The notes under the pieces: model-generated
The model's database searches: none
What the model was told of the DNA's origin: nothing
The model's input: the letters and a program-made list of their open reading frames with translations, nothing else
Translations under genes and position numbers: made by a program
Shown: piece by piece, positions 1 to 62,397 of the stretch
Layout of the letters: every line of letters starts with the position of its first letter
Numbering within the stretch: position 1 is the first letter of the stretch
IMG/VR virus record: IMGVR_UViG_3300022752_000070
Span: 1 to 62,397 of that record
Source: a virus
Lineage: Duplodnaviria; Caudoviricetes
Reading direction: 5' to 3' (one strand)
Length of the DNA stretch: 62,397 nucleotides

Positions 1-387
1 TAACTGCTTCTTCTCTTTTTGAATTCTTCTCAAAAATGCGTAGTGAATAATCTGAGTAAAGTAAGCAAAAGGATTCTTTGATTTCTCTGGATCAAAATTG
101 TGAATGTATTGAACGCAATTTTCAATTCCATCAGAAATCATATCCTCACGGAACATATAATTCACAAAGTTTGGTTTATATGATAAATGAGTCGCAATTT
201 TCAGAAAACATTCGCCAAGATAGTTTGGAATCGGAGGTTTACCGTCCCAATGCTTACCTCTATCTTCCTTAGTAGGTTTTCTATCATACTTCTTTAAAAA
301 TGAATTTTCAACCTTAGAACGATACACAATCATCGCTTCTAATAATTCTTTATTGTTTACATAATGTTCTGTTTTCTTTTTAGACAT
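1..387 (-). CDS. gp55: Late-transcription sigma factor gp55 (3' end truncated by window edge; absent from ORF track)
   Basis: Manual translation from ATG at 387: MSKKKTEHYVNNKELLEAM...YLGECFLKIATHLSYKPNFVNYMFREDMISDGIENCVQYIHNFDPEKSKNPFAYFTQIIHYAFLRRIQKEKKQL; hallmark gp55 motifs; typical position after uvsW. Confidence 0.96.
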   Translation of the reverse strand, partial: MSKKKTEHYVNNKELLEAMIVYRSKVENSFLKKYDRKPTKEDRGKHWDGKPPIPNYLGECFLKIATHLSYKPNFVNYMFREDMISDGIENCVQYIHNFDPEKSKNPFAYFTQIIHYAFLRRIQKEKKQL

Positions 388-416
388 ACCATCGGACTCA
401 TTTATAATTTTTCTTT

Positions 417-446
417 ATTATACCACACTTTTCAAGGGCTTGACAA
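417..446 (-). promoter_or_regulatory. Sigma70-like promoter for gp55 (TTGTCA-N18-TATAAT, extended -10 TG)
   Basis: Minus strand reads TTGTCAagcccttgaaaagtgtggTATAAT about 30 nt upstream of the gp55 ATG. Confidence 0.6.
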
Positions 447-468
447 TATATAAAAATATGAGTAGAAT
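440..468 (+). promoter_or_regulatory. Plus-strand sigma70-like promoter (TTGACA-N17-TAGAAT), antisense to the 496-903 gene and uvsW
   Basis: TTGACA at 440-445, 17-nt spacer, TAGAAT at 463-468; no plus-strand gene downstream. Confidence 0.55.
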
Positions 469-495
469 CCCTTTGTTATCGTTGAAGATGAAAAT

Positions 496-903
496 TTAAC
501 TTTCTTTAATACCTTTAAAAAGATTCTCAAGTTTTTTACGAGCATCTTCAACCGAAGAAATATAACCCATTTTAGATGAGGGTTTTACCTTACCAGAGGG
601 ATTGTAAATATCTATAGAATCATCACCAGTAATATAATCATTATAGATATCGATAATTCTTTTATCTTTAGTCTCAGTCATTGTAATAATTTTATCAAGT
701 TTAACTATAAAAAAATCATCATCAGATAATTCCATCCAAGATTTTACTTTAATGTGAATTCCTTGATGATTGTGGAATGTTTTCATTGTAACTGGATTTT
801 GAAGAACAATGACAGGATCACCATCATTCTCATCTACCATGACTAATGATAGAATTTCTTCACCTGATACTAGTTTAATAATTGCGTAAAACTCTTCTCC
901 CAT
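496..903 (-). CDS. Conserved cyanomyovirus hypothetical protein between uvsW and gp55
   Basis: 135-aa ORF with IIKLVSGEEI motif, coupled to the uvsW stop; usual synteny. Confidence 0.8.
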   Translation of the reverse strand: MGEEFYAIIKLVSGEEILSLVMVDENDGDPVIVLQNPVTMKTFHNHQGIHIKVKSWMELSDDDFFIVKLDKIITMTETKDKRIIDIYNDYITGDDSIDIYNPSGKVKPSSKMGYISSVEDARKKLENLFKGIKES

Positions 904-2366
904 TAGTTTTTTATCGGAATGTTTACAATATCATAATTAAAGTTTTCTTCGTTATAAACTTTGATTCTTTCGATTAGATGATTGAGTGTATAATTTTTTC
1001 TTGACTTGTAACTGATATCATCGGCAATGTCATATAGAGTTGCCTTTGTTTTAGTGTCCCCTTTCCTTAGGACTCTTCCGATTGATTGGAGATTTCTGAT
1101 TCTTGATTTACTAGGGGAAGCAAAGATGACATTATGTAGATTTTTAATGTTAACACCAGTAGAAAAAGTCCCGTAAGAAGCAACGATGATTGCATTATTT
1201 TCCTTTTCGGTAATTTCTCTAACCTTCTCTCTATCTTCAGTATCCACACCGCCATGAACAAAAAATACATGACGATTATCAAGTTTGCTATTATTTATGA
1301 GTTCGTATAAAGGTTGTCCGTGACCTTCGACTCTGGAAAATAAAATCAGAGTATTACCTTTAAGATCAAGTGCAAGGTTCTTGATAAATTTATTTCGTTT
1401 TTCGTGATTGATAATATATTGAACTTCTTCCTCAAAGTTTTCAAACTTATTTGGTGGATGTTTCAATAAAAGAATGTTAATATCTAAAGTTGCAACGTGA
1501 CCCTTCTGCATCAGTTCTTCTGTTCTGATAATTTTGTATGAAGGTCCAAATAAACCTTCAAGAACCCACTTATGCGTTTGTGTTCCGTCAAGTGTACCAG
1601 TAAATCCAAAACGATATTTTGCATCAGAAAGTTTTGTCATTATAGATACTAATGACTTCGATTTAAACTGGTGTGCTTCATCTCCAACGACCACATTAAA
1701 TCTTGAGAAATATTGTCGGGGAAGTTTGTAGATGGACTGCCAGGTCGTAATGATTACCTGAGAGTCGGTTTCTCTTTCTTTACCAGCATAGATCTTGTGG
1801 CAAAATGAACCCACATCCCACCCATAATCTGCAAAATCTTTATACATCTGCTCTACAAGGGATGTCGTCGGAACGACTATCAGAGTATTTTGTCCTTTCT
1901 CAACGTAATATCTCACAATTGAATATATCATCAAGGACTTTCCTGATGCAGTTGGAGATATCAATAACTTTCGATTATGTTTTAAAGCGTCGTATACTCC
2001 CTCAACTTGGTAATCTCGGGGAGCGTACTTGCAAATAGAGTTCATATAATCCTTTACACCTTCCTTTGAAATCATTTCATTGACTTCAAAAGGAAGACCA
2101 TAATACTTATTATTTCTGAACTCATAAGTATAATCGTGTTGCTCACAAAATCTTATAAGTTTATCCAATAATCCAACGTATATTTCTCTCGTATTAACAT
2201 TAAACAAATAAATGAAACCATCCCACCACTTATTTTTATAAGCAGGAGCAAACTTTGCGTTTGGGACTTCAAACTGAAAAGCATCTCTCAGTTCATAATA
2301 CACATGAGGTTCTGCTTCTATCTGTAAGTAAACCTCATTCTTTTTTGATATAACCAAATGAGACAT
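903..2366 (-). CDS. uvsW: UvsW SF2 DNA/RNA-DNA helicase
   Basis: Walker A SPTASGKS, DEAH box, GFTGT, QSIGRVLR motifs; follows uvsY. Confidence 0.96.
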   Translation of the reverse strand: MSHLVISKKNEVYLQIEAEPHVYYELRDAFQFEVPNAKFAPAYKNKWWDGFIYLFNVNTREIYVGLLDKLIRFCEQHDYTYEFRNNKYYGLPFEVNEMISKEGVKDYMNSICKYAPRDYQVEGVYDALKHNRKLLISPTASGKSLMIYSIVRYYVEKGQNTLIVVPTTSLVEQMYKDFADYGWDVGSFCHKIYAGKERETDSQVIITTWQSIYKLPRQYFSRFNVVVGDEAHQFKSKSLVSIMTKLSDAKYRFGFTGTLDGTQTHKWVLEGLFGPSYKIIRTEELMQKGHVATLDINILLLKHPPNKFENFEEEVQYIINHEKRNKFIKNLALDLKGNTLILFSRVEGHGQPLYELINNSKLDNRHVFFVHGGVDTEDREKVREITEKENNAIIVASYGTFSTGVNIKNLHNVIFASPSKSRIRNLQSIGRVLRKGDTKTKATLYDIADDISYKSRKNYTLNHLIERIKVYNEENFNYDIVNIPIKN

Positions 2367-2398
2367 TCATAAAATATCAGTTATTAATATTTATTTAA

Positions 2399-2830
2399 TT
2401 AATTAAACCCTGCCTGGAATCTATGCCATTCAATAGCATTTTTAATTTGATATGTTCTATTTGAAATTGTTTTAATAATCTCCTCTAAGAACTTCAACAT
2501 AATGTCATAATATCTGATCTTGAGTTCTACCTTACTTAGTTTTTCATCACCATCCATATGCCTCTGTAATGCCTCTTTGTCCCTAACTTTATATGGAAAG
2601 GGATCTTCCTCATAAACCTCTATCGGTGCCTTTCCAGTGTAGTAATTATAACGTTCAAGTTTGACTTTATTGTAAGTTTCTCTTGCTTTTTCACGCAACA
2701 AAATAATTGTATTATAGATTGTATAATACTTGGAGTGAAGTTGAGGAATTTTTAAAGATTCATCGTGTAGGTTATCAGGATCAATGACAGAATCTCTCTG
2801 CCACATCTCCTGAATTTCATCAAGATTCAT
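2399..2830 (-). CDS. uvsY: UvsY recombination mediator
   Basis: ESLKIPQLHSKY...RTYQIKNAIEWHRFQAG typical of UvsY; between gp3 and uvsW. Confidence 0.93.
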   Translation of the reverse strand: MNLDEIQEMWQRDSVIDPDNLHDESLKIPQLHSKYYTIYNTIILLREKARETYNKVKLERYNYYTGKAPIEVYEEDPFPYKVRDKEALQRHMDGDEKLSKVELKIRYYDIMLKFLEEIIKTISNRTYQIKNAIEWHRFQAGFN

Positions 2831-3369
2831 AAAGGTTGACCGTTTTTATCCAGGATATTATAGACAGTATACTTGAAAGTGACATCTGCTGTAAAGTAGT
2901 TGATGTCCGTATCACTTGCTTCAAACTCTAGAGAACTTAAATAAACTGGAAACAAGTCTTTAAATTTTACAATTGAAACAGTCTGATAATTGCTGTTCAA
3001 AATGTAAACACTTCCATCACTAAAGGCATTTAATGGATTTGAAATATTATCTTCTACAATAAAATCTTTATAATCCTTTGTGCTTTCTGGATATCCAAGA
3101 CCAGTTAACCAATTATGAATTGCCATGTAGTTCTCAAGATTTTCGTCAATCAAAAACCTTAATGAAAAATCACCATAGGTTAATTTGTCTCCAGGAACGT
3201 CAATATCCTTGAGGTAAGTTGGTTGTATCGCAGTACCCAAAGAAATTTCTGGTATTCTTAATGAATTGCAAAAAAAGGCAACCTTAGGTTCTTTTGCCAA
3301 AGTAAATTTAAATCCAACAGGAGACAAAAAATTTCTGTTCCCTATTTGCCCATCAAAAGCAGTTGCCAT
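2827..3369 (-). CDS. gp3: Tail tube terminator / tail completion protein gp3
   Basis: NFLSPVGFKF, PGDKLTYGDF, FLIDENLENY, FKDLFPVYLSSLEF tube-like motifs; downstream of gp23. Confidence 0.88.
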   Translation of the reverse strand: MATAFDGQIGNRNFLSPVGFKFTLAKEPKVAFFCNSLRIPEISLGTAIQPTYLKDIDVPGDKLTYGDFSLRFLIDENLENYMAIHNWLTGLGYPESTKDYKDFIVEDNISNPLNAFSDGSVYILNSNYQTVSIVKFKDLFPVYLSSLEFEASDTDINYFTADVTFKYTVYNILDKNGQPL

Positions 3370-3390
3370 GAGTTTTATTTTTATTTAGAT

Positions 3391-3420
3391 AAAAAAAGAG
3401 GGTTCCCGAAGGAACCCTCT
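3391..3420 (-). terminator. Rho-independent terminator after gp23
   Basis: Minus strand AGAGGGTTCC-TTCG-GGAACCCTCT followed by a T run. Confidence 0.9.
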
Positions 3421-3438
3421 AGAAGAATGTGAATTAAC

Positions 3439-4830
3439 TCACATGAGGTTGGTAACACGTACTCTTCTGTAGTAACGGTTTGCGTTAGCAGTAAGAGCAC
3501 TGGTTCCAGCAGCAGTACCAGACGAAAGAGCACCGTTATTGGCGAATGGGTTAGCAACAACACCATAACGGGTCTTAAAGCCGATCTTAGGTTGGAAGGT
3601 GTTCTCACCAACGGCACGTACCATTTGGAGAGGAACGTATGGGCAATAGAACAGACCTGCATCATAAGGGGAAGAACCCTTATAACCAACAACGTAGTAC
3701 TGAGCACCAGATCCAGCAGAACCTACGTTTGCCGAATATGGGTCGATGTATACTCTGTACTTACCTTGAAGAACACCAGCAAAGGTATTGCCAGTATCAT
3801 CAACGTTGAGGTTAGCATTGAGTGCAGGGGTGTAATCGAGGACACCAGCCATGGTCAGTGCTGAAGCAACGTCAGCAGAGCACATGATGATGTTGCCCTT
3901 CCCTCTACGAGTTCTTTGTGCAATTGCGTTTGCATCACGCTCGATTTGGAAAATCAGACCCTTGAACTTCTCAACCGACCAACGACCGTTGGAGTCAACA
4001 TCAAGGTCGAAAGTACCAGCAGTAGCAACGTTTGACTGAGCACCAGCTTCAGCAACGTTATAGATGGTACGGATGATTTCACGGTTGATTTCAGCAAGAA
4101 TCTCAGTTGACAGAATGTTTGCCAACTCAGCTTCAGCATTCAGACCGTGAATTGCCTTGAGGTCCTGTGCAAGTTCGAGTGAGTACTCAGCTTTCAGAGC
4201 TCTTGAACGTGCGGTAACGGTAACCTTCTCGATCGAGAATGCCATCTCGTTGAACGAACCCGAATCACCACCAAGGTTTTCCGAGTCACCAGTGTTCATA
4301 CCGGTGTTAACGTTATAAGTACCCGAGTCGTTCAGAACTGCTGGGTTGTCACCAGTTTGTGCTGCGGTAGTACCGATACCAGTTGCGGTAAGAGTTCCAG
4401 CAGCATTCTGACCCGAGAATCTGGTGTTAGCTTCGTTGAAGAATGCTTCATCACCAGTCTGGGTGCTGTAGCGTGAACGCATTGCGAAAATGAGTCCAGT
4501 AGGACCGTTCATTGGTTGAACACCTGCGAGGTCATATGCGACCAGGTTAGGCATTGAACGTCTGATCAGTGAGATCAGAACAGGATCGAAACCTGCAACA
4601 GGGGCATTAGCTGTACCACCAAAAGCACCAGAAGCACCGGTAGCATTACCTGAGTTGGTGATTGGGGTTTCGTAGAGAAACTCACGCTCTTCACGGAGTG
4701 CTCTTTCTTGGTTCTCCAGGAGAACTGCGGTCACCATTCTACGATGTGCATCTTTGATGTCACTGAGACCATTATGGTCTAGGAGTGGTGCCCACTTCTC
4801 CTGCAGTTGTTCTGCATTGAACATTTGCAT
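3439..4830 (-). CDS. gp23: Major capsid protein gp23
   Basis: LISLIRRSMPNL, GVQPMNGPTGLIFAMR, SRALKAEYSLELAQDLKAIHG, FQPKIGFKTRYG. Confidence 0.99.
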   Translation of the reverse strand: MQMFNAEQLQEKWAPLLDHNGLSDIKDAHRRMVTAVLLENQERALREEREFLYETPITNSGNATGASGAFGGTANAPVAGFDPVLISLIRRSMPNLVAYDLAGVQPMNGPTGLIFAMRSRYSTQTGDEAFFNEANTRFSGQNAAGTLTATGIGTTAAQTGDNPAVLNDSGTYNVNTGMNTGDSENLGGDSGSFNEMAFSIEKVTVTARSRALKAEYSLELAQDLKAIHGLNAEAELANILSTEILAEINREIIRTIYNVAEAGAQSNVATAGTFDLDVDSNGRWSVEKFKGLIFQIERDANAIAQRTRRGKGNIIMCSADVASALTMAGVLDYTPALNANLNVDDTGNTFAGVLQGKYRVYIDPYSANVGSAGSGAQYYVVGYKGSSPYDAGLFYCPYVPLQMVRAVGENTFQPKIGFKTRYGVVANPFANNGALSSGTAAGTSALTANANRYYRRVRVTNLM

Positions 4831-4876
4831 TTGAATTTACCTCTTTAAAAAAGTTAGTTTGACTATGATCTATAAA

Positions 4877-6076
4877 TCACTTTTTAGAAACTCTATTCAG
4901 AGTTTGAATATATGATTCCATCAAACCAGAAACTGGTTGTAGAATACTATCCATTCCTTCGGAAATTGTCTCTGAAACGTTTCTTTGAGTACCAGCATTA
5001 GATGGGAAATATGATTCCCTCAGGGTTACTAGTTTCTCACGATAGTTCTCTTCACTATCAAACTCAACATTTTCGGCAAGAGAAGCGAGTTTGTCCTTCT
5101 GAGAAAGTGCTAGACCCTCAGCGACATCTGCAAAGATTACATCGGCAACCGACTCTGCTAATCTTCTATTCAGAGCAATATTTCTTTCGATTTGCTCGTT
5201 GAGTTTTCCTTCCATTTCATCAAGTTTATCTACCATGCTCTCGATTACATCATATCTATCTTCAGGGATTGTTACATAATGATCTTCAAAAAGACCCTTC
5301 ATTCCTTGGAGAAATGATTCGGTCATTTCACTCTTGAGACCGTGCTCGACTGCAAGTGCATTCTCTTGAATCCACTCGTCAGCAACATACTCAAGGTATG
5401 CATCAACACGATCGGTTAATTCTTCTTTAATTAATTGAATTTCTTCAATTAAAGTCTCTTCATATTGAGATTGAATTTGCTCTTTGATTTCTGCAACTTT
5501 AGTTCTAATAGCTGCTTCAAAGATAGTACGTGCTTTCTCTTGGAATTCCTCAGAAAGATCCTCACCTTCGAGAAGAGCATTGACATCTTCTTCGATGTCA
5601 AACTCTTCTTTCATTTCATCTTCATCTTCTTTCTTTTCGTGTCCCTTACCTTCTTTCTTCTCACCCTTCTCTTTCTTACCTTCTTTATGGGGAGCCTCAC
5701 CAGGCTCTTCTTCTTCTTCGGCAGCTTCAGCAACTACTTCCTCTTCGTCTTCGAGAACCTCTTCTTCATCAACAAGATCTTCTTCATCTTCGGTCTCTTC
5801 CTTAACAGCACCTTTTGCTAAATGCTGCATAGGATCTGCTGCCTTTGCTCCTTTGTTGACAATATTCTTGACTTGAGCAAGAGTCTTGCCTGGAGTATTG
5901 AGTTTAGCAGAATCATCGTCTGAACGATAATTTTCTGGAGTAGGTCCACCGAGATCTTCCCAATTACCTGTTTGACCATCAGGAATACCTGTGGTTAACT
6001 TTTTCATTGGTTCAGCTGCAGCAGCGCCTTTGGTTACTACGTTTTCCATTTCTTGTAAATTGCTACCAACGGACAT
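4877..6076 (-). CDS. gp22: Prohead core scaffold protein gp22
   Basis: Acidic coiled-coil; LSEEFQEKARTIFEAA, VDAYLEYVADEW; between gp21 and gp23. Confidence 0.93.
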   Translation of the reverse strand: MSVGSNLQEMENVVTKGAAAAEPMKKLTTGIPDGQTGNWEDLGGPTPENYRSDDDSAKLNTPGKTLAQVKNIVNKGAKAADPMQHLAKGAVKEETEDEEDLVDEEEVLEDEEEVVAEAAEEEEEPGEAPHKEGKKEKGEKKEGKGHEKKEDEDEMKEEFDIEEDVNALLEGEDLSEEFQEKARTIFEAAIRTKVAEIKEQIQSQYEETLIEEIQLIKEELTDRVDAYLEYVADEWIQENALAVEHGLKSEMTESFLQGMKGLFEDHYVTIPEDRYDVIESMVDKLDEMEGKLNEQIERNIALNRRLAESVADVIFADVAEGLALSQKDKLASLAENVEFDSEENYREKLVTLRESYFPSNAGTQRNVSETISEGMDSILQPVSGLMESYIQTLNRVSKK

Positions 6077-6107
6077 TTGTTTAGATATTTTTGTATTAAT
6101 CTATATT

Positions 6108-6115
6108 TATTTATA
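6108..6115 (-). promoter_or_regulatory. T4-type late promoter TATAAATA (gp22)
   Basis: Exact TATAAATA on the minus strand upstream of gp22. Confidence 0.8.
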
Positions 6116-6117
6116 AA

Positions 6118-6768
6118 TTATAGATTTGAAAGAAAATCTTGGAAAAGATTTAACTTATGCTCTTCCAATCTTTTTTGATCAACAAGAGTGTTAATTCTTC
6201 TTTGAGTTTGTTCTGCCAGTTTTTCACGAAGAATTCCTCCTTCCCAAACCCACTCTTTACCTTCCATAATTCCCTGAACAAAGGCATCGGGAGCAGAAGG
6301 ATCTGCCACGATATCGGCAGCAGTTGCAAGCATGAAATCTTCACCAACAATTTTATGACCCTCATTGGTCATCTTAAGTGAACCAACACCACGAGAAGAA
6401 ACACCGAGACAAACTCCTTCACCAATAAGAGATTTTGCAATCTTACCCATTGGAGTTTCAAGAAGTTGTGCCTTACCTCTAAAGTTTGTTCCATCTTGCT
6501 CAAGAGAAACAATCTTATGAGAAACACGATCAAGGTTTACGGTTGGACCATCTGGGTGTCCAAGTTCTCCAAGAGCACGACCCTTTTGAACAAAATTTTC
6601 ATTGTATCTGGAAACTTCTTTCGAGAGAGTTGCCATAGGATACATTCTTCCATTACGATTGCAAATGTCTCCTTGAAGAAAAATTCCCTCAATAAACATT
6701 TTTTTGTCGGCACCTTTACCTTCGACAATGAATTCTACTTTTTGAATTTCTTCTGTGATGAGTTTCAT
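6118..6768 (-). CDS. gp21: Prohead protease gp21
   Basis: IEGIFLQ, NRNGRMYP, ALGELGHP, GVSSRGVGS, DIVADPSAPDA. Confidence 0.97.
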   Translation of the reverse strand: MKLITEEIQKVEFIVEGKGADKKMFIEGIFLQGDICNRNGRMYPMATLSKEVSRYNENFVQKGRALGELGHPDGPTVNLDRVSHKIVSLEQDGTNFRGKAQLLETPMGKIAKSLIGEGVCLGVSSRGVGSLKMTNEGHKIVGEDFMLATAADIVADPSAPDAFVQGIMEGKEWVWEGGILREKLAEQTQRRINTLVDQKRLEEHKLNLFQDFLSNL

Positions 6769-6773
6769 TTTTA

Positions 6774-7040
6774 TTAATTGGTAAATCCTACTTTTGCTGC
6801 TTTAATTGCTGGAGTTGTATAAATTACATCAGACGGTAATTTAGTTAAAAACTCAACTGAATTTGCAGGCATAGAGAAGAAAATAGTTGTTGCAGCTCCA
6901 ACTAATGTGGAAATGCCAACTGTTGCGATACCACCAGTATTGTTATGAAGTCTGACGCAAGTTGCCTGACTTATGCTTGAAGCACTTCCTGCTACAGTTG
7001 GAGTTGCAACTTCTGTCGCAACCATTTTAGTTATTTGCAT
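6774..7040 (-). CDS. Small hypothetical (probable virion) protein
   Basis: 88-aa ORF in the head operon between gp20 and gp21. Confidence 0.75.
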   Translation of the reverse strand: MQITKMVATEVATPTVAGSASSISQATCVRLHNNTGGIATVGISTLVGAATTIFFSMPANSVEFLTKLPSDVIYTTPAIKAAKVGFTN

Positions 7041-7207
7041 TATTCTTCCCCTGTGTCTGGTTCATCTTGATCAAACATTATATTTGCAACTACTGGTCTA
7101 AGACTTTCAATTCTTTCAGATGCTTTTGCAAATAATGCATTCTTAATAACATCACTAACTTGTGATGCTGAGGAATCAGTAGCAATCAAATTTACAATTT
7201 CTTCCAT
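7040..7207 (-). CDS. Small prohead-core-like protein (55 aa; absent from ORF track)
   Basis: MEEIVNLIATDSSASQVSDVIKNALFAKASERIESLRPVVANIMFDQDEPDTGEE; stop overlaps the next ATG; late promoter upstream; position of T4 gp67/gp68. Confidence 0.75.
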   Translation of the reverse strand: MEEIVNLIATDSSASQVSDVIKNALFAKASERIESLRPVVANIMFDQDEPDTGEE

Positions 7208-7232
7208 AAAATTTTAATACTGTTTATAGATG

Positions 7233-7240
7233 TATTTATA
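7233..7240 (-). promoter_or_regulatory. Late promoter TATAAATA
   Basis: Exact TATAAATA overlapping the gp20 stop. Confidence 0.75.
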
Positions 7241-8903
7241 TTTCTGCCTTTTTAGTATCTTTTTGCAGATTGGCATCTGTTACTGATGCTTGGTTAGTTA
7301 AATCCGGTTCTTGAGGGACATTCCCTAAAGAACCCATTTCTCCTTGTTGAGGCAATGGTTCACCAGTAATTGGATCAATAGCACTTGGATCTGGTATTAC
7401 TCCATTTTCAATTTCTTTTTCTATTTGCTCATCTATTTCGATTATTTCTGAATCAGTTTGACGAAGAACTTTCTTACGAACCCATTCTGTTGAATAATAC
7501 TTTCCAATATATGGTTCAATAGTTGCAAGAGTTCCAAGTCTTTCATTCAGTAGTTCAGACTCTTTTAGTTCCGCAAATTGATTATCATACAAGAAGTCAT
7601 ATTGAATATGATCTGCCATTATTTCCCAATCTTCTGGAGAAACAATGTTCTTTAGAATCAATTGTGTGCGAAGCATATCATTAAACATTTGAGCAAATCT
7701 TTTTCTCAAACGTCCAACAAATTTAGAGAATTTAAGTTCATCTCTTAAAATCTCAGAAGATCTTCCAAGATTAAAACCACCATCGTTTGCAATTCTGGAT
7801 TCTGGAACACCAAGTGCTCTATAGAGTTTCTTTTGGAAATATTCAATATCGGAAAGTTCACCAAGATTTTGACCACCAGGAAGAGTTGTGATTTCTGTAC
7901 CACGACCACCTTCTCTTCTTGGAAGCCAAAAGTCTTCAAGCATACTCATGAACTTGCGATCATCACGAACTTCACCAGTATTTGCGTCGTAAACAAGTTT
8001 GTTACGATAACGACTCATAACCTCTTTGAGGTATTGTTCGGCCTTTACTTTAGGAAGATTTCCAACATCAATATAAAATATTCTTCTTTCTGGTGCTCTA
8101 GATAATCTATAAATCACCAAAGAGTCTTCAATCATACGAAGTTGATTGAGAGCCTTAATAGCTTTGTGAAGATATGAAAGAACAGTTCCCTTATTTCTAT
8201 CTACTAAACCAGAACTGCAATATGTAATTGAATCTTTTGCAATTTTCACAGATCCTTTACCAGATCCTGAAATCATACCAGATGGATAGTTTGGTTTTGG
8301 AGTATATAAAAAGTATTCTTCAAGATCTGGTTCTACTATTGGTTCATCTCTACCACCTCTATTATAATTAATAACATCTCTCTTATCTTTTTTCTTTTCT
8401 TGACGGATATATTTCATTTTCATGGGATCAATATATCTAAGATCCTGAATGCCCGCCTGAGGATTTTTTGTATCTATAACTTTTAAATAATAAATTCTAC
8501 CATCAATATACCAGTTTCTAAAAATTTCGTGAGATTTTCTATCAAAATCTAAAATTTCTTTGAGATATCTAAATTCTTCTCTGATTACTTTTTTTAGTTT
8601 ATCACTTGCATTTAAATTTGATAATTCAATTTCTACAGGTGAATCGTATAAATCACTGACTATTGCTTCATTTACAACATCTTCAATAGCATTATCACAC
8701 TCAGGGTGCAATGCCATTTCACGATATCTTCTGATTAAATCGTGTTCGGTACGATATACACCTTCAATATCTATGTAAGATCCATAAAAACCACTAGCAA
8801 TATAATTATCAACCCCGTCCTCATTAGTTTGAGGAACGGGGGATAATACTGAAGGTGATTTATCTTGTTTATCGTCAATAGAAAAACCAAAAAGTTTTGC
8901 CAT
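7236..8903 (-). CDS. gp20: Portal vertex protein gp20
   Basis: YRLSRAPERRIFYIDVGNLP, EDFWLPRREGGRGTEITTLPGGQNLG. Confidence 0.99.
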   Translation of the reverse strand: MAKLFGFSIDDKQDKSPSVLSPVPQTNEDGVDNYIASGFYGSYIDIEGVYRTEHDLIRRYREMALHPECDNAIEDVVNEAIVSDLYDSPVEIELSNLNASDKLKKVIREEFRYLKEILDFDRKSHEIFRNWYIDGRIYYLKVIDTKNPQAGIQDLRYIDPMKMKYIRQEKKKDKRDVINYNRGGRDEPIVEPDLEEYFLYTPKPNYPSGMISGSGKGSVKIAKDSITYCSSGLVDRNKGTVLSYLHKAIKALNQLRMIEDSLVIYRLSRAPERRIFYIDVGNLPKVKAEQYLKEVMSRYRNKLVYDANTGEVRDDRKFMSMLEDFWLPRREGGRGTEITTLPGGQNLGELSDIEYFQKKLYRALGVPESRIANDGGFNLGRSSEILRDELKFSKFVGRLRKRFAQMFNDMLRTQLILKNIVSPEDWEIMADHIQYDFLYDNQFAELKESELLNERLGTLATIEPYIGKYYSTEWVRKKVLRQTDSEIIEIDEQIEKEIENGVIPDPSAIDPITGEPLPQQGEMGSLGNVPQEPDLTNQASVTDANLQKDTKKAEI

Positions 8904-8936
8904 ATTATAAAGTTTAAACTCTTATTATTTTACTAT

Positions 8937-9521
8937 TTAGGTGATATCTTCACCACCTTTTATTCCTTTATAAGCTTCCCACCAGTGAACTTGCAGTTCT
9001 ACCGTAAACTCTTGAATTGTATCTGTGGTTTCATAATTTAAATCAATAGTAGAAATATTAGTTGGGAAAATATCCCAGAACTTGTACGATCTCAAAATTG
9101 CACCGTCACGATCTAATTGATGAACGGTAGCATCTTTTTGGTAATCAACTGGGTTGGTTAAACCAGTTGCATCCGACATTTTATTGATAGTATTCATCCA
9201 CTTTTCAAATGCGGATCTAATTCCAAAGTCAGTATCATTAATAACGGTAATTGTCCAAGTATCAAAGGTTCTGTCACCAGCAATTTTAAGAATACGACCT
9301 CTGAAAGGAACCTCAATAGGAGTTACATTTGATGCTGGCAAAGCAGCTGCTTTTACAAGAAATCTTGACTTTTGAAGTACATCACTATCAATACCAACAC
9401 CGGTAGGAAATGCTAATTCAACTTCAAAAAGATTGGGTCTTGCTCCACCACCAGATAACTTACTCTTGAAATCGGTAATTTTTCTGAGTGGAATTGTGTT
9501 TTGTTGTTGACGAGTTGCCAT
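8937..9521 (-). CDS. gp19: Tail tube protein gp19
   Basis: GGARPNLFEV, FRGRILKIAGDRTFDTWTITV, FPTNISTIDL. Confidence 0.97.
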   Translation of the reverse strand: MATRQQQNTIPLRKITDFKSKLSGGGARPNLFEVELAFPTGVGIDSDVLQKSRFLVKAAALPASNVTPIEVPFRGRILKIAGDRTFDTWTITVINDTDFGIRSAFEKWMNTINKMSDATGLTNPVDYQKDATVHQLDRDGAILRSYKFWDIFPTNISTIDLNYETTDTIQEFTVELQVHWWEAYKGIKGGEDIT

Positions 9522-9544
9522 AGTTCTTTAAACCTCTAAATTAA

Positions 9545-11983
9545 TTAAACGTTACCAATTACTTCTTCAAAAGCAACACCAGTTCTGGTGGCAACAAAGG
9601 TAAGACCAATGTAGTTGATTGACCTTGCTGGTTTGATATAAATGTCAGCAACAAATTCATTATTATCAATAATAGCAGCAGTGTTATTTGTTTCATCACA
9701 AATTACAACATAATCAAAGATTCCCCTCTTTGCTTGAACATCACGAAGGAATGGTTCAATGATGTTTACAAAGTTAGTTCTTGTAATTTCATCATTGAAT
9801 TCGAAGAGTTGATCTCTTGCTGCTGCAGAAATCGCATCCTCAAGATAGATAAAGAGACGACGAACATTAATGCGGTCAAATGCTGATGCTTTTGCAAGTC
9901 CAGTCTTATCACCAAATAGAATAATACCCGAACCAGGTGAGAAGATTACTGGGTTAATTCTGTTTGAATAGAGACGATCTCTTTGTGTTTTTGAAGGATT
10001 GTATGCAAGTTTTACTGCATTAAGAATTGCTCCTCTGGTTGTTCCTGCAGGTGAGAACCATGGAAAATTATTAATGTCATTGCGAGCACAAAGACCTGCA
10101 ATGTCACCATTAAGTGGAACATATCTGAATGTATTGGCAAATCTGTCATACATGTACTTGTATCCACTGTCAAATACTGCATATGAAGATGAAGTCACTG
10201 GAGAATAGAAACTAATGACATTATCAGTAATAGTGTCATCATTCTCTACAGTTACAGTTCCAATAGATGTATCATTAATAAATGCTTTTCTATATGGTGA
10301 AATAAATGCAACAGCATCTTTTCTTGCTTCGGCAACTGCAATTAACTTATTAGCAAGTGCTTGACCTTGCTCTTTCGTATAATTTGCAGATCCCATCAAG
10401 AGGAAATCTACAGTATAATTTTCTGTATTTTCAAGTAAACCATAACCTGTTACAATTTTATCAAGATCCACTGAAAGTGCATCAATTACTCCAACACCAG
10501 TCTTACCGTTATAATCAGCACCACCACTTAGTTTTTGATTGTATGCACCGATTGCATTGAAAACCGCACCCTCAGCCTCTTGGTCCCAAGCTTTATCTGT
10601 TACTAGAGTAAATCCTCCAGATTGGTAACCAGTTTCTACTGTTCCTGTTGGTTGAGATCCACCAAAAATAAATCCAGAATTTTCTGCAAGATACTTTCTC
10701 CAATAAGATGGAGATCCTACAGAATACTCTGCATCCTTTGCCTTTGAAAGTGATAGGTGCTTTTCAAGAATTGTTCCTGCATTACCAGTAACTTTTCCAT
10801 CACCATCGATAACTACAACATGAACCTCATCAAATCTAGAACCTCTTGCATCAGCATATGCCGAAGTTGATGGTCTGTCTGCGACGGTATTCCACTTAAT
10901 TGATACTTCGGTTGTTGCTCCACCAACAATTGCGGTGTTTGTGACCAGATATTGCTGATCAAACCAATCAGATGATGATGACACTGCAGTGCTACCATAT
11001 GAAGTCGTTTGTCCAGTTGTAACAAGTCCTACTGAACCTGCGTTAAACGACCAAACTCCCGATGGTTGATAATCAACAGCAGTCTCAGTTCCAGCAGCAG
11101 AAACGTGTGTGAGAACCTTTACTGCAACTTGCCCAGAACCAACTTCGGTAATGATACCCTTTAGATATCCATTTAATACTGTGGTTGTACCTGCTCCAGG
11201 ATTTACTCTACCAGCAACTGACTGAGTAACACCATATCCAACTGCAAGAGCAGCAGAAGTAGTTACTGTTGTGTAACTTCCAAAAGATAATTCCACATTA
11301 TCAAGTGCAACTGTATTTGAAGTTGCTGGGTTAACGAAAACCGTTCCTACTCCAATAGAAGTAACTGTTACCCCTGAACCAATAATTCCTGCTAATTGTT
11401 TTAAGGTCTGACCAACAACAATACCAGTTGTTGTAATTCCAGTAATTCTTGTAGTTGCAATTCCTATATCACCATTGGAAGCTGTTGCAACTCCAACAAA
11501 GGTGGTATTCGTAACCGCAGTTGTGTTGATTCCAAGAATTTGATCTGCCTTGGCATCGATGATACCAACTCTTAATCCATTTGCCCAAGAACCTGGGTTT
11601 CTGGCAGTAACTACAACACCATTAATTGTATTTTCATCATAACCTAGTTGCTCATAGTGCTCAATACTCTTAATTTTTGTAGTGCTTCCGACCCCAGCAT
11701 TTACGAATTCACTGTCATCTGCTCTTATAACACGTAGAGCTCCACCGTAAGCTAAGAACGATGACGCAGTTAACCAATACTCATACTGCTTATCTGTTGA
11801 GTATGACTTTCCAAAAATGTCCAACAGGTCCTTTTCACTCTGAACAAGTGTTGGTAGTTCTACTGGACCTTTTTCAAAGGGTGCTACGATAGCACCAATT
11901 TTATCAGATGTTGGATCAACTCGTCCAACAGTTAAATCAACTTCTCTTACAACAATTCCAGGAGATGCTAAATTTAGTGGCAT
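9545..11983 (-). CDS. gp18: Tail sheath protein gp18 (with Thr/Gly-rich insertion)
   Basis: SPGIVVREVD, PWFSPAG, FDRINVRRLF, FEFNDEITR, IYIKPARSINYI. Confidence 0.98.
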   Translation of the reverse strand: MPLNLASPGIVVREVDLTVGRVDPTSDKIGAIVAPFEKGPVELPTLVQSEKDLLDIFGKSYSTDKQYEYWLTASSFLAYGGALRVIRADDSEFVNAGVGSTTKIKSIEHYEQLGYDENTINGVVVTARNPGSWANGLRVGIIDAKADQILGINTTAVTNTTFVGVATASNGDIGIATTRITGITTTGIVVGQTLKQLAGIIGSGVTVTSIGVGTVFVNPATSNTVALDNVELSFGSYTTVTTSAALAVGYGVTQSVAGRVNPGAGTTTVLNGYLKGIITEVGSGQVAVKVLTHVSAAGTETAVDYQPSGVWSFNAGSVGLVTTGQTTSYGSTAVSSSSDWFDQQYLVTNTAIVGGATTEVSIKWNTVADRPSTSAYADARGSRFDEVHVVVIDGDGKVTGNAGTILEKHLSLSKAKDAEYSVGSPSYWRKYLAENSGFIFGGSQPTGTVETGYQSGGFTLVTDKAWDQEAEGAVFNAIGAYNQKLSGGADYNGKTGVGVIDALSVDLDKIVTGYGLLENTENYTVDFLLMGSANYTKEQGQALANKLIAVAEARKDAVAFISPYRKAFINDTSIGTVTVENDDTITDNVISFYSPVTSSSYAVFDSGYKYMYDRFANTFRYVPLNGDIAGLCARNDINNFPWFSPAGTTRGAILNAVKLAYNPSKTQRDRLYSNRINPVIFSPGSGIILFGDKTGLAKASAFDRINVRRLFIYLEDAISAAARDQLFEFNDEITRTNFVNIIEPFLRDVQAKRGIFDYVVICDETNNTAAIIDNNEFVADIYIKPARSINYIGLTFVATRTGVAFEEVIGNV

Positions 11984-12067
11984 CTTGATTCCCCTCGCAA
12001 TCCAAATTTATCTACAAATATTTATTAAAACTACTTATTTCAATGGGGAAACAATGCGTGAACAATG

Positions 12068-12298
12068 CTACCAGTCAGGATATTCCCACTTTGTAACAAT
12101 TTTTTTAGATTTTCTATCTTTGGTAACTCTTTTAACAGTGCATTCTTTACATTCATAAGAGTAAGCCGATGTAAAAGTAGATCGATTTCTTCTGGTTAGA
12201 TAAAAATCATCCATTAAACTTTTTATTTGACCACACACTCTACATTTTCTTTCTGTAAATAAAATATGCTCTAGTTCAATTTGGTCATCTAAATCCAT
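12068..12298 (-). CDS. Small zinc-binding protein (CxxC...CxxC)
   Basis: RKCRVCGQIKSL...YSYECKEC; start at ATG 12298 (overlapping the gp17 stop) preferred. Confidence 0.7.
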   Translation of the reverse strand: MDLDDQIELEHILFTERKCRVCGQIKSLMDDFYLTRRNRSTFTSAYSYECKECTVKRVTKDRKSKKIVTKWEYPDW

Positions 12299-13947
12299 CA
12301 AAGATAATCCCACATATAAGACCTATCGCCATATTCATCTGTATACCACCTATCACCATCATTATCAACAAAACTTGTCATTTCATCAATACCATCAGAT
12401 ATGAAACCAAACGGAGCCATGTCTTGTTCAATTTGATTTTTTTGTTCCTCATAAATTCTTTTACGAACATCATTGTCCGTCATTTCTTTAAAATAGTCTT
12501 GAGCAACTAACCAAGAGAAAATGACAAGACACATTGCTAAGTCATCATTACAACCTTCTTCTGCTTCAAATGAATTGTGTCGTTGGGCAAAGGTCGTTAG
12601 TTCGGAAATGATGTCATAATCAACAGTAAGAAGTTTATCATCTTCCATCAAAGTTTTTAAATTTGAACATCCTAACTTTTTAACAGCAGCAGTCATTCTG
12701 ACACCAAGTTGAGATTTCTTTCCACTGAATCCAGAACCTACGATTTGACCGGCACGACCTCTCATAGAGCACATTAAGACATTATCATACTCTAAGTCAA
12801 AATGTAGTATATTTGCCACTTGATCTCCAATATCATTAACTTCAACTAATAACCAAGCATTATTATATCCTCTTGCTACTTCATTGATAATGTTTGGAAA
12901 CAGCATTGGTTTTATTTCATTATTTCTATACTTTGCTACAATCTTATATGGGAAGTTTGTAATATCAAAAACTATAAATGCCGAATAGTCGTTGCCAAGA
13001 CCACGAGCAACATCTACTGTTATTAAATAATTATTTTCTTCTTTTGGTTCTTCGTAAATATCCAATCCAGCATTTCTTTTAATCGGATCTTCATATACAA
13101 GATTTCTAAGTTTTGATGGGTTGATAAGAGTATTGACCGATCCTAAAAATTCACATTCAAACTCAACTTTAAACTGTTGCTCTGAAGTGTTTGCAATTGT
13201 CTGCTCCTTCCAGGCAGAGTCTCTACCAGGCACTTCGGACCAATGAACGTCTGTGGGTACATATTCGTTTTTGCCCCTTTCAGAGTCATGCCACATACGG
13301 TAAAAATGATTCATACCTCGTGGTGTTGATACAATAATTACCTTCGTGCTCTGTCCAGAAGAAATAGTAGGATAAACAGAGGCAAAGAAGTCATCAGCAA
13401 TGTGATTCGGGATGAAAGCGAACTCGTCAAGAAAGATGACATTATAGGATCCGCCTCTGACAGCAGATGAAGAAGTAGAGTTAGATGAAATCTTGGATCC
13501 ATTTTCTAATTCTAGACTACCTTTGTTCCAGGATATAATACCCTGTTGCATCCACTTTGGTAGATTTTCATAAGCAAGTTGTAATCTTCCGAGTAGGTCT
13601 CTGGCAGTGGATGCTTTGTTTGCCAGAATAGCTATATTGACATTATCGTTAAACACTGCATAGTGTAACAAATATGAAACAACTGTCGTGGACTTACCCG
13701 TCTGACGGGGCATTTTGCAAATATTGAATCGATTATCATGGAAATTTTGAATAAGTCTCTCTTGAAATGGATACATCTCAAAAGGAACAAGACCGTGATC
13801 CAGAGAAACAATTTTAATATAATTCCTGGCAAAATAAACAGGATCTTCTTTACACTTTAAGAACTCAATGATTTGTTCTTCCGTAAACTCAATTTGAGTA
13901 TTTGCCTTCTTAAGGTTAGGATTACCAAGATAAATGTTATCACTCAT
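12298..13947 (-). CDS. gp17: Terminase large subunit gp17
   Basis: PRQTGKST Walker A, IFLDEFAF Walker B, VSTPRG, nuclease DVARG and NDDLAM. Confidence 0.98.
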   Translation of the reverse strand: MSDNIYLGNPNLKKANTQIEFTEEQIIEFLKCKEDPVYFARNYIKIVSLDHGLVPFEMYPFQERLIQNFHDNRFNICKMPRQTGKSTTVVSYLLHYAVFNDNVNIAILANKASTARDLLGRLQLAYENLPKWMQQGIISWNKGSLELENGSKISSNSTSSSAVRGGSYNVIFLDEFAFIPNHIADDFFASVYPTISSGQSTKVIIVSTPRGMNHFYRMWHDSERGKNEYVPTDVHWSEVPGRDSAWKEQTIANTSEQQFKVEFECEFLGSVNTLINPSKLRNLVYEDPIKRNAGLDIYEEPKEENNYLITVDVARGLGNDYSAFIVFDITNFPYKIVAKYRNNEIKPMLFPNIINEVARGYNNAWLLVEVNDIGDQVANILHFDLEYDNVLMCSMRGRAGQIVGSGFSGKKSQLGVRMTAAVKKLGCSNLKTLMEDDKLLTVDYDIISELTTFAQRHNSFEAEEGCNDDLAMCLVIFSWLVAQDYFKEMTDNDVRKRIYEEQKNQIEQDMAPFGFISDGIDEMTSFVDNDGDRWYTDEYGDRSYMWDYL

Positions 13948-13953
13948 AATACA

Positions 13954-15288
13954 TTACCTACTAATTTCTTCCCAGTCCATAGAAGTATGAATATCAGCAT
14001 TCGCAACATTAGATGCTGCTGCAACTGAAAGTTCATAAGGAGTTCCAGTTAATCCATCTCTTTCCAACTGGAATTTAAATAGTGCTTCTTTGAGAATATC
14101 AACAGCAGATACTGCTTGATTGGATGCACTACAATAACCTTGTGCTAATATTCTTCCACCAGTGATACTACCACCACCAAGTTTGTATTCAACTGCCCCA
14201 TCTGCAGAAGCACTCACCCAAACTCCACCAGTAGTAGTTCCTCCTGCAATTACTCTCCAATTATAATGTGCATTATTGGTAATACCCATAATAGATAGAG
14301 CAGTCAGGATTACAATTGCATCTAATCTATTTGGAGTTGTTTTTAGTCTTATTGAAATGACTGGGTAATAAGTTCCTGCAGTTGGAAGATTTACTGGACT
14401 TGTGATTGTTGTTCCTATACCTTGTTGCAAACCACGAAGTTCATAACCACCCTCAGACATTACTGAAGAACAAACCTGTTTGAGTGTACTTGTGCTTGTA
14501 GTCACTCCAGTGTTTGTAATCTCATATCTTAAAGGTAATGATGCGGTAGTAATATATGTTGAAGAAATTTTATTTGCGTGGTGGAATGAGTGGCAGTGAA
14601 TAAATTGACCATCAATTACAAAACCAACTCTAACTGTTCCAAGTCCTAACCACTCAATATCTGTCCACATAATCTGTCCTTTGGTTACATCCAAAGTCAT
14701 TCCAGATTCACCAGTTCCATCTAACTTATCTTGGTTCCATTGTGATTGTGGAACTCTGGTTTCGGAAGTAATTCCCGTCACCAAACTTCTTTCTACAAAA
14801 TATGCAGTAGTCCCATCTGTTCCATCAAGTTCAAAATAAATTCCATTATCTGCACCAAAATATCCCACCCTTTGGCGAAGATTTTGTTTGGGTGGATTCA
14901 TTACAAAAGTATTCAAAATTTGTAATGATTTTCCTGGTTGATATGAAAATACTTTTGTGGTTTCTCTGATAACTGATGCAGTGCTTCCAACACCAACGGT
15001 TATATCTACTAAACCCTGTGTAGTCACAAATCCAACTGTAGAACCAGTTCCTACAATTAAATTTGTCCAAAGATTATTGTCTCTATATCTGTGAGAAGAA
15101 TCAAATAATGTGAGAGGTGCTGATACTCTTGTTCTTCCAAAAGCATCTGCATTTGCTGGAAGAACATCAACTGGAAATCTGTTTGTCTTAGTTACTACTT
15201 GCCCATTTTTATTGGCAATCATATTCACTTCAAAAAGAGTTCTCTCTTGATTTAAAAAATCTTGAGTATTTTTATTAAATTGTGCCAT
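13954..15288 (-). CDS. Hypothetical virion-associated beta-rich protein
   Basis: 444-aa ORF in the late block; DAFGRTRVS, YQPGK, EWLGLGTVRVGF motifs recalled from cyanophage structural proteins. Confidence 0.7.
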   Translation of the reverse strand: MAQFNKNTQDFLNQERTLFEVNMIANKNGQVVTKTNRFPVDVLPANADAFGRTRVSAPLTLFDSSHRYRDNNLWTNLIVGTGSTVGFVTTQGLVDITVGVGSTASVIRETTKVFSYQPGKSLQILNTFVMNPPKQNLRQRVGYFGADNGIYFELDGTDGTTAYFVERSLVTGITSETRVPQSQWNQDKLDGTGESGMTLDVTKGQIMWTDIEWLGLGTVRVGFVIDGQFIHCHSFHHANKISSTYITTASLPLRYEITNTGVTTSTSTLKQVCSSVMSEGGYELRGLQQGIGTTITSPVNLPTAGTYYPVISIRLKTTPNRLDAIVILTALSIMGITNNAHYNWRVIAGGTTTGGVWVSASADGAVEYKLGGGSITGGRILAQGYCSASNQAVSAVDILKEALFKFQLERDGLTGTPYELSVAAASNVANADIHTSMDWEEISR

Positions 15289-15291
15289 TAA

Positions 15292-15600
15292 TCACTCACT
15301 CCAAGATAATCTTTCTGGTTGGTATCTTTGTGCGTTTTTAACTCTTGAAGTATTTACCTGACTTGGATAAATGTTATGAACAATTGCTCCAGGATATTCT
15401 CCTTGAATTTGTTCTGCAAGTTCATTTTTGGAAAGAATTTTACCTTCTACTTCTAGACGATACATCTTTCCTTCCCAAACTACATCAGCAAAAAAAGACT
15501 CACTTGCTTGTTCTGGTTGTGATGAACCTACATTTAAAGTTCCATTAAAATCACCATTAATCGTGATGCTTTCTGATAAAAACTGTTGAAAGGATTTCAT
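15292..15600 (-). CDS. Probable internal head protein with capsid-targeting-like N-terminus
   Basis: N-terminus MKSFQQFLSE resembles the T4 internal-protein targeting peptide MKTYQEFIAE. Confidence 0.65.
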   Translation of the reverse strand: MKSFQQFLSESITINGDFNGTLNVGSSQPEQASESFFADVVWEGKMYRLEVEGKILSKNELAEQIQGEYPGAIVHNIYPSQVNTSRVKNAQRYQPERLSWSE

Positions 15601-15601
15601 T

Positions 15602-17050
15602 TTAGTTACAGTTCCAACGACGTAGTGCTTTGTTGATTCTCGAATCTGGGTCTCTTGCAGTTTTTGCAGAAGTCAGTTTCTTCTTCATCCCAGACATGCG
15701 ACGGCAGAAGTTTGCACGTCGTTTTGCTCTTTTACCTTTTGGTTTCTTTTCCGTTACTGCAGTTTGGAGTTTTGAACCAGGATTCTCACGACGGTAAGCA
15801 TTTACTGCTGCTTGACTCAATCCATCAGTTTTATCTTGACGATTGACTTTTTGCCAATCTTCAGATAATTCATCTCTCCAGTTAGAATAGTTTTCTTTTA
15901 CACAATTTGGAACTAATCTTTTACCTTTCTTTTTCATTCCAACTTGCTTATATCCGTCCCAACATGCTTCATCAACTTTACCTTGACCACTATCCAAATA
16001 ATCTGCTGCAGTATCGATATAATCTGCAGCCTTGGTAATCTTGGACTGAACCCATGCCTCAATATTACCCTCACCCTTCATCTTTTTACGAAGTCTCTTT
16101 GCTGCAGAGATGATTGTAGAAAGTTCAGAACGTGCCATTGAATACTCGTGATCTTTTTCCTCATTTGCTGGATGAGGTCTATTTGGATCATACTTTAACT
16201 GATTTGAAGTTAATGCTGATGGAGTAGAGAACATTTCCCAGTACTGTGGTCCATACTTACATTCTGATCTAGTCTCATCTTTTTGGCATTTAGGACAATA
16301 TCTAATCATTTCCAATGCCTCTTCCATATTTTTTGGTTTAATTCCCTTCTTTTTCATATTAATTGCAATTGCAGCTTGCTGTGCTGGATTTACTGCCTCA
16401 CTTTTTGTTCCCCAATTATCGGCACCAACTTTACGACATTTGACAAGTGCTCCAGATGCATATGCACTTGGCCAAATTTTATATCTACTTTTTACTTTAT
16501 GATAACAAGCATCTTTTTCACCTTCTTTTTCTTGAATGTATTCTTCCTTTGACACGATTTTTGCGGCTCCTGATCTATCTGGATTTGGATCTTCTCTACG
16601 TTTTTTAGAAGCTCTTCTATTTCTTTCTTTTTTACTCATATTTGCACGATCATCGGGATCACGACAAAATGGTTTTGTAGTTTGCCCTGGTTGTTTAGCA
16701 CATGGTTTTCCATCATATTTACCACCTGCTTGAACCCAACCACCATCATCAAACCATCTGTGCAGGTTATATTTTGCTGATGATGCCCCAACACCATCAG
16801 TTGCTTCTTTCACATCTTTGAATCTTTTATGATGCTTTTTAGCATCATCTTCCATTTTTTTCAATCGAGTATAATAATCTGGAATCTCATCTAAATGTTG
16901 AAGAGCAATATCTGTAGCAAGGTCTTTGTCTTTTGTATGTTCATGCTCAATGGGAATTCCAATTCTGAGTTGATTCCTCACAAAGGAAACTTCAAGACGA
17001 TGTTTCTTTGCAATTTCTTCAACTGTTTTGTGGGATTTTATCTTATGCAC
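15602..17050 (-). CDS. Basic modular protein, probable internal head polyprotein
   Basis: 482 aa, Lys/Arg-rich short modules separated by xxE motifs; CTAAATA late-type promoter at 17074-17080. Confidence 0.65.
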   Translation of the reverse strand: MHKIKSHKTVEEIAKKHRLEVSFVRNQLRIGIPIEHEHTKDKDLATDIALQHLDEIPDYYTRLKKMEDDAKKHHKRFKDVKEATDGVGASSAKYNLHRWFDDGGWVQAGGKYDGKPCAKQPGQTTKPFCRDPDDRANMSKKERNRRASKKRREDPNPDRSGAAKIVSKEEYIQEKEGEKDACYHKVKSRYKIWPSAYASGALVKCRKVGADNWGTKSEAVNPAQQAAIAINMKKKGIKPKNMEEALEMIRYCPKCQKDETRSECKYGPQYWEMFSTPSALTSNQLKYDPNRPHPANEEKDHEYSMARSELSTIISAAKRLRKKMKGEGNIEAWVQSKITKAADYIDTAADYLDSGQGKVDEACWDGYKQVGMKKKGKRLVPNCVKENYSNWRDELSEDWQKVNRQDKTDGLSQAAVNAYRRENPGSKLQTAVTEKKPKGKRAKRRANFCRRMSGMKKKLTSAKTARDPDSRINKALRRWNCN

Positions 17051-17062
17051 AAAATTATATGA

Positions 17063-17485
17063 TTACTCTTTATTATTTAGAAAACCTTGCTTGAGTAGTT
17101 TTGAAAGTTCTGATGTAGATCCAACAAACACCGCATTGTTAGTAACATTATTCGTCGTCTTGATACTCTCATCCTCAACATCTTTTAACTTTTTCTGAAG
17201 ATCAATAAGTTTATCTGTAACATCACCAACAGACTTAATAAGTTGTCCAGCAACTTCATATGCTCTGGGACTACCACCTTCTCCAGCCAATTCCATAATC
17301 CCATTAATTGCTTCTTGCCCTTTCTCAATTAATGAGTATAAATTTGCACGAGTATATTCGTAGTCCTTTTTAATATCATCGGACTTTAGAGGAGTAATAT
17401 TTAACTCTTCTTTAACCTTTTCTACTTTTACAATATCACTTTTGATATTAAGTGCAGAATCCAAATCATCATATTTACCTTTCAT
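17063..17485 (-). CDS. gp16: Terminase small subunit gp16
   Basis: DYEYTRANLYSLIEKGQEA, PRAYEVAGQLIK, NNAVFVGSTSEL. Confidence 0.93.
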   Translation of the reverse strand: MKGKYDDLDSALNIKSDIVKVEKVKEELNITPLKSDDIKKDYEYTRANLYSLIEKGQEAINGIMELAGEGGSPRAYEVAGQLIKSVGDVTDKLIDLQKKLKDVEDESIKTTNNVTNNAVFVGSTSELSKLLKQGFLNNKE

Positions 17486-17490
17486 AATCT

Positions 17491-18288
17491 TTACAGGTCT
17501 CTTTGTTGAGTTGGGCTATAAACTCTAGAATCTGCAAACTTTTCCCAGGTCTCACTAAATCCAAAGTCGTCATCTGGTTCAGCATTAATTGGATCAGGAA
17601 CAACTGTGTATCTCATTTCTCTCTTTGCAGTCGCAAGATCAGTACTCATATGAGTATCTACTTGTACTTTTCTAATGAGACCATCAGTAGTTTCTGCAAT
17701 TGGTCCGAATAAATATGTCTTAGCAGTAAATCTTAAGGTATAAATTAAAGCTCTTCTGGTCGAAAAATCACCCTCATAATCATCTTGAAAATCTACAGAA
17801 TCCAAGACAATGGGAATATCTCGTTTTTCACCAATAGAATCAACCAAGTCAATTGTAATATTGAAAGATGGTTGAAAGTAAGGTAAAATTTGCTCAACTA
17901 TCTGTAAAGCATCATCATTTAACTTTGTTAAAATGTTTAATTCAAATCCTATGTTGTAAGGAACTGGCATGAAAACTTTTTTCAAGTTATTTCCATCCAA
18001 TGCCTTAAATGTTTGTGTTACCCCAGACTTTCTTGTTGGATCATATTGAATAGAAGTCATCTCAAAAGACATTCTTGGAAGAGTAATGGCAATTGGTTTA
18101 GTCAGTTCTGCTTGCTGTTCAATTTTTGCTAAAAACTTTTGCATTGGGCCATAAGCAATTCCAACTTTTGTTTCGTCAATAGTTTGATCTTGCTTATTTT
18201 TATGCCTAATGTAAATATCATTAAAAAGTGTTCCAAAACCAATGATGGTTTTTCTAATGATTTCGTGATAATAATAAGTTCCTAACAT
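17491..18288 (-). CDS. gp15: Tail sheath stabilizer/terminator gp15
   Basis: YYHEIIRKTIIGFGTLFN, LPRMSFE, EQILPYFQP, FTAKTYLFGP. Confidence 0.95.
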   Translation of the reverse strand: MLGTYYYHEIIRKTIIGFGTLFNDIYIRHKNKQDQTIDETKVGIAYGPMQKFLAKIEQQAELTKPIAITLPRMSFEMTSIQYDPTRKSGVTQTFKALDGNNLKKVFMPVPYNIGFELNILTKLNDDALQIVEQILPYFQPSFNITIDLVDSIGEKRDIPIVLDSVDFQDDYEGDFSTRRALIYTLRFTAKTYLFGPIAETTDGLIRKVQVDTHMSTDLATAKREMRYTVVPDPINAEPDDDFGFSETWEKFADSRVYSPTQQRDL

Positions 18289-19703
18289 TAATAATCTCCA
18301 AAAGGATTAGATTCCGAAAAATCAATAATTAAATCTGCTGCTTCTTCTATTTCTTCATTTTGATCATAAGGATCTTCATAACTATCTGCCGTATATGATT
18401 TAACCAAGTATCTTGCAGATGATATTCCACCAACAATAATTTCACCTGGATAAAATTTACCATTATTTATAGATACTCTTAAATATGTGATGGGATCGGC
18501 ATCTTCGGGAGTTACTATGCTAAAGTCTCTCATTCTTGCTATAGTGCCTGATGTTTGTCCGATAATGGGTTCATTATATATAAACGTCCCTATACCAATT
18601 GTAGATACTCCAGAAATAATAACCGATGGTTGAGATGTGTATCCATATCCAGTATTTGCAAATCTAAGTGCTGTTACTGCACCATTTAAAATAACTGGAT
18701 CGGCAATAGCAGTAGTTCCAACAGACGGTCCAGATATAATTACGGTTGGTTTTGCATAATAACCACTTCCACCACTGATTGTAAAACTAGAAATTCCACT
18801 ATTGACAACAAGTGCAGTTGCTGCAGCTCCAACACCATTTCCACCAGAAATAGTAACAGTTGGTGGATTTGTGCTTGTGTACCCTGAACCTGGATTTGTA
18901 ATTAAAATTGATTCAATTGATTTTACACCTGCTCTTGATGTTGTAATCGCCACTGCAGTTGCCGTAGTTCCTGAAGTAGGACTAGATATTGTAACAGTAG
19001 GTGTTGATGTATAACCAGATCCATCATCATTTAAAATAATTTGTCCAATCATTCCGATACCACCAATAGTTGGAATTGCCGTTGCAGTAACTGCAGAACC
19101 AACTAAAGTTAAAGTTGTAATATATCCTTCCTCTTTTACCAAATCATCAATTTCCTCAATGGATGTATCAATTAACTCATTTTCATATTCATACAATTCA
19201 CATGTAAGTTCATAGACATAAGTTTTTCCTAATTGATAAAAAGGCTTTTCTAACTCAACATGCTTAATTTCAAAAATTCTTTCTCCAAGTGGAAAATAAA
19301 TTAAATCACCCTCTTTTGGCCTACTTGTAAGAATTTTTTCCTGATCAGTAATCGAACCAATATCTATTCCTAAATTAGTTCCTTCTAAAAGTGGTGCAAT
19401 AAATTCTTCATACCTTTCTCTGGATATTATTAATCTTATTTCATTTTTTAATTTTAATCCAAATTTAGTCATAATATCACTTCCAGGAGAATATCCATCA
19501 TAATTATCCAAATATGCTTCAATAATGAAGTTATCATCAAATTGAGATGTTTCAATTTCTCTTAAAATATTATCCCTGTTTAATATCTTTCTTGGTATAT
19601 AATAAACTTCAATTCCATAAATTTTCAATTGCTCATTAATCAAATCTTGTATTAAAAACTGTTCTCTAGGGGATCCTTGAAGAAAAAATGGATTTAATGT
19701 CAT
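18288..19703 (-). CDS. gp14: Neck protein gp14 (with repeat insertion)
   Basis: QLKIYGIEVYYIPR, RPKEGDLIYFP, PFYQLGK, FSESNPFG; internal GSGYT repeats. Confidence 0.93.
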   Translation of the reverse strand: MTLNPFFLQGSPREQFLIQDLINEQLKIYGIEVYYIPRKILNRDNILREIETSQFDDNFIIEAYLDNYDGYSPGSDIMTKFGLKLKNEIRLIISRERYEEFIAPLLEGTNLGIDIGSITDQEKILTSRPKEGDLIYFPLGERIFEIKHVELEKPFYQLGKTYVYELTCELYEYENELIDTSIEEIDDLVKEEGYITTLTLVGSAVTATAIPTIGGIGMIGQIILNDDGSGYTSTPTVTISSPTSGTTATAVAITTSRAGVKSIESILITNPGSGYTSTNPPTVTISGGNGVGAAATALVVNSGISSFTISGGSGYYAKPTVIISGPSVGTTAIADPVILNGAVTALRFANTGYGYTSQPSVIISGVSTIGIGTFIYNEPIIGQTSGTIARMRDFSIVTPEDADPITYLRVSINNGKFYPGEIIVGGISSARYLVKSYTADSYEDPYDQNEEIEEAADLIIDFSESNPFGDY

Positions 19704-19705
19704 AA

Positions 19706-20542
19706 TTATCCAATAAAATCGTAAGGTGGTAATTCATATTCTAAAGTCATTCGTTGTTTAATATCTTCTAACTCTCTTTCAGCATCTTCATATAATTGTC
19801 TTCCATTTAGTTCAATTCCACCTGGCAATTTAACACCTTGGAATTTAATTAAATTTTGTCCCCATTGCTTTTTAATAAGTGCAGTTAAATATTTTTTAAG
19901 AAAACTGTCATTATAAACATTAGTAAACGTATTTGGATCTAAAATTCTATAACAATCTATGACAATAAATTTATCTGGGGTTTGCGATGCCCAGTCAATA
20001 TCAAGATATAATCTATTTTGTCTTTTATTAAATCTAACTTGTTTATCTGTAGTCAATAAAAAGTCAATATCCTCTAGATAAGACTTAACCATAGAATATT
20101 GTAATAATTCTACTGAGTTAAAATAATAAAGGTCATTAAGGAATAATTGATATTTAATACTAAACATACCTCCAGAAATAGAGCTAGTATCAAATTTAAA
20201 AACCTTTTCTATACCAATCACCGAATCTGGAACTTGAATAAAATTAGATGATTCATAAAAATTAAAAGATGTACTAGCAACTCCTACTGATGTCCCCGTT
20301 GTAGTTACTATTCCTACACCATCAGTATTTCTACCTCTTCCTCTATCAATATCTTGTTGAGTTATTTTGTACTTCAAATACATTCTCTCGACACCATCAA
20401 AATGTCTTTCTTGAAAGTATTGTAAAGCATCATCGACCAAATCATCTATCTGATCATCATCCACATTAATTTCGAGCACCGGTGCTCCCAACCTTCTTAG
20501 GCAATAATCTATCAAACCTTGTCTACTGTTTGGTTTTGCCAT
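19706..20542 (-). CDS. gp13: Neck protein gp13
   Basis: LRRLGAPVLEINV, KQWGQNLIKFQGVKLPGG. Confidence 0.95.
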   Translation of the reverse strand: MAKPNSRQGLIDYCLRRLGAPVLEINVDDDQIDDLVDDALQYFQERHFDGVERMYLKYKITQQDIDRGRGRNTDGVGIVTTTGTSVGVASTSFNFYESSNFIQVPDSVIGIEKVFKFDTSSISGGMFSIKYQLFLNDLYYFNSVELLQYSMVKSYLEDIDFLLTTDKQVRFNKRQNRLYLDIDWASQTPDKFIVIDCYRILDPNTFTNVYNDSFLKKYLTALIKKQWGQNLIKFQGVKLPGGIELNGRQLYEDAERELEDIKQRMTLEYELPPYDFIG

Positions 20543-20937
20543 TAATATTCTCCTCCATCAATTAATCCGGATGTTAAAGTACCAGTTACGATAACGTCGT
20601 TTTGAAATGTTGTTATACCAATAAAATTTGATACTCCAGACACTATTAAATTTCCACCAATATTGGTATTGCCACCAACTCCAACACCACCTCTAACTGT
20701 AAAGGCACCAGTAGATGTTGATATAGAAACAGTATTATCATTGATGAAAAGATTTCTATCAATAACACTTGTCATTATAAATGTTTCTGATGGTAAATCC
20801 CATACTAGGATTACTCCATCAGAAGTATTTGACGAGTTAACGTCGGTTAAATTAATTAACTTTGTTGGGGGTGATGATGCATTTGATAGTACACGAACTA
20901 CATTTTGAGACCCAACCCTGGCTCTTATAGTGGGCAT
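20542..20937 (-). CDS. Hypothetical virion/fibre-like protein
   Basis: 131 aa; LTDV repeat motif, STSTGAFTVRGGVGVGG fibre-type motif, IDGGEY end. Confidence 0.7.
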   Translation of the reverse strand: MPTIRARVGSQNVVRVLSNASSPPTKLINLTDVNSSNTSDGVILVWDLPSETFIMTSVIDRNLFINDNTVSISTSTGAFTVRGGVGVGGNTNIGGNLIVSGVSNFIGITTFQNDVIVTGTLTSGLIDGGEY

Positions 20938-21275
20938 TATTTAGTTACCCCTGCTCTTACTAGTGCAGAACCTTCTACCGCTTTAAAAACATCACCATTA
21001 GAGGAAATTAATTTAACATCATACAAATATCTTCCAGGTTTTAATTGAGAAGTTGTAGTCGATCCTAAAGATATTTCAATTTTTCCTTCAGAGGGACCTG
21101 TAACTGATGATGCAAATGAAACTGATGTAGAACTACTGTATGTTTTTCTAAGTTGTGATTGTATTTGATACCCACTCAAATTCAATAGATTATTTGTGAC
21201 TGTATCTTCCAATTCAAAAGTAGTGTCAAAATCGAATCCCTGCTCAATTACTATATTAGATACATAAACTGCCAT
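20937..21275 (-). CDS. Hypothetical Ig-like/BppU-like virion protein
   Basis: IEQGFDF, LNLSGY, GRYLYDV motifs; late promoter directly upstream. Confidence 0.7.
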   Translation of the reverse strand: MAVYVSNIVIEQGFDFDTTFELEDTVTNNLLNLSGYQIQSQLRKTYSSSTSVSFASSVTGPSEGKIEISLGSTTTSQLKPGRYLYDVKLISSNGDVFKAVEGSALVRAGVTK

Positions 21276-21299
21276 TATTCAGATTAACATACCTTTAGA

Positions 21300-21307
21300 T
21301 ATTTATA
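21300..21307 (-). promoter_or_regulatory. Late promoter TATAAATA
   Basis: Exact motif 25 nt upstream of ATG 21275. Confidence 0.78.
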
Positions 21308-21309
21308 TT

Positions 21310-21480
21310 CTAAAGATTCATAAGAGATAGAACTGTTTCTTGCTGCTTCAGATATAACTTGCAGTACAACTTAGCAAAAGTTTTTAGTTCATCTTCATTT
21401 AAAGTATCGATAGTACGAGCATGTTTTTCATATTCAAATAATTTATCTATTGAATCTAAAGTTATTTCATTTGGATCCAT
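21310..21480 (-). CDS. Small helical protein, NblA-like (56 aa; absent from ORF track)
   Basis: MDPNEITLDSIDKLFEYEKHARTIDTLNEDELKTFAKLYCKLYLKQQETVLSLMNL; GGAG RBS upstream; fills the gap; pattern reminiscent of NblA. Confidence 0.65.
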   Translation of the reverse strand: MDPNEITLDSIDKLFEYEKHARTIDTLNEDELKTFAKLYCKLYLKQQETVLSLMNL

Positions 21481-21667
21481 TTAGAAACTCCCTTAATAAA
21501 CTTTTAATTTCATTAATATCTTGTTTCATAGATTCGATTTCTTTTTTTTGCGTTTCTCTTTGGATGACCGAATTTACATATTGATTATATCCAATAGAAT
21601 CACAATTAATTATAGCACCACTTTTTTCATCACGATATAAATTTTGGTGCCCTTCAACTTTAATCAT
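21467..21667 (-). CDS. Conserved small cyanomyovirus protein
   Basis: VEGHQNLYRDEKSGAIIN motif with coiled-coil C-terminus. Confidence 0.8.
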   Translation of the reverse strand: MIKVEGHQNLYRDEKSGAIINCDSIGYNQYVNSVIQRETQKKEIESMKQDINEIKSLLREFLNGSK

Positions 21668-24600
21668 TTATCTTACCGCAATAGTTCTTAAATCTTTGAT
21701 TCTTGGTGGTCTTGCCTGATTCGTTCCCGACATAACAATTTTAATTGTATATCCAACGAATAAATCTAAATTATCCGCAGTAAATTCATACTCTAAAAAT
21801 TCATTGTCAAGACTTGGTTGAACATAAGAGTCTGGTTTTCCACTATTTTTAGATGAATCTATAACAAGTAGACCTTGATCTGTAGTATATTTTAAATTAT
21901 CGTAACCAGGGAATAGTTCAAATGCTTGGGGAACTTCACTAGAATCTGCTCTAATCAAACTATAAAGAACTCTAAAATCTGCACTTTCATGTCTATATGC
22001 ACTCAAAATAACCTTTAATGATGTTGCTGGTTGAACAAGATTTACAGTATTTGAAACATAAATTGCAGCATGTGGATCTTCTAAAATAGAATTAACTCTA
22101 TTATCTGATGAATAATCTGAGACCGGATTATCTAATCTATTAATTCTAAACTCTGTAAATGCATTATCCAAGTAAATTAATGGAGAAAGATTCGAATCTC
22201 TAGTTGATAAGGTTATTGCCGTAGTAAATGATTTTTTCCTCAACAGATTACTTAAACCTGGTTGATTTTTTTCATTTACATCAGAAGCAACTAATCTTAC
22301 AGTTTTCAATGTATTTAATACATTTAACTGAACAGGTTCTGGTAATTGCTCGATAAATGAATTTTCATTTCCATCAATACTAGTACCACTTACTGTTTTT
22401 ATAGAGGCACTTACTGAAGTAGAAGATCCTGGAGTAATTAAATCATATGTGGGTATTAGTCCACTAAAATTAATATTTTCTGATACCTTAACATTTGGTC
22501 CTCCAAAAGATCCATCATTGGTAAATGATAATTGTGGTGCATTTGCTAGAGAACCATCTGAAGATCTATTTGCTCCATTTTCAGATCTGGATATTTCGAT
22601 ATAATAATCGTCCATGCCAATATCTGTAGAACTCATAGTATGTTCTTTGTTTATTCTACGTAAAGAAACCCCATTTAATTCGTATTTGTAAACTAAACTG
22701 CGAGAATCATGTGGTGTAATAACAGTGCCATCAATACCTCTTCCACCACTAGCAATGGTTAGTGTTCCATTATTTACACCCGAGTATGCAATAATTTCAT
22801 CTCCAATCTTAACATATCCACTATTTGCAGCCCCGACATTTACACCTTCAAAGGTTGAAAAGATAGAAGTATTTGCAATACTAATTGTATTAATTTCATT
22901 TGAAGACATTGCAACGGATAAAGTTGTAGGTGAATAACTGGATTGGGCATCATTAATTTTTACTTTATCAATTCCTGAATACATGCCATGATCAAAGTGA
23001 TCTACTTTAATATAGTTTCCAGAATTAACTCCGCCATCGATGTTAAAACTACGTATTGTAGTTGATGCTAAAGATACTATTGGACTAGTTGGATAATTAT
23101 TAGGATAATAACTAACTCCAATTCCAATTGCAAACGAAGAAGATTCTCCTTGCAGTCCAGAAAGATATAATGTATCTAAACCAGTAATAGAAGAAATTGA
23201 AACTCTTGCATTTCTACCTAAATTGGTAACAATTCCAACAACATCACCTACTTGATATCCGTTACCAAATGCAGTTACTATAGGTATACCTGTAATGGAA
23301 CCACTTGAATTTGTTGTTACGCTTAATCTCAATCCAGATCCTTTACCAACTATATTAGTTGTTTCTAGATTAGTGAATGTGCTACTTGCTGGATAATTTG
23401 TACCACCACTAGTAACTTTTACACTGGAAACTGAACTTCCTGTTCCAATTATGTAACCATAAGTATTTGCATTAGATCCTGAAATTTTTCTTCCTACTTT
23501 CAATATGTCATTAATGATTGATGAATTTGTGGATGTGGTAATTCCAAGAGTAGCTGTTTTGGGTAAAGTTGTGATCGGATTATTGTTTAGTCTTGACACA
23601 TATCCATTACTCTCATCTAGAGTTGGATTGCTAAAGAACACTGTTCCAGTTGTTGATGTAAATTTAGCTTTATAAAGTTTAAACTTAAGATCTTGATATT
23701 GATTTGCTGTCCATATAGAACCATTTTGTGATTTGAACAGACTTCCCAATGCAAACTGCTTTGAATAAATTACTGATTCAGAATCTGGTAGTGATTGTGT
23801 TTTTTTTGTCTTTTCACCCATTGTCGCAATCCACATCTCATACTTATCACTATGGGCAGAAATGATCACAACAGCATATTCTCTACCTGGAGATAGGTAA
23901 ACTGGTTCTGGGAAAGTTACCTTTGTTTCGGTCTCACCATCATCCGAAACTGTAATATCTGAAGGTCTTAATATTACTGGTTTTCCAACAATCATCATAG
24001 TTGGGGTCCCCAATTCTACAGTTCTTATTTCAACTCGTAATGGTGCATTTCCATCATCCTTTGAGGCAAAGAACAGACCAACTGAAGTTAAGAATGCACC
24101 ATTGATATCATCACTCGTATCATACTCTGAAGGTGCCTGTATATTTCCACCAACAGTAAATGATTGAGCTAATGGGTCGTAATACTCTGCAAGAACAGTT
24201 TCCGTATGCCTGTTTTGCGTTGTTAATGAAGCATTAACATTTGTTGTTAAATTTGTAACAGTGGTTGTTGTGAGATTATTCGATATGGTAGTTACTTCAT
24301 TTTCCCACTGATTTAAAGTTCCATCAGAATTATAATTTGTTTCTGCAAAAGATATTGAATTACTTCCTGGAACTCCAGAATCATTTGTGCTACTTGAGGT
24401 AATTCTAAATGTTTTAGTTCCTGTAGGAATTCTTACTGAAGGTGCTGGAATTGTATTTGGATCTTTTAAGAAGAATGTTCCTATTAAATCACCAAAATTA
24501 TCCGATAATAATTTAAGATCTTTAACATATGCTACAGCACCACTTTCTTGACCAACTAAAAGCATACCAACAGTAAGATATCCAGAATATCTACCTTGTG

Positions 24601-27600
24601 CTTCTTCTGATAAAGATGCGGTATCTACATTCAATACTTTTGAAGATTGACTATACAAATTTGATAAGGATTCAGTTCGAACATATGGATTTATTGTGTA
24701 TGTTGTAGTTGGTGAATTATATGGACCATACTTATGGTTAGGGGTGCAAAGTCTAAAAGTTATTAGTCTTGTACCATTTACGGATCCAACTACAGTTTCT
24801 CCAATTTTAAATGTTCCTGAAGATCCATAATTTGTTAAAGTAGAATCATTTGCAATTTCTACTAATTTTGGAACAAAATCAACAGAACTACTTCCGTCTA
24901 AAAATTGATAGTATCTAGTAGATGGTTTGAGATTAGATACTGAGAACTCAGTATTTCTAGATCTCATGAATGATTCATCTGAAGTAGATGTAAGAATATT
25001 TCTTATAGATACATCTGTATTAGATACGGTATCTGTAGAAATGTCCGTACTTACGTTTGTTGAATTACTTCTAGTAACAATTTCTGAAGTGGTAACATTA
25101 GATGCTATTACTCCGGTCTGTCCCCTTCTGTTAGGATTTGCTATTCTTGCCCCAACTCTTTGTGAAGAAGTTTCCCTGACAATAGGATTATTAAGATTTA
25201 CATTTACATTACTTTGTAGATTTCTTGTAAGTGTTCTACTAGAATTATTAGTAATATTGATGTTTCTATCGGGCAATTGAACTGTTCTAACCCAAGTATC
25301 AATTGATGGATTTAATCTTATAACTCCAGTATAGATTACTACATTGAATGGATTGACATTTTCAACTCCTGTAGCAAAAGTTTGTTGAATCCAGTCAATT
25401 TCAGTATATTTAAGAGTTACACAATTTCCAGTTTTTTTAATATTTGAGTCTAATAATTCGAAATTAGAATTATAATCCAAATCCTCATCTGTTACTGCGT
25501 CAGCAGGAATTAATTTTGATTTGATAGAATTTCTACTTATTAGTGGAATTAATTCATTTGCTGATGGATTGATTTGAACAGTAGATAGTTCACGATTCAT
25601 TAAATTATAATTTTTAAAATCATCAACAAAAAATCCACTCTTAAATCTATTTCTACCCTCAGAATCTTGAATTTGTAAAGTTTGAGTGTCAATTTCTAAG
25701 AAAGATAATGAAGTTACTCTCTCTAAATTTTCAACTCTATTATCAATAAATCCAATATCTCTCATTGTATATCTTCTGTTATCTCTCAATTGTATAACAG
25801 CATCTTGAGGATTGTACAAATATGGTGGCAACTGAATTGTTGCAATTTCCATCATTGCATCATTTTTTGTTGGAGCTTTAGGAGTAAGTGATGAAGTTCC
25901 TTTTTCCAAAACAAAATTACCAATTTTATCCAGATATAGTCTATCAATTCTTGCCAAATAGTAATCATATCCAATTGAAGAGGATTCGTTAGGAGTCAAA
26001 ATTACTTTGGGATCAGTTCCAAAATTTCTAGAAGAAAAGTCAAATGGTGATCTGGCAGTTGAATCTGGATTAAAAGTGGAAACTCTAGGTCTAAAGTCTA
26101 AAGTATCAGATGCTCTTCTCAATCTAGATCCTATTGTGGGAATATCTGTAGAAAATCTTTCTTCATCATAACTCAATACAGTGAATACGTCACCATTATC
26201 ATTAGACTCTACAGTATAACAATCATATACAACCAATAATCTCTTGCTTGGTTCTGGAATATTTTTATTTCTAATTATTCTTGAATAATCGTAATATTGA
26301 TCTTTTTGACCTTTATCCAAGAAGTACGAAGTCGTTATATCTTTATATTTTCCAAGAGTAATAGATTCTATTTCTGTTGTAATATTAGACTCATCAAACG
26401 TCACAGTTTCACCAGTTACAAATCTATCTCCTGTTAGATAGACAATTTCAAGAGTATTTGCTGGAGAATCTACCTTTGTTACAACTCTTGCAATTGCATT
26501 GGAAGTACTTCCTATTATATTTTCTCCAATGATGGCATTAGTTCCTACGTTAGCGGTAGAAGTAAATAAAACTCTGTCTAAAGTGGGACTTGATGAATCA
26601 TAAGATTCATATATCGATATAATTTTCACAACATCAGGAACATTTAATGAAATCTCTTCATCTTGAACTCTAAGACCATAATATTGATTATATGTTAACC
26701 CATCTGAAATTGATGTATTAATTCCAGATCCTGATTGTTTATATTTTGATCTTGTTATCTCTAATTTTTCACTTCTTAAATATTTTTTCAATTTACTCTT
26801 AATGTTATTTTTAACCAGGGTAACATTTACTGTTGCTGTAGTGTTAGTTAAACCCCTAATTGATAGGGTATCGTTGCTAACAGTAACAGAATCAGAAGAT
26901 AATGTTGCTATCGTGCCATTATTATAGTGAACTGAATATTTTTCTTGATCAAAGGAATCGAAATATACGGATGTAATTCCAAGAGTCGATGCAACTGTGG
27001 ATGCATTGAGTGTTAATGTATTTCCAGTAATAGTTTGATTTGGTAATTGAGCAGATATTCTTAATGTCGAGTTGGAAAGATCTACTTTTGATATATTATT
27101 TCCCGGAATATCCGTATATAAGTATGCAGAATCTTGGTTTCTAATGATTGGTGCTGCGGCAAAAATGTCAGTTAATATTTGACTAGATGGTAAAGATCCC
27201 TCATAAACTCCAGAAACATTTGGAAATATAGATGATATACCTATTGATAAACCATCTTGTGATATAGAAGAAACTCTATTGTATGTTTCTGTACTGAATC
27301 CTATTTTCTGATATCTGATAATCGTATCTGTTGTAATTCCAGTAAAAATTCTTCCTATTGCAGTAACAGTAGAAATCCCACTACTTGCGGTTGAAATAGA
27401 AACCTGTATGATATTTCTAGGCATTCTAAATCTTTCCAAAACTGCATTTGCAGAAAAAGTTGCAATACCGGTAACTGCAAAATTGGAATCTTGTCTTAGT
27501 GATTTTATATTTTGAGTTCCATATACTGCAATTGATACAATAGTTCTTGGAAAATCAATTCCATTGATTGATATTTGCTCCCCTGGTGCAAAAGATCCCG

Positions 27601-29110
27601 AAGTTTGTCTTAGTGTAATTGTAGACGATCCTGCTCCAGCAGAAACTGCATATCCACTTGCCCCACTATTTTTACCTTTAACTAAAGAAGATTCTGGTAA
27701 ATCAACTGAACTTATTGTATTGTTTAATGTTAAACCTATATTTGTTTGAATATCATATAAGTATAAATCCCAATTAGTTGCAGCATTAGTATATGCTGCA
27801 TCAGTTAAATTGAAGTTATATATTCTTGCACTACCAATTCCAATTCCAGATCCATTTAATTCATTGTAAAGTGTCGCCACTCCTTTTTGTTGCGGAACTC
27901 CTGCTACATTATTAACTCTCAAAAGATTTCCCATCTCAAAGGAAATTCCTACATTAGATTCTGACTTAGTTTCTCTAGGTTTTTCTACATCTAAAATTAT
28001 TGTAGATCTTTTTTCAACATCATATCCTCTTACATAAGCTTTTCCTGGAGAAACTTTTACACACATTAGATCGTCAGAAGGTGATCTTCCTTCTGGGGTA
28101 ATTTCATTCTTAAAAAATAATCCATTATTTCCTAATCGATTATTTAATGAATTGTGAACTGATGGATTAAATGGTTCTACCGCATAATCTCCAGATTCAT
28201 CATATGTTCTTTGTGCCAAATAGTCTCTAATAATATTATAGTTTGTCTTAGTTTCTATTCTTTTAATTCTACCATTTTCAATTCTTAAAAGTTCAATAAA
28301 GTTGGTGTCGTTTAAATCTGTTAGTAATTTTTTGTCTAAAATAAGATCTATTTTAAATCTGTCTGCTCCAGGTGCTGCATTATTTGTAAATCCCTTAGCA
28401 TTATCGTAAAGATCTTTATCATCATTAGCAGTTACGATAGATTCTTCAATTCTTAATCCAACTCTATAAGATGGTGTATTTGTATAGTAGTCTAAAAGCA
28501 AAGTTTGCTTTAATACATTTACAAAATAACCTCTAACAAAATAAACACCATCTGCAATAAATGCTGCAGAACCTATAGATGTTGCATTTAATGAAATTAA
28601 TGATGCAAATGGTGTTCCAGAGTTAATAGTCGTATTTCCATATGTAATATTTTCACTTGCAATTAAAGATTCACCATCTTGAAATTGAGTAAAATTAAAA
28701 TCATTATCAGAATCAATATATTTTACATAAATTGTAGGATACGAAATATCATTATCATCTGGAATTTCAATATGCTGAATAGTTGCTGTTGTTCCAGAAG
28801 TTTGCCCTGTTACTTTTTTCCCAATATATTGATCCAGATATAAAGTAATATCTGCACCAAAATTTGTTAAATTGAGTTTAACTGCATAAAATTGCCCATC
28901 ATATGCAATATTGCCAGGGATCACCACAGATCCCTCCTTAAACATATGGCTACCAAAAGATTCTATTTGGTTTTGTAGAATAGACTGAAGTGTTGTTAGT
29001 TCCCTTGCCTGAACTGCTCTTCCTGGATTGAATAAGACTTTATAAAAATTTTTTTCAGAATTAAAATCATCATAATATGGACTAATATTTAAATTTGTTT
29101 TTTGTGCCAT
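21668..29110 (-). CDS. Large virion structural protein, VrlC-like (DUF4815-type)
   Basis: 2480 aa; NLNISPYYDDF, QARELTTLQSILQ, APGADR, RRYTMRDIG, RFKSGFFVDDF, DPLAQSF. Confidence 0.85.
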   Translation of the reverse strand: MAQKTNLNISPYYDDFNSEKNFYKVLFNPGRAVQARELTTLQSILQNQIESFGSHMFKEGSVVIPGNIAYDGQFYAVKLNLTNFGADITLYLDQYIGKKVTGQTSGTTATIQHIEIPDDNDISYPTIYVKYIDSDNDFNFTQFQDGESLIASENITYGNTTINSGTPFASLISLNATSIGSAAFIADGVYFVRGYFVNVLKQTLLLDYYTNTPSYRVGLRIEESIVTANDDKDLYDNAKGFTNNAAPGADRFKIDLILDKKLLTDLNDTNFIELLRIENGRIKRIETKTNYNIIRDYLAQRTYDESGDYAVEPFNPSVHNSLNNRLGNNGLFFKNEITPEGRSPSDDLMCVKVSPGKAYVRGYDVEKRSTIILDVEKPRETKSESNVGISFEMGNLLRVNNVAGVPQQKGVATLYNELNGSGIGIGSARIYNFNLTDAAYTNAATNWDLYLYDIQTNIGLTLNNTISSVDLPESSLVKGKNSGASGYAVSAGAGSSTITLRQTSGSFAPGEQISINGIDFPRTIVSIAVYGTQNIKSLRQDSNFAVTGIATFSANAVLERFRMPRNIIQVSISTASSGISTVTAIGRIFTGITTDTIIRYQKIGFSTETYNRVSSISQDGLSIGISSIFPNVSGVYEGSLPSSQILTDIFAAAPIIRNQDSAYLYTDIPGNNISKVDLSNSTLRISAQLPNQTITGNTLTLNASTVASTLGITSVYFDSFDQEKYSVHYNNGTIATLSSDSVTVSNDTLSIRGLTNTTATVNVTLVKNNIKSKLKKYLRSEKLEITRSKYKQSGSGINTSISDGLTYNQYYGLRVQDEEISLNVPDVVKIISIYESYDSSSPTLDRVLFTSTANVGTNAIIGENIIGSTSNAIARVVTKVDSPANTLEIVYLTGDRFVTGETVTFDESNITTEIESITLGKYKDITTSYFLDKGQKDQYYDYSRIIRNKNIPEPSKRLLVVYDCYTVESNDNGDVFTVLSYDEERFSTDIPTIGSRLRRASDTLDFRPRVSTFNPDSTARSPFDFSSRNFGTDPKVILTPNESSSIGYDYYLARIDRLYLDKIGNFVLEKGTSSLTPKAPTKNDAMMEIATIQLPPYLYNPQDAVIQLRDNRRYTMRDIGFIDNRVENLERVTSLSFLEIDTQTLQIQDSEGRNRFKSGFFVDDFKNYNLMNRELSTVQINPSANELIPLISRNSIKSKLIPADAVTDEDLDYNSNFELLDSNIKKTGNCVTLKYTEIDWIQQTFATGVENVNPFNVVIYTGVIRLNPSIDTWVRTVQLPDRNINITNNSSRTLTRNLQSNVNVNLNNPIVRETSSQRVGARIANPNRRGQTGVIASNVTTSEIVTRSNSTNVSTDISTDTVSNTDVSIRNILTSTSDESFMRSRNTEFSVSNLKPSTRYYQFLDGSSSVDFVPKLVEIANDSTLTNYGSSGTFKIGETVVGSVNGTRLITFRLCTPNHKYGPYNSPTTTYTINPYVRTESLSNLYSQSSKVLNVDTASLSEEAQGRYSGYLTVGMLLVGQESGAVAYVKDLKLLSDNFGDLIGTFFLKDPNTIPAPSVRIPTGTKTFRITSSSTNDSGVPGSNSISFAETNYNSDGTLNQWENEVTTISNNLTTTTVTNLTTNVNASLTTQNRHTETVLAEYYDPLAQSFTVGGNIQAPSEYDTSDDINGAFLTSVGLFFASKDDGNAPLRVEIRTVELGTPTMMIVGKPVILRPSDITVSDDGETETKVTFPEPVYLSPGREYAVVIISAHSDKYEMWIATMGEKTKKTQSLPDSESVIYSKQFALGSLFKSQNGSIWTANQYQDLKFKLYKAKFTSTTGTVFFSNPTLDESNGYVSRLNNNPITTLPKTATLGITTSTNSSIINDILKVGRKISGSNANTYGYIIGTGSSVSSVKVTSGGTNYPASSTFTNLETTNIVGKGSGLRLSVTTNSSGSITGIPIVTAFGNGYQVGDVVGIVTNLGRNARVSISSITGLDTLYLSGLQGESSSFAIGIGVSYYPNNYPTSPIVSLASTTIRSFNIDGGVNSGNYIKVDHFDHGMYSGIDKVKINDAQSSYSPTTLSVAMSSNEINTISIANTSIFSTFEGVNVGAANSGYVKIGDEIIAYSGVNNGTLTIASGGRGIDGTVITPHDSRSLVYKYELNGVSLRRINKEHTMSSTDIGMDDYYIEISRSENGANRSSDGSLANAPQLSFTNDGSFGGPNVKVSENINFSGLIPTYDLITPGSSTSVSASIKTVSGTSIDGNENSFIEQLPEPVQLNVLNTLKTVRLVASDVNEKNQPGLSNLLRKKSFTTAITLSTRDSNLSPLIYLDNAFTEFRINRLDNPVSDYSSDNRVNSILEDPHAAIYVSNTVNLVQPATSLKVILSAYRHESADFRVLYSLIRADSSEVPQAFELFPGYDNLKYTTDQGLLVIDSSKNSGKPDSYVQPSLDNEFLEYEFTADNLDLFVGYTIKIVMSGTNQARPPRIKDLRTIAVR

Positions 29111-29113
29111 TTC

Positions 29114-30682
29114 TTAGAATTCCAGGATAATTTTAACGTCTTCTTTTTGTCTTAGATTTCTTGTAACCAGGGGTCTATTGTCAATGTAAATTATATCTCC
29201 CGTCTTTTTATTTATCTCTGGACTTGCAAGACCAGCATTAAAAGTTACACCAAGATCAATTATTTTACCATTGACTGTGACTTTATTTTCACTAAAGGAT
29301 GTATCTATTGGAGCATTGAAAGATGAAGATACAAATTGAATATTATTTGCAACTTGATCGGAAGATTCAAAGTCTAAAACTTCAGAGTCTGAACTAATAT
29401 CCTTGTCATCAGTTTCATCTACTCCATTTGAAAAGTACAAAGATCTATCTCTAAAATATTTTAGAACTTTAGTTGTAGCATCATATGATGCTACATATCC
29501 TTTAGCAATTTTTTCGTCAGATGGTCTAACCTGTCTAATTTGTTCCCCAATGATAGGAGTTTGAGATACAGAAGTCAATTTAATTGCATATAAAGATGAA
29601 AATTGATTTTCTTCAAATAATGTATCTGAAGTACTATATTTGGGATTCTTTAAGATGCCAATTTGAGAAAATGCAGTGCTTATAGGGGTATCTTCTGTCA
29701 GATCATCAAATCTTGCATATACCAAGACTCTATCAGCACCCAATTCTTGATAAATATTGTATCCATGACCTTTTGAAGGTGGGATAACTACTATTAATTG
29801 TGCATCAGTTTGTAGTGTTCCAGATCTTAATCGTCCTAGATCAACTATTCCGTAAGTATAACCCTTACCCCCAAAAGTAACTCTCGCAGAAACTATTTTT
29901 CCATCTGTTACTTTGATAGATGCTTTTGCACCAGATCCATCACCGTTAATATCTACATCTGTATATTCTTCATCCCTACTTAAATATCCGTCTCCAGCAT
30001 TTTCAATATATATTTTTTTAATCTGATTTTCTTCTATATCAGAATTTCCAGCATCTCTAATACGTTCTATTTCACTATCTGTTGAGGTATCCCAGTCATT
30101 TGGAAGTATTATGTATTCTGTAGAATCAAATTTAATAATATCACTGGGAGAAATTGTAAATAAATATTTCCAAACATATCCATCGTTACTTGATCCAGCA
30201 GCGGATGGATCAGCATCAGTAAAAGTGGGTTGATCCTGGGATTTGTTTCCCGATGGATTAGTTCCCGAAGATCCGTTATCTATACAAATATATACTCTAT
30301 AATCACTATTCATCACATAGTAATTAGAATCATACAACCTTGGAAGACCAGAAATTGGTGCTAGGTTAGTTGTACTATAATCATGACGATACATTTCATA
30401 TCTAGTATTTTCCGTCCAGGTTACTTTTCTTACAATTCTTCTCACATTGTTCGATGATGTAATTTTTTTACCAAAAAGTAACGTGTCTTTGTAGTGTGAT
30501 AGATATTGAAAATTATCTACAGGAACTGGTGGATCACTATCCCAATCAGTATCTCTACCAAATTTTGTTGACAAAGAAGGATTTGGTAATCCTAGAAAAA
30601 CATAATACGAGTTATTATTAACAGAATCAACAAAATTTTCTGCATTAAATATTCTAAATTGATCTGTTATGATAGCTGTCAT
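29114..30682 (-). CDS. gp8: Baseplate wedge protein gp8
   Basis: YRVYICIDN, DGYVWKYLF, GDIIYIDNR, QKEDVKIILEF. Confidence 0.93.
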   Translation of the reverse strand: MTAIITDQFRIFNAENFVDSVNNNSYYVFLGLPNPSLSTKFGRDTDWDSDPPVPVDNFQYLSHYKDTLLFGKKITSSNNVRRIVRKVTWTENTRYEMYRHDYSTTNLAPISGLPRLYDSNYYVMNSDYRVYICIDNGSSGTNPSGNKSQDQPTFTDADPSAAGSSNDGYVWKYLFTISPSDIIKFDSTEYIILPNDWDTSTDSEIERIRDAGNSDIEENQIKKIYIENAGDGYLSRDEEYTDVDINGDGSGAKASIKVTDGKIVSARVTFGGKGYTYGIVDLGRLRSGTLQTDAQLIVVIPPSKGHGYNIYQELGADRVLVYARFDDLTEDTPISTAFSQIGILKNPKYSTSDTLFEENQFSSLYAIKLTSVSQTPIIGEQIRQVRPSDEKIAKGYVASYDATTKVLKYFRDRSLYFSNGVDETDDKDISSDSEVLDFESSDQVANNIQFVSSSFNAPIDTSFSENKVTVNGKIIDLGVTFNAGLASPEINKKTGDIIYIDNRPLVTRNLRQKEDVKIILEF

Positions 30683-30699
30683 ACTAATAGTTTTTTATC

Positions 30700-30707
30700 T
30701 ATTTATA
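30700..30707 (-). promoter_or_regulatory. Late promoter TATAAATA (gp8)
   Basis: Exact motif overlapping the gp7 stop. Confidence 0.75.
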
Positions 30708-33700
30708 CTTGTTTAGGAAGTGCTCCAGTTTCGTATTTCAATTTTAAACCTATTCCTCTTCTTTGAACAGTTGCAAATGTTGTTAATCCAACATCTACAG
30801 TTTTTCCAGAAACTCCAATCGAAATTGGTGAATTGGATCTAGTAAATCCTGAAAGTTTGCCCCATGAAAACTTACCTATAGGATTTAATGTGGATCCAGA
30901 AGTTGTTAGACCTATAACATTTGATGTAGACAAAACATTACAAGTTATAATTCCTATGTTGTCAGCACCAACAACCTTAGACCAACTGTGTATGCGATAT
31001 ATATTATCTAAATATGTGGTTCCAATTCCAACCAATGAAATGTTGGAATTGTCAATAGAAGTCACACCAGATCCAACTCTAGTATCATAGATATAAATTG
31101 GATATCCAGTTGTCAATCCTGCAAGATTATTTGCATCTAAATTATTAATGTAGAATCTTAATGCCAATGAGGTTCCAATACCAGCACTTGTCGTTATCCC
31201 AGTAACTATACCTGAGAATCCAGCAACTTCAGAAACACCCCTAACAGTTTCAATTGGGAGTGACTCTGTAGTTGATATTCCTACAGTGCTTGAACTCCCT
31301 ACAATTAAAAGGTCAAATGGTTCGAATACTATTTCATTATCATAATTAAAGAATTGAGCATCATCTACAAAAAGTTCAGTGCTTGTTGTTCCAATTCCTG
31401 CAATCAATCTAGATGTTGGGTAAACTTGTGCTTCAATAGAATCTCTTGATTTATAAACGAACTCACCATTTATCTTTTGATCTCTTTTTTGCTTAGTCCA
31501 ACTTATTGGTTTTTCAAAATTTTCATCTATTCCAGATCCAGAATACAAATTAGTTTCAAATTTATCAGAATAAGATAAATTAAATACCGTTCTACTATCT
31601 TGAGTAATCGTTGTTGGATACTTATTGTTTTTATATACTCTTACAATATCACCAGACTTTATAGTTGGATAAATATCAGTCTTTAATAAACTATCATCAC
31701 CTATTGTTCCTCTATAGAAAAATACCGAAATATTATCTTCGGGTTTTGGAGCCTCTGTAAATACAAAAGATGTTCCACCATCAAATGTATATGAAACTCC
31801 TGGTTCTTGTAAAACACCATTTATAAAAATTAAAAGTAAGTTTTGAAGTTCTACATTAGAATTTTCATCTTTTTCAAAGCTCAATAGTTCTTCATTATAG
31901 AAAAGTGGGAATACTTGTCTCGAACCATCTTGATAATTTTTAATAGAATCTATGTAGTCTAATTCTCCAAATTGCCAAAGAGCAAAAGAATCTGAAAATG
32001 TCTCCAAAACAGTTAATGTAAGTTCTGAAAGTGGTTGAGCCAATCTCCTATCAGTTACCAACCCAACTGGTTTAAATACATCACCTTTTCTGAAAGAATA
32101 TCCTTGCCTTGTTATATTAAATCCAGTTACTTCAAAATATGTTGAACCTATACCAGTTGTCGAACTGGCTCCAACTTCAACATTTAATAGTAACCCAACT
32201 CCAGTATCTGTTGTTGCTCCTAGACCAACTCTAGAAACGCCAATAACCTCTAAATTTTCATATGATGGATCGGATACAAAGATTTTGGGATTATTATATC
32301 CTGTTCCACCGACACCAACTGAGAATGAAAGTGTTCCACCTGCACCAACAGATGCCGTAATATTTGCTGGTGTACCTCCAACATTTTGAGTTGGATCATA
32401 TACAGTAACTGAAACAATTCCACTATATCCAGATCCATGTATATCAGTTGTTCCTAGTCCAACTGATACTATTGAACCCCCAGCACCAACAACAGCTGTT
32501 ACTGATGCACCAACTAGTGGAGCATATCCCAATCCAATAGATGATCCAAGAGATACTATGATTCCACCTCTAGGAATTTCATTCTGATTAATATCATATT
32601 CTGAAATAATATCAAGATTTGGTCTGATACTAGAGAAAACTATACTTGTTATTCCAGATGGACTAGTAGTTTCTATAATAGAGAAGTTATTTGATGGATT
32701 ATTCTTGGAAGTTGGTGATTGGAACAAACCATTTATTAATAGAATGCCATTTCCACCCGTTGTTCCTAAACCTACTGTATTTGCACCACCAACCGTTAAA
32801 GTAAACGTTCTTCCTATACCATTAAATTGATTGGATATATTATCATAAACAACATTAGTATCATAATTATTTCTCAAGAACACTCTTCCAGTAAATTCAG
32901 AAGTTTGGAACTTCAAGTTACTAGAGTCTCTTTCTAGTTGTGGATTTCCTTTAGGGGATTCTGTAAAATGAATGTGGCCATTACTAATATTATAAGACCC
33001 TCTATATACTTTTGCGGTAGATCCAGAAATGTGAGAAGTTGCAGAAGATCCAACAAATCCTCTACTCACCTGTACCAACGATGTAGTTCCCACCCCTGTT
33101 ATTGGACCAATACTAGTTGTTCCAAAACCAACACTTATAACTTGCATGTATTCATTGTCAATTTTTAAAATATCTTTGGGAAATACGGTAGATATTCCAC
33201 TCATTTGGAAAATTGTTGAAGTCGATCCAATTCCAGCAGAAAGTGAATGAGAAACCTTTGTAAATGATATTGGATGCTGAATTATATCATCGATTGTTAT
33301 AATAGTTTTTTCATTATTTTTAAGCATTTCAAATAGATGAGCATTTCCACTACCAGAAGAAACGAACGTAACAGCAGTTCCAGCCCTCGTTGTAGAAATT
33401 TGGAAAGTATTCTCTTGCTTATTAACAACAAATACTGATGAAGGTAGAGTTGAAATAACACTTCCAGACTTATACATCATTGGTGTTGCTGCAACACCTA
33501 CAATTGTAGATTTTGGTGTATAAATTAACTCCTCATCATCACTAAAGAAATGATTTTCTGAAGTAAATTCCCCAGTCGTCAAATTAATCTGTGTATTATC
33601 ATCTGGATCAAATTCTCTTGCAAAAATTTTGAGTCCATTTGATGTTAATGGAAAATCCTTTCTATTGATTCTAGTTCCATTAATCGCATTGTAAAAATTA

Positions 33701-36700
33701 GTTTTTATTGATTCTCTACCAAAGATTACATTATTTGTAGAATATTCTAAATCTGGTGCGATATTAATATCATCTACATCTTGATAGAAACATTTATTTA
33801 AATTAGAAATTGCAATATTTTGAGTTATTCCCGCATCAGGATAAAACTTTAATACAAAATTATTTCCTGAATTTTCAAATGTCCCACCAAAAGTTCCCAA
33901 TCCAATTAAAGAATCTGATGTTGATGTTGATCCAACAGATAAAAATTGCATTTGTTGAGTATATACATCCACTCCATCATGAATCATTAAAATTTGATGT
34001 AGTGCTTTGGTAGATCCAGCACTAACTTCTACTAGAGATTTAACAGAATTGAAAAGATTAGTATTTAAATTTAAAATTGATGTAGATGCTGCAGATGTGG
34101 TTGTTGAATAATTTGACATATATATCACACTTCTTTCTGATCCATCTGGACCAGACTTTTTAAATCTGTAAGTTCCACCAATACCAGTGATGCTAGTAGT
34201 TCCAAATCCAACAACACTTGATTTTATTGTTACATCATCATCCGATAGTGTATTTGTATAATTTAGATATAAAATATTAGAAATTATATTTGCACTAAAA
34301 GTACCAATAAAATTACTTGAATAATTGTCTACATCATTATTATCAATATAATATTCTGATATGTAAGTATTTGATCCATCTTGAGTCAAATATAACTCCA
34401 CAAAATTAATTTCTTTTGAGTTATCATTGATAACTTGCATTGAAGCATGTAAAGATTCAAATGATGTTGAGTCTAACGAAACAATATTAGTAGATATTCC
34501 TGGAGCAGCCCTATCTACAGAGTTACTAATTTTTACAAATCCAATTGATGTTGATGCAATTCCTATACTATTTGATTCAAATGAACTTTGAATCCACTTT
34601 AAATCATAATCAGTATTATAAGGATTATTGGGAGTGAATCGTAGGAAAATTTCTTTGAAATCATTTTCTTCTATAGAAAATTCTCCAATTTTCTCCATTG
34701 ATGAATGTGTGAGTCCTATTCCCGAATTTACAAGAGAACCTTTCTCCAATAAAGAAATGTTAGTGCCATCATTTAAAATAACTAAATCTGAAAATTGTAT
34801 TTCAGTATTATCAGATGATGTAACTCTAATCAAAATACCAATGTATTCATTATTTTGTTGTGTCAAATCAATAAAATTTAAGAAATTGGTAGAAGTTGAT
34901 TCTAAGTTTGAAAAAAGTCTATTAATATCATCTATTTTTAAAACGTTATTACTTACGTTATTAATATATGGAGTTAATATTTTGTTTTCTAATTTTAAAA
35001 ACTTAGAATAATTGTTAACAGTGTCAATATCTTTTGATAGATCAAAATTATAAATTGTATCAACTCTTTGCTCATCAATAATATCTTTGGTTATTGTGGT
35101 TGCATTTTCACTATTAACTCCAACTGAAGAAGTAGAAGTTATACCAGTATCTCCAAAATTCTTTGTTCCAACAGTATGTAATAAGTTATTTACAGGAGTC
35201 TTAAATTCATCATATGTTATTGGACTCTTAATTGTATAAGATAGATTTTGATAGTAATCATTGTCTGGGATTACTTGAGAACTATCATTTAGCATTCCAA
35301 TATTATCTGCCCAACCAATATTTTTATCTGTTGAAAGGTTAATTTTAAATTTACCTAAATTTTCTTTTATACTTTCAACAGTTGCGATGGTTCCAGACTC
35401 TCTACCTTTAAATGTCTCATCTTTAGAAAGTTCATAAGTTCCAAAAACTTTTATAGAAGAGTCGTTATAGTCAACAATTTTTAAATCTCTTTCAATTCCA
35501 TCTGAAATAATTGTTTCTCCAACTATAAATGATGCTTTAGTTTTAGAAATTTCAAATGTTGGGTAAGTATCTTGATTAATTATAGTTGGAATAAAATCTT
35601 GAATAGTTTTTGCTATTCCAGTGTTTGTAGTTAATCCAGAAACATTAACAACAACTTTAGCAAAAACTCCACTCGTATCATCAAAACTATCGACATTAAA
35701 TAACTGATATCCATAATCTTCAGAATTAAACCCATCACCGTCTACACTTTGTTTTTGAATTCCTTCAATGAAAACTTTATCTCCAGTTAAAAATGGATCT
35801 GGAGAAAATCCACCGGTTGGTCTAGTAATGAAGCAAGTAAAGATTCCACTCGAAGAAGATTCAACTTTTTGAATACTAAATCCATTTGTATTATTTACTG
35901 CAAATAGATTAACTTCAGTATCTGGTATTCCTTTTGGATCCTGAATTATCTTTACTGAAGAGATTGAAGTTCCTGATAAAACTGCTTCTAAAATTCCACT
36001 ATCAATTTTTTCACCAGTTAAAGAATTCACTATAATAATAGATGGTGGAATGATATAATCGGATCCACCACTAGTTACTGTAACAATTCCGATTGTATTT
36101 GAATCTTTGAGTGATATTTTTGGAGATATGTATGCAATTGGGTGTAAAGTTGGATCTGAAGTATATTCAAATCCTTCATTTATTAGTTTTAATTTATTAA
36201 TATCTCCTATATTTTTTGATCTTGATATAATATTCGCATCTCTTCCATCTGTAGAAATAACTTTCTTAAATATTGGAATATTTTTATAATTTGAACTTGT
36301 AGAAATAATATCAATCTTATCAATTGGTCCTTTTGCAGTCTCAGAATTTGTGGAATAAGTTAATTCCTGGCAATCTGTTTTTGCATAGGACACTCTCTCT
36401 GGTTTATTTTCTAAGTAAATGCTAAAGGTAGTAGATCCAACACCAGATACATTGTAATTTTTATTATATGAACTGTCGATAAAGTTAATTTGAGAATAAT
36501 TTACAACATCACTATCTAAACTAATAATTTCTCCATCTTTCGATAGATTGTAGTATAGTTTATCTGGTAGATTTTCATCATAATTAATACTCAATGTTGC
36601 GGTTGTTGATACTCCGACTGTCCCTACACCAGATAAATTAAATTCTGATGATGATCCTGTTGAAACAAATTCATTATTATAGTTTTGATCATAAAATAGT

Positions 36701-39700
36701 TTCAACTCATATCCATTTAAAGAAGAATCTGATAATTTAAATACAAGATTGTTATTTTTTACAACTGAAATTTCTGGATTGATTAAAGAAATAGTTTGAT
36801 TTGACCCACCTGGACCAGCAATATTTACAGGATTATTTGGATTTGATACTGCATCTTTGTATGTCTCTGCAACTTGAATTTCGTTATTATTTCTCTTAAT
36901 AATATAATATTCACCATCATCCATTGGAATGCCTACGGTAGATGTAGTATTTCCAAGATAGAGAATTTTATCTCCTGTTTTAAATGGATGATTATTGATT
37001 TGGATATAACCTCTAATCTCTGGTACATCATTAACTCCTGGAACAGCAAGACCTTCAAAAGCAGAAAATCGTACTAGCATCAAACCATCACCGAGTGCGG
37101 ACACAGATCCACTACCATCAACATCATAAACAGTGCTTCCTATACCAACACCACCTGTCACAGAATTAATATAACTTCTTATCGAAGATGCCGTTGTTCT
37201 GGTAGCATTGGTTGGGAAAATTATTCCTGCAATTAATTTATCACCAGCAAATGCACCACCAAATAATTCTCTAATAACTACCAAACCATCATTGCCACTA
37301 ACTACACCATCACCATCCATATCAAACAGAGAATAATTATCCCAAATGTAATCATATATCTGTTGTGCATTTCTTGTAGCCGTTGGAGAAATTGCTTTGC
37401 TAGTGAAGGCAATTCCTACTGCAGTATCAATTGTTGCAAGTCTAGTTGGAATTGTATAATAAAATTCAGTTCCAAAAATATTTGAAGACGTAAATCTAAT
37501 TGGATTAATCAAAAGTTTTTTATAGTTATTATTCCATACTACATTTACTGATGTGGATGTGCCTATACCAACATTTAAGTTAGGTCGAATGTTTAATGAG
37601 ATAGAATCTCCATTTGACAATTCATGTGAAGTTGATACTGATACTGTGGTTTTAAATCTTTCTACAGTGCCTTGATATTGTGAGAAAGAACTTTCTAATA
37701 GATAATTATCATCATCATTACCATTTGTATGGAAAAATAGTTCTGGAGCACTAAACGAAGTCTTAAGACCTATTACATTAATACTCTTATTAACAACGTA
37801 AAGTTCTTGAGAACTACCACTAATGGGAATTGAATAAGTGTTTACCCCATCAGTTGATACTGAGAGAGTTCCTGCAGGTGGTGTAAATAATACCTTTTGA
37901 TTTGTGGCAAAAGGATGATTCTCTAAATAAATTCCTTTTATTGGAATATCTCTACTGATCGTAAGATCTGCAAGACTAAAGGTTACTAAATTACTAGTTC
38001 CAACCGTAGTTCCAACTCCAACTGATTCTTTTGGATTAAAATAAACCTTATCATTAACTTTTGATTCAAAATAATCCAGATTCTTTGAGATTGTAAACGA
38101 ATCTGGTATTAGAGAAATTGTAGATGATGCGTCATGAGATGATCCAGCACCAGTAAGTCCTCTTTGAACTCTTAAAATATTCTTATTTTCAAAAATATTT
38201 AAAACTTTAAGAATTTCTGTTCCTATTCCAATACTGCTACCAACAGAAATTGAGTTTGGTATTTGTGATACATAAATTTCTGTAGATCCTATAGATGCTG
38301 CTTGAGGTATATCTCTTACAACAGTTGAATATTCTGAGGTTATTCCAATCTTATAAAATCCATCTATACCAGTAAATGCAGTTGAAAAACCAGTTAAGGT
38401 TACATAATCACCGTCTCTAAAATTATGAGAAGGTAAAATTGTTACCTTTAGTTCATTTTGATTATTCCATGTGATAATAGAATTGTCATAAGTTTCTGTT
38501 GTGGTGATAACAGTTTGAATTTCTTTTCCTTGTAATGAGGAAACTCTAGCTGATAAAGATCCCTGATCTAAATCTTGGAATTCCAATAAATCATTTACCT
38601 TATAGTCTACTCCAGCATTTACAATATCAAATCCATTGACGTTTCCTTTTGAAATAGATTCAACCAATAGTTTTTGATTTTTTAAATCCAAATAACTTGG
38701 AACAAAATCATTTTCAACATTTGGATCTACTAACTTATATGGGAATGTATTTCTCAAAACATTTGAATTTTCAAAATCAAATGATTGGTCTAATGAAAAA
38801 TTATCATCCAATACGTTCGATCTATAAGAATCTCCAACAAAATATGGAAACTGTGGTTTTCTGTTTATGCTATTAATGGGTGAAAAATAAGCATATGTTC
38901 CATTTGGAAATTCTGGAGTCTTACAATATCTGCCATTGTGTTTATCTAAATCACCACTTTCATTGTAACTATAATCCTCTACAAAAAATCCACTTTCAAA
39001 ACTGGATGGTCTATCAGTATATGAAGTATCTAAAACATAACTTGAAGTTAAAAGTTTTACGGAAGAAGTATTTTCTGGATCAGAATATCCATATGCACCA
39101 TAAATTGGATTTCCATCATATGCCCAACCAATTATTTTTGAATGGAATGTTCCATCATCAGAGAATGCATTTTGTAGGGTATCAAAGTATCCAAGAACAG
39201 AATATTTGAGTTTATTATTTAAAGTTTCAGTATAAACCTCATTATCAAATCTTTTGGTATCATTAACCGTTAGATCTCTAACTTTAGAATCGAACAATGC
39301 ATTAGATCCTGCAGGAACTACTTTAATCTTTGATGTTGTTGAATATCCTATTCCACCATTAGTAACAGTTACACTTACAATTTTGCCATCAGTTATAGTT
39401 GGTACTAATTCAGCACCATTTCCTAATCCAGTAGGATCTTCTACAACAAGGTCTGGTAGTGAATAATATTCTTTTCCACCATATTCTACTTTAACAGAGT
39501 TGATAGTACCATTAATAATATTAGGTACTAACTTAGCATCCTTTCCGTTCTTGATAGTAATAATCGGCTTCTTTTCAAAATTTAAAATTGATGATCCATA
39601 ACCGGTTCCTGTTTCATATAGATATGCATCAATTATTTTTCCCTTGACTCTGGGAGTTATTTGTAGCACTTGACTTGTGTTAACACCAGACGTTGTAAAT

Positions 39701-42700
39701 TCTACAAAAACTGAAATTTCTGGGTAACTAAAATATTGATATCCAGATCCGATTGATGAAAATTTAATATAATTTTTTTTATCATAATTTGTTCTTGTTG
39801 ATCCATTAATACCCGCATCACAAATTCTAAAAGAATCTTCATCAATTTTTAATACATAAAATTGATTAGATGCATCTGTCGATATTCCCGATATTGCTGA
39901 AGTTTGATAATTATACTTAATCAAGTCCCCATCATTAAATCCATGATTTGCAAAATTAATTGTGTGACTTTGAGATGATATGCCTGATGGACTAACAATC
40001 AGTTTTCTATTTGTATATTGCTGTCCACCATTAATAACTTTAATTTGTGATAATGTTTTTTTGTTTGATGATGTATAAAATTTATGAATTCCTGAGGTAT
40101 TATCTGTATTAAATCCAACGGTATTAATTCCAAGAGAATAATCTGTAAAAGATTGGTATAATCTTACAGTTCTATTACTTGTTGCCCTTACATAATATGG
40201 TGAGTCACTTACAAGTGTAGAATTTCCTACACCAACTCCAATACCAAGATTGCCATTTGAATTATAAATTACCTCTTCACCATCTAAGAAATTATGATCT
40301 GTTAAAAATGTAAGTTGTCCTGTAGTGGTATTGATTCCTCCCGAATTAGTGGTGGTTCTTCCATCAAAGAAAACTTCTCTGACTCTGGTTTTGAGAACAG
40401 GTTCTAAAACCGCACCAAATCCATTTCCTCCACTTACACCAATAGAAACAATTCTTTGTATATCAAAATCTTGATTGTTTACATAAACTTTTTCAATAGA
40501 TCCACTAACAACTGGTTGAACTAGTGCCGTAGAACCTAATCCAGATGCTACAGATATAACAGGAAGATTGATAACATCATAATTTTTTCCACTATTGAGA
40601 ATAGTTACAGATTTTAATGGTCCGTAATAAATTTTATCTAAGGATTTATAATTACTAATCTCTACACCATTTACTAATAAACCGACTGATCCAGGTAAAG
40701 TTTTTTCATCAGAACCATTTACTATATTATTTGTTAATGGAAATTTTCTAAGTATTTTTTGAGCACCTATTTCTCCAGATCTTTGCGAATATAGTGTAAA
40801 TGTATGAGTTCCCAGACCAGATATGTAAGGTGATTTAAACGTCAAGGACTGCCCTACACCAACAAAAGATGGTGAAGAGTATAATCTTATTCTTTTTTTA
40901 TTTGATTCTAAAACCTCGACATAATATGATCCTGTTTCCAATCCAACAAGAGATTCATTCTCTGGTTGATAGTAAATTCTATCTCCAGTTAAAAATGGAA
41001 CATCATTTGGAAATCCTATAATAGTATATTCATCATCAATTTGACCTGCCAAGGTTCCAGTATTATTATCAATATAAGCAGAATTTAATTCTTTTGTAAT
41101 TTGGTAGTTATAAGGAATAGAAAGTCCTCTATTGCTAGAGGGTAGAGAATTAGATGCTACATATGCATAATCATTGTCGGTGTATAAATTACTTACATCT
41201 GATAAAATTGAATCGTTACCATATTCTATAGGAACATTTAAACTACTAGATTTGTTATTTTTTCTTCTCAAATCATAAGACACACCCTCTTCTGGTGCAA
41301 AACTGAATCCAAATAATTTAATTGATTTTGAATTTGAATCAACTTCTTCACTTACATAACTTGTGAAGACAACATTTGATGCCCCTCTCTCAACTATTTC
41401 CACCTCATCACCATGCTTCAAACTTGTTTTATCAATTGATGATCGTAGATTCAAACTCTTTGGACCATTAAAGTTATCAATGTGATATCTTGAGTTAGTA
41501 TTGTATATCCAAGAATTTACCAATACTTCTTTAAAAGTTTTATCTCCAAATTTAGTTTGTCCAATTGGATTTCCAAGACCTTTAATGTGAATAGAATCCC
41601 CTTCAGATACACCTGTTATTGTTTCTGAAATTTGAATAAAATCTGATAAAGATCCCAATAATTTAAACTCTACTTTTTTGTCAATATTACCATTCTCATA
41701 TCCATAATAGATAATATTCGATCTTATGACATCAGACTGTTTTATTTCAGATTCTATTCCAGAACAACCAAGAAACTGATTTATACTCCTACTAGTATAA
41801 GATATTGTATTGTTTCCAGAAACAATATTTCCAGATTCTGGAAACCCAATTGTAGAATCGACAGATATTACTGAAGAACCAATAGATACTGTTTCTAAAA
41901 CTTTTGTGGATGGCGTGATCTCAAAATCACCCTGAATCGTTGGTGATTCATCATATCCAACAAAAAGAGATAATTTATAATATTTTTTTCTATTTCTAGT
42001 AATAATTTCAACTTCAGATACTGTGGCATTTGTATTTGGATCTGTTTCTCCATCAATAGATTTATAAATTGTTTGACCAACTAATCTATTTGGTTCACCA
42101 GAAATTCTTTCTACTAAAACAATTTTTCTTCTGATAAATTCTGCGGAAGATGGTTTAAGTAAAAAGTTTTCTAAATTTACAAGAGTAGAATCTACACCAT
42201 ATAAAATCTTAAATAGTATTTTAAAGGACTCATCAGTTCCCTTTGCCTTGTAAAAAGATCTTGCTTCTTTTATGAAGTTACCAACATTTAACCCAGAAAC
42301 AAAATCTAAATTTTCAAAACCTGGAGTAAAAGAATACTTTAATTTTTTATAAAACTCTTTTAAAAATAAAGAACTTAAATTTTGTACAGATGTAGATTCT
42401 TCATGTGAAGAAACATTGGTTGATTCAAAGACCAATTCTTCTTGATTTAAATCTTCATGGTAACTTGTAATGCCACTGAATCCTCTTTGACAATTTAAAA
42501 AGGAATTTGTAGTTATTCCTGTATATGTGATAATTTCTTCATCAATTCTTAATAACCCATACTCTTTTGGAAATCCTTTAGTGCTGTTTACGTTTATTGT
42601 AATTTTATTATCAGTTCCAATACCTGATGTTAAATATGTGCTATCAACAACAACTTCTGGTGTAAGATTATCAAGTTTTAAGTATTGATCTAAGTTTTCT

Positions 42701-42855
42701 GCAAGATCAACAGGACCACTTTGATATTCCTGAGATATATAATATTGCTTCAAAAATTCTGAAGCCTTTGGATTTTCATCCAAAATAAAACTTGGAAGTT
42801 GATTTTCAATAACTTGATAAACCTTAACTCTTGAATCAAATCCAGTTTGTATCAT
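30703..42855 (-). CDS. gp7: Giant baseplate wedge initiator gp7-like protein (4050 aa)
   Basis: FLKQYY, FYKAKGTDES, IIGWAYDGNPIYG, DNDYYQNLSY, LLHTVG; between gp6 and gp8. Confidence 0.85.
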   Translation of the reverse strand: MIQTGFDSRVKVYQVIENQLPSFILDENPKASEFLKQYYISQEYQSGPVDLAENLDQYLKLDNLTPEVVVDSTYLTSGIGTDNKITINVNSTKGFPKEYGLLRIDEEIITYTGITTNSFLNCQRGFSGITSYHEDLNQEELVFESTNVSSHEESTSVQNLSSLFLKEFYKKLKYSFTPGFENLDFVSGLNVGNFIKEARSFYKAKGTDESFKILFKILYGVDSTLVNLENFLLKPSSAEFIRRKIVLVERISGEPNRLVGQTIYKSIDGETDPNTNATVSEVEIITRNRKKYYKLSLFVGYDESPTIQGDFEITPSTKVLETVSIGSSVISVDSTIGFPESGNIVSGNNTISYTSRSINQFLGCSGIESEIKQSDVIRSNIIYYGYENGNIDKKVEFKLLGSLSDFIQISETITGVSEGDSIHIKGLGNPIGQTKFGDKTFKEVLVNSWIYNTNSRYHIDNFNGPKSLNLRSSIDKTSLKHGDEVEIVERGASNVVFTSYVSEEVDSNSKSIKLFGFSFAPEEGVSYDLRRKNNKSSSLNVPIEYGNDSILSDVSNLYTDNDYAYVASNSLPSSNRGLSIPYNYQITKELNSAYIDNNTGTLAGQIDDEYTIIGFPNDVPFLTGDRIYYQPENESLVGLETGSYYVEVLESNKKRIRLYSSPSFVGVGQSLTFKSPYISGLGTHTFTLYSQRSGEIGAQKILRKFPLTNNIVNGSDEKTLPGSVGLLVNGVEISNYKSLDKIYYGPLKSVTILNSGKNYDVINLPVISVASGLGSTALVQPVVSGSIEKVYVNNQDFDIQRIVSIGVSGGNGFGAVLEPVLKTRVREVFFDGRTTTNSGGINTTTGQLTFLTDHNFLDGEEVIYNSNGNLGIGVGVGNSTLVSDSPYYVRATSNRTVRLYQSFTDYSLGINTVGFNTDNTSGIHKFYTSSNKKTLSQIKVINGGQQYTNRKLIVSPSGISSQSHTINFANHGFNDGDLIKYNYQTSAISGISTDASNQFYVLKIDEDSFRICDAGINGSTRTNYDKKNYIKFSSIGSGYQYFSYPEISVFVEFTTSGVNTSQVLQITPRVKGKIIDAYLYETGTGYGSSILNFEKKPIITIKNGKDAKLVPNIINGTINSVKVEYGGKEYYSLPDLVVEDPTGLGNGAELVPTITDGKIVSVTVTNGGIGYSTTSKIKVVPAGSNALFDSKVRDLTVNDTKRFDNEVYTETLNNKLKYSVLGYFDTLQNAFSDDGTFHSKIIGWAYDGNPIYGAYGYSDPENTSSVKLLTSSYVLDTSYTDRPSSFESGFFVEDYSYNESGDLDKHNGRYCKTPEFPNGTYAYFSPINSINRKPQFPYFVGDSYRSNVLDDNFSLDQSFDFENSNVLRNTFPYKLVDPNVENDFVPSYLDLKNQKLLVESISKGNVNGFDIVNAGVDYKVNDLLEFQDLDQGSLSARVSSLQGKEIQTVITTTETYDNSIITWNNQNELKVTILPSHNFRDGDYVTLTGFSTAFTGIDGFYKIGITSEYSTVVRDIPQAASIGSTEIYVSQIPNSISVGSSIGIGTEILKVLNIFENKNILRVQRGLTGAGSSHDASSTISLIPDSFTISKNLDYFESKVNDKVYFNPKESVGVGTTVGTSNLVTFSLADLTISRDIPIKGIYLENHPFATNQKVLFTPPAGTLSVSTDGVNTYSIPISGSSQELYVVNKSINVIGLKTSFSAPELFFHTNGNDDDNYLLESSFSQYQGTVERFKTTVSVSTSHELSNGDSISLNIRPNLNVGIGTSTSVNVVWNNNYKKLLINPIRFTSSNIFGTEFYYTIPTRLATIDTAVGIAFTSKAISPTATRNAQQIYDYIWDNYSLFDMDGDGVVSGNDGLVVIRELFGGAFAGDKLIAGIIFPTNATRTTASSIRSYINSVTGGVGIGSTVYDVDGSGSVSALGDGLMLVRFSAFEGLAVPGVNDVPEIRGYIQINNHPFKTGDKILYLGNTTSTVGIPMDDGEYYIIKRNNNEIQVAETYKDAVSNPNNPVNIAGPGGSNQTISLINPEISVVKNNNLVFKLSDSSLNGYELKLFYDQNYNNEFVSTGSSSEFNLSGVGTVGVSTTATLSINYDENLPDKLYYNLSKDGEIISLDSDVVNYSQINFIDSSYNKNYNVSGVGSTTFSIYLENKPERVSYAKTDCQELTYSTNSETAKGPIDKIDIISTSSNYKNIPIFKKVISTDGRDANIISRSKNIGDINKLKLINEGFEYTSDPTLHPIAYISPKISLKDSNTIGIVTVTSGGSDYIIPPSIIIVNSLTGEKIDSGILEAVLSGTSISSVKIIQDPKGIPDTEVNLFAVNNTNGFSIQKVESSSSGIFTCFITRPTGGFSPDPFLTGDKVFIEGIQKQSVDGDGFNSEDYGYQLFNVDSFDDTSGVFAKVVVNVSGLTTNTGIAKTIQDFIPTIINQDTYPTFEISKTKASFIVGETIISDGIERDLKIVDYNDSSIKVFGTYELSKDETFKGRESGTIATVESIKENLGKFKINLSTDKNIGWADNIGMLNDSSQVIPDNDYYQNLSYTIKSPITYDEFKTPVNNLLHTVGTKNFGDTGITSTSSVGVNSENATTITKDIIDEQRVDTIYNFDLSKDIDTVNNYSKFLKLENKILTPYINNVSNNVLKIDDINRLFSNLESTSTNFLNFIDLTQQNNEYIGILIRVTSSDNTEIQFSDLVILNDGTNISLLEKGSLVNSGIGLTHSSMEKIGEFSIEENDFKEIFLRFTPNNPYNTDYDLKWIQSSFESNSIGIASTSIGFVKISNSVDRAAPGISTNIVSLDSTSFESLHASMQVINDNSKEINFVELYLTQDGSNTYISEYYIDNNDVDNYSSNFIGTFSANIISNILYLNYTNTLSDDDVTIKSSVVGFGTTSITGIGGTYRFKKSGPDGSERSVIYMSNYSTTTSAASTSILNLNTNLFNSVKSLVEVSAGSTKALHQILMIHDGVDVYTQQMQFLSVGSTSTSDSLIGLGTFGGTFENSGNNFVLKFYPDAGITQNIAISNLNKCFYQDVDDINIAPDLEYSTNNVIFGRESIKTNFYNAINGTRINRKDFPLTSNGLKIFAREFDPDDNTQINLTTGEFTSENHFFSDDEELIYTPKSTIVGVAATPMMYKSGSVISTLPSSVFVVNKQENTFQISTTRAGTAVTFVSSGSGNAHLFEMLKNNEKTIITIDDIIQHPISFTKVSHSLSAGIGSTSTIFQMSGISTVFPKDILKIDNEYMQVISVGFGTTSIGPITGVGTTSLVQVSRGFVGSSATSHISGSTAKVYRGSYNISNGHIHFTESPKGNPQLERDSSNLKFQTSEFTGRVFLRNNYDTNVVYDNISNQFNGIGRTFTLTVGGANTVGLGTTGGNGILLINGLFQSPTSKNNPSNNFSIIETTSPSGITSIVFSSIRPNLDIISEYDINQNEIPRGGIIVSLGSSIGLGYAPLVGASVTAVVGAGGSIVSVGLGTTDIHGSGYSGIVSVTVYDPTQNVGGTPANITASVGAGGTLSFSVGVGGTGYNNPKIFVSDPSYENLEVIGVSRVGLGATTDTGVGLLLNVEVGASSTTGIGSTYFEVTGFNITRQGYSFRKGDVFKPVGLVTDRRLAQPLSELTLTVLETFSDSFALWQFGELDYIDSIKNYQDGSRQVFPLFYNEELLSFEKDENSNVELQNLLLIFINGVLQEPGVSYTFDGGTSFVFTEAPKPEDNISVFFYRGTIGDDSLLKTDIYPTIKSGDIVRVYKNNKYPTTITQDSRTVFNLSYSDKFETNLYSGSGIDENFEKPISWTKQKRDQKINGEFVYKSRDSIEAQVYPTSRLIAGIGTTSTELFVDDAQFFNYDNEIVFEPFDLLIVGSSSTVGISTTESLPIETVRGVSEVAGFSGIVTGITTSAGIGTSLALRFYINNLDANNLAGLTTGYPIYIYDTRVGSGVTSIDNSNISLVGIGTTYLDNIYRIHSWSKVVGADNIGIITCNVLSTSNVIGLTTSGSTLNPIGKFSWGKLSGFTRSNSPISIGVSGKTVDVGLTTFATVQRRGIGLKLKYETGALPKQV

Positions 42856-42856
42856 A

Positions 42857-44785
42857 TTACTTTCTTATTAGATTTCCGTTTAAGTAACTAGACGTATAGT
42901 AATTTTTGGAGAATTCTGTGCCAGATATTTCTTCTCCAGAAGATATCACATCTCTTACCATATTTATTTCACTTTTATCAAGACTAAGGCTAAGATATAA
43001 TTCTTTTAATCCAATAACATCGTTTGACTCTGGAACAGCCTGTATTTGTATAATATTATTTGGTAGTGACGTTGAAAGAATATTTATTGTTCCTAAATTT
43101 ATCTCACCTTTCTCATAATCCACAGTTCCAACAGACTTTACAACAACTCTAGTTTCAGTAGATGAAATTGGTTTTACAATTGATAAAACTCCTGTTTTCC
43201 CATCAGAGTTTGGTTTATCAGTTATATAAACAGTATCTGGATCTCCAAGAACAATAAAACCAGTAGATTTTATGTTGTATCCTTCACTATTAATGTGGAA
43301 TCTATTGCCAAAACATAATTCGTATTGTGCAGGTTGATTAATAAGAGCTTTTAAATCTCTTCTAATTTTTACTTTTGTAATATTTGATGTTATGGCAGTG
43401 TCAGTATTATCGATAAGTTGCAGAACTTTACTATATTTAAATCTTCCACCAAACTTATTTAAGTCTATGGAGTTTGCATATTTTGTAAGTGAATTAACAA
43501 CTTTTGTTTTTAGTGCATTTGCAGATGAAGTTTTTGAATAATCATAGTAAATCGAAGAATCAAGTTCAACATATAAAATTTTAAGATCAACAATTTTTTG
43601 ATTTATTCCTGAAATAGTATATTTTTTTAATTCGTTTAGTATTCTTCCTTTGTTAAAGTCAGACACAAAATTACCATTTTTTGGCTTAATGCTGATTTGA
43701 ACCGTACCATACTCTGGAGGATCTAACTCCTCACCACCAACTACAGATACAGATTCTGTGTCTGAATATATTCTTTTAATAAGAGTTTCATAATCGTTAG
43801 CAGTTACGGCACGATGTTGTGCTGAATATACTCTTGGAGCAAAGTACTTTATGGAATTGATTTGTTCAATATCGTCACCATTTTGTGATGATTGATTTGT
43901 GGTGACTGATACTGGACTACTCAATACTAGAATGCTTCCATTTGATTTCTCTAGTGTGCCGGAAAATAAGAATCTAGATGCTCCATTACCATCCTTACCA
44001 TCTGTTATGATATAACTGGCAGTTATGACTGTTCCATCTAGACCAGACCCATTTCCTAATTTCTTTCCAATATATCCATCACCAAAAAGTATTTCATATT
44101 TTTCATCTTGAACTTCTTGAATAAGATAAATTCTTGATGATGAATCTAAGTTTAAAATATCTTCTACTTGATAATATTCATATCCCAGTCCTTCATCCGA
44201 TGTTCTTTTGACATAAACACGAATTGTAGAAGTATCGATAAAGGAATTATTTAAAATAAACCTTTGATCTAGAGAACCATCAAAATTAAATCTATTTGTT
44301 AAAAATGTTCCTTGATAGATTTCTATATTATCAAAGGATGCGGTTCCAGATTCATTTACATTGACAGTAATGTCTTCTGGTATGGAAAAGATGTATGATG
44401 AATTTTCAATGTCTCCAGTACAAACTAAACCTGCCTTTAAAGTTAATGTTTGAGTTGTTAGTGAACCTGATTCGTCTGTGAGTCCAGTAATCTGAAAAGA
44501 TACCAGAGCTTTCGCTGCTGCTCTTGATCTTGGTACATATCCAATATTTCTTGCAAGTGAAACTACGTTTTCACGAAGAGTTGCCGAGTCTAAAAAAGAC
44601 TCATTCACAATCATGTTTGAATTGAACGCAGTGATATATGTGTTATATGCTAACGTATCAATTAAAACAGAAAAGTTAGATCCTTCAAAATCAAAGTCCG
44701 TGAAATTTGAATTTTCACGAAGATAGTCTTTGATTGAAGACTTTATCTGATCAAAATCTAGATTGGTAAACTTAGTAAAAGGCAT
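42857..44785 (-). CDS. gp6: Baseplate wedge protein gp6
   Basis: LDFDQIK, DFDFEGSN, ESFLDSATLRENVVSLAR, FGDG, QHRAVTANDY. Confidence 0.96.
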   Translation of the reverse strand: MPFTKFTNLDFDQIKSSIKDYLRENSNFTDFDFEGSNFSVLIDTLAYNTYITAFNSNMIVNESFLDSATLRENVVSLARNIGYVPRSRAAAKALVSFQITGLTDESGSLTTQTLTLKAGLVCTGDIENSSYIFSIPEDITVNVNESGTASFDNIEIYQGTFLTNRFNFDGSLDQRFILNNSFIDTSTIRVYVKRTSDEGLGYEYYQVEDILNLDSSSRIYLIQEVQDEKYEILFGDGYIGKKLGNGSGLDGTVITASYIITDGKDGNGASRFLFSGTLEKSNGSILVLSSPVSVTTNQSSQNGDDIEQINSIKYFAPRVYSAQHRAVTANDYETLIKRIYSDTESVSVVGGEELDPPEYGTVQISIKPKNGNFVSDFNKGRILNELKKYTISGINQKIVDLKILYVELDSSIYYDYSKTSSANALKTKVVNSLTKYANSIDLNKFGGRFKYSKVLQLIDNTDTAITSNITKVKIRRDLKALINQPAQYELCFGNRFHINSEGYNIKSTGFIVLGDPDTVYITDKPNSDGKTGVLSIVKPISSTETRVVVKSVGTVDYEKGEINLGTINILSTSLPNNIIQIQAVPESNDVIGLKELYLSLSLDKSEINMVRDVISSGEEISGTEFSKNYYTSSYLNGNLIRK

Positions 44786-44786
44786 T

Positions 44787-45188
44787 TTATCTTGTTGCCT
44801 CTAAGAGAAATGTATATTCTTGTGTCGGAAACTCTTGACCAATGACATCAAAGATCACGGTAACATCAAACGAATTACTATCAGGATTTGGTTCAACCTC
44901 AACTCTCAAATTTTCAATTCTGGGTTCAAAGTTAGTTACTGCAATTTCAATTTGATTTTGAATGATGGATGCAGTACCAAAATCAACAAATTCAAATAAA
45001 CTGGATCTAACATCAGATCCAAATATTGAATTGAAAAATTTTTCGGTTGGAATGGTTTCAACAATATTTCTTACAGATCTACGAATCGCAGTTTCATTCT
45101 TTAAAATCTGTAAGTCTCTTGTGACAGGATGAGGCTCAAAGGATAAACTAATATCCTTAAAAGATCTAGATATCCTCTGTGTTGCCAT
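44787..45188 (-). CDS. gp25: Baseplate wedge subunit gp25
   Basis: FKDISLSF, AIRRSVRNIV, FEPRI. Confidence 0.93.
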   Translation of the reverse strand: MATQRISRSFKDISLSFEPHPVTRDLQILKNETAIRRSVRNIVETIPTEKFFNSIFGSDVRSSLFEFVDFGTASIIQNQIEIAVTNFEPRIENLRVEVEPNPDSNSFDVTVIFDVIGQEFPTQEYTFLLEATR

Positions 45189-45211
45189 TGAGTCAAGAGT
45201 TTTCTTTGCTT

Positions 45212-45219
45212 TATTTATA
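45212..45219 (-). promoter_or_regulatory. Late promoter TATAAATA (gp25-gp6-gp7 operon)
   Basis: Exact motif 24 nt upstream of gp25. Confidence 0.78.
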
Positions 45220-45220
45220 T

Positions 45221-45463
45221 TCAGTGCCAGGGAGATCCATAGGTTGGTTCAGTCCCGTACTCCCAATCATCATAATCTTCATCATTACGAATCTTTTCAT
45301 GCAGTTCAACTTGTTTTTTAAGGTCATGTCGTGGTGCAGGATCGTGCATGACTTCTTGAATCACTCTTTTTTGCTGTGGGTGCTCATAATCCGTAACTAA
45401 TCCTTTGGTTCCCCACATTTGATACATGTAATTTGAGTCTCTATCGACTGGTAAATTAGACAT
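45221..45463 (-). CDS. Hypothetical protein
   Basis: 80-aa ORF with AGGAG RBS. Confidence 0.75.
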   Translation of the reverse strand: MSNLPVDRDSNYMYQMWGTKGLVTDYEHPQQKRVIQEVMHDPAPRHDLKKQVELHEKIRNDEDYDDWEYGTEPTYGSPWH

Positions 45464-45525
45464 TTTAGCTCCTGTTTTAATGAATAAAACAGAACTTTTA
45501 TAAAGGAGGTTGCTATCTCCTTATT
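45464..45525 (-). promoter_or_regulatory. Tandem hairpin 5' leader; second stem covers the RBS
   Basis: AAGGAG-atagcaac-CTCCTT, then TTCTGTTTTA-ttcat-TAAAACAGGA(G) immediately before ATG 45463. Confidence 0.5.
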
Positions 45526-45530
45526 TCTAT

Positions 45531-45872
45531 TTAACGATCGACTTCACGCAGAGAATAATTGTCGGAATTGAGATATTTCAGCATTTCTAGAGCAATCAAT
45601 TTGGGATTTCCTTCACCACAAGTATAAACATCCACTGCCAGACACCTATTTTCTGGCCAAGTATGACAAGAAACATGACTTTCAGAGAGTGCAATGACCA
45701 CCGTACACCCCTGTGGAAGAAAACAATGGGAAAAAGTGTTCAAGATTGTCATTTTTGCACGATTAATACCTCTAATCATGACGTTCTGTAGAGATTCTAC
45801 GTCATTAATGAGATTAAAATTGACATCATACACCTCTAGGAGCAGGTGTTTACCCATTGAAAACTGTTCCAA
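45531..45872 (-). CDS. speD: S-adenosylmethionine decarboxylase proenzyme (pyruvoyl-dependent)
   Basis: GKHLLLE, LSESHVSCHTWPE self-cleavage motif, AVDVYTCG; alternative start ATG 45857. Confidence 0.9.
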   Translation of the reverse strand: MEQFSMGKHLLLEVYDVNFNLINDVESLQNVMIRGINRAKMTILNTFSHCFLPQGCTVVIALSESHVSCHTWPENRCLAVDVYTCGEGNPKLIALEMLKYLNSDNYSLREVDR

Positions 45873-45896
45873 CTCAAATTTTTAGTAAAAATTTAT

Positions 45897-46496
45897 TTAT
45901 TTGACCCAAAAACCTTTGCGTTCATAACTTTCATCTTCAATAAAACGATATTCTTCACTTTTTTCTCCCATTTCTTCATCCCAAACTGGTATTGCGACGG
46001 AATTTTCATATCTAAAATTTGGATTTCTACGGAATTGCACTTCTATTAAGCGTCCACCAATAAATTCGCAGTTAATACATTCATAATTACCCTTCAATTT
46101 TTTTAAAACTTCTGGAAAATCTACTTTTCTTTCAACTTTTTCCCACTTTTTCCATTTATAAATTGGATCACTCTCATTTTTTGTTCCTAAAATAACCAGA
46201 TCCTGTTGATGATGGTGGAAATCAACACTTAAGTGCTCTCCTTCAAAGATTTCACACCAGAATTCTGAAGGGTGCATCGTATCTGTTCTCTTTTCAATCC
46301 ATTCTTTACGAGCAAAACGGATCATACCAAACAAATTAAAGGAAGGACGAACAATATAAAAGTCGGGTTTGGGAACCGTAGTCCCTGCGGGACCACAAGT
46401 ATACCCTAAAACCCGACCTAGAAATAACTTATTATAGACCCAAAGGTCGTCAGAATGTATATGATTCCATTCATCATCACATTCTAGTAAGTACAT
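45897..46496 (-). CDS. Hypothetical protein, ATP-grasp-like
   Basis: 199 aa; EIFEGEHLSVDF and INCEFIGGRLIEVQFR resemble ATP-grasp core motifs. Confidence 0.6.
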   Translation of the reverse strand: MYLLECDDEWNHIHSDDLWVYNKLFLGRVLGYTCGPAGTTVPKPDFYIVRPSFNLFGMIRFARKEWIEKRTDTMHPSEFWCEIFEGEHLSVDFHHHQQDLVILGTKNESDPIYKWKKWEKVERKVDFPEVLKKLKGNYECINCEFIGGRLIEVQFRRNPNFRYENSVAIPVWDEEMGEKSEEYRFIEDESYERKGFWVK

Positions 46497-46645
46497 TATC
46501 CTTTACCTTGACCCCTATACTTTTTACGTGCTCCATTACGAGACGAAGCGGCATACTTAGTACCCCCTCCATTACCTTGACGAGATTTCTTAGGGGGACC
46601 TGGAATATAAGAGCTCTTATTCAGTCCTACTTTTGCCTTTGCCAT
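46496..46645 (-). CDS. Very basic Gly/Lys/Arg-rich peptide (49 aa; absent from ORF track)
   Basis: MAKAKVGLNKSSYIPGPPKKSRQGNGGGTKYAASSRNGARKKYRGQGKG; GGAG RBS; stop overlaps the next ATG. Confidence 0.75.
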   Translation of the reverse strand: MAKAKVGLNKSSYIPGPPKKSRQGNGGGTKYAASSRNGARKKYRGQGKG

Positions 46646-46812
46646 AGTTTATTCTCCACTAGAATTTCAGTTTCAAGATCTTCAGGTCGAGGAGAACCTG
46701 TCTGATAAAATTCAATTGACAGATCCTCCATGACATCGAAATATTCTTCCTCTGTAAGATTCGAATATATTCTTCTTCCCTTACAAAGTATATTGTAAGA
46801 TTCGTTAGTCAT
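46627..46812 (-). CDS. Small acidic hypothetical protein (61 aa)
   Basis: MTNESYNILCKG...; start at 46812 avoids overlap with the upstream gene. Confidence 0.75.
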   Translation of the reverse strand: MTNESYNILCKGRRIYSNLTEEEYFDVMEDLSIEFYQTGSPRPEDLETEILVENKLWQRQK

Positions 46813-46813
46813 A

Positions 46814-47572
46814 TCAAATAATTCTTGTCTTTTCGTGACCAACTCTGATACGAGGGTCGCACCAGATTTCAAAACCTGCTTCCTTTGCATCCAAACAGAA
46901 CGATACATCTTCTCCACACATGTCCTGAACCTCACCAGATTCGAAGACTTGCATTTTTGGTGCAAACCAGGGATACTTCATTTCAGGGTGTTCAAAGACT
47001 CCATTCTTAATCAGAAGCCATCCGAAACCAGTATAATCCACTGTGAATGGTTTACGACGTTTCGAAATACTTTCAATGGTTTCATGATTCATGACACCAC
47101 CATTATTTCTGAAATCATCCTCTTCCAACCAGTGTGCAACGGATGTTGTATGTCCATCTTCGGTGCAGTACCAACCTGCGGCAATATCTTTTTCCATCAG
47201 AACCAATTGCCAGAATTTTTCTGTGTTAAAAATAATATCAGAATCAATCCAGAGTTGCCAATCGTAGTTCAGTTTGCCGTCCCAGGGAATCTGATCAGGT
47301 CCACGCAGAACATTCGCACCTAGACATTTGCATCTTGCAAAATTCACCATCGATGAATAGTCCTGCGAGATTTGAATGCTTGCTCCCGATTGTACAAGAT
47401 CAAAACAAAGTTGTACAAAGTTTTTCAGGTAAGCATAAGAAACACCTCTGCCAGGTAGACAGAATACGATTGATTTGCCTCTTACAAGTTCTTTTGCTCT
47501 TTTATAATCCCATTCTTCTGTTAAAGATGATGGGGTTGGGCTTTTTGCTTTTACGGTAAATCCTTTAGCCAT
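46814..47572 (-). CDS. Glycosyltransferase-like protein (GT-A fold)
   Basis: LWIDSD (DxD), VDYTGFGWLLI, GEDVSFC, RVGHEK. Confidence 0.75.
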   Translation of the reverse strand: MAKGFTVKAKSPTPSSLTEEWDYKRAKELVRGKSIVFCLPGRGVSYAYLKNFVQLCFDLVQSGASIQISQDYSSMVNFARCKCLGANVLRGPDQIPWDGKLNYDWQLWIDSDIIFNTEKFWQLVLMEKDIAAGWYCTEDGHTTSVAHWLEEDDFRNNGGVMNHETIESISKRRKPFTVDYTGFGWLLIKNGVFEHPEMKYPWFAPKMQVFESGEVQDMCGEDVSFCLDAKEAGFEIWCDPRIRVGHEKTRII

Positions 47573-47594
47573 AATTGAATGTAATTACTTCAGT

Positions 47595-47623
47595 ATCATA
47601 CAGTATTATCTATGCGTTGTCAA
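47595..47623 (-). promoter_or_regulatory. Sigma70 promoter TTGACA-N17-TATGAT
   Basis: Near-consensus elements 23 nt upstream of the glycosyltransferase ATG. Confidence 0.7.
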
Positions 47624-47793
47624 TCTTCCTTTTCTGAGAGAACAATTTCTTTCCCAGACAATTCAAGTCTAATTTCGGTATCTTCATACCATGAGAGATC
47701 GTTCACAAAGTGCTCGGGAATCACCAGGTAATACTCACCCGTAATTGAATCGACTTGTAGGGGCTCAAAAATTTCTCCGGAATTTTTTTTCAT
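47620..47793 (-). CDS. AbrB/MazE-like small DNA-binding protein (57 aa)
   Basis: GEYYLVIPEHFVNDLSWYEDTEIRLELSGKEIVL fits the swapped-hairpin pattern; start at ATG 47793. Confidence 0.6.
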   Translation of the reverse strand: MKKNSGEIFEPLQVDSITGEYYLVIPEHFVNDLSWYEDTEIRLELSGKEIVLSEKED

Positions 47794-47848
47794 TTCTACT
47801 AAACTTATTTTATTTTTTATATAGTAAAAAATTTTTATGAGTAATAAA

Positions 47849-48763
47849 TTAATATTTCTTTTTTTTCTGATAAATCCATTTACCATTTTGTTTTTTCCAT
47901 GTAGTGCCATCAGCACGAGTTCTAATGCTCCCTTCTGGTAATGATTGTCTAGGTTGACTGTCTTTCTTACTCTTACTCTTTCTCTTTTTCTGATAAATCC
48001 ATTTACCATTTTGTTTTATGAAAGTTCCTGGTTTTCCATTTACTTTTCTTGTTGTAACCGTTCCATCGGGTAATGTATTCCAAGAACTTCCTTTTAATCC
48101 TTTATTCCAAACAGGTTTATCAGTTGGAATTAAAACCCACTCACCATCTTTCTTGATATACTTTGTTGGGTTTTGAGAATTACCATATCTTTTATGTTCT
48201 TTAACAGTACCTTCTGGTAATCCAATCATTTTCATGTTTTCTTTATGTGTTCCCCATTTTAAATTCGTGTAATGATTATTCCTATTATTCTCATCCATAT
48301 GCAATATCTCTCTATGTCCCTCTAGATTGGGGACAAATGCTTCTGCAACTAATTGATGAATACTTTTCTTGATTTGTTTTAGAAACTTTCCATTTTCATC
48401 CCGTATTGAAATGTTAATACATTCATATTGATACTCTGGACGACCTGGATGACCTCTTAAGGCTGGTTTTAGGTATATTAATCCATATTCATTAATCTTA
48501 CCGTACTGCTCATTTCTATCATATTTGCCAGGTTCACGGTAAGCTTTGCCATCATCACTAATATAATAACCAGAAAATTCAGTCTCTCTCATCCCCTTCG
48601 GTATTCTTACTGGAGGATAATTGTACTCTACTCTAGATCTCTCTTTTATTTTCTTTGGTTTTTTTGGTTTCTTAACATATACCCATCTTCCATTTTCTTT
48701 AATATACTTCGTACCTTGTGTCGTAATTTTTATCGTTCCTTCTGGAAAAATCTCTCTGGTCAT
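47849..48763 (-). mobile_element. Free-standing HNH homing endonuclease with four repeated accessory modules
   Basis: YYISDDG (NUMOD4-like), SIHQLVAEAF, HMDENNRNNHYTNLKWGTHKEN; start at ATG 48763 preferred. Confidence 0.85.
47862..48017. repeat. Exact 33-bp direct repeat inside the HNH gene (47862-47894 and 47985-48017)
   Basis: TTTTTCTGATAAATCCATTTACCATTTTGTTTT twice, encoding KQNGKWIYQKK. Confidence 0.9.
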
Positions 48764-48891
48764 AATTTTTACATCCGGAATTTTTTGGTTTTCAAAGTTT
48801 TTATGATTACATTTTAGCATACAATTTAGCTGCCTTTCGTAACACTTTATAGCCTTAAGGGACCCATTGATTTTAAACAACACGGGGGCAA

Positions 48892-48905
48892 CCCCCCGAA
48901 GGGGG
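48892..48905 (-). terminator. GC hairpin (CCCCC-TTCG-GGGGG) at the end of the early-gene run
   Basis: cUUCGg tetraloop hairpin downstream of 48947-49144; weak U-tract. Confidence 0.45.
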
Positions 48906-48946
48906 CGCATATAAAACAACTGTCAAATCACGAACGAATGATATAC

Positions 48947-49144
48947 TTAACCACGGCATTCGTAATCACAATGAAGACCCGCAATCTCCCAGGCAGGGAA
49001 TCCATCAATGCCCGCACGATTGAGTGAACGACCCAACGAATCATCACGGTGAGAGTTAAGTTGCGGACGACCCTTAACAACGTTGGTGCTCACCCATACG
49101 GTCTGACGGGTGTTAAGATCGGATGCGATGTTGTAGAGTGCCAT
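48947..49144 (-). CDS. Small early hypothetical protein
   Basis: 65-aa ORF, co-oriented, last of the early run. Confidence 0.65.
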   Translation of the reverse strand: MALYNIASDLNTRQTVWVSTNVVKGRPQLNSHRDDSLGRSLNRAGIDGFPAWEIAGLHCDYECRG

Positions 49145-49183
49145 GATAACGAAGAAGAAAATGTGTGTGTGGTTCAGTGTAAC

Positions 49184-49444
49184 TCAGTCACGGGCAGAAT
49201 CGAACACCGAATAGAAACAATCCCATGCCCAAGTGTCGGCAACGAATGTATCAATCCCGCACTGATCACAAACCCAATCATAGGCACTGTCACAGTTAGC
49301 ATTAGTCTCAACCACGAAATCATAGAGAGAAGCAATAGCACCACGGAAGCAATCATTCTCCATTTCAGACACCCACCACTTGCCAGTTTCGGTGCTCTTG
49401 TTGATCATCTTGCCATCGATGGAGAATGCTTTGATCACGGACAT
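49184..49444 (-). CDS. Small early hypothetical protein
   Basis: 86-aa ORF directly downstream of a box promoter. Confidence 0.7.
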   Translation of the reverse strand: MSVIKAFSIDGKMINKSTETGKWWVSEMENDCFRGAIASLYDFVVETNANCDSAYDWVCDQCGIDTFVADTWAWDCFYSVFDSARD

Positions 49445-49524
49445 TTGAGTTGCTTTTCTTTGACTCTTTTAGTATTGCACAAAAAAAGTGTCCACGGGGA
49501 GAATCGTGGACACCTTATCAACTG

Positions 49525-49662
49525 TCACCAGATAACAGGATTGCCCTGCAGATCGGTTACAGTTCCCTGTTCATCATCGGTTGCAATGGTATCAAGAATC
49601 TGCAGGATTTGCTCACCATCTTTACCTTGACGGAGCAGAGAGATAGCAAGTTCGGAAGTCAT
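49525..49662 (-). CDS. Small hypothetical protein (45 aa; absent from ORF track)
   Basis: MTSELAISLLRQGKDGEQILQILDTIATDDEQGTVTDLQGNPVIW; stop lies inside the box. Confidence 0.65.
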   Translation of the reverse strand: MTSELAISLLRQGKDGEQILQILDTIATDDEQGTVTDLQGNPVIW

Positions 49663-49724
49663 GAAAGTGAAGAAAAAAGATTAACGAATGATGGTGCTTT
49701 TAATGTCATCACCAGGACAGATGT

Positions 49725-50057
49725 TCAGGCAATTCGCATACCTGAGAAGAAGGGAATCACACCATAGTCGTTAGACTTGAAGAACCATTGAAAGTTCTTT
49801 TGAAAGACACCTTCACCAGGCAATCCGTGTGCAGAGAGAATAGCATTCAGACGGGATTTGGTGGTGGCAGTTTGATACCCACCATCGAACAGTTGAACAT
49901 AAGTCGGACCGATTTCTGCAATCAGGTTATCGAACAGATAGACACGGGAGATATCAAGACCAGAGAAGTATTGAACCTCGGTGTTATCGAGTTTCCAATC
50001 TTTGCTGGCAGTGATAGCAGCATTCATCAGACGTTCGATCTTACGCATTTGGTGCAT
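49725..50057 (-). CDS. Early hypothetical protein
   Basis: MRKIERLM...DGGYQTATTKSRLNAIL motif; follows a box promoter. Confidence 0.75.
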   Translation of the reverse strand: MHQMRKIERLMNAAITASKDWKLDNTEVQYFSGLDISRVYLFDNLIAEIGPTYVQLFDGGYQTATTKSRLNAILSAHGLPGEGVFQKNFQWFFKSNDYGVIPFFSGMRIA

Positions 50058-50123
50058 CTCTCAGGAACAAACGTAGTATGGCACGGATTGGGGGGTCATC
50101 ACAAGGGGGTTTGTGCCACTTCC

Positions 50124-51029
50124 TCAACTGGCACACTGGAAACGACCCGAGTTGAAATTGTGATAAGAAAAGACCTCACGATTCACCAGTTTGAACATAC
50201 CAAACTCATTGCTCATCACATAACCTTCGGCATCGATTCTGTTGCCGTTGATGTATGCTGCAGGACCCATGTTGCGGCACAGGAACAAACAATCATCTTT
50301 GATCGACTTCACCAGCAACCACAAACGGATCAGGTTAGGGTCACAATCAAACTCATTTACACTCTCTACACTGATCTGTTGACCAGCACGAATGCAGGCA
50401 TTAAGTTGTTGTTTGATCTTTGCTGCTTCCTTATCAGAAACAAAGGTCACAGTTTGTGCCATCTGACGGGCAAACTTGCAGACCTCATCAACATCGGCAA
50501 AGGACTCTTGACCGTGCAGAATGTATGCTTCGGGGTTCACGAATTTGCAGTAAGCAGTATCCGTGATGATAAAGTGCATCGGATATGCTACAGCATCACG
50601 CAGATCATTCTCTGCCATGTAGTAAGTATGAGGAGCAATAATGATCTCCTGAGAGATTACCTCTGGGAATTGGTAAGTAATTGTGTTGGGGGTGTATTCA
50701 GTAGATCCACCAAACCCGATAAAATCCCCTTGAATAATGGAGTTTGTACGAGGAAGATAATCAAAACAAGAGTGAAGAATTTCTGCAACTTGTCCATCGT
50801 AGAATTGATCAATTTCTTCATGATTGTGAGCAATACGAATCTTTTTCTTGTTGAACACTGCTTTAGTGCCAACGAAGAACGTACCAGTTGCAGGATCAAT
50901 TCCCCAGACAATTGCAGGGGCACCATCAATCTTCACCGACAGATTGCCAAGTTCGGTGAACCAATCCAGGACAGAAAGATCACCCGTGAGGATGGTATCT
51001 TCGGGGTGTTCGAGGTGTGTGTTTTTCAT
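50124..51029 (-). CDS. Ligase-like nucleotidyltransferase-fold protein
   Basis: 301 aa; SVKIDGAP (KxDG), IQGDF, EGYV, FKLV in ligase motif order; NTHLEHPED N-terminus. Confidence 0.65.
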   Translation of the reverse strand: MKNTHLEHPEDTILTGDLSVLDWFTELGNLSVKIDGAPAIVWGIDPATGTFFVGTKAVFNKKKIRIAHNHEEIDQFYDGQVAEILHSCFDYLPRTNSIIQGDFIGFGGSTEYTPNTITYQFPEVISQEIIIAPHTYYMAENDLRDAVAYPMHFIITDTAYCKFVNPEAYILHGQESFADVDEVCKFARQMAQTVTFVSDKEAAKIKQQLNACIRAGQQISVESVNEFDCDPNLIRLWLLVKSIKDDCLFLCRNMGPAAYINGNRIDAEGYVMSNEFGMFKLVNREVFSYHNFNSGRFQCAS

Positions 51030-51080
51030 GCTTTCAGTATTGCACGGATTGGGGGAGAAGTCTAGGGGGTGTGTGCCAGT

Positions 51081-51341
51081 TTACAGATCGGCCATCATTT
51101 CGTTAATCTGACGATCGTTAATCTTAGCACTATCCCATTTCACACCGTCTGGAGTCTGCATCAGGTGCCGTCCAATCTGACCCTCAACCATGCAACGCAC
51201 GAACTTCTCAAAGGGGGTTTCCCAATCTGCACAGTAGGTCACACATGCCTTGGCGGTGTTATACAGAAACTCATCATTCTGAATCCACAAAGCAACATTC
51301 CAGGTTTCGTAGTTTGTCCAACCGTTGTAGTCAAGTGCCAT
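51081..51341 (-). CDS. Early hypothetical protein (YNGWTNYETW family)
   Basis: MALDYNGWTNYETWNVALWIQNDE; start at ATG 51341 downstream of the box promoter. Confidence 0.78.
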   Translation of the reverse strand: MALDYNGWTNYETWNVALWIQNDEFLYNTAKACVTYCADWETPFEKFVRCMVEGQIGRHLMQTPDGVKWDSAKINDRQINEMMADL

Positions 51342-51425
51342 GGGGGTTTCCGTTTCAACAAAGGTAGTATGGCGCCGATCGGGGGGCATTGCAACCCCCC
51401 TTGTGCCACTTGCTCAACTGTCACC

Positions 51426-51617
51426 CTAGAGGTCTGGATCCAGCAGGTCGGGATAGTAAGACTCAACCTCTGAAATCAGTTCCTCATCAGTATAACTGGT
51501 GAGATTTTCTTCCATCTGATCACCAACAATACGGAGCAGATCTTTGGTGCTCATGTTGTCAAGCAAACGGTCGATGTATGCTTCAACCAGTGCTTCACGA
51601 TCGAAAGTGTTGGTCAT
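51426..51617 (-). CDS. Small acidic protein
   Basis: 63-aa ORF in a tightly packed run. Confidence 0.7.
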   Translation of the reverse strand: MTNTFDREALVEAYIDRLLDNMSTKDLLRIVGDQMEENLTSYTDEELISEVESYYPDLLDPDL

Positions 51618-51621
51618 GGTT

Positions 51622-51819
51622 TCAGTTCAGAATGTGACGATAATCAATGGATTTGATGCACCAACCTGTTGCACAGGTGATCTCTTCTACGAGGTCATCT
51701 TCATCATCTGCCTCCCAGATTTCACCAATGATTTCAGATGTGAGGCGGTCTTTATCATACGCATCCATCTCATCTTCATCATCAAAATCAAACTCAACGT
51801 AGAGGATTTGAAATTGCAT
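51622..51819 (-). CDS. Small highly acidic protein
   Basis: 65 aa; EFDFDDEDE, WEADDEDDLVEEIT, TGWCIKSIDY. Confidence 0.75.
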   Translation of the reverse strand: MQFQILYVEFDFDDEDEMDAYDKDRLTSEIIGEIWEADDEDDLVEEITCATGWCIKSIDYRHILN

Positions 51820-51968
51820 TAGACTTCATCCCTCATTTCAGAAAGTTTTTCATAGAGTTCAGAAACATCTACGTTCAGTTTTTCACTCACGAAACTCCAA
51901 TCATCATGAAACTCAATCAGTGCCAGAATGGCATCCAGTTCCTCAAAGGTGAGAGTGGTAAGTGTCAT
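51819..51968 (-). CDS. Small acidic protein (49 aa; absent from ORF track)
   Basis: MTLTTLTFEELDAILALIEFHDDWSFVSEKLNVDVSELYEKLSEMRDEV; coupled to both neighbours. Confidence 0.7.
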   Translation of the reverse strand: MTLTTLTFEELDAILALIEFHDDWSFVSEKLNVDVSELYEKLSEMRDEV

Positions 51969-52093
51969 TTACGAAGAGGAGAATTGTAGTAACGACGAAA
52001 AGCAGTGAGAAGAATAATGCCCGTTGAAACAACACCAACCAAACCAAGGAAGGTGATAGCATCTCCAGAAAAAGTATAGGTATCAGGTGTCAT
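51965..52093 (-). CDS. Single-pass membrane peptide (42 aa; absent from ORF track)
   Basis: MTPDTYTFSGDAITFLGLVGVVSTGIILLTAFRRYYNSPLRK; overlapping stop/start at both ends. Confidence 0.7.
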   Translation of the reverse strand: MTPDTYTFSGDAITFLGLVGVVSTGIILLTAFRRYYNSPLRK

Positions 52094-52218
52094 CAGTAAT
52101 CGTAGTTTGCGTTCAGGTACTCATTGACATCGAACTTTTCATCTTTGAGTTCAGGAATGTCAAGGTCAAAAATCTCACCAGGCATGTCTTGAATCTCAGA
52201 CCAGAGTTCATCAAACAT
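52093..52218 (-). CDS. Small acidic peptide (41 aa)
   Basis: MFDELWSEIQDMPGEIFDLDIPELKDEKFDVNEYLNANYDY; first ATG after the box promoter. Confidence 0.7.
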   Translation of the reverse strand: MFDELWSEIQDMPGEIFDLDIPELKDEKFDVNEYLNANYDY

Positions 52219-52297
52219 TGTGGAAATCTCAGGAACAAATGTAATGTAGAACGGATCGGGGGATTCCGCAACCCCCCTTGTGCCACTTATCCGACTG

Positions 52298-52501
52298 TCA
52301 CACCTCATTCATTAATTTTAAACGATTCATAATATTATAAACTTCCATCTCATCCATATCGATCTCACTCATATCGACAGGGGCAAATTCTTCGAGATTA
52401 ATATTACCATTGGCATAAATCGGGGCATAATATAACTCATCCCCATCTTCCTGCGACAAAGTATACACACAACCGTGATTGGTGGAGGTGAGAAAAATCA
52501 T
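52298..52501 (-). CDS. Small acidic protein (67 aa)
   Basis: MIFLTSTNHGCVYTLSQEDG...; start after the promoter; stop TGA inside the box. Confidence 0.7.
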   Translation of the reverse strand: MIFLTSTNHGCVYTLSQEDGDELYYAPIYANGNINLEEFAPVDMSEIDMDEMEVYNIMNRLKLMNEV

Positions 52502-52558
52502 GTTCAATTGCGACAACGAAGGTACAATATCCCAGATCTTCGAAGATATCAAGTCCCC

Positions 52559-52662
52559 ATGTGCCAGTTCCTCAACTGTCCTTATTCTCAATAAGATCTT
52601 GTTGTTGAGAATCAATAAGGATTAATAATTGAGAATAAGGACCAATATTCGAACTGGCACAT
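52559..52662. repeat. Long imperfect inverted repeat made of two head-to-head boxes
   Basis: ATGTGCCAGTTC...GTCCTTATTCTCAAT / ATTGAGAATAAGGAC...GAACTGGCACAT. Confidence 0.85.
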
Positions 52663-52814
52663 TACTCGAACGGATCGAATTCTTTTACCCTACAATGTAC
52701 ATCTTCCCCTGGTTCGAGTTGCAATAACTCACACCAATCGATATCATCTAGATCTAGATCATCATAACACATGATGTCTAGTGTCACCTGTACGATACGC
52801 TTCTGTGCTAACAT
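52662..52814 (-). CDS. Small acidic protein (50 aa; absent from ORF track)
   Basis: MLAQKRIVQVTLDIMCYDDLDLDDIDWCELLQLEPGEDVHCRVKEFDPFE. Confidence 0.65.
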   Translation of the reverse strand: MLAQKRIVQVTLDIMCYDDLDLDDIDWCELLQLEPGEDVHCRVKEFDPFE

Positions 52815-52844
52815 GATGCTCTCGTGCGATGTGATTAGATTATA

Positions 52845-52997
52845 TCATGCATAATGACGATATGCAAGTGATTCGTAATCATGCCCATCTCGTGCATAAT
52901 CCTCATCTAGATCTCGTGCGTCTTGTGTATAATACTCTTCGAGATCGTATGAGTAATCCGATGCGTATGTATAGTCGAGATCGTAGTCGTCGTACAT
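52845..52997 (-). CDS. Asp/Tyr-rich peptide (50 aa; absent from ORF track)
   Basis: MYDDYDLDYTYASDYSYDLEEYYTQDARDLDEDYARDGHDYESLAYRHYA; directly downstream of promoter 53028-53056. Confidence 0.62.
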   Translation of the reverse strand: MYDDYDLDYTYASDYSYDLEEYYTQDARDLDEDYARDGHDYESLAYRHYA

Positions 52998-52998
52998 A

Positions 52999-53148
52999 AC
53001 TCGTCGAGATTGATTGAATACTTGTACAGTGTAGCACGTTCTCGACGAGATTGCAATCCCTTATGATGCACCATCTCGTCGAGACTCATAATGATATATA
53101 TGTATCTCGTCGAGAAATGTTAAGATATGCTTATAATTCTCGTCGAGA
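52999..53148. repeat. Array of five 11-bp palindromes TCTCGWCGAGA
   Basis: Copies at 52999 (one mismatch), 53040, 53074, 53105, 53138; period 41/34/31/33 bp; extra TCTCG half-sites on both flanks. Confidence 0.9.
53028..53056 (-). promoter_or_regulatory. Leftward sigma70 promoter TTGCAA-N17-TACACT with a palindrome in the spacer
   Basis: TTGCAA tctcgtcgagaacgtgc TACACT, extended -10 TG. Confidence 0.7.
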
Positions 53149-53180
53149 GATGTGTGAGTCTCGCAGGATCTCGTGGGGGG

Positions 53181-53210
53181 TTGACATCTCGGGGTCTCGT
53201 GTGTTATAAT
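53181..53210 (+). promoter_or_regulatory. Rightward consensus sigma70 promoter TTGACA-N18-TATAAT with no downstream plus-strand gene
   Basis: TTGACA 53181-53186, TG at 53202-53203, TATAAT 53205-53210. Confidence 0.8.
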
Positions 53211-53224
53211 GCGCTCGCTAAGGT

Positions 53225-53299
53225 CACAAGTCTCGGAGGCATTTAGAAGACTTTATGAACACAAGTCTCGGAGGTCCTTTATAAGCATTTAGAAGACTT
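53225..53299. repeat. Interleaved 15-bp direct repeats
   Basis: CACAAGTCTCGGAGG at 53225 and 53260; GCATTTAGAAGACTT at 53239 and 53285. Confidence 0.88.
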
Positions 53300-53422
53300 A
53301 TTCTCAACTATAATACTCAATTGATTCTCAATTAATTTAAATTATTGAGAATGTTATAAAAAAAACATATTAGTTCTTTAATATATTAATTAATTAAATT
53401 TAACTTATTTTAGTATAATTTG

Positions 53423-53680
53423 TTACCATTTATCAATCGGACAGGATGCAGCCTTGAACTTAGTCTTATGCACCAACCAACAACCACAATGCTTACAACG
53501 TTCCTGTCTTACACTATAATACTCACACGTCTTACATATATCCAACCTTTCTTGAATTTGTTTATCGGATGCATAGATCTGAGGATCCTGAGCAACAACA
53601 ACATCCTTCACCACTTCAAATGTGAACTTTGCTAGATTCTTTCCTTGTTCGGCAATTGATGGAAACTGTTTTTCTGACAT
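53423..53680 (-). CDS. Cys-rich metal-binding small protein (CxxC...CxxCGC...CPxxKW)
   Basis: RLDICKTCEYY...CKHCGCWL...SCPIDKW; start at ATG 53680 with GGAGG RBS. Confidence 0.75.
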   Translation of the reverse strand: MSEKQFPSIAEQGKNLAKFTFEVVKDVVVAQDPQIYASDKQIQERLDICKTCEYYSVRQERCKHCGCWLVHKTKFKAASCPIDKW

Positions 53681-53684
53681 AAGA

Positions 53685-54278
53685 TTACCTCCCCAAATAG
53701 AACCATCCAGTGACAACATACTTAGTCCCTTCCAGAACTAATCCTCCACGATGAGCATGAGTCATACCAGCAGGCCATATCAATAACTTACCTTTCTCTG
53801 GTTGAATACGTTTCTTATAATACAAGAACTCAGTCTCTCCTCCCTTATAATCATCATTCAAATATAACATCCAAACCAGTGCTCTGGATGAATGTTCTAA
53901 TCCACTGTTCTCATCGTGCCAAACATGATAACCACCACCAGCAGGAGTCTTTTGTACCTTCTGTGACAATGAATACAAGGGCACCTGTTTCATATGACCG
54001 AAGACTTGTGTATACTCTTCTAAACAAGATTTCAGAACCTCATTTAATTCATGTGCAGAGTTTCCTTTCATAGACTGTTGCATATTGATTAAATCAAGTG
54101 CCCAGTCGAATCTTCCTGCATTGGAATTATCAAACTGTCGATCCTCACAATAGACAGAATCAATGCTCTGATAATAATCAAATGTACGAATGATTTCATT
54201 ACAAAAATCAGAATTTACAATACAGGAATATGATCCTATGAAGTCTTCATATATTCCTTTGAGTTCAATCTTTTCCAT
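53685..54278 (-). CDS. 2OG-Fe(II) oxygenase (prolyl-4-hydroxylase-like)
   Basis: GGYHVWHDE, WMLYLND, GGETEF, WPAGMTHAHRG, KYVVTGW. Confidence 0.9.
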   Translation of the reverse strand: MEKIELKGIYEDFIGSYSCIVNSDFCNEIIRTFDYYQSIDSVYCEDRQFDNSNAGRFDWALDLINMQQSMKGNSAHELNEVLKSCLEEYTQVFGHMKQVPLYSLSQKVQKTPAGGGYHVWHDENSGLEHSSRALVWMLYLNDDYKGGETEFLYYKKRIQPEKGKLLIWPAGMTHAHRGGLVLEGTKYVVTGWFYLGR

Positions 54279-54591
54279 TCAAGTGCTCTTCTAATTCTGG
54301 ATACTTTGATATTAATTTTTGTTTGAGAAACTCATAATGTTCTTGATGCCATTGTTCTGAATTTGAGATCCACTTATCCAATGGACAATCACCCCAGGGA
54401 TCACTGATTTTATTGGGCAGGTAACAATGACAATACTTACATCCTTTTTCTGGTTCATCATAGTGTTCACATGCTTTACAATGTGCCCAACGTTCTTCTT
54501 GACAGGATGATGATGCACTGAGATCGATTCCCTGTGATTCCTGAATAAAGAACTCATCGATAAAACGAAATACAATTTGAGATAACTTCAT
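54265..54591 (-). CDS. Second Cys-rich small protein of the same family
   Basis: RWAHCKACEHY...GCKYCHCYL...DCPLDKW. Confidence 0.75.
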   Translation of the reverse strand: MKLSQIVFRFIDEFFIQESQGIDLSASSSCQEERWAHCKACEHYDEPEKGCKYCHCYLPNKISDPWGDCPLDKWISNSEQWHQEHYEFLKQKLISKYPELEEHLNGKD

Positions 54592-54606
54592 TATAACACA
54601 AACTCC

Positions 54607-55830
54607 TTATGATTTCGATCCTTTGATTCTTTGTAAATGTCCAGTGCCAGTGTCACCAGAAACGATCTTATATAGTGAACCAGATAGTGCCGCACCTTTG
54701 ATTCCACCAGCACCATCGGAGCCCCAGTCACCTCCAGGATTTCCAGTTGCTCCAGGATTTCCAGTCGAACTGACTGCATTTGCGGCACAGTTATTTGTTC
54801 CTGGTGAATTAGGTGCTCCACCACCTCTACCAGAACTATTGTATTCTGCATCATTGAGTGGATAGTTTGTACTCCAGGATCCTTTGTTTGAGAATCCTGC
54901 ACCAAGTCCAGGATTTCCTCCTCCACCACCAGCACCACCAGTGACATTAAAGTTCTGTCGAGCCCAACACAATACATCCCAGTTTGTGGCACATGAATAT
55001 CCAGATCGTTCGGAAGTCCTCCATCCACCATCACCTTTTCGATAACCACCACCACGACAACGGTCTCTTACATCTGTCGGATTGCCATGAATGGCATAAC
55101 CAGAACTATAACCAGACGGAGCATTGTTTGCACAATAATCATCGGCAATTCCCTGATACCAGGCACGATTGTCGTCTCCGAAGTTGAGATTAACCGAATA
55201 ATTTGTATCCTGAAAACATCCGAGTGTCGGTCCCACATTACCATTTGCACCCTGAGATCCATATCCACCACCAGCCCAGATTCGACCAGTATCATTAACA
55301 TTCACATTGATGAATCGTGCATTACCACTGGCTACCGTCGTGGTATTGTTCAGGTACAGAGCACTTCCACCATTTCCAGATGATGCATTGCCACCCTGTC
55401 CATAAATCTGTCCACTGATGTCAATCTTAAGATTGATCGCACTTGCATTCAGTGATGCGGCTGTGGTCGTATTTGATGATGCCGTAATCACACCACCGAT
55501 ACTTAAATTCTTAATGATATTCTTATTCAGATTCGATCCCCAGACTGCACTGCTGCCAAGATTTAAATCAGTATCAGATCCAGATTGCACTGCATTCAGT
55601 TCCTTGACTGATGCACGAAATGTCTGAACACTGAGATTATTTCCAGTTGAAATATCCGAATTTTCATCTGCATCCGGTACAATCGGACTTGTGTTCGTTT
55701 GATCCGTATCTCTTCGATAGGTTGAAAATTTGACATTAGTTGAATTTCCACCAAATGTCGTCTGCAATGAACGAGCACTGATCGAACCCGTATTAAAATA
55801 TGTTGTTGCAGTATATGCTGGAAGTGACAT
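54607..55830 (-). CDS. Gly-rich receptor-binding/adhesin protein, T-even gp38-like C-terminal part
   Basis: GQIYGQGGN...GGSALYLN...GRIWAGGG...GGGGG...GGDWGSDG...GAALSG mirrors gp38 glycine motifs; AATAAATA late-type promoter at 55858-55865. Confidence 0.65.
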   Translation of the reverse strand: MSLPAYTATTYFNTGSISARSLQTTFGGNSTNVKFSTYRRDTDQTNTSPIVPDADENSDISTGNNLSVQTFRASVKELNAVQSGSDTDLNLGSSAVWGSNLNKNIIKNLSIGGVITASSNTTTAASLNASAINLKIDISGQIYGQGGNASSGNGGSALYLNNTTTVASGNARFINVNVNDTGRIWAGGGYGSQGANGNVGPTLGCFQDTNYSVNLNFGDDNRAWYQGIADDYCANNAPSGYSSGYAIHGNPTDVRDRCRGGGYRKGDGGWRTSERSGYSCATNWDVLCWARQNFNVTGGAGGGGGNPGLGAGFSNKGSWSTNYPLNDAEYNSSGRGGGAPNSPGTNNCAANAVSSTGNPGATGNPGGDWGSDGAGGIKGAALSGSLYKIVSGDTGTGHLQRIKGSKS

Positions 55831-55860
55831 TCTAAAGTCTTCTGCGCCTATTTTTTGTAT

Positions 55861-56343
55861 TTATTGCGGTGAATACTTAATTGCAATGGTAAACCGATGC
55901 ATACTGCGAAATGATGTGGCACGATGCAGAATCATTCCATCAAAACCAACCAATCGATTTGGTTTGGGAATGATACCATAAATGTTCTCATCAATATAAA
56001 ATTGTGTCTCTCCACCTTCCTGAACGTGCCAATCCAAATTTGGATAATACAGAAATGTCAGTCCCTCACCATCAATGTGAAAGAATGGATTCTCCTGTGG
56101 TGCAAAACAGTTCACATACATTCGGTACAGTTTCATGTTCCGAACGACTTCAATTCGATCCTGAATATGTTTTCTGAACAGTTTATACACAAATTCGGTC
56201 TCTGGAATATTATGAATCATTCCAGTGACTGGTAAATCTTTATCATCCTGCTCACCATAGTGATATGGTGCATTCTCACAGTAATTTAAGACAATCTGTT
56301 GTTCTTTCTGTTCTAGAAAGTCATCAATAAAATTAACTTCCAT
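55861..56343 (-). CDS. 2OG-Fe(II) oxygenase
   Basis: FFHIDG (HxD), FLYYPN, GGETQF, FDGMILHRA, RFTIA. Confidence 0.88.
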   Translation of the reverse strand: MEVNFIDDFLEQKEQQIVLNYCENAPYHYGEQDDKDLPVTGMIHNIPETEFVYKLFRKHIQDRIEVVRNMKLYRMYVNCFAPQENPFFHIDGEGLTFLYYPNLDWHVQEGGETQFYIDENIYGIIPKPNRLVGFDGMILHRATSFRSMHRFTIAIKYSPQ

Positions 56344-56983
56344 CTTGGAAATAGTCTCCGTATTGTGATACGTGCAAATTAAATGCTACGGTGATTCTTG
56401 GTGAATCTGGAGTCGGATCCGACTTTTGCACGAAATGTTGTAGATAACTTGGGAACATAATCAAATCACCTTCACGCACATGCGGATGATACTTGGGACC
56501 ATAATGATTTGATTCCATCTCCAAAGAGTGTGATCTTATCTGTTCAATGGGATCCACAAATGTCGTGGGAACATGAACATTTGAATCATACTTCAAATAG
56601 TGAATGCAAGAGAAATGTGCCTTCTTTAAAAAGATATTGCTGTTCAAATGATCATGTATTTCCTGATATTCCCCGTCATCATAATAATTATACCAGATAT
56701 CAACAATCTCCAGTTGACTTGGTTTATCAAAGAACTTTGAGACATATTTAATATAATATTGACATGCGGCACTTTGTTCGGAAAACAATGATTGATTGAT
56801 TTCAGCAATATCAAAAGATGTATGTAACTTTGTCGTCTCCCATCCGTCTGGAATCAGTGATTTCTTTCTCTGATGAATATCTTCAATAACGGGAACAATC
56901 TCATCCTGAATGATTTGATTCTCACGAATGTTGCACTGATAAATGTGAACTGGAAACAGTATTTTTTTATATGGATTGCTCAT
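56333..56983 (-). CDS. Putative 2OG-Fe(II) oxygenase (TIGR02466-like)
   Basis: WYNYY, QEIHDH (HxH), FSCIHY, EGDLIMFPSYLQHFV, RITVAFN. Confidence 0.85.
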   Translation of the reverse strand: MSNPYKKILFPVHIYQCNIRENQIIQDEIVPVIEDIHQRKKSLIPDGWETTKLHTSFDIAEINQSLFSEQSAACQYYIKYVSKFFDKPSQLEIVDIWYNYYDDGEYQEIHDHLNSNIFLKKAHFSCIHYLKYDSNVHVPTTFVDPIEQIRSHSLEMESNHYGPKYHPHVREGDLIMFPSYLQHFVQKSDPTPDSPRITVAFNLHVSQYGDYFQDGS

Positions 56984-57170
56984 GTCTTATGCACTGATTA
57001 TCGTTCCAATGTCTTATCACGCCAGAAACAATGAATACGTTAGTAATGAAATAAGTGAGAAGTATAAGAGTCCGTATATAAGCAACGTGGTCTGATTCTC
57101 TGTCATTTTTTGATGCCTTCTGGCCAAGTGCCTTCGCCCACAATCTCCACACAATTTTTTTCTTCTTCAT
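56967..57170 (-). CDS. Small membrane protein
   Basis: WRLWAKALG...one hydrophobic helix...IRHW. Confidence 0.7.
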   Translation of the reverse strand: MKKKKIVWRLWAKALGQKASKNDRESDHVAYIRTLILLTYFITNVFIVSGVIRHWNDNQCIRHEQSI

Positions 57171-57396
57171 TTTTTGATTTTCTGGACCTCACATATGTTA
57201 ACTCTTTCCATTGATTAGGATAACACAATACCATCAATCGATCATTGCGATGAATTGAACAGGCTTCATAGTTCTCTTCATCTTTTGGTTTAACTCCCAT
57301 TTCGATCGTAATATAATCTTTGGATTTGAAATACACCCATCCTTCAATATGAGGTTTCCACTTTACATAATGATCGACTTCGGGAATGTAACTCAT
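57103..57396 (-). CDS. Hypothetical protein
   Basis: 97 aa; EGWVYF, YITIE; coupled to the upstream gene. Confidence 0.7.
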   Translation of the reverse strand: MSYIPEVDHYVKWKPHIEGWVYFKSKDYITIEMGVKPKDEENYEACSIHRNDRLMVLCYPNQWKELTYVRSRKSKNEEEKNCVEIVGEGTWPEGIKK

Positions 57397-57674
57397 ACAA
57401 ATGCAGATTCAAGTGGAGTTTGCTTTGGAATCATTGCAGAATACGGTGTCGTATCAGATATATTTACACACTTACCAATTGTCTTACTATTGATGGGTGC
57501 GAAATATTCTTTTGTTTTGGTGTTGTAGAATCCCCAGATACAACGGACTGGATCACCAAGGTTGTAATCAAAATGCCGACAATGATGAATCCAGATTGCA
57601 ACAACATTACGTTTAAAGGATTCAGTCTCATATCGATATCCTTTCGGTGCTTTGTGTGGAAACTCAATTATCAT
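57393..57674 (-). CDS. Hypothetical protein
   Basis: 93 aa; FPHKAPKGY, IWGFY, TTPYSAM. Confidence 0.72.
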   Translation of the reverse strand: MIIEFPHKAPKGYRYETESFKRNVVAIWIHHCRHFDYNLGDPVRCIWGFYNTKTKEYFAPINSKTIGKCVNISDTTPYSAMIPKQTPLESAFV

Positions 57675-57831
57675 CAGGAACAGCTCTCAAATACTGGGGA
57701 TTATGTCCTTGGGCAAGATACATATTCAGTTGTTCTTTACATTGTTCTTTAGTCAGTTTTACTTGACGAGAATCAATCAGTTCCCAACCACTTGTGCAAA
57801 ATTCTTCGATTCGATACAGTGTTTCAGACAT
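57664..57831 (-). CDS. Small hypothetical protein (55 aa; absent from ORF track)
   Basis: MSETLYRIEEFCTSGWELIDSRQVKLTKEQCKEQLNMYLAQGHNPQYLRAVPDDN fills the gap. Confidence 0.7.
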   Translation of the reverse strand: MSETLYRIEEFCTSGWELIDSRQVKLTKEQCKEQLNMYLAQGHNPQYLRAVPDDN

Positions 57832-57836
57832 GGATT

Positions 57837-58067
57837 TCAAGTGGTAAATGAATCAATGATGCCAGACTCATACTCATCTGCAAGTTTGAACCTTTGAGCA
57901 TTCACAACGTTGGGCATGATGCGATCAACATAGTTCTCATCATAGGATTCTTCCTGAGAGAGAATTTCAAATGCTTCAGTATCAGTTTCGGCAATGAGAT
58001 TAATGACACCACCGTACTCCGAAGAAGGAAACGGAACCCAATAATCAACAACGTAAAGAGATTTCAT
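57837..58067 (-). CDS. Hypothetical protein
   Basis: 76 aa; YVVDYWVPFPSSEYGG; AGGAG RBS and sigma70 promoter upstream. Confidence 0.75.
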   Translation of the reverse strand: MKSLYVVDYWVPFPSSEYGGVINLIAETDTEAFEILSQEESYDENYVDRIMPNVVNAQRFKLADEYESGIIDSFTT

Positions 58068-58080
58068 TTTCTTTTGTAAA

Positions 58081-58251
58081 TTACTCCTTGATTTTAGATG
58101 AATGGTTCAGATTTGTCAACTGACGTTGGAGTTCAACTTGTATTGAAATTAAATGAGAATGCAGAAACTTTTCATACTCATTGCCTTTGGTCAAAGAAGC
58201 AAGATTATCAATCTGCATTAGTGCCAAAATCAATTTGGTTTTCTCATTCAT
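58081..58251 (-). CDS. Small hypothetical protein (56 aa; absent from ORF track)
   Basis: MNEKTKLILALMQIDNLASLTKGNEYEKFLHSHLISIQVELQRQLTNLNHSSKIKE; ATGA overlap with upstream gene. Confidence 0.68.
   Translation of the reverse strand: MNEKTKLILALMQIDNLASLTKGNEYEKFLHSHLISIQVELQRQLTNLNHSSKIKE
58091..58119 (-). promoter_or_regulatory. Sigma70 promoter TTGACA-N17-TAAAAT
   Basis: Embedded in the 3' end of 58081-58251, upstream of ATG 58067. Confidence 0.65.
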
Positions 58252-58430
58252 ACAAACTCTTGAATGTAGTAATCAACTGTCACTTCTAGTTCTGCAGCTT
58301 TTTGTTCATAGTAATGATCAGTGTATTTCTTGGCAGCAGTCCAGGCACTGTGATTGAATTGTTCAGTTTCAGAATGTTGCATAAAATCTTCAAAGGCAGT
58401 CATAAATTGTTTGATATCTTCTTCGTTCAT
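58248..58430 (-). CDS. Small hypothetical protein
   Basis: MNEEDIKQF...EQKAAELEVTVDYYIQEFV; start at ATG 58430. Confidence 0.7.
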   Translation of the reverse strand: MNEEDIKQFMTAFEDFMQHSETEQFNHSAWTAAKKYTDHYYEQKAAELEVTVDYYIQEFV

Positions 58431-58576
58431 TTTTGATCGTAAGGGCAATCGGGATGATGTGCATAATGAGCACAGGCATTGTATGCCTTGAACAATTCTG
58501 CATCACGGTGAATCAAAAAAACATTCCAACCAATCATAAACCCAATTCCACCCAAAATAAGATAACGCAATTTCAT
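58427..58576 (-). CDS. Small membrane-anchored protein (49 aa; absent from ORF track)
   Basis: MKLRYLILGGIGFMIGWNVFLIHRDAELFKAYNACAHYAHHPDCPYDQK; coupled at both ends. Confidence 0.68.
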   Translation of the reverse strand: MKLRYLILGGIGFMIGWNVFLIHRDAELFKAYNACAHYAHHPDCPYDQK

Positions 58577-58809
58577 CAGCAAGCACCTGCCATAGGATTC
58601 ACATTGACTGCTTCAGTGTTGAAACCAGTCACTTCATAACCAAGACCAATGCGTTCCTCACACTCACGTTGAAAATCACGTTTGGTGATACACTTGGTGC
58701 TCATCGTATCCACACCTTGAAACTTCAGAACCTTGTAGATAAATTGAGTGCTACCTTCGATGGGATAATAATCCACAACCATCGTGCCAGTGCTGGAGGT
58801 CAGTTGCAT
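58576..58809 (-). CDS. Early hypothetical protein
   Basis: 77 aa, first ATG after a box promoter, GGAG RBS. Confidence 0.75.
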   Translation of the reverse strand: MQLTSSTGTMVVDYYPIEGSTQFIYKVLKFQGVDTMSTKCITKRDFQRECEERIGLGYEVTGFNTEAVNVNPMAGAC

Positions 58810-58843
58810 GGGGTGTCTCCCTTGATTACCTTTGTATTATAGG

Positions 58844-59047
58844 TCAGAACGACGGCACCACGTCGTTGCGTAGACCAGTTTGCGAAGTGTCCATCTGTTC
58901 AAAGACTGTGTACAGTTTGTTATACAATGCCGATGCACTTCCATATTCTCTTGCAATTCGATTTTCTTCTCTAATGTCAAGTAATTGAAGTGCAGACAGA
59001 ATGACTCCAATTTCTTGAACATTCAGTTGTACGGTTGCTTCAGTCAT
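58844..59047 (-). CDS. Small hypothetical protein
   Basis: MTEATVQLNVQEIGVILSALQ...; 3' end runs through a box. Confidence 0.7.
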   Translation of the reverse strand: MTEATVQLNVQEIGVILSALQLLDIREENRIAREYGSASALYNKLYTVFEQMDTSQTGLRNDVVPSF

Positions 59048-59052
59048 AATTC

Positions 59053-59214
59053 TCATACAGAAAGAGTAACGTCAATTTCTTTAATATTCAGACCACACAG
59101 TTGATCATAGACACGTTTCAGAATAATGTCAACTGCTTTCTTTGCTTTGGACCTCTCATACCAGACGGTGCGAAGTCCATCAAACGTTTCAACTTGAATG
59201 CGGTAGGTTTTCAT
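59053..59214 (-). CDS. Small hypothetical protein (53 aa; absent from ORF track)
   Basis: MKTYRIQVETFDGLRTVWYERSKAKKAVDIILKRVYDQLCGLNIKEIDVTLSV. Confidence 0.68.
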   Translation of the reverse strand: MKTYRIQVETFDGLRTVWYERSKAKKAVDIILKRVYDQLCGLNIKEIDVTLSV

Positions 59215-59217
59215 TCT

Positions 59218-59379
59218 TCAGTCCTCGGGATAGAGTTTCCAACCATCAGGTCGAATACCCAGTTCTTCACAACGCACCTCATAAACAATCCGTTTCAGAA
59301 GTTGCAGAGGCATTTCATTCTCAATCTTTTTCTGAATCGTGCGACGGATCTGTTGATCCTGAATCGTGTCGGTGACCAT
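59218..59379 (-). CDS. Small hypothetical protein (53 aa)
   Basis: MVTDTIQDQQIRR...; first ATG after a box promoter. Confidence 0.68.
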   Translation of the reverse strand: MVTDTIQDQQIRRTIQKKIENEMPLQLLKRIVYEVRCEELGIRPDGWKLYPED

Positions 59380-59404
59380 CTTGGTTCCCTTGATTACCTT
59401 GTAA

Positions 59405-59881
59405 TTATAGGGCAATCATCAGACGATTCGGAAAGAACTGTGCCACTTGATGATCCGTCCACCCATTCTTCTCAAATAGGTACTCAAGATATAGGGTTTC
59501 TTCCTGTTCCCGTGCCTCTATTTCGTGTGGTTGATGCCAATAGTCGTACTTTTCGACAGGTTCTTTAGAATAACACAATTTTCCGTATCGGACCCGCAGT
59601 GAACCGACTACCCACTGTCGCAGGTGGACCAGTTCATGCAAAAGAGTTTTTATATACAATTCCTCATCCATATGAGTCTGAAGTTCAATCAGAAACTCAC
59701 GAGGAAGACGTGATTCACCCACATAGTCGCAATAACCATAAACCTGCTCACGACGCAGACCACGATGAAGAATCTCTACCTCAATCTTATGACGGGGTAG
59801 AAACTTATTCAGAAACCAAGTGGTAACGTCCTCACAGAGGCGTTTAGAATAACCATATCCAGAATGCGTGATGTAAGACAT
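59405..59881 (-). CDS. HExxH zinc metallopeptidase-like protein
   Basis: KTLLHELVHLRQW and YWHQPHEIEA. Confidence 0.75.
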   Translation of the reverse strand: MSYITHSGYGYSKRLCEDVTTWFLNKFLPRHKIEVEILHRGLRREQVYGYCDYVGESRLPREFLIELQTHMDEELYIKTLLHELVHLRQWVVGSLRVRYGKLCYSKEPVEKYDYWHQPHEIEAREQEETLYLEYLFEKNGWTDHQVAQFFPNRLMIAL

Positions 59882-59945
59882 TGACCCCAGTGCAAAAACC
59901 AAATGAACGAAGAAATGAAGATGAGTTTGTCTTTAGCAGTCATAA

Positions 59946-60377
59946 TCATTTAAGGTACAGATAAGAACCTGCCCAGTCTGCATTTTCAAGCAACCATTCA
60001 CGATGCTCAATGATGCGAAGATCGTAGCGAACACCTTTGGCAGGAGACTTCCAAGATGCAGACTTATAAACTTGACCAGTCTTCTTATCCACAAAGGCGT
60101 GGACAGATCGAGAACCAGAAGCATTCATAATGATCTTATGATACTTACGGCCAGTTTCGGGATAAAACTCATAATCACAAATACCCTGCTTCAGTTTATC
60201 AATACAAGAATCGTGGTATTCGACATCTTCAGTACGAAGCGCGTGATACTTGATGCTATAATCGATGTAATTCTGACGTAGTGCCTCACAGAGAGCATAG
60301 GTGTGCCCCAGAACTGCCTCTGCAATGTTCTTCCGTGCCTCTTGCTGGGCAGCATAGTCGGCAAAGGTGGTAGTCAT
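59946..60377 (-). CDS. Conserved early hypothetical protein
   Basis: GRKYHKI, SVHAFVDKKTGQVYKSASWKSPAKGVRY; start at ATG 60377 after the box promoter. Confidence 0.78.
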   Translation of the reverse strand: MTTTFADYAAQQEARKNIAEAVLGHTYALCEALRQNYIDYSIKYHALRTEDVEYHDSCIDKLKQGICDYEFYPETGRKYHKIIMNASGSRSVHAFVDKKTGQVYKSASWKSPAKGVRYDLRIIEHREWLLENADWAGSYLYLK

Positions 60378-60429
60378 CGGTTGATTGCGTATGAAGGTAT
60401 TATAGGGCATCCTAGAGGGGTTTCTAGGG

Positions 60430-60555
60430 TCAGTATGCCAGTTCCGAATCTGGCACCCAGGAGTCGTCTTCTCCCATGTATCCCATCCAATCTTGAGGGT
60501 CGGTTTCATACATCGCAATCTCCCGCAGTTCATCAATCAGTTCGGACAGGTCCAT
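60430..60555 (-). CDS. Small acidic peptide (41 aa; absent from ORF track)
   Basis: MDLSELIDELREIAMYETDPQDWMGYMGEDDSWVPDSELAY; GAGGAG RBS; own box promoter. Confidence 0.7.
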   Translation of the reverse strand: MDLSELIDELREIAMYETDPQDWMGYMGEDDSWVPDSELAY

Positions 60556-60623
60556 AATGACTCCTCAGATACCTTGTTATTATAGCAGAAAACCCGCCTT
60601 GTGAGCGGGTCTTGTGCCAGTTT

Positions 60624-61052
60624 TCAAACTGCCAGTGCTGCAGAAGGAATCTCTACACTTTCAAGGTAGGTTTCGTGCCAATCGCAGGTATCATAGCACA
60701 ACCAACCTTCCTCTTGAGTATAGACATATCCGTACTCTTCACCGTTTTGAAGAAACTCACCCAGGTTTTTATCAAGGCGAGGAGGGCAATTCTCCCCACG
60801 GGCAGAGTAATATTGGGGACCATATTCCTCAACCTTAGTAGGATAAGAACCCCAACGGTCTCCAGTCCAACGCTCATTAGTCCAACAAGTGCTCATATCG
60901 CCACCATCAATCAGTTCGGCAGCGAGTTCTTTGCTATTGTAGTGCGTCTTCAAGATGCGACCCAACCATTCGGGATAAGAATCCCAGTGATGATAAGCAG
61001 AGAGCACAGAACCATCAGAGAGTTCGATACCGATGCGTCCACGAGTTGCCAT
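60624..61052 (-). CDS. Conserved early hypothetical protein
   Basis: MATRGRIGI, YHHWDSYPEWLG, LIDGGDMS, EEYGYVY; stop inside a box. Confidence 0.8.
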   Translation of the reverse strand: MATRGRIGIELSDGSVLSAYHHWDSYPEWLGRILKTHYNSKELAAELIDGGDMSTCWTNERWTGDRWGSYPTKVEEYGPQYYSARGENCPPRLDKNLGEFLQNGEEYGYVYTQEEGWLCYDTCDWHETYLESVEIPSAALAV

Positions 61053-61134
61053 TGAGGTGTTTGTTGATTACCTTGTTATTATAGGGTATCCTGTGCCCCC
61101 TGTGAGGGTCTGTGTGCCAGTTTACTAACTGTCC

Positions 61135-61347
61135 TCAATTATCGTAAATTCTACACTCGATTGCATCAGGATTGGCATCACAATAAAGTTCAAAAGCATT
61201 CGGATCGTGATCATCATCGGGATGATTTACTCTATATGATTTTAGTGCTTCTAATTTTGCTTCAGTATGTCTTCGTGCTTGTGGGGAAATCATAGGATCA
61301 TTCAAAAGATTCTCATCTTTCTGAATGTGTTGATCGATATTGTCCAT
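61135..61347 (-). CDS. cp12: CP12 Calvin-cycle inhibitor (auxiliary metabolic gene)
   Basis: SPQARRH...FELYCDANPDAIECRIYDN, the CP12 C-terminal C-x8-C motif of the cyanophage type. Confidence 0.92.
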   Translation of the reverse strand: MDNIDQHIQKDENLLNDPMISPQARRHTEAKLEALKSYRVNHPDDDHDPNAFELYCDANPDAIECRIYDN

Positions 61348-61378
61348 AGTTTTATGTCGTAATGATGATATTTATTTT

Positions 61379-61585
61379 TTATTCACCTAGAGAAGATCCT
61401 CTCCAGTTTTTAGGTGGGGGTGGATCACACTTGCCTTCAAGTGAACGAACCATTAACTCAGCAAACTTTTCCATTTTTTCGGCAGAAACAGATGCTGGAC
61501 GATAAGTAATTGCTTCTTTAAGTGCAACAAGTTCGTCCCATTCTTCAGTTGTAAGGATTTCGTTGCTGGTTTTTGGTAAAGTCAT
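61379..61585 (-). CDS. Hypothetical protein
   Basis: 68 aa; EWDELVALKEAI...MEKFAELMVRSL. Confidence 0.7.
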   Translation of the reverse strand: MTLPKTSNEILTTEEWDELVALKEAITYRPASVSAEKMEKFAELMVRSLEGKCDPPPPKNWRGSSLGE

Positions 61586-61669
61586 AGAGTTTTTGCGATG
61601 TGTCCCAATGTTAGCATTTCAGTACACTACTATCTAGAAACTTAATGTTTTCTTCGGGATCGGGTTACA

Positions 61670-62017
61670 TTACTTAATAAAATCTTCAAGAGTATTTAAG
61701 TCATCTTTAAGTTCTTTTTCTCGTTTCTTATCGTGATAATAACTCCAGAGTGCGTTGTGTGTATCCATCAGATTATCAATCCAAAAACCTGCAGGATAGA
61801 TTCCGAGAGCATCTTGAAGACCACGATGACTAGTACCTTCCTCCTCTGCCTTACACATAATATAACAGATTGCCTGAACCATATCAAGTTTATCTTCTTC
61901 AGAAAGCATATAATACTTTCCTACTGCTCGTTGCTTTGCCTCTTCATTTGCTTTTTGAAGATTCTTACAAGCATCAGAGTCCCACCACTCTTGCCAGGAG
62001 TTTTTCGTTTCAGTCAT
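61670..62017 (-). CDS. Hypothetical protein
   Basis: MTETKNSWQEWW...; start at ATG 62017 preferred. Confidence 0.7.
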   Translation of the reverse strand: MTETKNSWQEWWDSDACKNLQKANEEAKQRAVGKYYMLSEEDKLDMVQAICYIMCKAEEEGTSHRGLQDALGIYPAGFWIDNLMDTHNALWSYYHDKKREKELKDDLNTLEDFIK

Positions 62018-62240
62018 CTTTTCCAAAAAATGTTCCAAAGAAACCAGAATCTCCTGGTTTGCGATTTTCCAGTTTATCTAGCAGTGCATCAGTATGCATA
62101 ACACTATCAATACGACTAATAAGGTCTGCTATAACTGAGCACACCATTGGACGTTCTTGACGAGCAGCATATGCAAGTGCATTTCGCAATGATGCTTCTG
62201 CTTCTTTCAGAGATTCTTCTACTGATTGTGATAATGCCAT
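62010..62240 (-). CDS. Hypothetical protein
   Basis: MALSQSVEESLKEAEASLRNALAYAARQERP; GGAG RBS. Confidence 0.75.
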   Translation of the reverse strand: MALSQSVEESLKEAEASLRNALAYAARQERPMVCSVIADLISRIDSVMHTDALLDKLENRKPGDSGFFGTFFGKDD

Positions 62241-62395
62241 TAAAATTCACTCCGTAGTCTTGGTATAAAAGGTTTATCGTTCCATTTGCAATAATCTGGA
62301 AGTTCTGCTTTTTGTTCCTCAAAATATTGACAAATTATAGCATTATCTGGAGGATATTTGGGTCTTGAATATTCCGATTTAACGCTATTAATATG
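62240..62395 (-). CDS. 3' part of a hypothetical gene truncated by the window edge
   Basis: Open frame ...HINSVKSEYSRPKYPPDNAIICQYFEEQKAELPDYCKWNDKPFIPRLRSEF*; stop overlaps the next ATG. Confidence 0.5.
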   Translation of the reverse strand, partial: HINSVKSEYSRPKYPPDNAIICQYFEEQKAELPDYCKWNDKPFIPRLRSEF

Positions 62396-62397
62396 AC

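Follow-up and report, generated by a model that had tools for sequence, protein, structure and literature searches.

Palindromic candidate operators at a leftward promoter of a T4-like virus and an adjoining origin-like module

The small-gene locus and its palindromes

The DNA analysed here, referred to as the window, comprises 62,397 nucleotides (IMG/VR record IMGVR_UViG_3300022752_000070). It comes from a freshwater cyanobacterial virus. Its gene content is T4-like, and lysogeny genes were not seen in the window. Left and right of the locus under study, every supported gene is located on the minus strand. Searches of the window with Rfam and for tRNA/tmRNA genes (ARAGORN) gave no matches. 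The left part of the locus contains the following features.

52662..52814, minus strand: second gene of the operon, encoding a 50-aa protein of pI 4.1 assigned to phrog_12516 (E 7e-12)
52845..52997, minus strand: small acidic, Tyr/Asp-rich ORF (MYDDYD...LAYRHYA; 50 aa, pI 4.1), the first gene behind promoter PL
52934..52980, no strand: two decayed in-gene dyads inside the acidic ORF, ACTCTTCGAGA at 52934 and TATAGTCGAGA at 52970
52999..53009, no strand: dyad O1 (ACTCGTCGAGA), 2 nt 5' of the start codon of the acidic ORF and at about +18 relative to the inferred start of PL
53028..53056, minus strand: promoter PL, TTGCAA (53056-53051), 17-nt spacer, TACACT (53033-53028), inferred start at about 53021
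53040..53050, no strand: dyad O2 (TCTCGACGAGA), which occupies the PL spacer and abuts the -35 hexamer
53074..53084, no strand: dyad O3, centre at about -57 from the inferred leftward start
53105..53115, no strand: dyad O4, exact motif, at about -88
53138..53148, no strand: dyad O5, exact motif, at about -121

The original prediction, which was made from the letters alone, described five TCTCGWCGAGA palindromes in this region. Four exact copies were found in the window (starts at 53040, 53074, 53105 and 53138), while the fifth, at 52999, deviates in its outermost base only and keeps a perfect 9-bp core (CTCGTCGAG). The exact motif did not occur in any of 100 dinucleotide-preserving shuffles of the window, which marks the four copies as non-random. 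Across all five dyads the start-to-start distances are 41, 34, 31 and 33 bp, in line with the predicted 31-34 bp period of the last four. The additional half-sites which had been listed (52820, 52888, 52912, 53159, 53169, 53187, 53195, 53231 and 53266) could all be identified, and the interval 52800-53300 holds 13 of the 24 TCTCG words and seven of the 23 CGAGA words of the window. The leftward promoter is likewise present as described, with a dyad filling its spacer. Its consensus match is 8/12 in the window, which is below the threshold of the promoter scan.

Placement and conservation of the dyads at the leftward promoter

Conservation was assessed in 72 distinct upstream regions of MYDD-type ORFs, the relatives of the acidic ORF, in which a dyad was scored either strictly (TCTCGWCGAGA) or loosely (CTMGWCKAG). 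The O1 position, with its centre 5-11 nt before the ATG, is occupied in 65 of the 72 regions by the strict and in 69 by the loose definition. At the O2 position, in or at the PL spacer, the corresponding numbers are 50 and 65, and at O3, a further 20-35 bp upstream, 58 and 66. The two outer positions are less regularly filled (O4, 27 strict and 48 loose; O5, 23 and 46). A sigma70-like leftward promoter of the form TTGnnn-N16-18-TAnnnT is located at the same place in 67 of the 72 relatives. Its hexamers are mostly TTGCAT or TTGCAA together with TACAAT or TATAAT, as in TTGCAT-17-TACAAT or TTGACA-17-TATAAT. As in the lambda switch, several dyads overlap the promoter core; O2 is located within the spacer of PL, O1 within its leader.

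Conservation of dyad and phase, proposed in the original prediction as a check, was borne out in the relatives, where the positions are kept and the dyads share a common helical phase. The 160 strict spacings between adjacent dyads peak at 31-33 and 40-43 bp, with the O3-O4 spacing peaking at 31-33 bp, and their mean resultant at a 10.5-bp period is 0.47 with an offset of 0.5 bp; since the relatives share phylogeny, this statistic and the counts given above overstate the independent support. Judged from these alignments, the dyads are ancient and fixed in position.

Alternatively, the dyads might serve activation, as an upstream enhancer does; a dimer of host or phage at O3-O5 would then recruit RNA polymerase to a weak PL or to the second promoter of the locus, PR. 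The low score of PL in the window fits this explanation, as do the distances of O3, O4 and O5 from the inferred start. Five of the 72 relatives have no TTGnnn -35 hexamer, and in four of them, as well as in phage S-T4, a dyad is found 17 nt before the -10, which is the place of the -35. However, the best-kept sites, O1 in the leader and O2 in a spacer of 17-18 nt, are placed such that they would hinder RNA polymerase, most relatives have good PL hexamers, and dyads are also kept in the coding region, where they have no role in recruitment. We therefore regard activation as rather improbable.

The acidic ORF has no family in Pfam or PHROG. It is represented by 57 distinct homologous genes in viral contigs, with copies in S-SRM01, S-T4 and S-SKS1, and its signature was detected in 48 of 80 retrieved array loci. 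DSL-LC03 has neither the acidic ORF nor dyads. In 44 of the 57 distinct genes one or two perfect dyads are present at the places where the window has its decayed in-gene copies. The amino acids LDE are encoded by CTC GAC GAG in 75 of 99 cases in the homologues, while the background use in the large genes of the window is 0.07 for CTC, 0.16 for GAC and 0.21 for GAG. RD is encoded by CGA GAT in 50 of 63 cases, against a background of 0.05 for CGA. This codon choice is contrary to genome usage and therefore points to a DNA word that constrains the gene. If so, an operator word within the codons of the gene it controls would be an uncommon example of a protein sequence moulded by a regulatory signal.

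The reverse order of events would be that the array is functionless, a leftover of a duplicated coding repeat GAT CTC GAC GAG (DLDE) which spilled upstream. The same word indeed codes for DLDE in the gene, and tandem repeats of 18-33 bp were detected by TRF over the 5' half of the acidic ORF in the window and in relatives. This origin is nevertheless hardly credible: the intergenic copies keep symmetry and position in the 72 distinct sequences, whose neighbouring genes share 43-94% protein identity, the in-gene codons run against genome usage, and clusters are also found at other promoters without the acidic ORF.

In near-complete relatives the motif occurs solely in one to three intergenic clusters, all within about 6 kb per genome. 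In G001 (213 kb, 100% complete) every dyad site lies inside 128674-128914; two clusters were found in G002 and three in S-SRM01, and DSL-LC03 is devoid of them. In S-SRM01 and in three contigs (L076, L107, L127), the secondary clusters repeat the arrangement at PL on a promoter of another type: one dyad separates an upstream element from the -10, and a further dyad is located just 5' of the ATG of another small gene. Outside of phages, paired dyads were sought in 185,579 species genomes and detected at 98 loci; among the 80 of these that were listed no title names a cyanobacterium, and they belong mostly to high-GC actinobacteria and the like.

The rightward promoter and the origin-like module

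To the right of the array a second promoter, PR, is followed by repeats and AT-rich DNA. A second ATTCTCAA element is located on the far side of the operon.

52584..52640, minus strand: element A, the other copy of the three-word ATTCTCAA element, in inverted orientation and located 3' of the two-gene operon
53159..53199, plus strand: four same-sense TCTCG half-sites (53159, 53169, 53187, 53195), two of them within the PR spacer
53181..53210, plus strand: promoter PR, TTGACA (53181-53186), 18-nt spacer with TG, TATAAT (53205-53210), inferred start at about 53217
53225..53299, plus strand: direct repeats 3' of PR, two copies of CACAAGTCTCGGAGG at a distance of 35 bp and two of GCATTTAGAAGACTT at a distance of 46 bp
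53298..53355, plus strand: element B, composed of two direct copies and one inverted copy of the word ATTCTCAA, with an inverted repeat at 53324-53352
53331..53432, no strand: AT-rich tract, a candidate DNA-unwinding element, AT 0.89, nearest-neighbour sum -97.9 kcal/mol

PR was rightly called a consensus promoter; it scores 12/12 and carries the TG extension. Since all supported flanking genes are on the minus strand, PR faces no gene. The fold of its transcript (53217-53365) is no better than that of shuffled sequences (z -0.86). The original prediction had compared the locus to lambda OR, with one set of operators over two divergent promoters. PR is covered by half-sites only, and these are kept only in the window and its closest relatives (L037, L049), while elsewhere the PR spacers are unrelated; one operator set over two promoters is therefore not a conserved design. 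The promoter itself is widespread: of 30 full-length distinct loci, 23 contain a TTGACN-N16-18-TAnnnN sequence at a distance of 80-270 bp ahead of the ATTCTCAA element. Of the remaining seven, one (L009) has a promoter nearer to the element, as judged by eye, and six are loci of the element A type.

In the relatives the place of the direct repeats is taken by tandem repeats with a period of 20-22 bp and a sub-period of 10-11 bp, in 1.9-4.7 copies (3.9 in L051, 4.7 in S-SKS1); the window has only two copies. The three-word pattern of element B was found exactly in 49 viral contigs, and the ATTCTCAA element also occurs outside the module. The AT-rich tract begins about 115 bp downstream of PR, and no other 100-bp stretch of the window is as rich in AT or as unstable. 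In 30 relatives the mean AT content of the 90 bp after the element is 0.76, compared to 0.59 further upstream.

The sequence TTTTCCACA is the cyanobacterial DnaA box (PMC4674748). Three of the nine boxes of S-SKS1 lie in its module with a spacing of 21 bp, and seven of the 13 boxes of DSL-LC03 lie in the module there; in both genomes this is the only cluster. At the locus of the window and in 49 IMG/VR loci no DnaA boxes were found. The GC skew, proposed as a further check, does not turn at the locus along the window. No initiator (Rep/O-like) gene is located beside the repeats, where DUF6171 proteins, 2OG-Fe(II) oxygenases and tiny acidic proteins are encoded.

A promoter that reads into a downstream unwinding element is the arrangement of T4 oriF/oriG, and an AT-rich unwinding element which adjoins repeats, as 53331-53432 does, is that of iteron origins. 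In its construction the module right of the array resembles a transcription-activated phage origin, a function which its sequence suggests. The earlier view of the phased dyads themselves as iterons could not be upheld: it is the adjoining right-hand module that contains the iteron-like repeats and the AT-rich tract, as well as the DnaA boxes of two relatives. The two parts also occur separately, the module without dyads in DSL-LC03 and dyad arrays without a module nearby in many contigs.

These data bear on a further explanation, in which the dyads are binding sites of an initiator, the whole intergenic region 52999-53432 is one origin and any effect on transcription is secondary. In lambda ori, dimers of the O protein bind four dyad-symmetric repeats. 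The dyads described here are phased and symmetric, the least stable DNA, towards which the strong promoter PR is directed, is 200 bp away, and the DnaA boxes of DSL-LC03 stand where dyads would be. However, the dyads follow the acidic ORF and its promoter and not the AT-rich module; in many array contigs the acidic ORF is present and ATTCTCAA words are scarce or missing within 1 kb. The extra clusters in S-SRM01 and G002 precede other small genes and have neither AT-rich tract nor repeats, the register of O1 and O2 is set by the ATG and the -10 and not by the AT-rich tract, and no initiator gene was found. We consider this explanation unlikely.

The dyads could also be points of recombination or exchange, or nuclease targets, by which the small-gene cassette moves between phages. 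An inverted pair of about 60-bp ATTCTCAA elements bounds the cassette in the window and in G001, where the same two elements, 755 bp apart, flank the only dyad cluster. The right flank varies between relatives, HNH genes are located nearby, and metagenome contigs break within and around the array. For such a role, on the other hand, the fixed register to the -10 and the ATG, the several copies per promoter and the helical phasing would be needless, and in three DNA runs, available as assembled contigs only, no strand-switch joint was seen. Exchange thus appears highly improbable as the purpose of the array.

In metatranscriptome run X20 five contigs fall on a 3.5-kb stretch; being assembled contigs, they are uninformative on starts or strand. 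Two identical short pieces match at 52078-52233 and 54436-54643. An 89-nt piece from a relative overlaps PR by 32 nt; it contains the -35 and is therefore not an RNA started at PR.

The proposed operators and their relation to known systems

We favour, with more than even confidence, the reading that the TCTCGWCGAGA dyads are operators of a dimeric, cooperative protein acting on PL and are not iterons, with an origin-like module adjoining. Motif sequence, placement, conservation, genome-wide confinement and codon bias argue for the operator role, and from these we infer binding, the sign of regulation and the early timing. A sequence-specific dimer would occupy the dyads in a cooperative manner, on one face of the helix. 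PL, a putative early promoter of sigma70 type around which the array is wrapped, probably directs leftward transcription into the conserved two-gene unit of acidic ORF and phrog_12516. The bound protein would most likely shut PL off, because dyads are present in the spacer between -35 and -10, in the leader, at three upstream positions and, in most relatives, at two more within the ORF. Such repression might serve as self-limitation of early expression or as a gate controlled by the host. Of the dimer that was predicted to bind here cooperatively and either switch early transcription or license replication, the first function is thus consistent with placement, phase and confinement to one to three promoter regions, while a role of the dyads as iterons is not supported.

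One elaboration would join both halves of the locus. A dyad-bound dimer, possibly of the host, would hold PL shut; the product of the acidic ORF, a gene itself built from the operator word, would act as a DNA-mimic anti-repressor which removes the dimer from the DNA; the cleared array would free PR, transcription from which would reach the AT-rich tract, so that the origin fires; and some relatives would recruit the DnaA of the host instead. We regard this circuit as quite improbable. If true, neither the origin nor the operator/anti-repressor circuit would have a described precedent in T4-like cyanophages, for which we know of no described replication origin or repressor-type control of early promoters.

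A candidate for the binding protein was sought among the genes of the locus. Pfam and PHROGs revealed no DNA-binding family in 31 ORFs between 45.9 and 62.1 kb, nor was one found among further small ORFs between 57.1 and 62.3 kb; a cI/cro-like or helix-turn-helix repressor gene adjoining the locus was not found among the ORFs scanned (45.9-62.3 kb). A MarR-like winged-helix protein is encoded beside one S-SRM01 cluster (E 0.015); it is missing from G001 and G002 and was rejected. A 62-aa protein with a basic head, encoded behind a secondary cluster, is present in G001, G002 and S-SRM01, and is not found in DSL-LC03, G003 or the window. With DSL-LC03 as the sole negative genome, a screen for presence and absence left 24 S-SKS1 ORFs which are common to S-SRM01, S-T4 and G001, none with an evident DNA-binding family.

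The alignment of phrog_12516 comprises 55 further distinct homologues, each of at most 60 aa. As a monomer the protein is modelled nearly without secondary structure (pLDDT 82). Modelled as two copies, with the alignment built for this analysis, it reaches an ipSAE of 0.46 compared to 0.00 for the best control, a level which is reached by 20 of 30 proteins solved as one-chain pairs and by one of 23 solved as single chains. At least 93% of contacts are common to the runs, and the partner pLDDT is at least 72. The protein is thus predicted to form an intertwined beta-sheet homodimer. As the binder it was set aside, due to its pI, the lack of a lead in PDB and Atlas and its occurrence in DSL-LC03 behind a promoter without dyads.

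Several known systems resemble the locus in part. With lambda OR/OL (cI, Cro) it shares several dyads over or beside a sigma70 promoter, cooperative spacing and an opposite-facing second promoter. In contrast to lambda the sites number five to seven and extend over about 270 bp, into leader and coding region, the second promoter has no full dyads and faces no gene, and the phage is T4-like with no adjacent repressor gene and no lysogeny genes seen. Iteron replicons with Rep autoregulation (pSC101, P1 oriR, R6K) likewise have an inverted-repeat operator at one promoter, adjoined by direct repeats of about 21 bp and an AT-rich tract, to which S-SKS1 and DSL-LC03 add DnaA boxes. They differ in that no Rep-like gene is present here, the operon encodes two acidic 50-aa proteins, the window has no DnaA boxes, and the repeats share the dyad half-site inconsistently (TCTCG is in those of the window and not in those of L016, L051 and S-SKS1).

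The module resembles T4 oriF/oriG and the primary origin of T7 in its strong, gene-less promoter about 115 bp before the least stable DNA, in a phage that is itself T4-like. As differences, PR is a plain sigma70 consensus promoter and not a MotA-dependent middle promoter, and the DNA from the promoter to the AT-rich tract contains repeats and a three-word element. The parC/ParR and omega-type arrays also consist of many short repeats that flank or overlap the promoter of an operon for tiny proteins, and the predicted homodimer of phrog_12516 would be a further likeness. However, a ribbon-helix-helix match is missing here, and phrog_12516 is strongly acidic and dyad-less in DSL-LC03. We know of no need for partition in a lytic T4-like phage.

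T4-like cyanophages are among the most abundant viruses of lakes and oceans. In our literature searches no description of the TCTCGWCGAGA motif was found (searched by its core together with cyanophages), and nothing on an origin, palindrome or DnaA box in cyanophages. A term search of the available text of the S-SRM01 and DSL-LC03 genome papers returned no passage on origin, palindromes or promoters. If the operator reading holds, the short and sharply defined DNA word could be used as bait for a protein which gates a conserved early operon, and the module offers a compact candidate origin, with host DnaA boxes in relatives. The cassette is present in the cultured phages S-SRM01, S-T4 and S-SKS1, and experiments are therefore feasible. 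A transfer of the cassette to a siphovirus was considered for S-SKS1 and dropped, as this phage shares hundreds of ORF matches with T4-like cyanophages.

Palindromic protein sites at promoters of small genes of the early region are also represented by the early-promoter dyad of T4-like cyanophages and the CGRE1/PlmA site of the host (PMC6191309). Compared to sites of this type, TCTCGWCGAGA is another word, of 11 bp instead of a 21-24 bp palindrome. It occurs in three to seven copies per promoter instead of one, in spacer and leader instead of about 30 bp upstream of the -10, and in one to three clusters per genome instead of a dozen or more. The window also contains arms of this type, TGTGCCAGTT and AACTGGCACA, near 52651-52660 and 52561-52570. 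The 10-mer AACTGGCACA is also part of the MED4 yfr2 promoter oligonucleotide, as listed in Lambrecht et al. 2018 (PMC6191309).

Dyads and promoters of the locus

The genes with family support around the locus all lie on the minus strand in the family searches. To the right, which is upstream, these encode two DUF6171 proteins and three 2OG-Fe(II) oxygenases, and to the left, downstream, follow the tiny genes phrog_12516, phrog_14199, phrog_2460, DUF7326, DUF7249 and DUF6267, with very large structural genes beyond them. None of the plus strand ORFs around the locus gave a family match, which places the finding in a 425-bp gap (52998-53422) between two leftward genes. The window comprises 62,397 bases of an uncultivated virus with a G+C content of 35%, and the CheckV completeness of its IMG/VR record is 29. 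Among cultured relatives, the freshwater Synechococcus phage S-SRM01 is the nearest by DNA; S-SKS1 and DSL-LC03 come close in short parts.

Features of the locus
52584-52640, minus strand: element A, the second, inverted copy of the three-word ATTCTCAA element, behind the two-gene operon
52845-52997, minus strand: acidic ORF of 50 aa with MYDD start, first gene behind PL
52999: dyad O1, one mismatch to TCTCGWCGAGA, at the outermost base
53040, 53074, 53105, 53138: dyads O2 to O5, exact TCTCGWCGAGA
53028-53056, minus strand: promoter PL, TTGCAA (53056-53051), 17 nt, TACACT (53033-53028); a dyad fills the spacer beside the -35 box
53181-53210, plus strand: promoter PR, TTGACA (53181), 18-nt spacer with TG, TATAAT (to 53210)
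53298-53355, plus strand: element B, first copy of the ATTCTCAA element
53331-53432: AT tract, the 100 bp with the highest AT content and the lowest stability in the window

The original prediction described five palindromes at this place. Four of them are exact and are the only exact copies in the window, compared with none in 100 shuffles, while the fifth (52999) deviates at its outermost base. The TCTCG half-sites, which had been placed around the dyads and over PR, are all present, and 13 of the 24 TCTCG words of the window lie within 52800-53300. Both promoters are likewise found in the sequence: PR is a perfect extended consensus with TG, and PL, which agrees with the consensus at 8 of 12 positions, was missed by the promoter scan tool. 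Within the AT tract a GTA-N8-TAC (53407-53420), which has the form of an NtcA site, overlaps TTGATA-18-TAAAAT (53436-53407), a promoter-like match on the minus strand; in DNA so rich in AT the GTA-N8-TAC may have arisen by chance.

Conservation of the array in relatives

At the homologous place S-SRM01 carries five CTCGTCGAGAT dyads. An unannotated small ORF there contains two of them and has a third directly 5' of its ATG; a fourth occupies the spacer of TTGCAT-N17-TATAAT, and the fifth is located upstream. Further relatives were collected by two pattern scans of a viral contig collection, which yielded 49 loci for the ATTCTCAA element and more than 138 for paired dyads, 80 of the latter being retrieved for analysis. 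The ORF tail signature is present in 48 of these 80. Ten have a G+C content of at least 0.52 and look like chance coding matches, and the low-G+C loci without the ORF number 22, eight of which were inspected and have dyad clusters 5' of other small genes; several of the inspected contigs also contain the main cluster. From all loci, 72 distinct upstream regions of MYDD-start ORFs were compared.

Dyads in 72 distinct upstream regions (strict motif; loose motif CTMGWCKAG)
O1, centre 5-11 nt 5' of ATG: 65/72; 69/72
O2, 41-56 nt 5' of ATG: 50/72; 65/72
O3, next upstream after O2: 58/72; 66/72
O4, next upstream after O3: 27/72; 48/72
O5, next upstream after O4: 23/72; 46/72

A promoter of the form TTGnnn-N16-18-TAnnnT keeps its register in 67 of these 72 regions; in four of the five others, and in phage S-T4, a dyad stands 17 nt 5' of a TATAAT box, at the place of the -35. 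The dyads are thus kept in register with promoter and ATG. The spacings of neighbouring dyads peak at 31-33 and 40-43 bp, i.e. three and four helical turns, with a mean resultant of 0.47 at 10.5 bp and an offset of half a base; as the sequences are kin, the dyad counts and the phasing describe conservation and not independent trials. The array is old, and its position is tied to the promoter and the start codon.

A second lineage (L011, L014, L036, L038, L039, L042 and L043) encodes a MEDY-type acidic ORF behind TTGACA-ATCTAGTCGAGATCATG-TATAAT. Here three direct TACGAGAT half-sites with a period of 13 bp replace the full dyads upstream, and the half-site is therefore usable in direct as well as in inverted arrangement.

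Perfect dyads, one or two per gene, were also found inside 44 of 57 distinct acidic ORFs. LDE is coded CTC GAC GAG in 75 of 99 cases, against a background in the large genes of the window of 7% CTC for Leu, 16% GAC for Asp and 21% GAG for Glu; for RD, 50 of 63 cases use CGA GAT, with a CGA background of 5%. The codons thus seem to be set by the DNA word and not by the protein. In the window itself the in-gene dyads have decayed, with two mismatches in each of two sites. The presence of the ORF tracks the dyads: it is found in S-SRM01, S-T4, the complete genome G001 and S-SKS1, and is absent from DSL-LC03. The ORF, of which there are 57 distinct conserved versions, is unannotated in the S-SRM01 and S-T4 records and "hypothetical" in S-SKS1. 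The S-T4 record contains it twice together with phrog_12516, as identical matches at about 2.5-2.8 kb and 174.1-174.4 kb. Both copies are near the ends of the linear record, which suggests that the cassette lies within a terminal repeat of it.

The dyad word is local and not a general promoter part. All CTCGWCGAGA of G001 (213 kb) lie inside 240 bp, the related genome G002 (205 kb) has two dyad clusters, S-SRM01 has three inside about 5.5 kb, and no dyads were counted in DSL-LC03. Among 185,579 species genomes paired dyads occur at 98 loci, with no cyanobacterial title among the 80 matches listed. The extra clusters precede other tiny genes, for a 62-aa and a 54-aa protein, and one lies beside an ArdA-like gene (weak Pfam match). 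In them one dyad is again just 5' of the ATG, and another separates an upstream palindrome (TGTGCCAC...GTGGCACA) from the -10; thus the same word is combined with two different promoter designs, at positions where RNA polymerase would be obstructed by a bound protein.

Taken as a conserved array around a candidate early promoter, the proposed switch is supported: the array is real, and would serve as operator of a presumably early promoter. Such an operator array is apparently undescribed so far; a full-text search for the motif core and 'cyanophage' returned one unrelated paper. Its design would work similarly to lambda-type operator arrays. It does not qualify as one, however: no repressor gene was seen at the locus, and the full dyads do not extend over the divergent promoter.

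Candidate binders and proposed regulation

No DNA-binding family was detected among the ORFs scanned on both sides of the locus. Its acidity makes the acidic ORF an implausible DNA binder, and G001 and G002 both lack the MarR-like gene that lies close to one of the S-SRM01 clusters. Second in line behind PL is always phrog_12516. From an alignment made in this analysis it is predicted to form an intertwined homodimer whose N-terminal strands pair across the axis (contact agreement at least 93%, partner pLDDT at least 72). Its ipSAE is 0.46 against 0.00 for the best control; of 30 proteins solved as one-chain pairs, 20 attained that score, as did 1 of 23 solved as single chains. As binder it is disfavoured by its pI of 4.1, by the lack of structural or family leads in our searches, and by DSL-LC03, where a homologue stands behind a dyad-less promoter. 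A crude presence/absence screen gave 24 candidates, none standing out.

At the start of infection, host polymerase would fire PL and PR. A dimeric protein would then occupy O2 and O1, aided by O3 to O5 and the in-gene sites, all on the same helix face, and PL would close; if a protein does bind, its effect is probably repression. If the phage makes the binder, the acidic protein and its partner would be expressed in a short burst; with a host-derived binder the array would be a gate dependent on host state.

The origin-like module right of the dyads

To the right of the dyads, one order of features recurs in S-SRM01, DSL-LC03 and the contigs. A G-run and PR come first, and the initial part of the transcribed region is conserved (...TAAGGTCACAAG...); direct repeats follow, next TTATTCTCAAC, ATTGATTCTCAAT, 10-11 nt and TTATTGAGAATG, and finally an AT-rich tract. 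By pattern PR was found in 23 of 30 full-length distinct loci; in one more it lies nearer in (by eye), and the other six have a different element placement. The direct repeats have a period of 20-22 bp in eight contig loci and S-SKS1, with a sub-period of 10-11 bp and 1.9 to 4.7 copies in the relatives; the window has two copies only. S-SKS1 replaces the ATTCTCAA element by three DnaA boxes 21 bp apart (one TTTTCCACA, two TTATCCACA; record 151414-151464), which are three of nine in the genome and its sole cluster. Of the 13 exact boxes in DSL-LC03, seven lie to the left and right of the module (record 80123-80579), again the only cluster of the genome. TTTTCCACA corresponds to the DnaA box of cyanobacteria (PMC4674748). 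Both clusters are candidate DnaA-dependent phage origins.

A gene-less strong promoter, repeats phased by helical turns, an unwinding tract and, in two relatives, DnaA boxes add up to the build of a phage or plasmid origin, and by its sequence the module is a credible candidate for one. Transcription is known to open or prime origins in T4 (oriF, oriG), T7 and lambda; transcription from PR into the AT tract would do the same here. Against an origin, GC skew, proposed earlier as a check, is negative throughout the window and makes no turn at the locus, which has neither a DnaA box nor an adjacent initiator gene, and the ATTCTCAA element is not unique to the module. The iteron reading pointed to the right neighbourhood and the wrong repeats, the origin-like features being in the module and not in the dyads. 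The design of the array would also work like that of the inverted-repeat operators next to iterons in plasmid replicons, but it does not qualify as one of these either, as no Rep gene was seen at the locus. Array and module are separable: DSL-LC03 carries the module but no dyads, and at many dyad loci ATTCTCAA words are few or absent within 1 kb.

Elements A and B are each about 60 bp long and contain three ATTCTCAA words, of which two are direct and the third is inverted. As an inverted pair they enclose the cassette of two tiny genes together with the dyads, PR and the repeats. In G001 the same pair, 755 bp apart, surrounds the dyads, and the four copies share a mean column identity of 78%. 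The pair could represent terminal inverted repeats, serve in looping or delimit a segment that inverts; the metagenome contigs showed no strand-switch joints.

Several further observations were made. Just upstream of an HNH endonuclease gene (47849-48919, minus strand) lies a tract (47783-47880) that ranks second in the window for AT content and instability, and a CP12-domain gene (61135-61347, minus strand; Pfam E 6e-12) belongs to the host-like metabolic genes common among cyanophages. The DUF6267/phrog_455 gene lies at 50124-51029 (minus strand); its S-SKS1 homologue has ...SVKMDGAPAIV... near the N-terminus, which we presume to be similar to the ligase KxDG nucleotidyl-transfer motif, and the family is absent from DSL-LC03 at E 1e-3. 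By tblastn 277 S-SKS1 ORFs (including shadow frames), those of the very large structural genes among them, match all of S-SRM01, S-T4 and G001; despite these ORFs common to three T4-like cyanophages, its taxonomy line places S-SKS1 outside Kyanoviridae. On the minus strand TGTGCCAGTT (52651-52660) and AACTGGCACA (52561-52570) form an outer inverted repeat around element A, and a TATTGT -10 sits 30 nt past the second arm, 5' of an ATG at 52501. AACTGGCACA recurs in the yfr2 promoter oligo of Prochlorococcus MED4, in which PMM1637/PlmA binds the CGRE1 site (PMC6191309).
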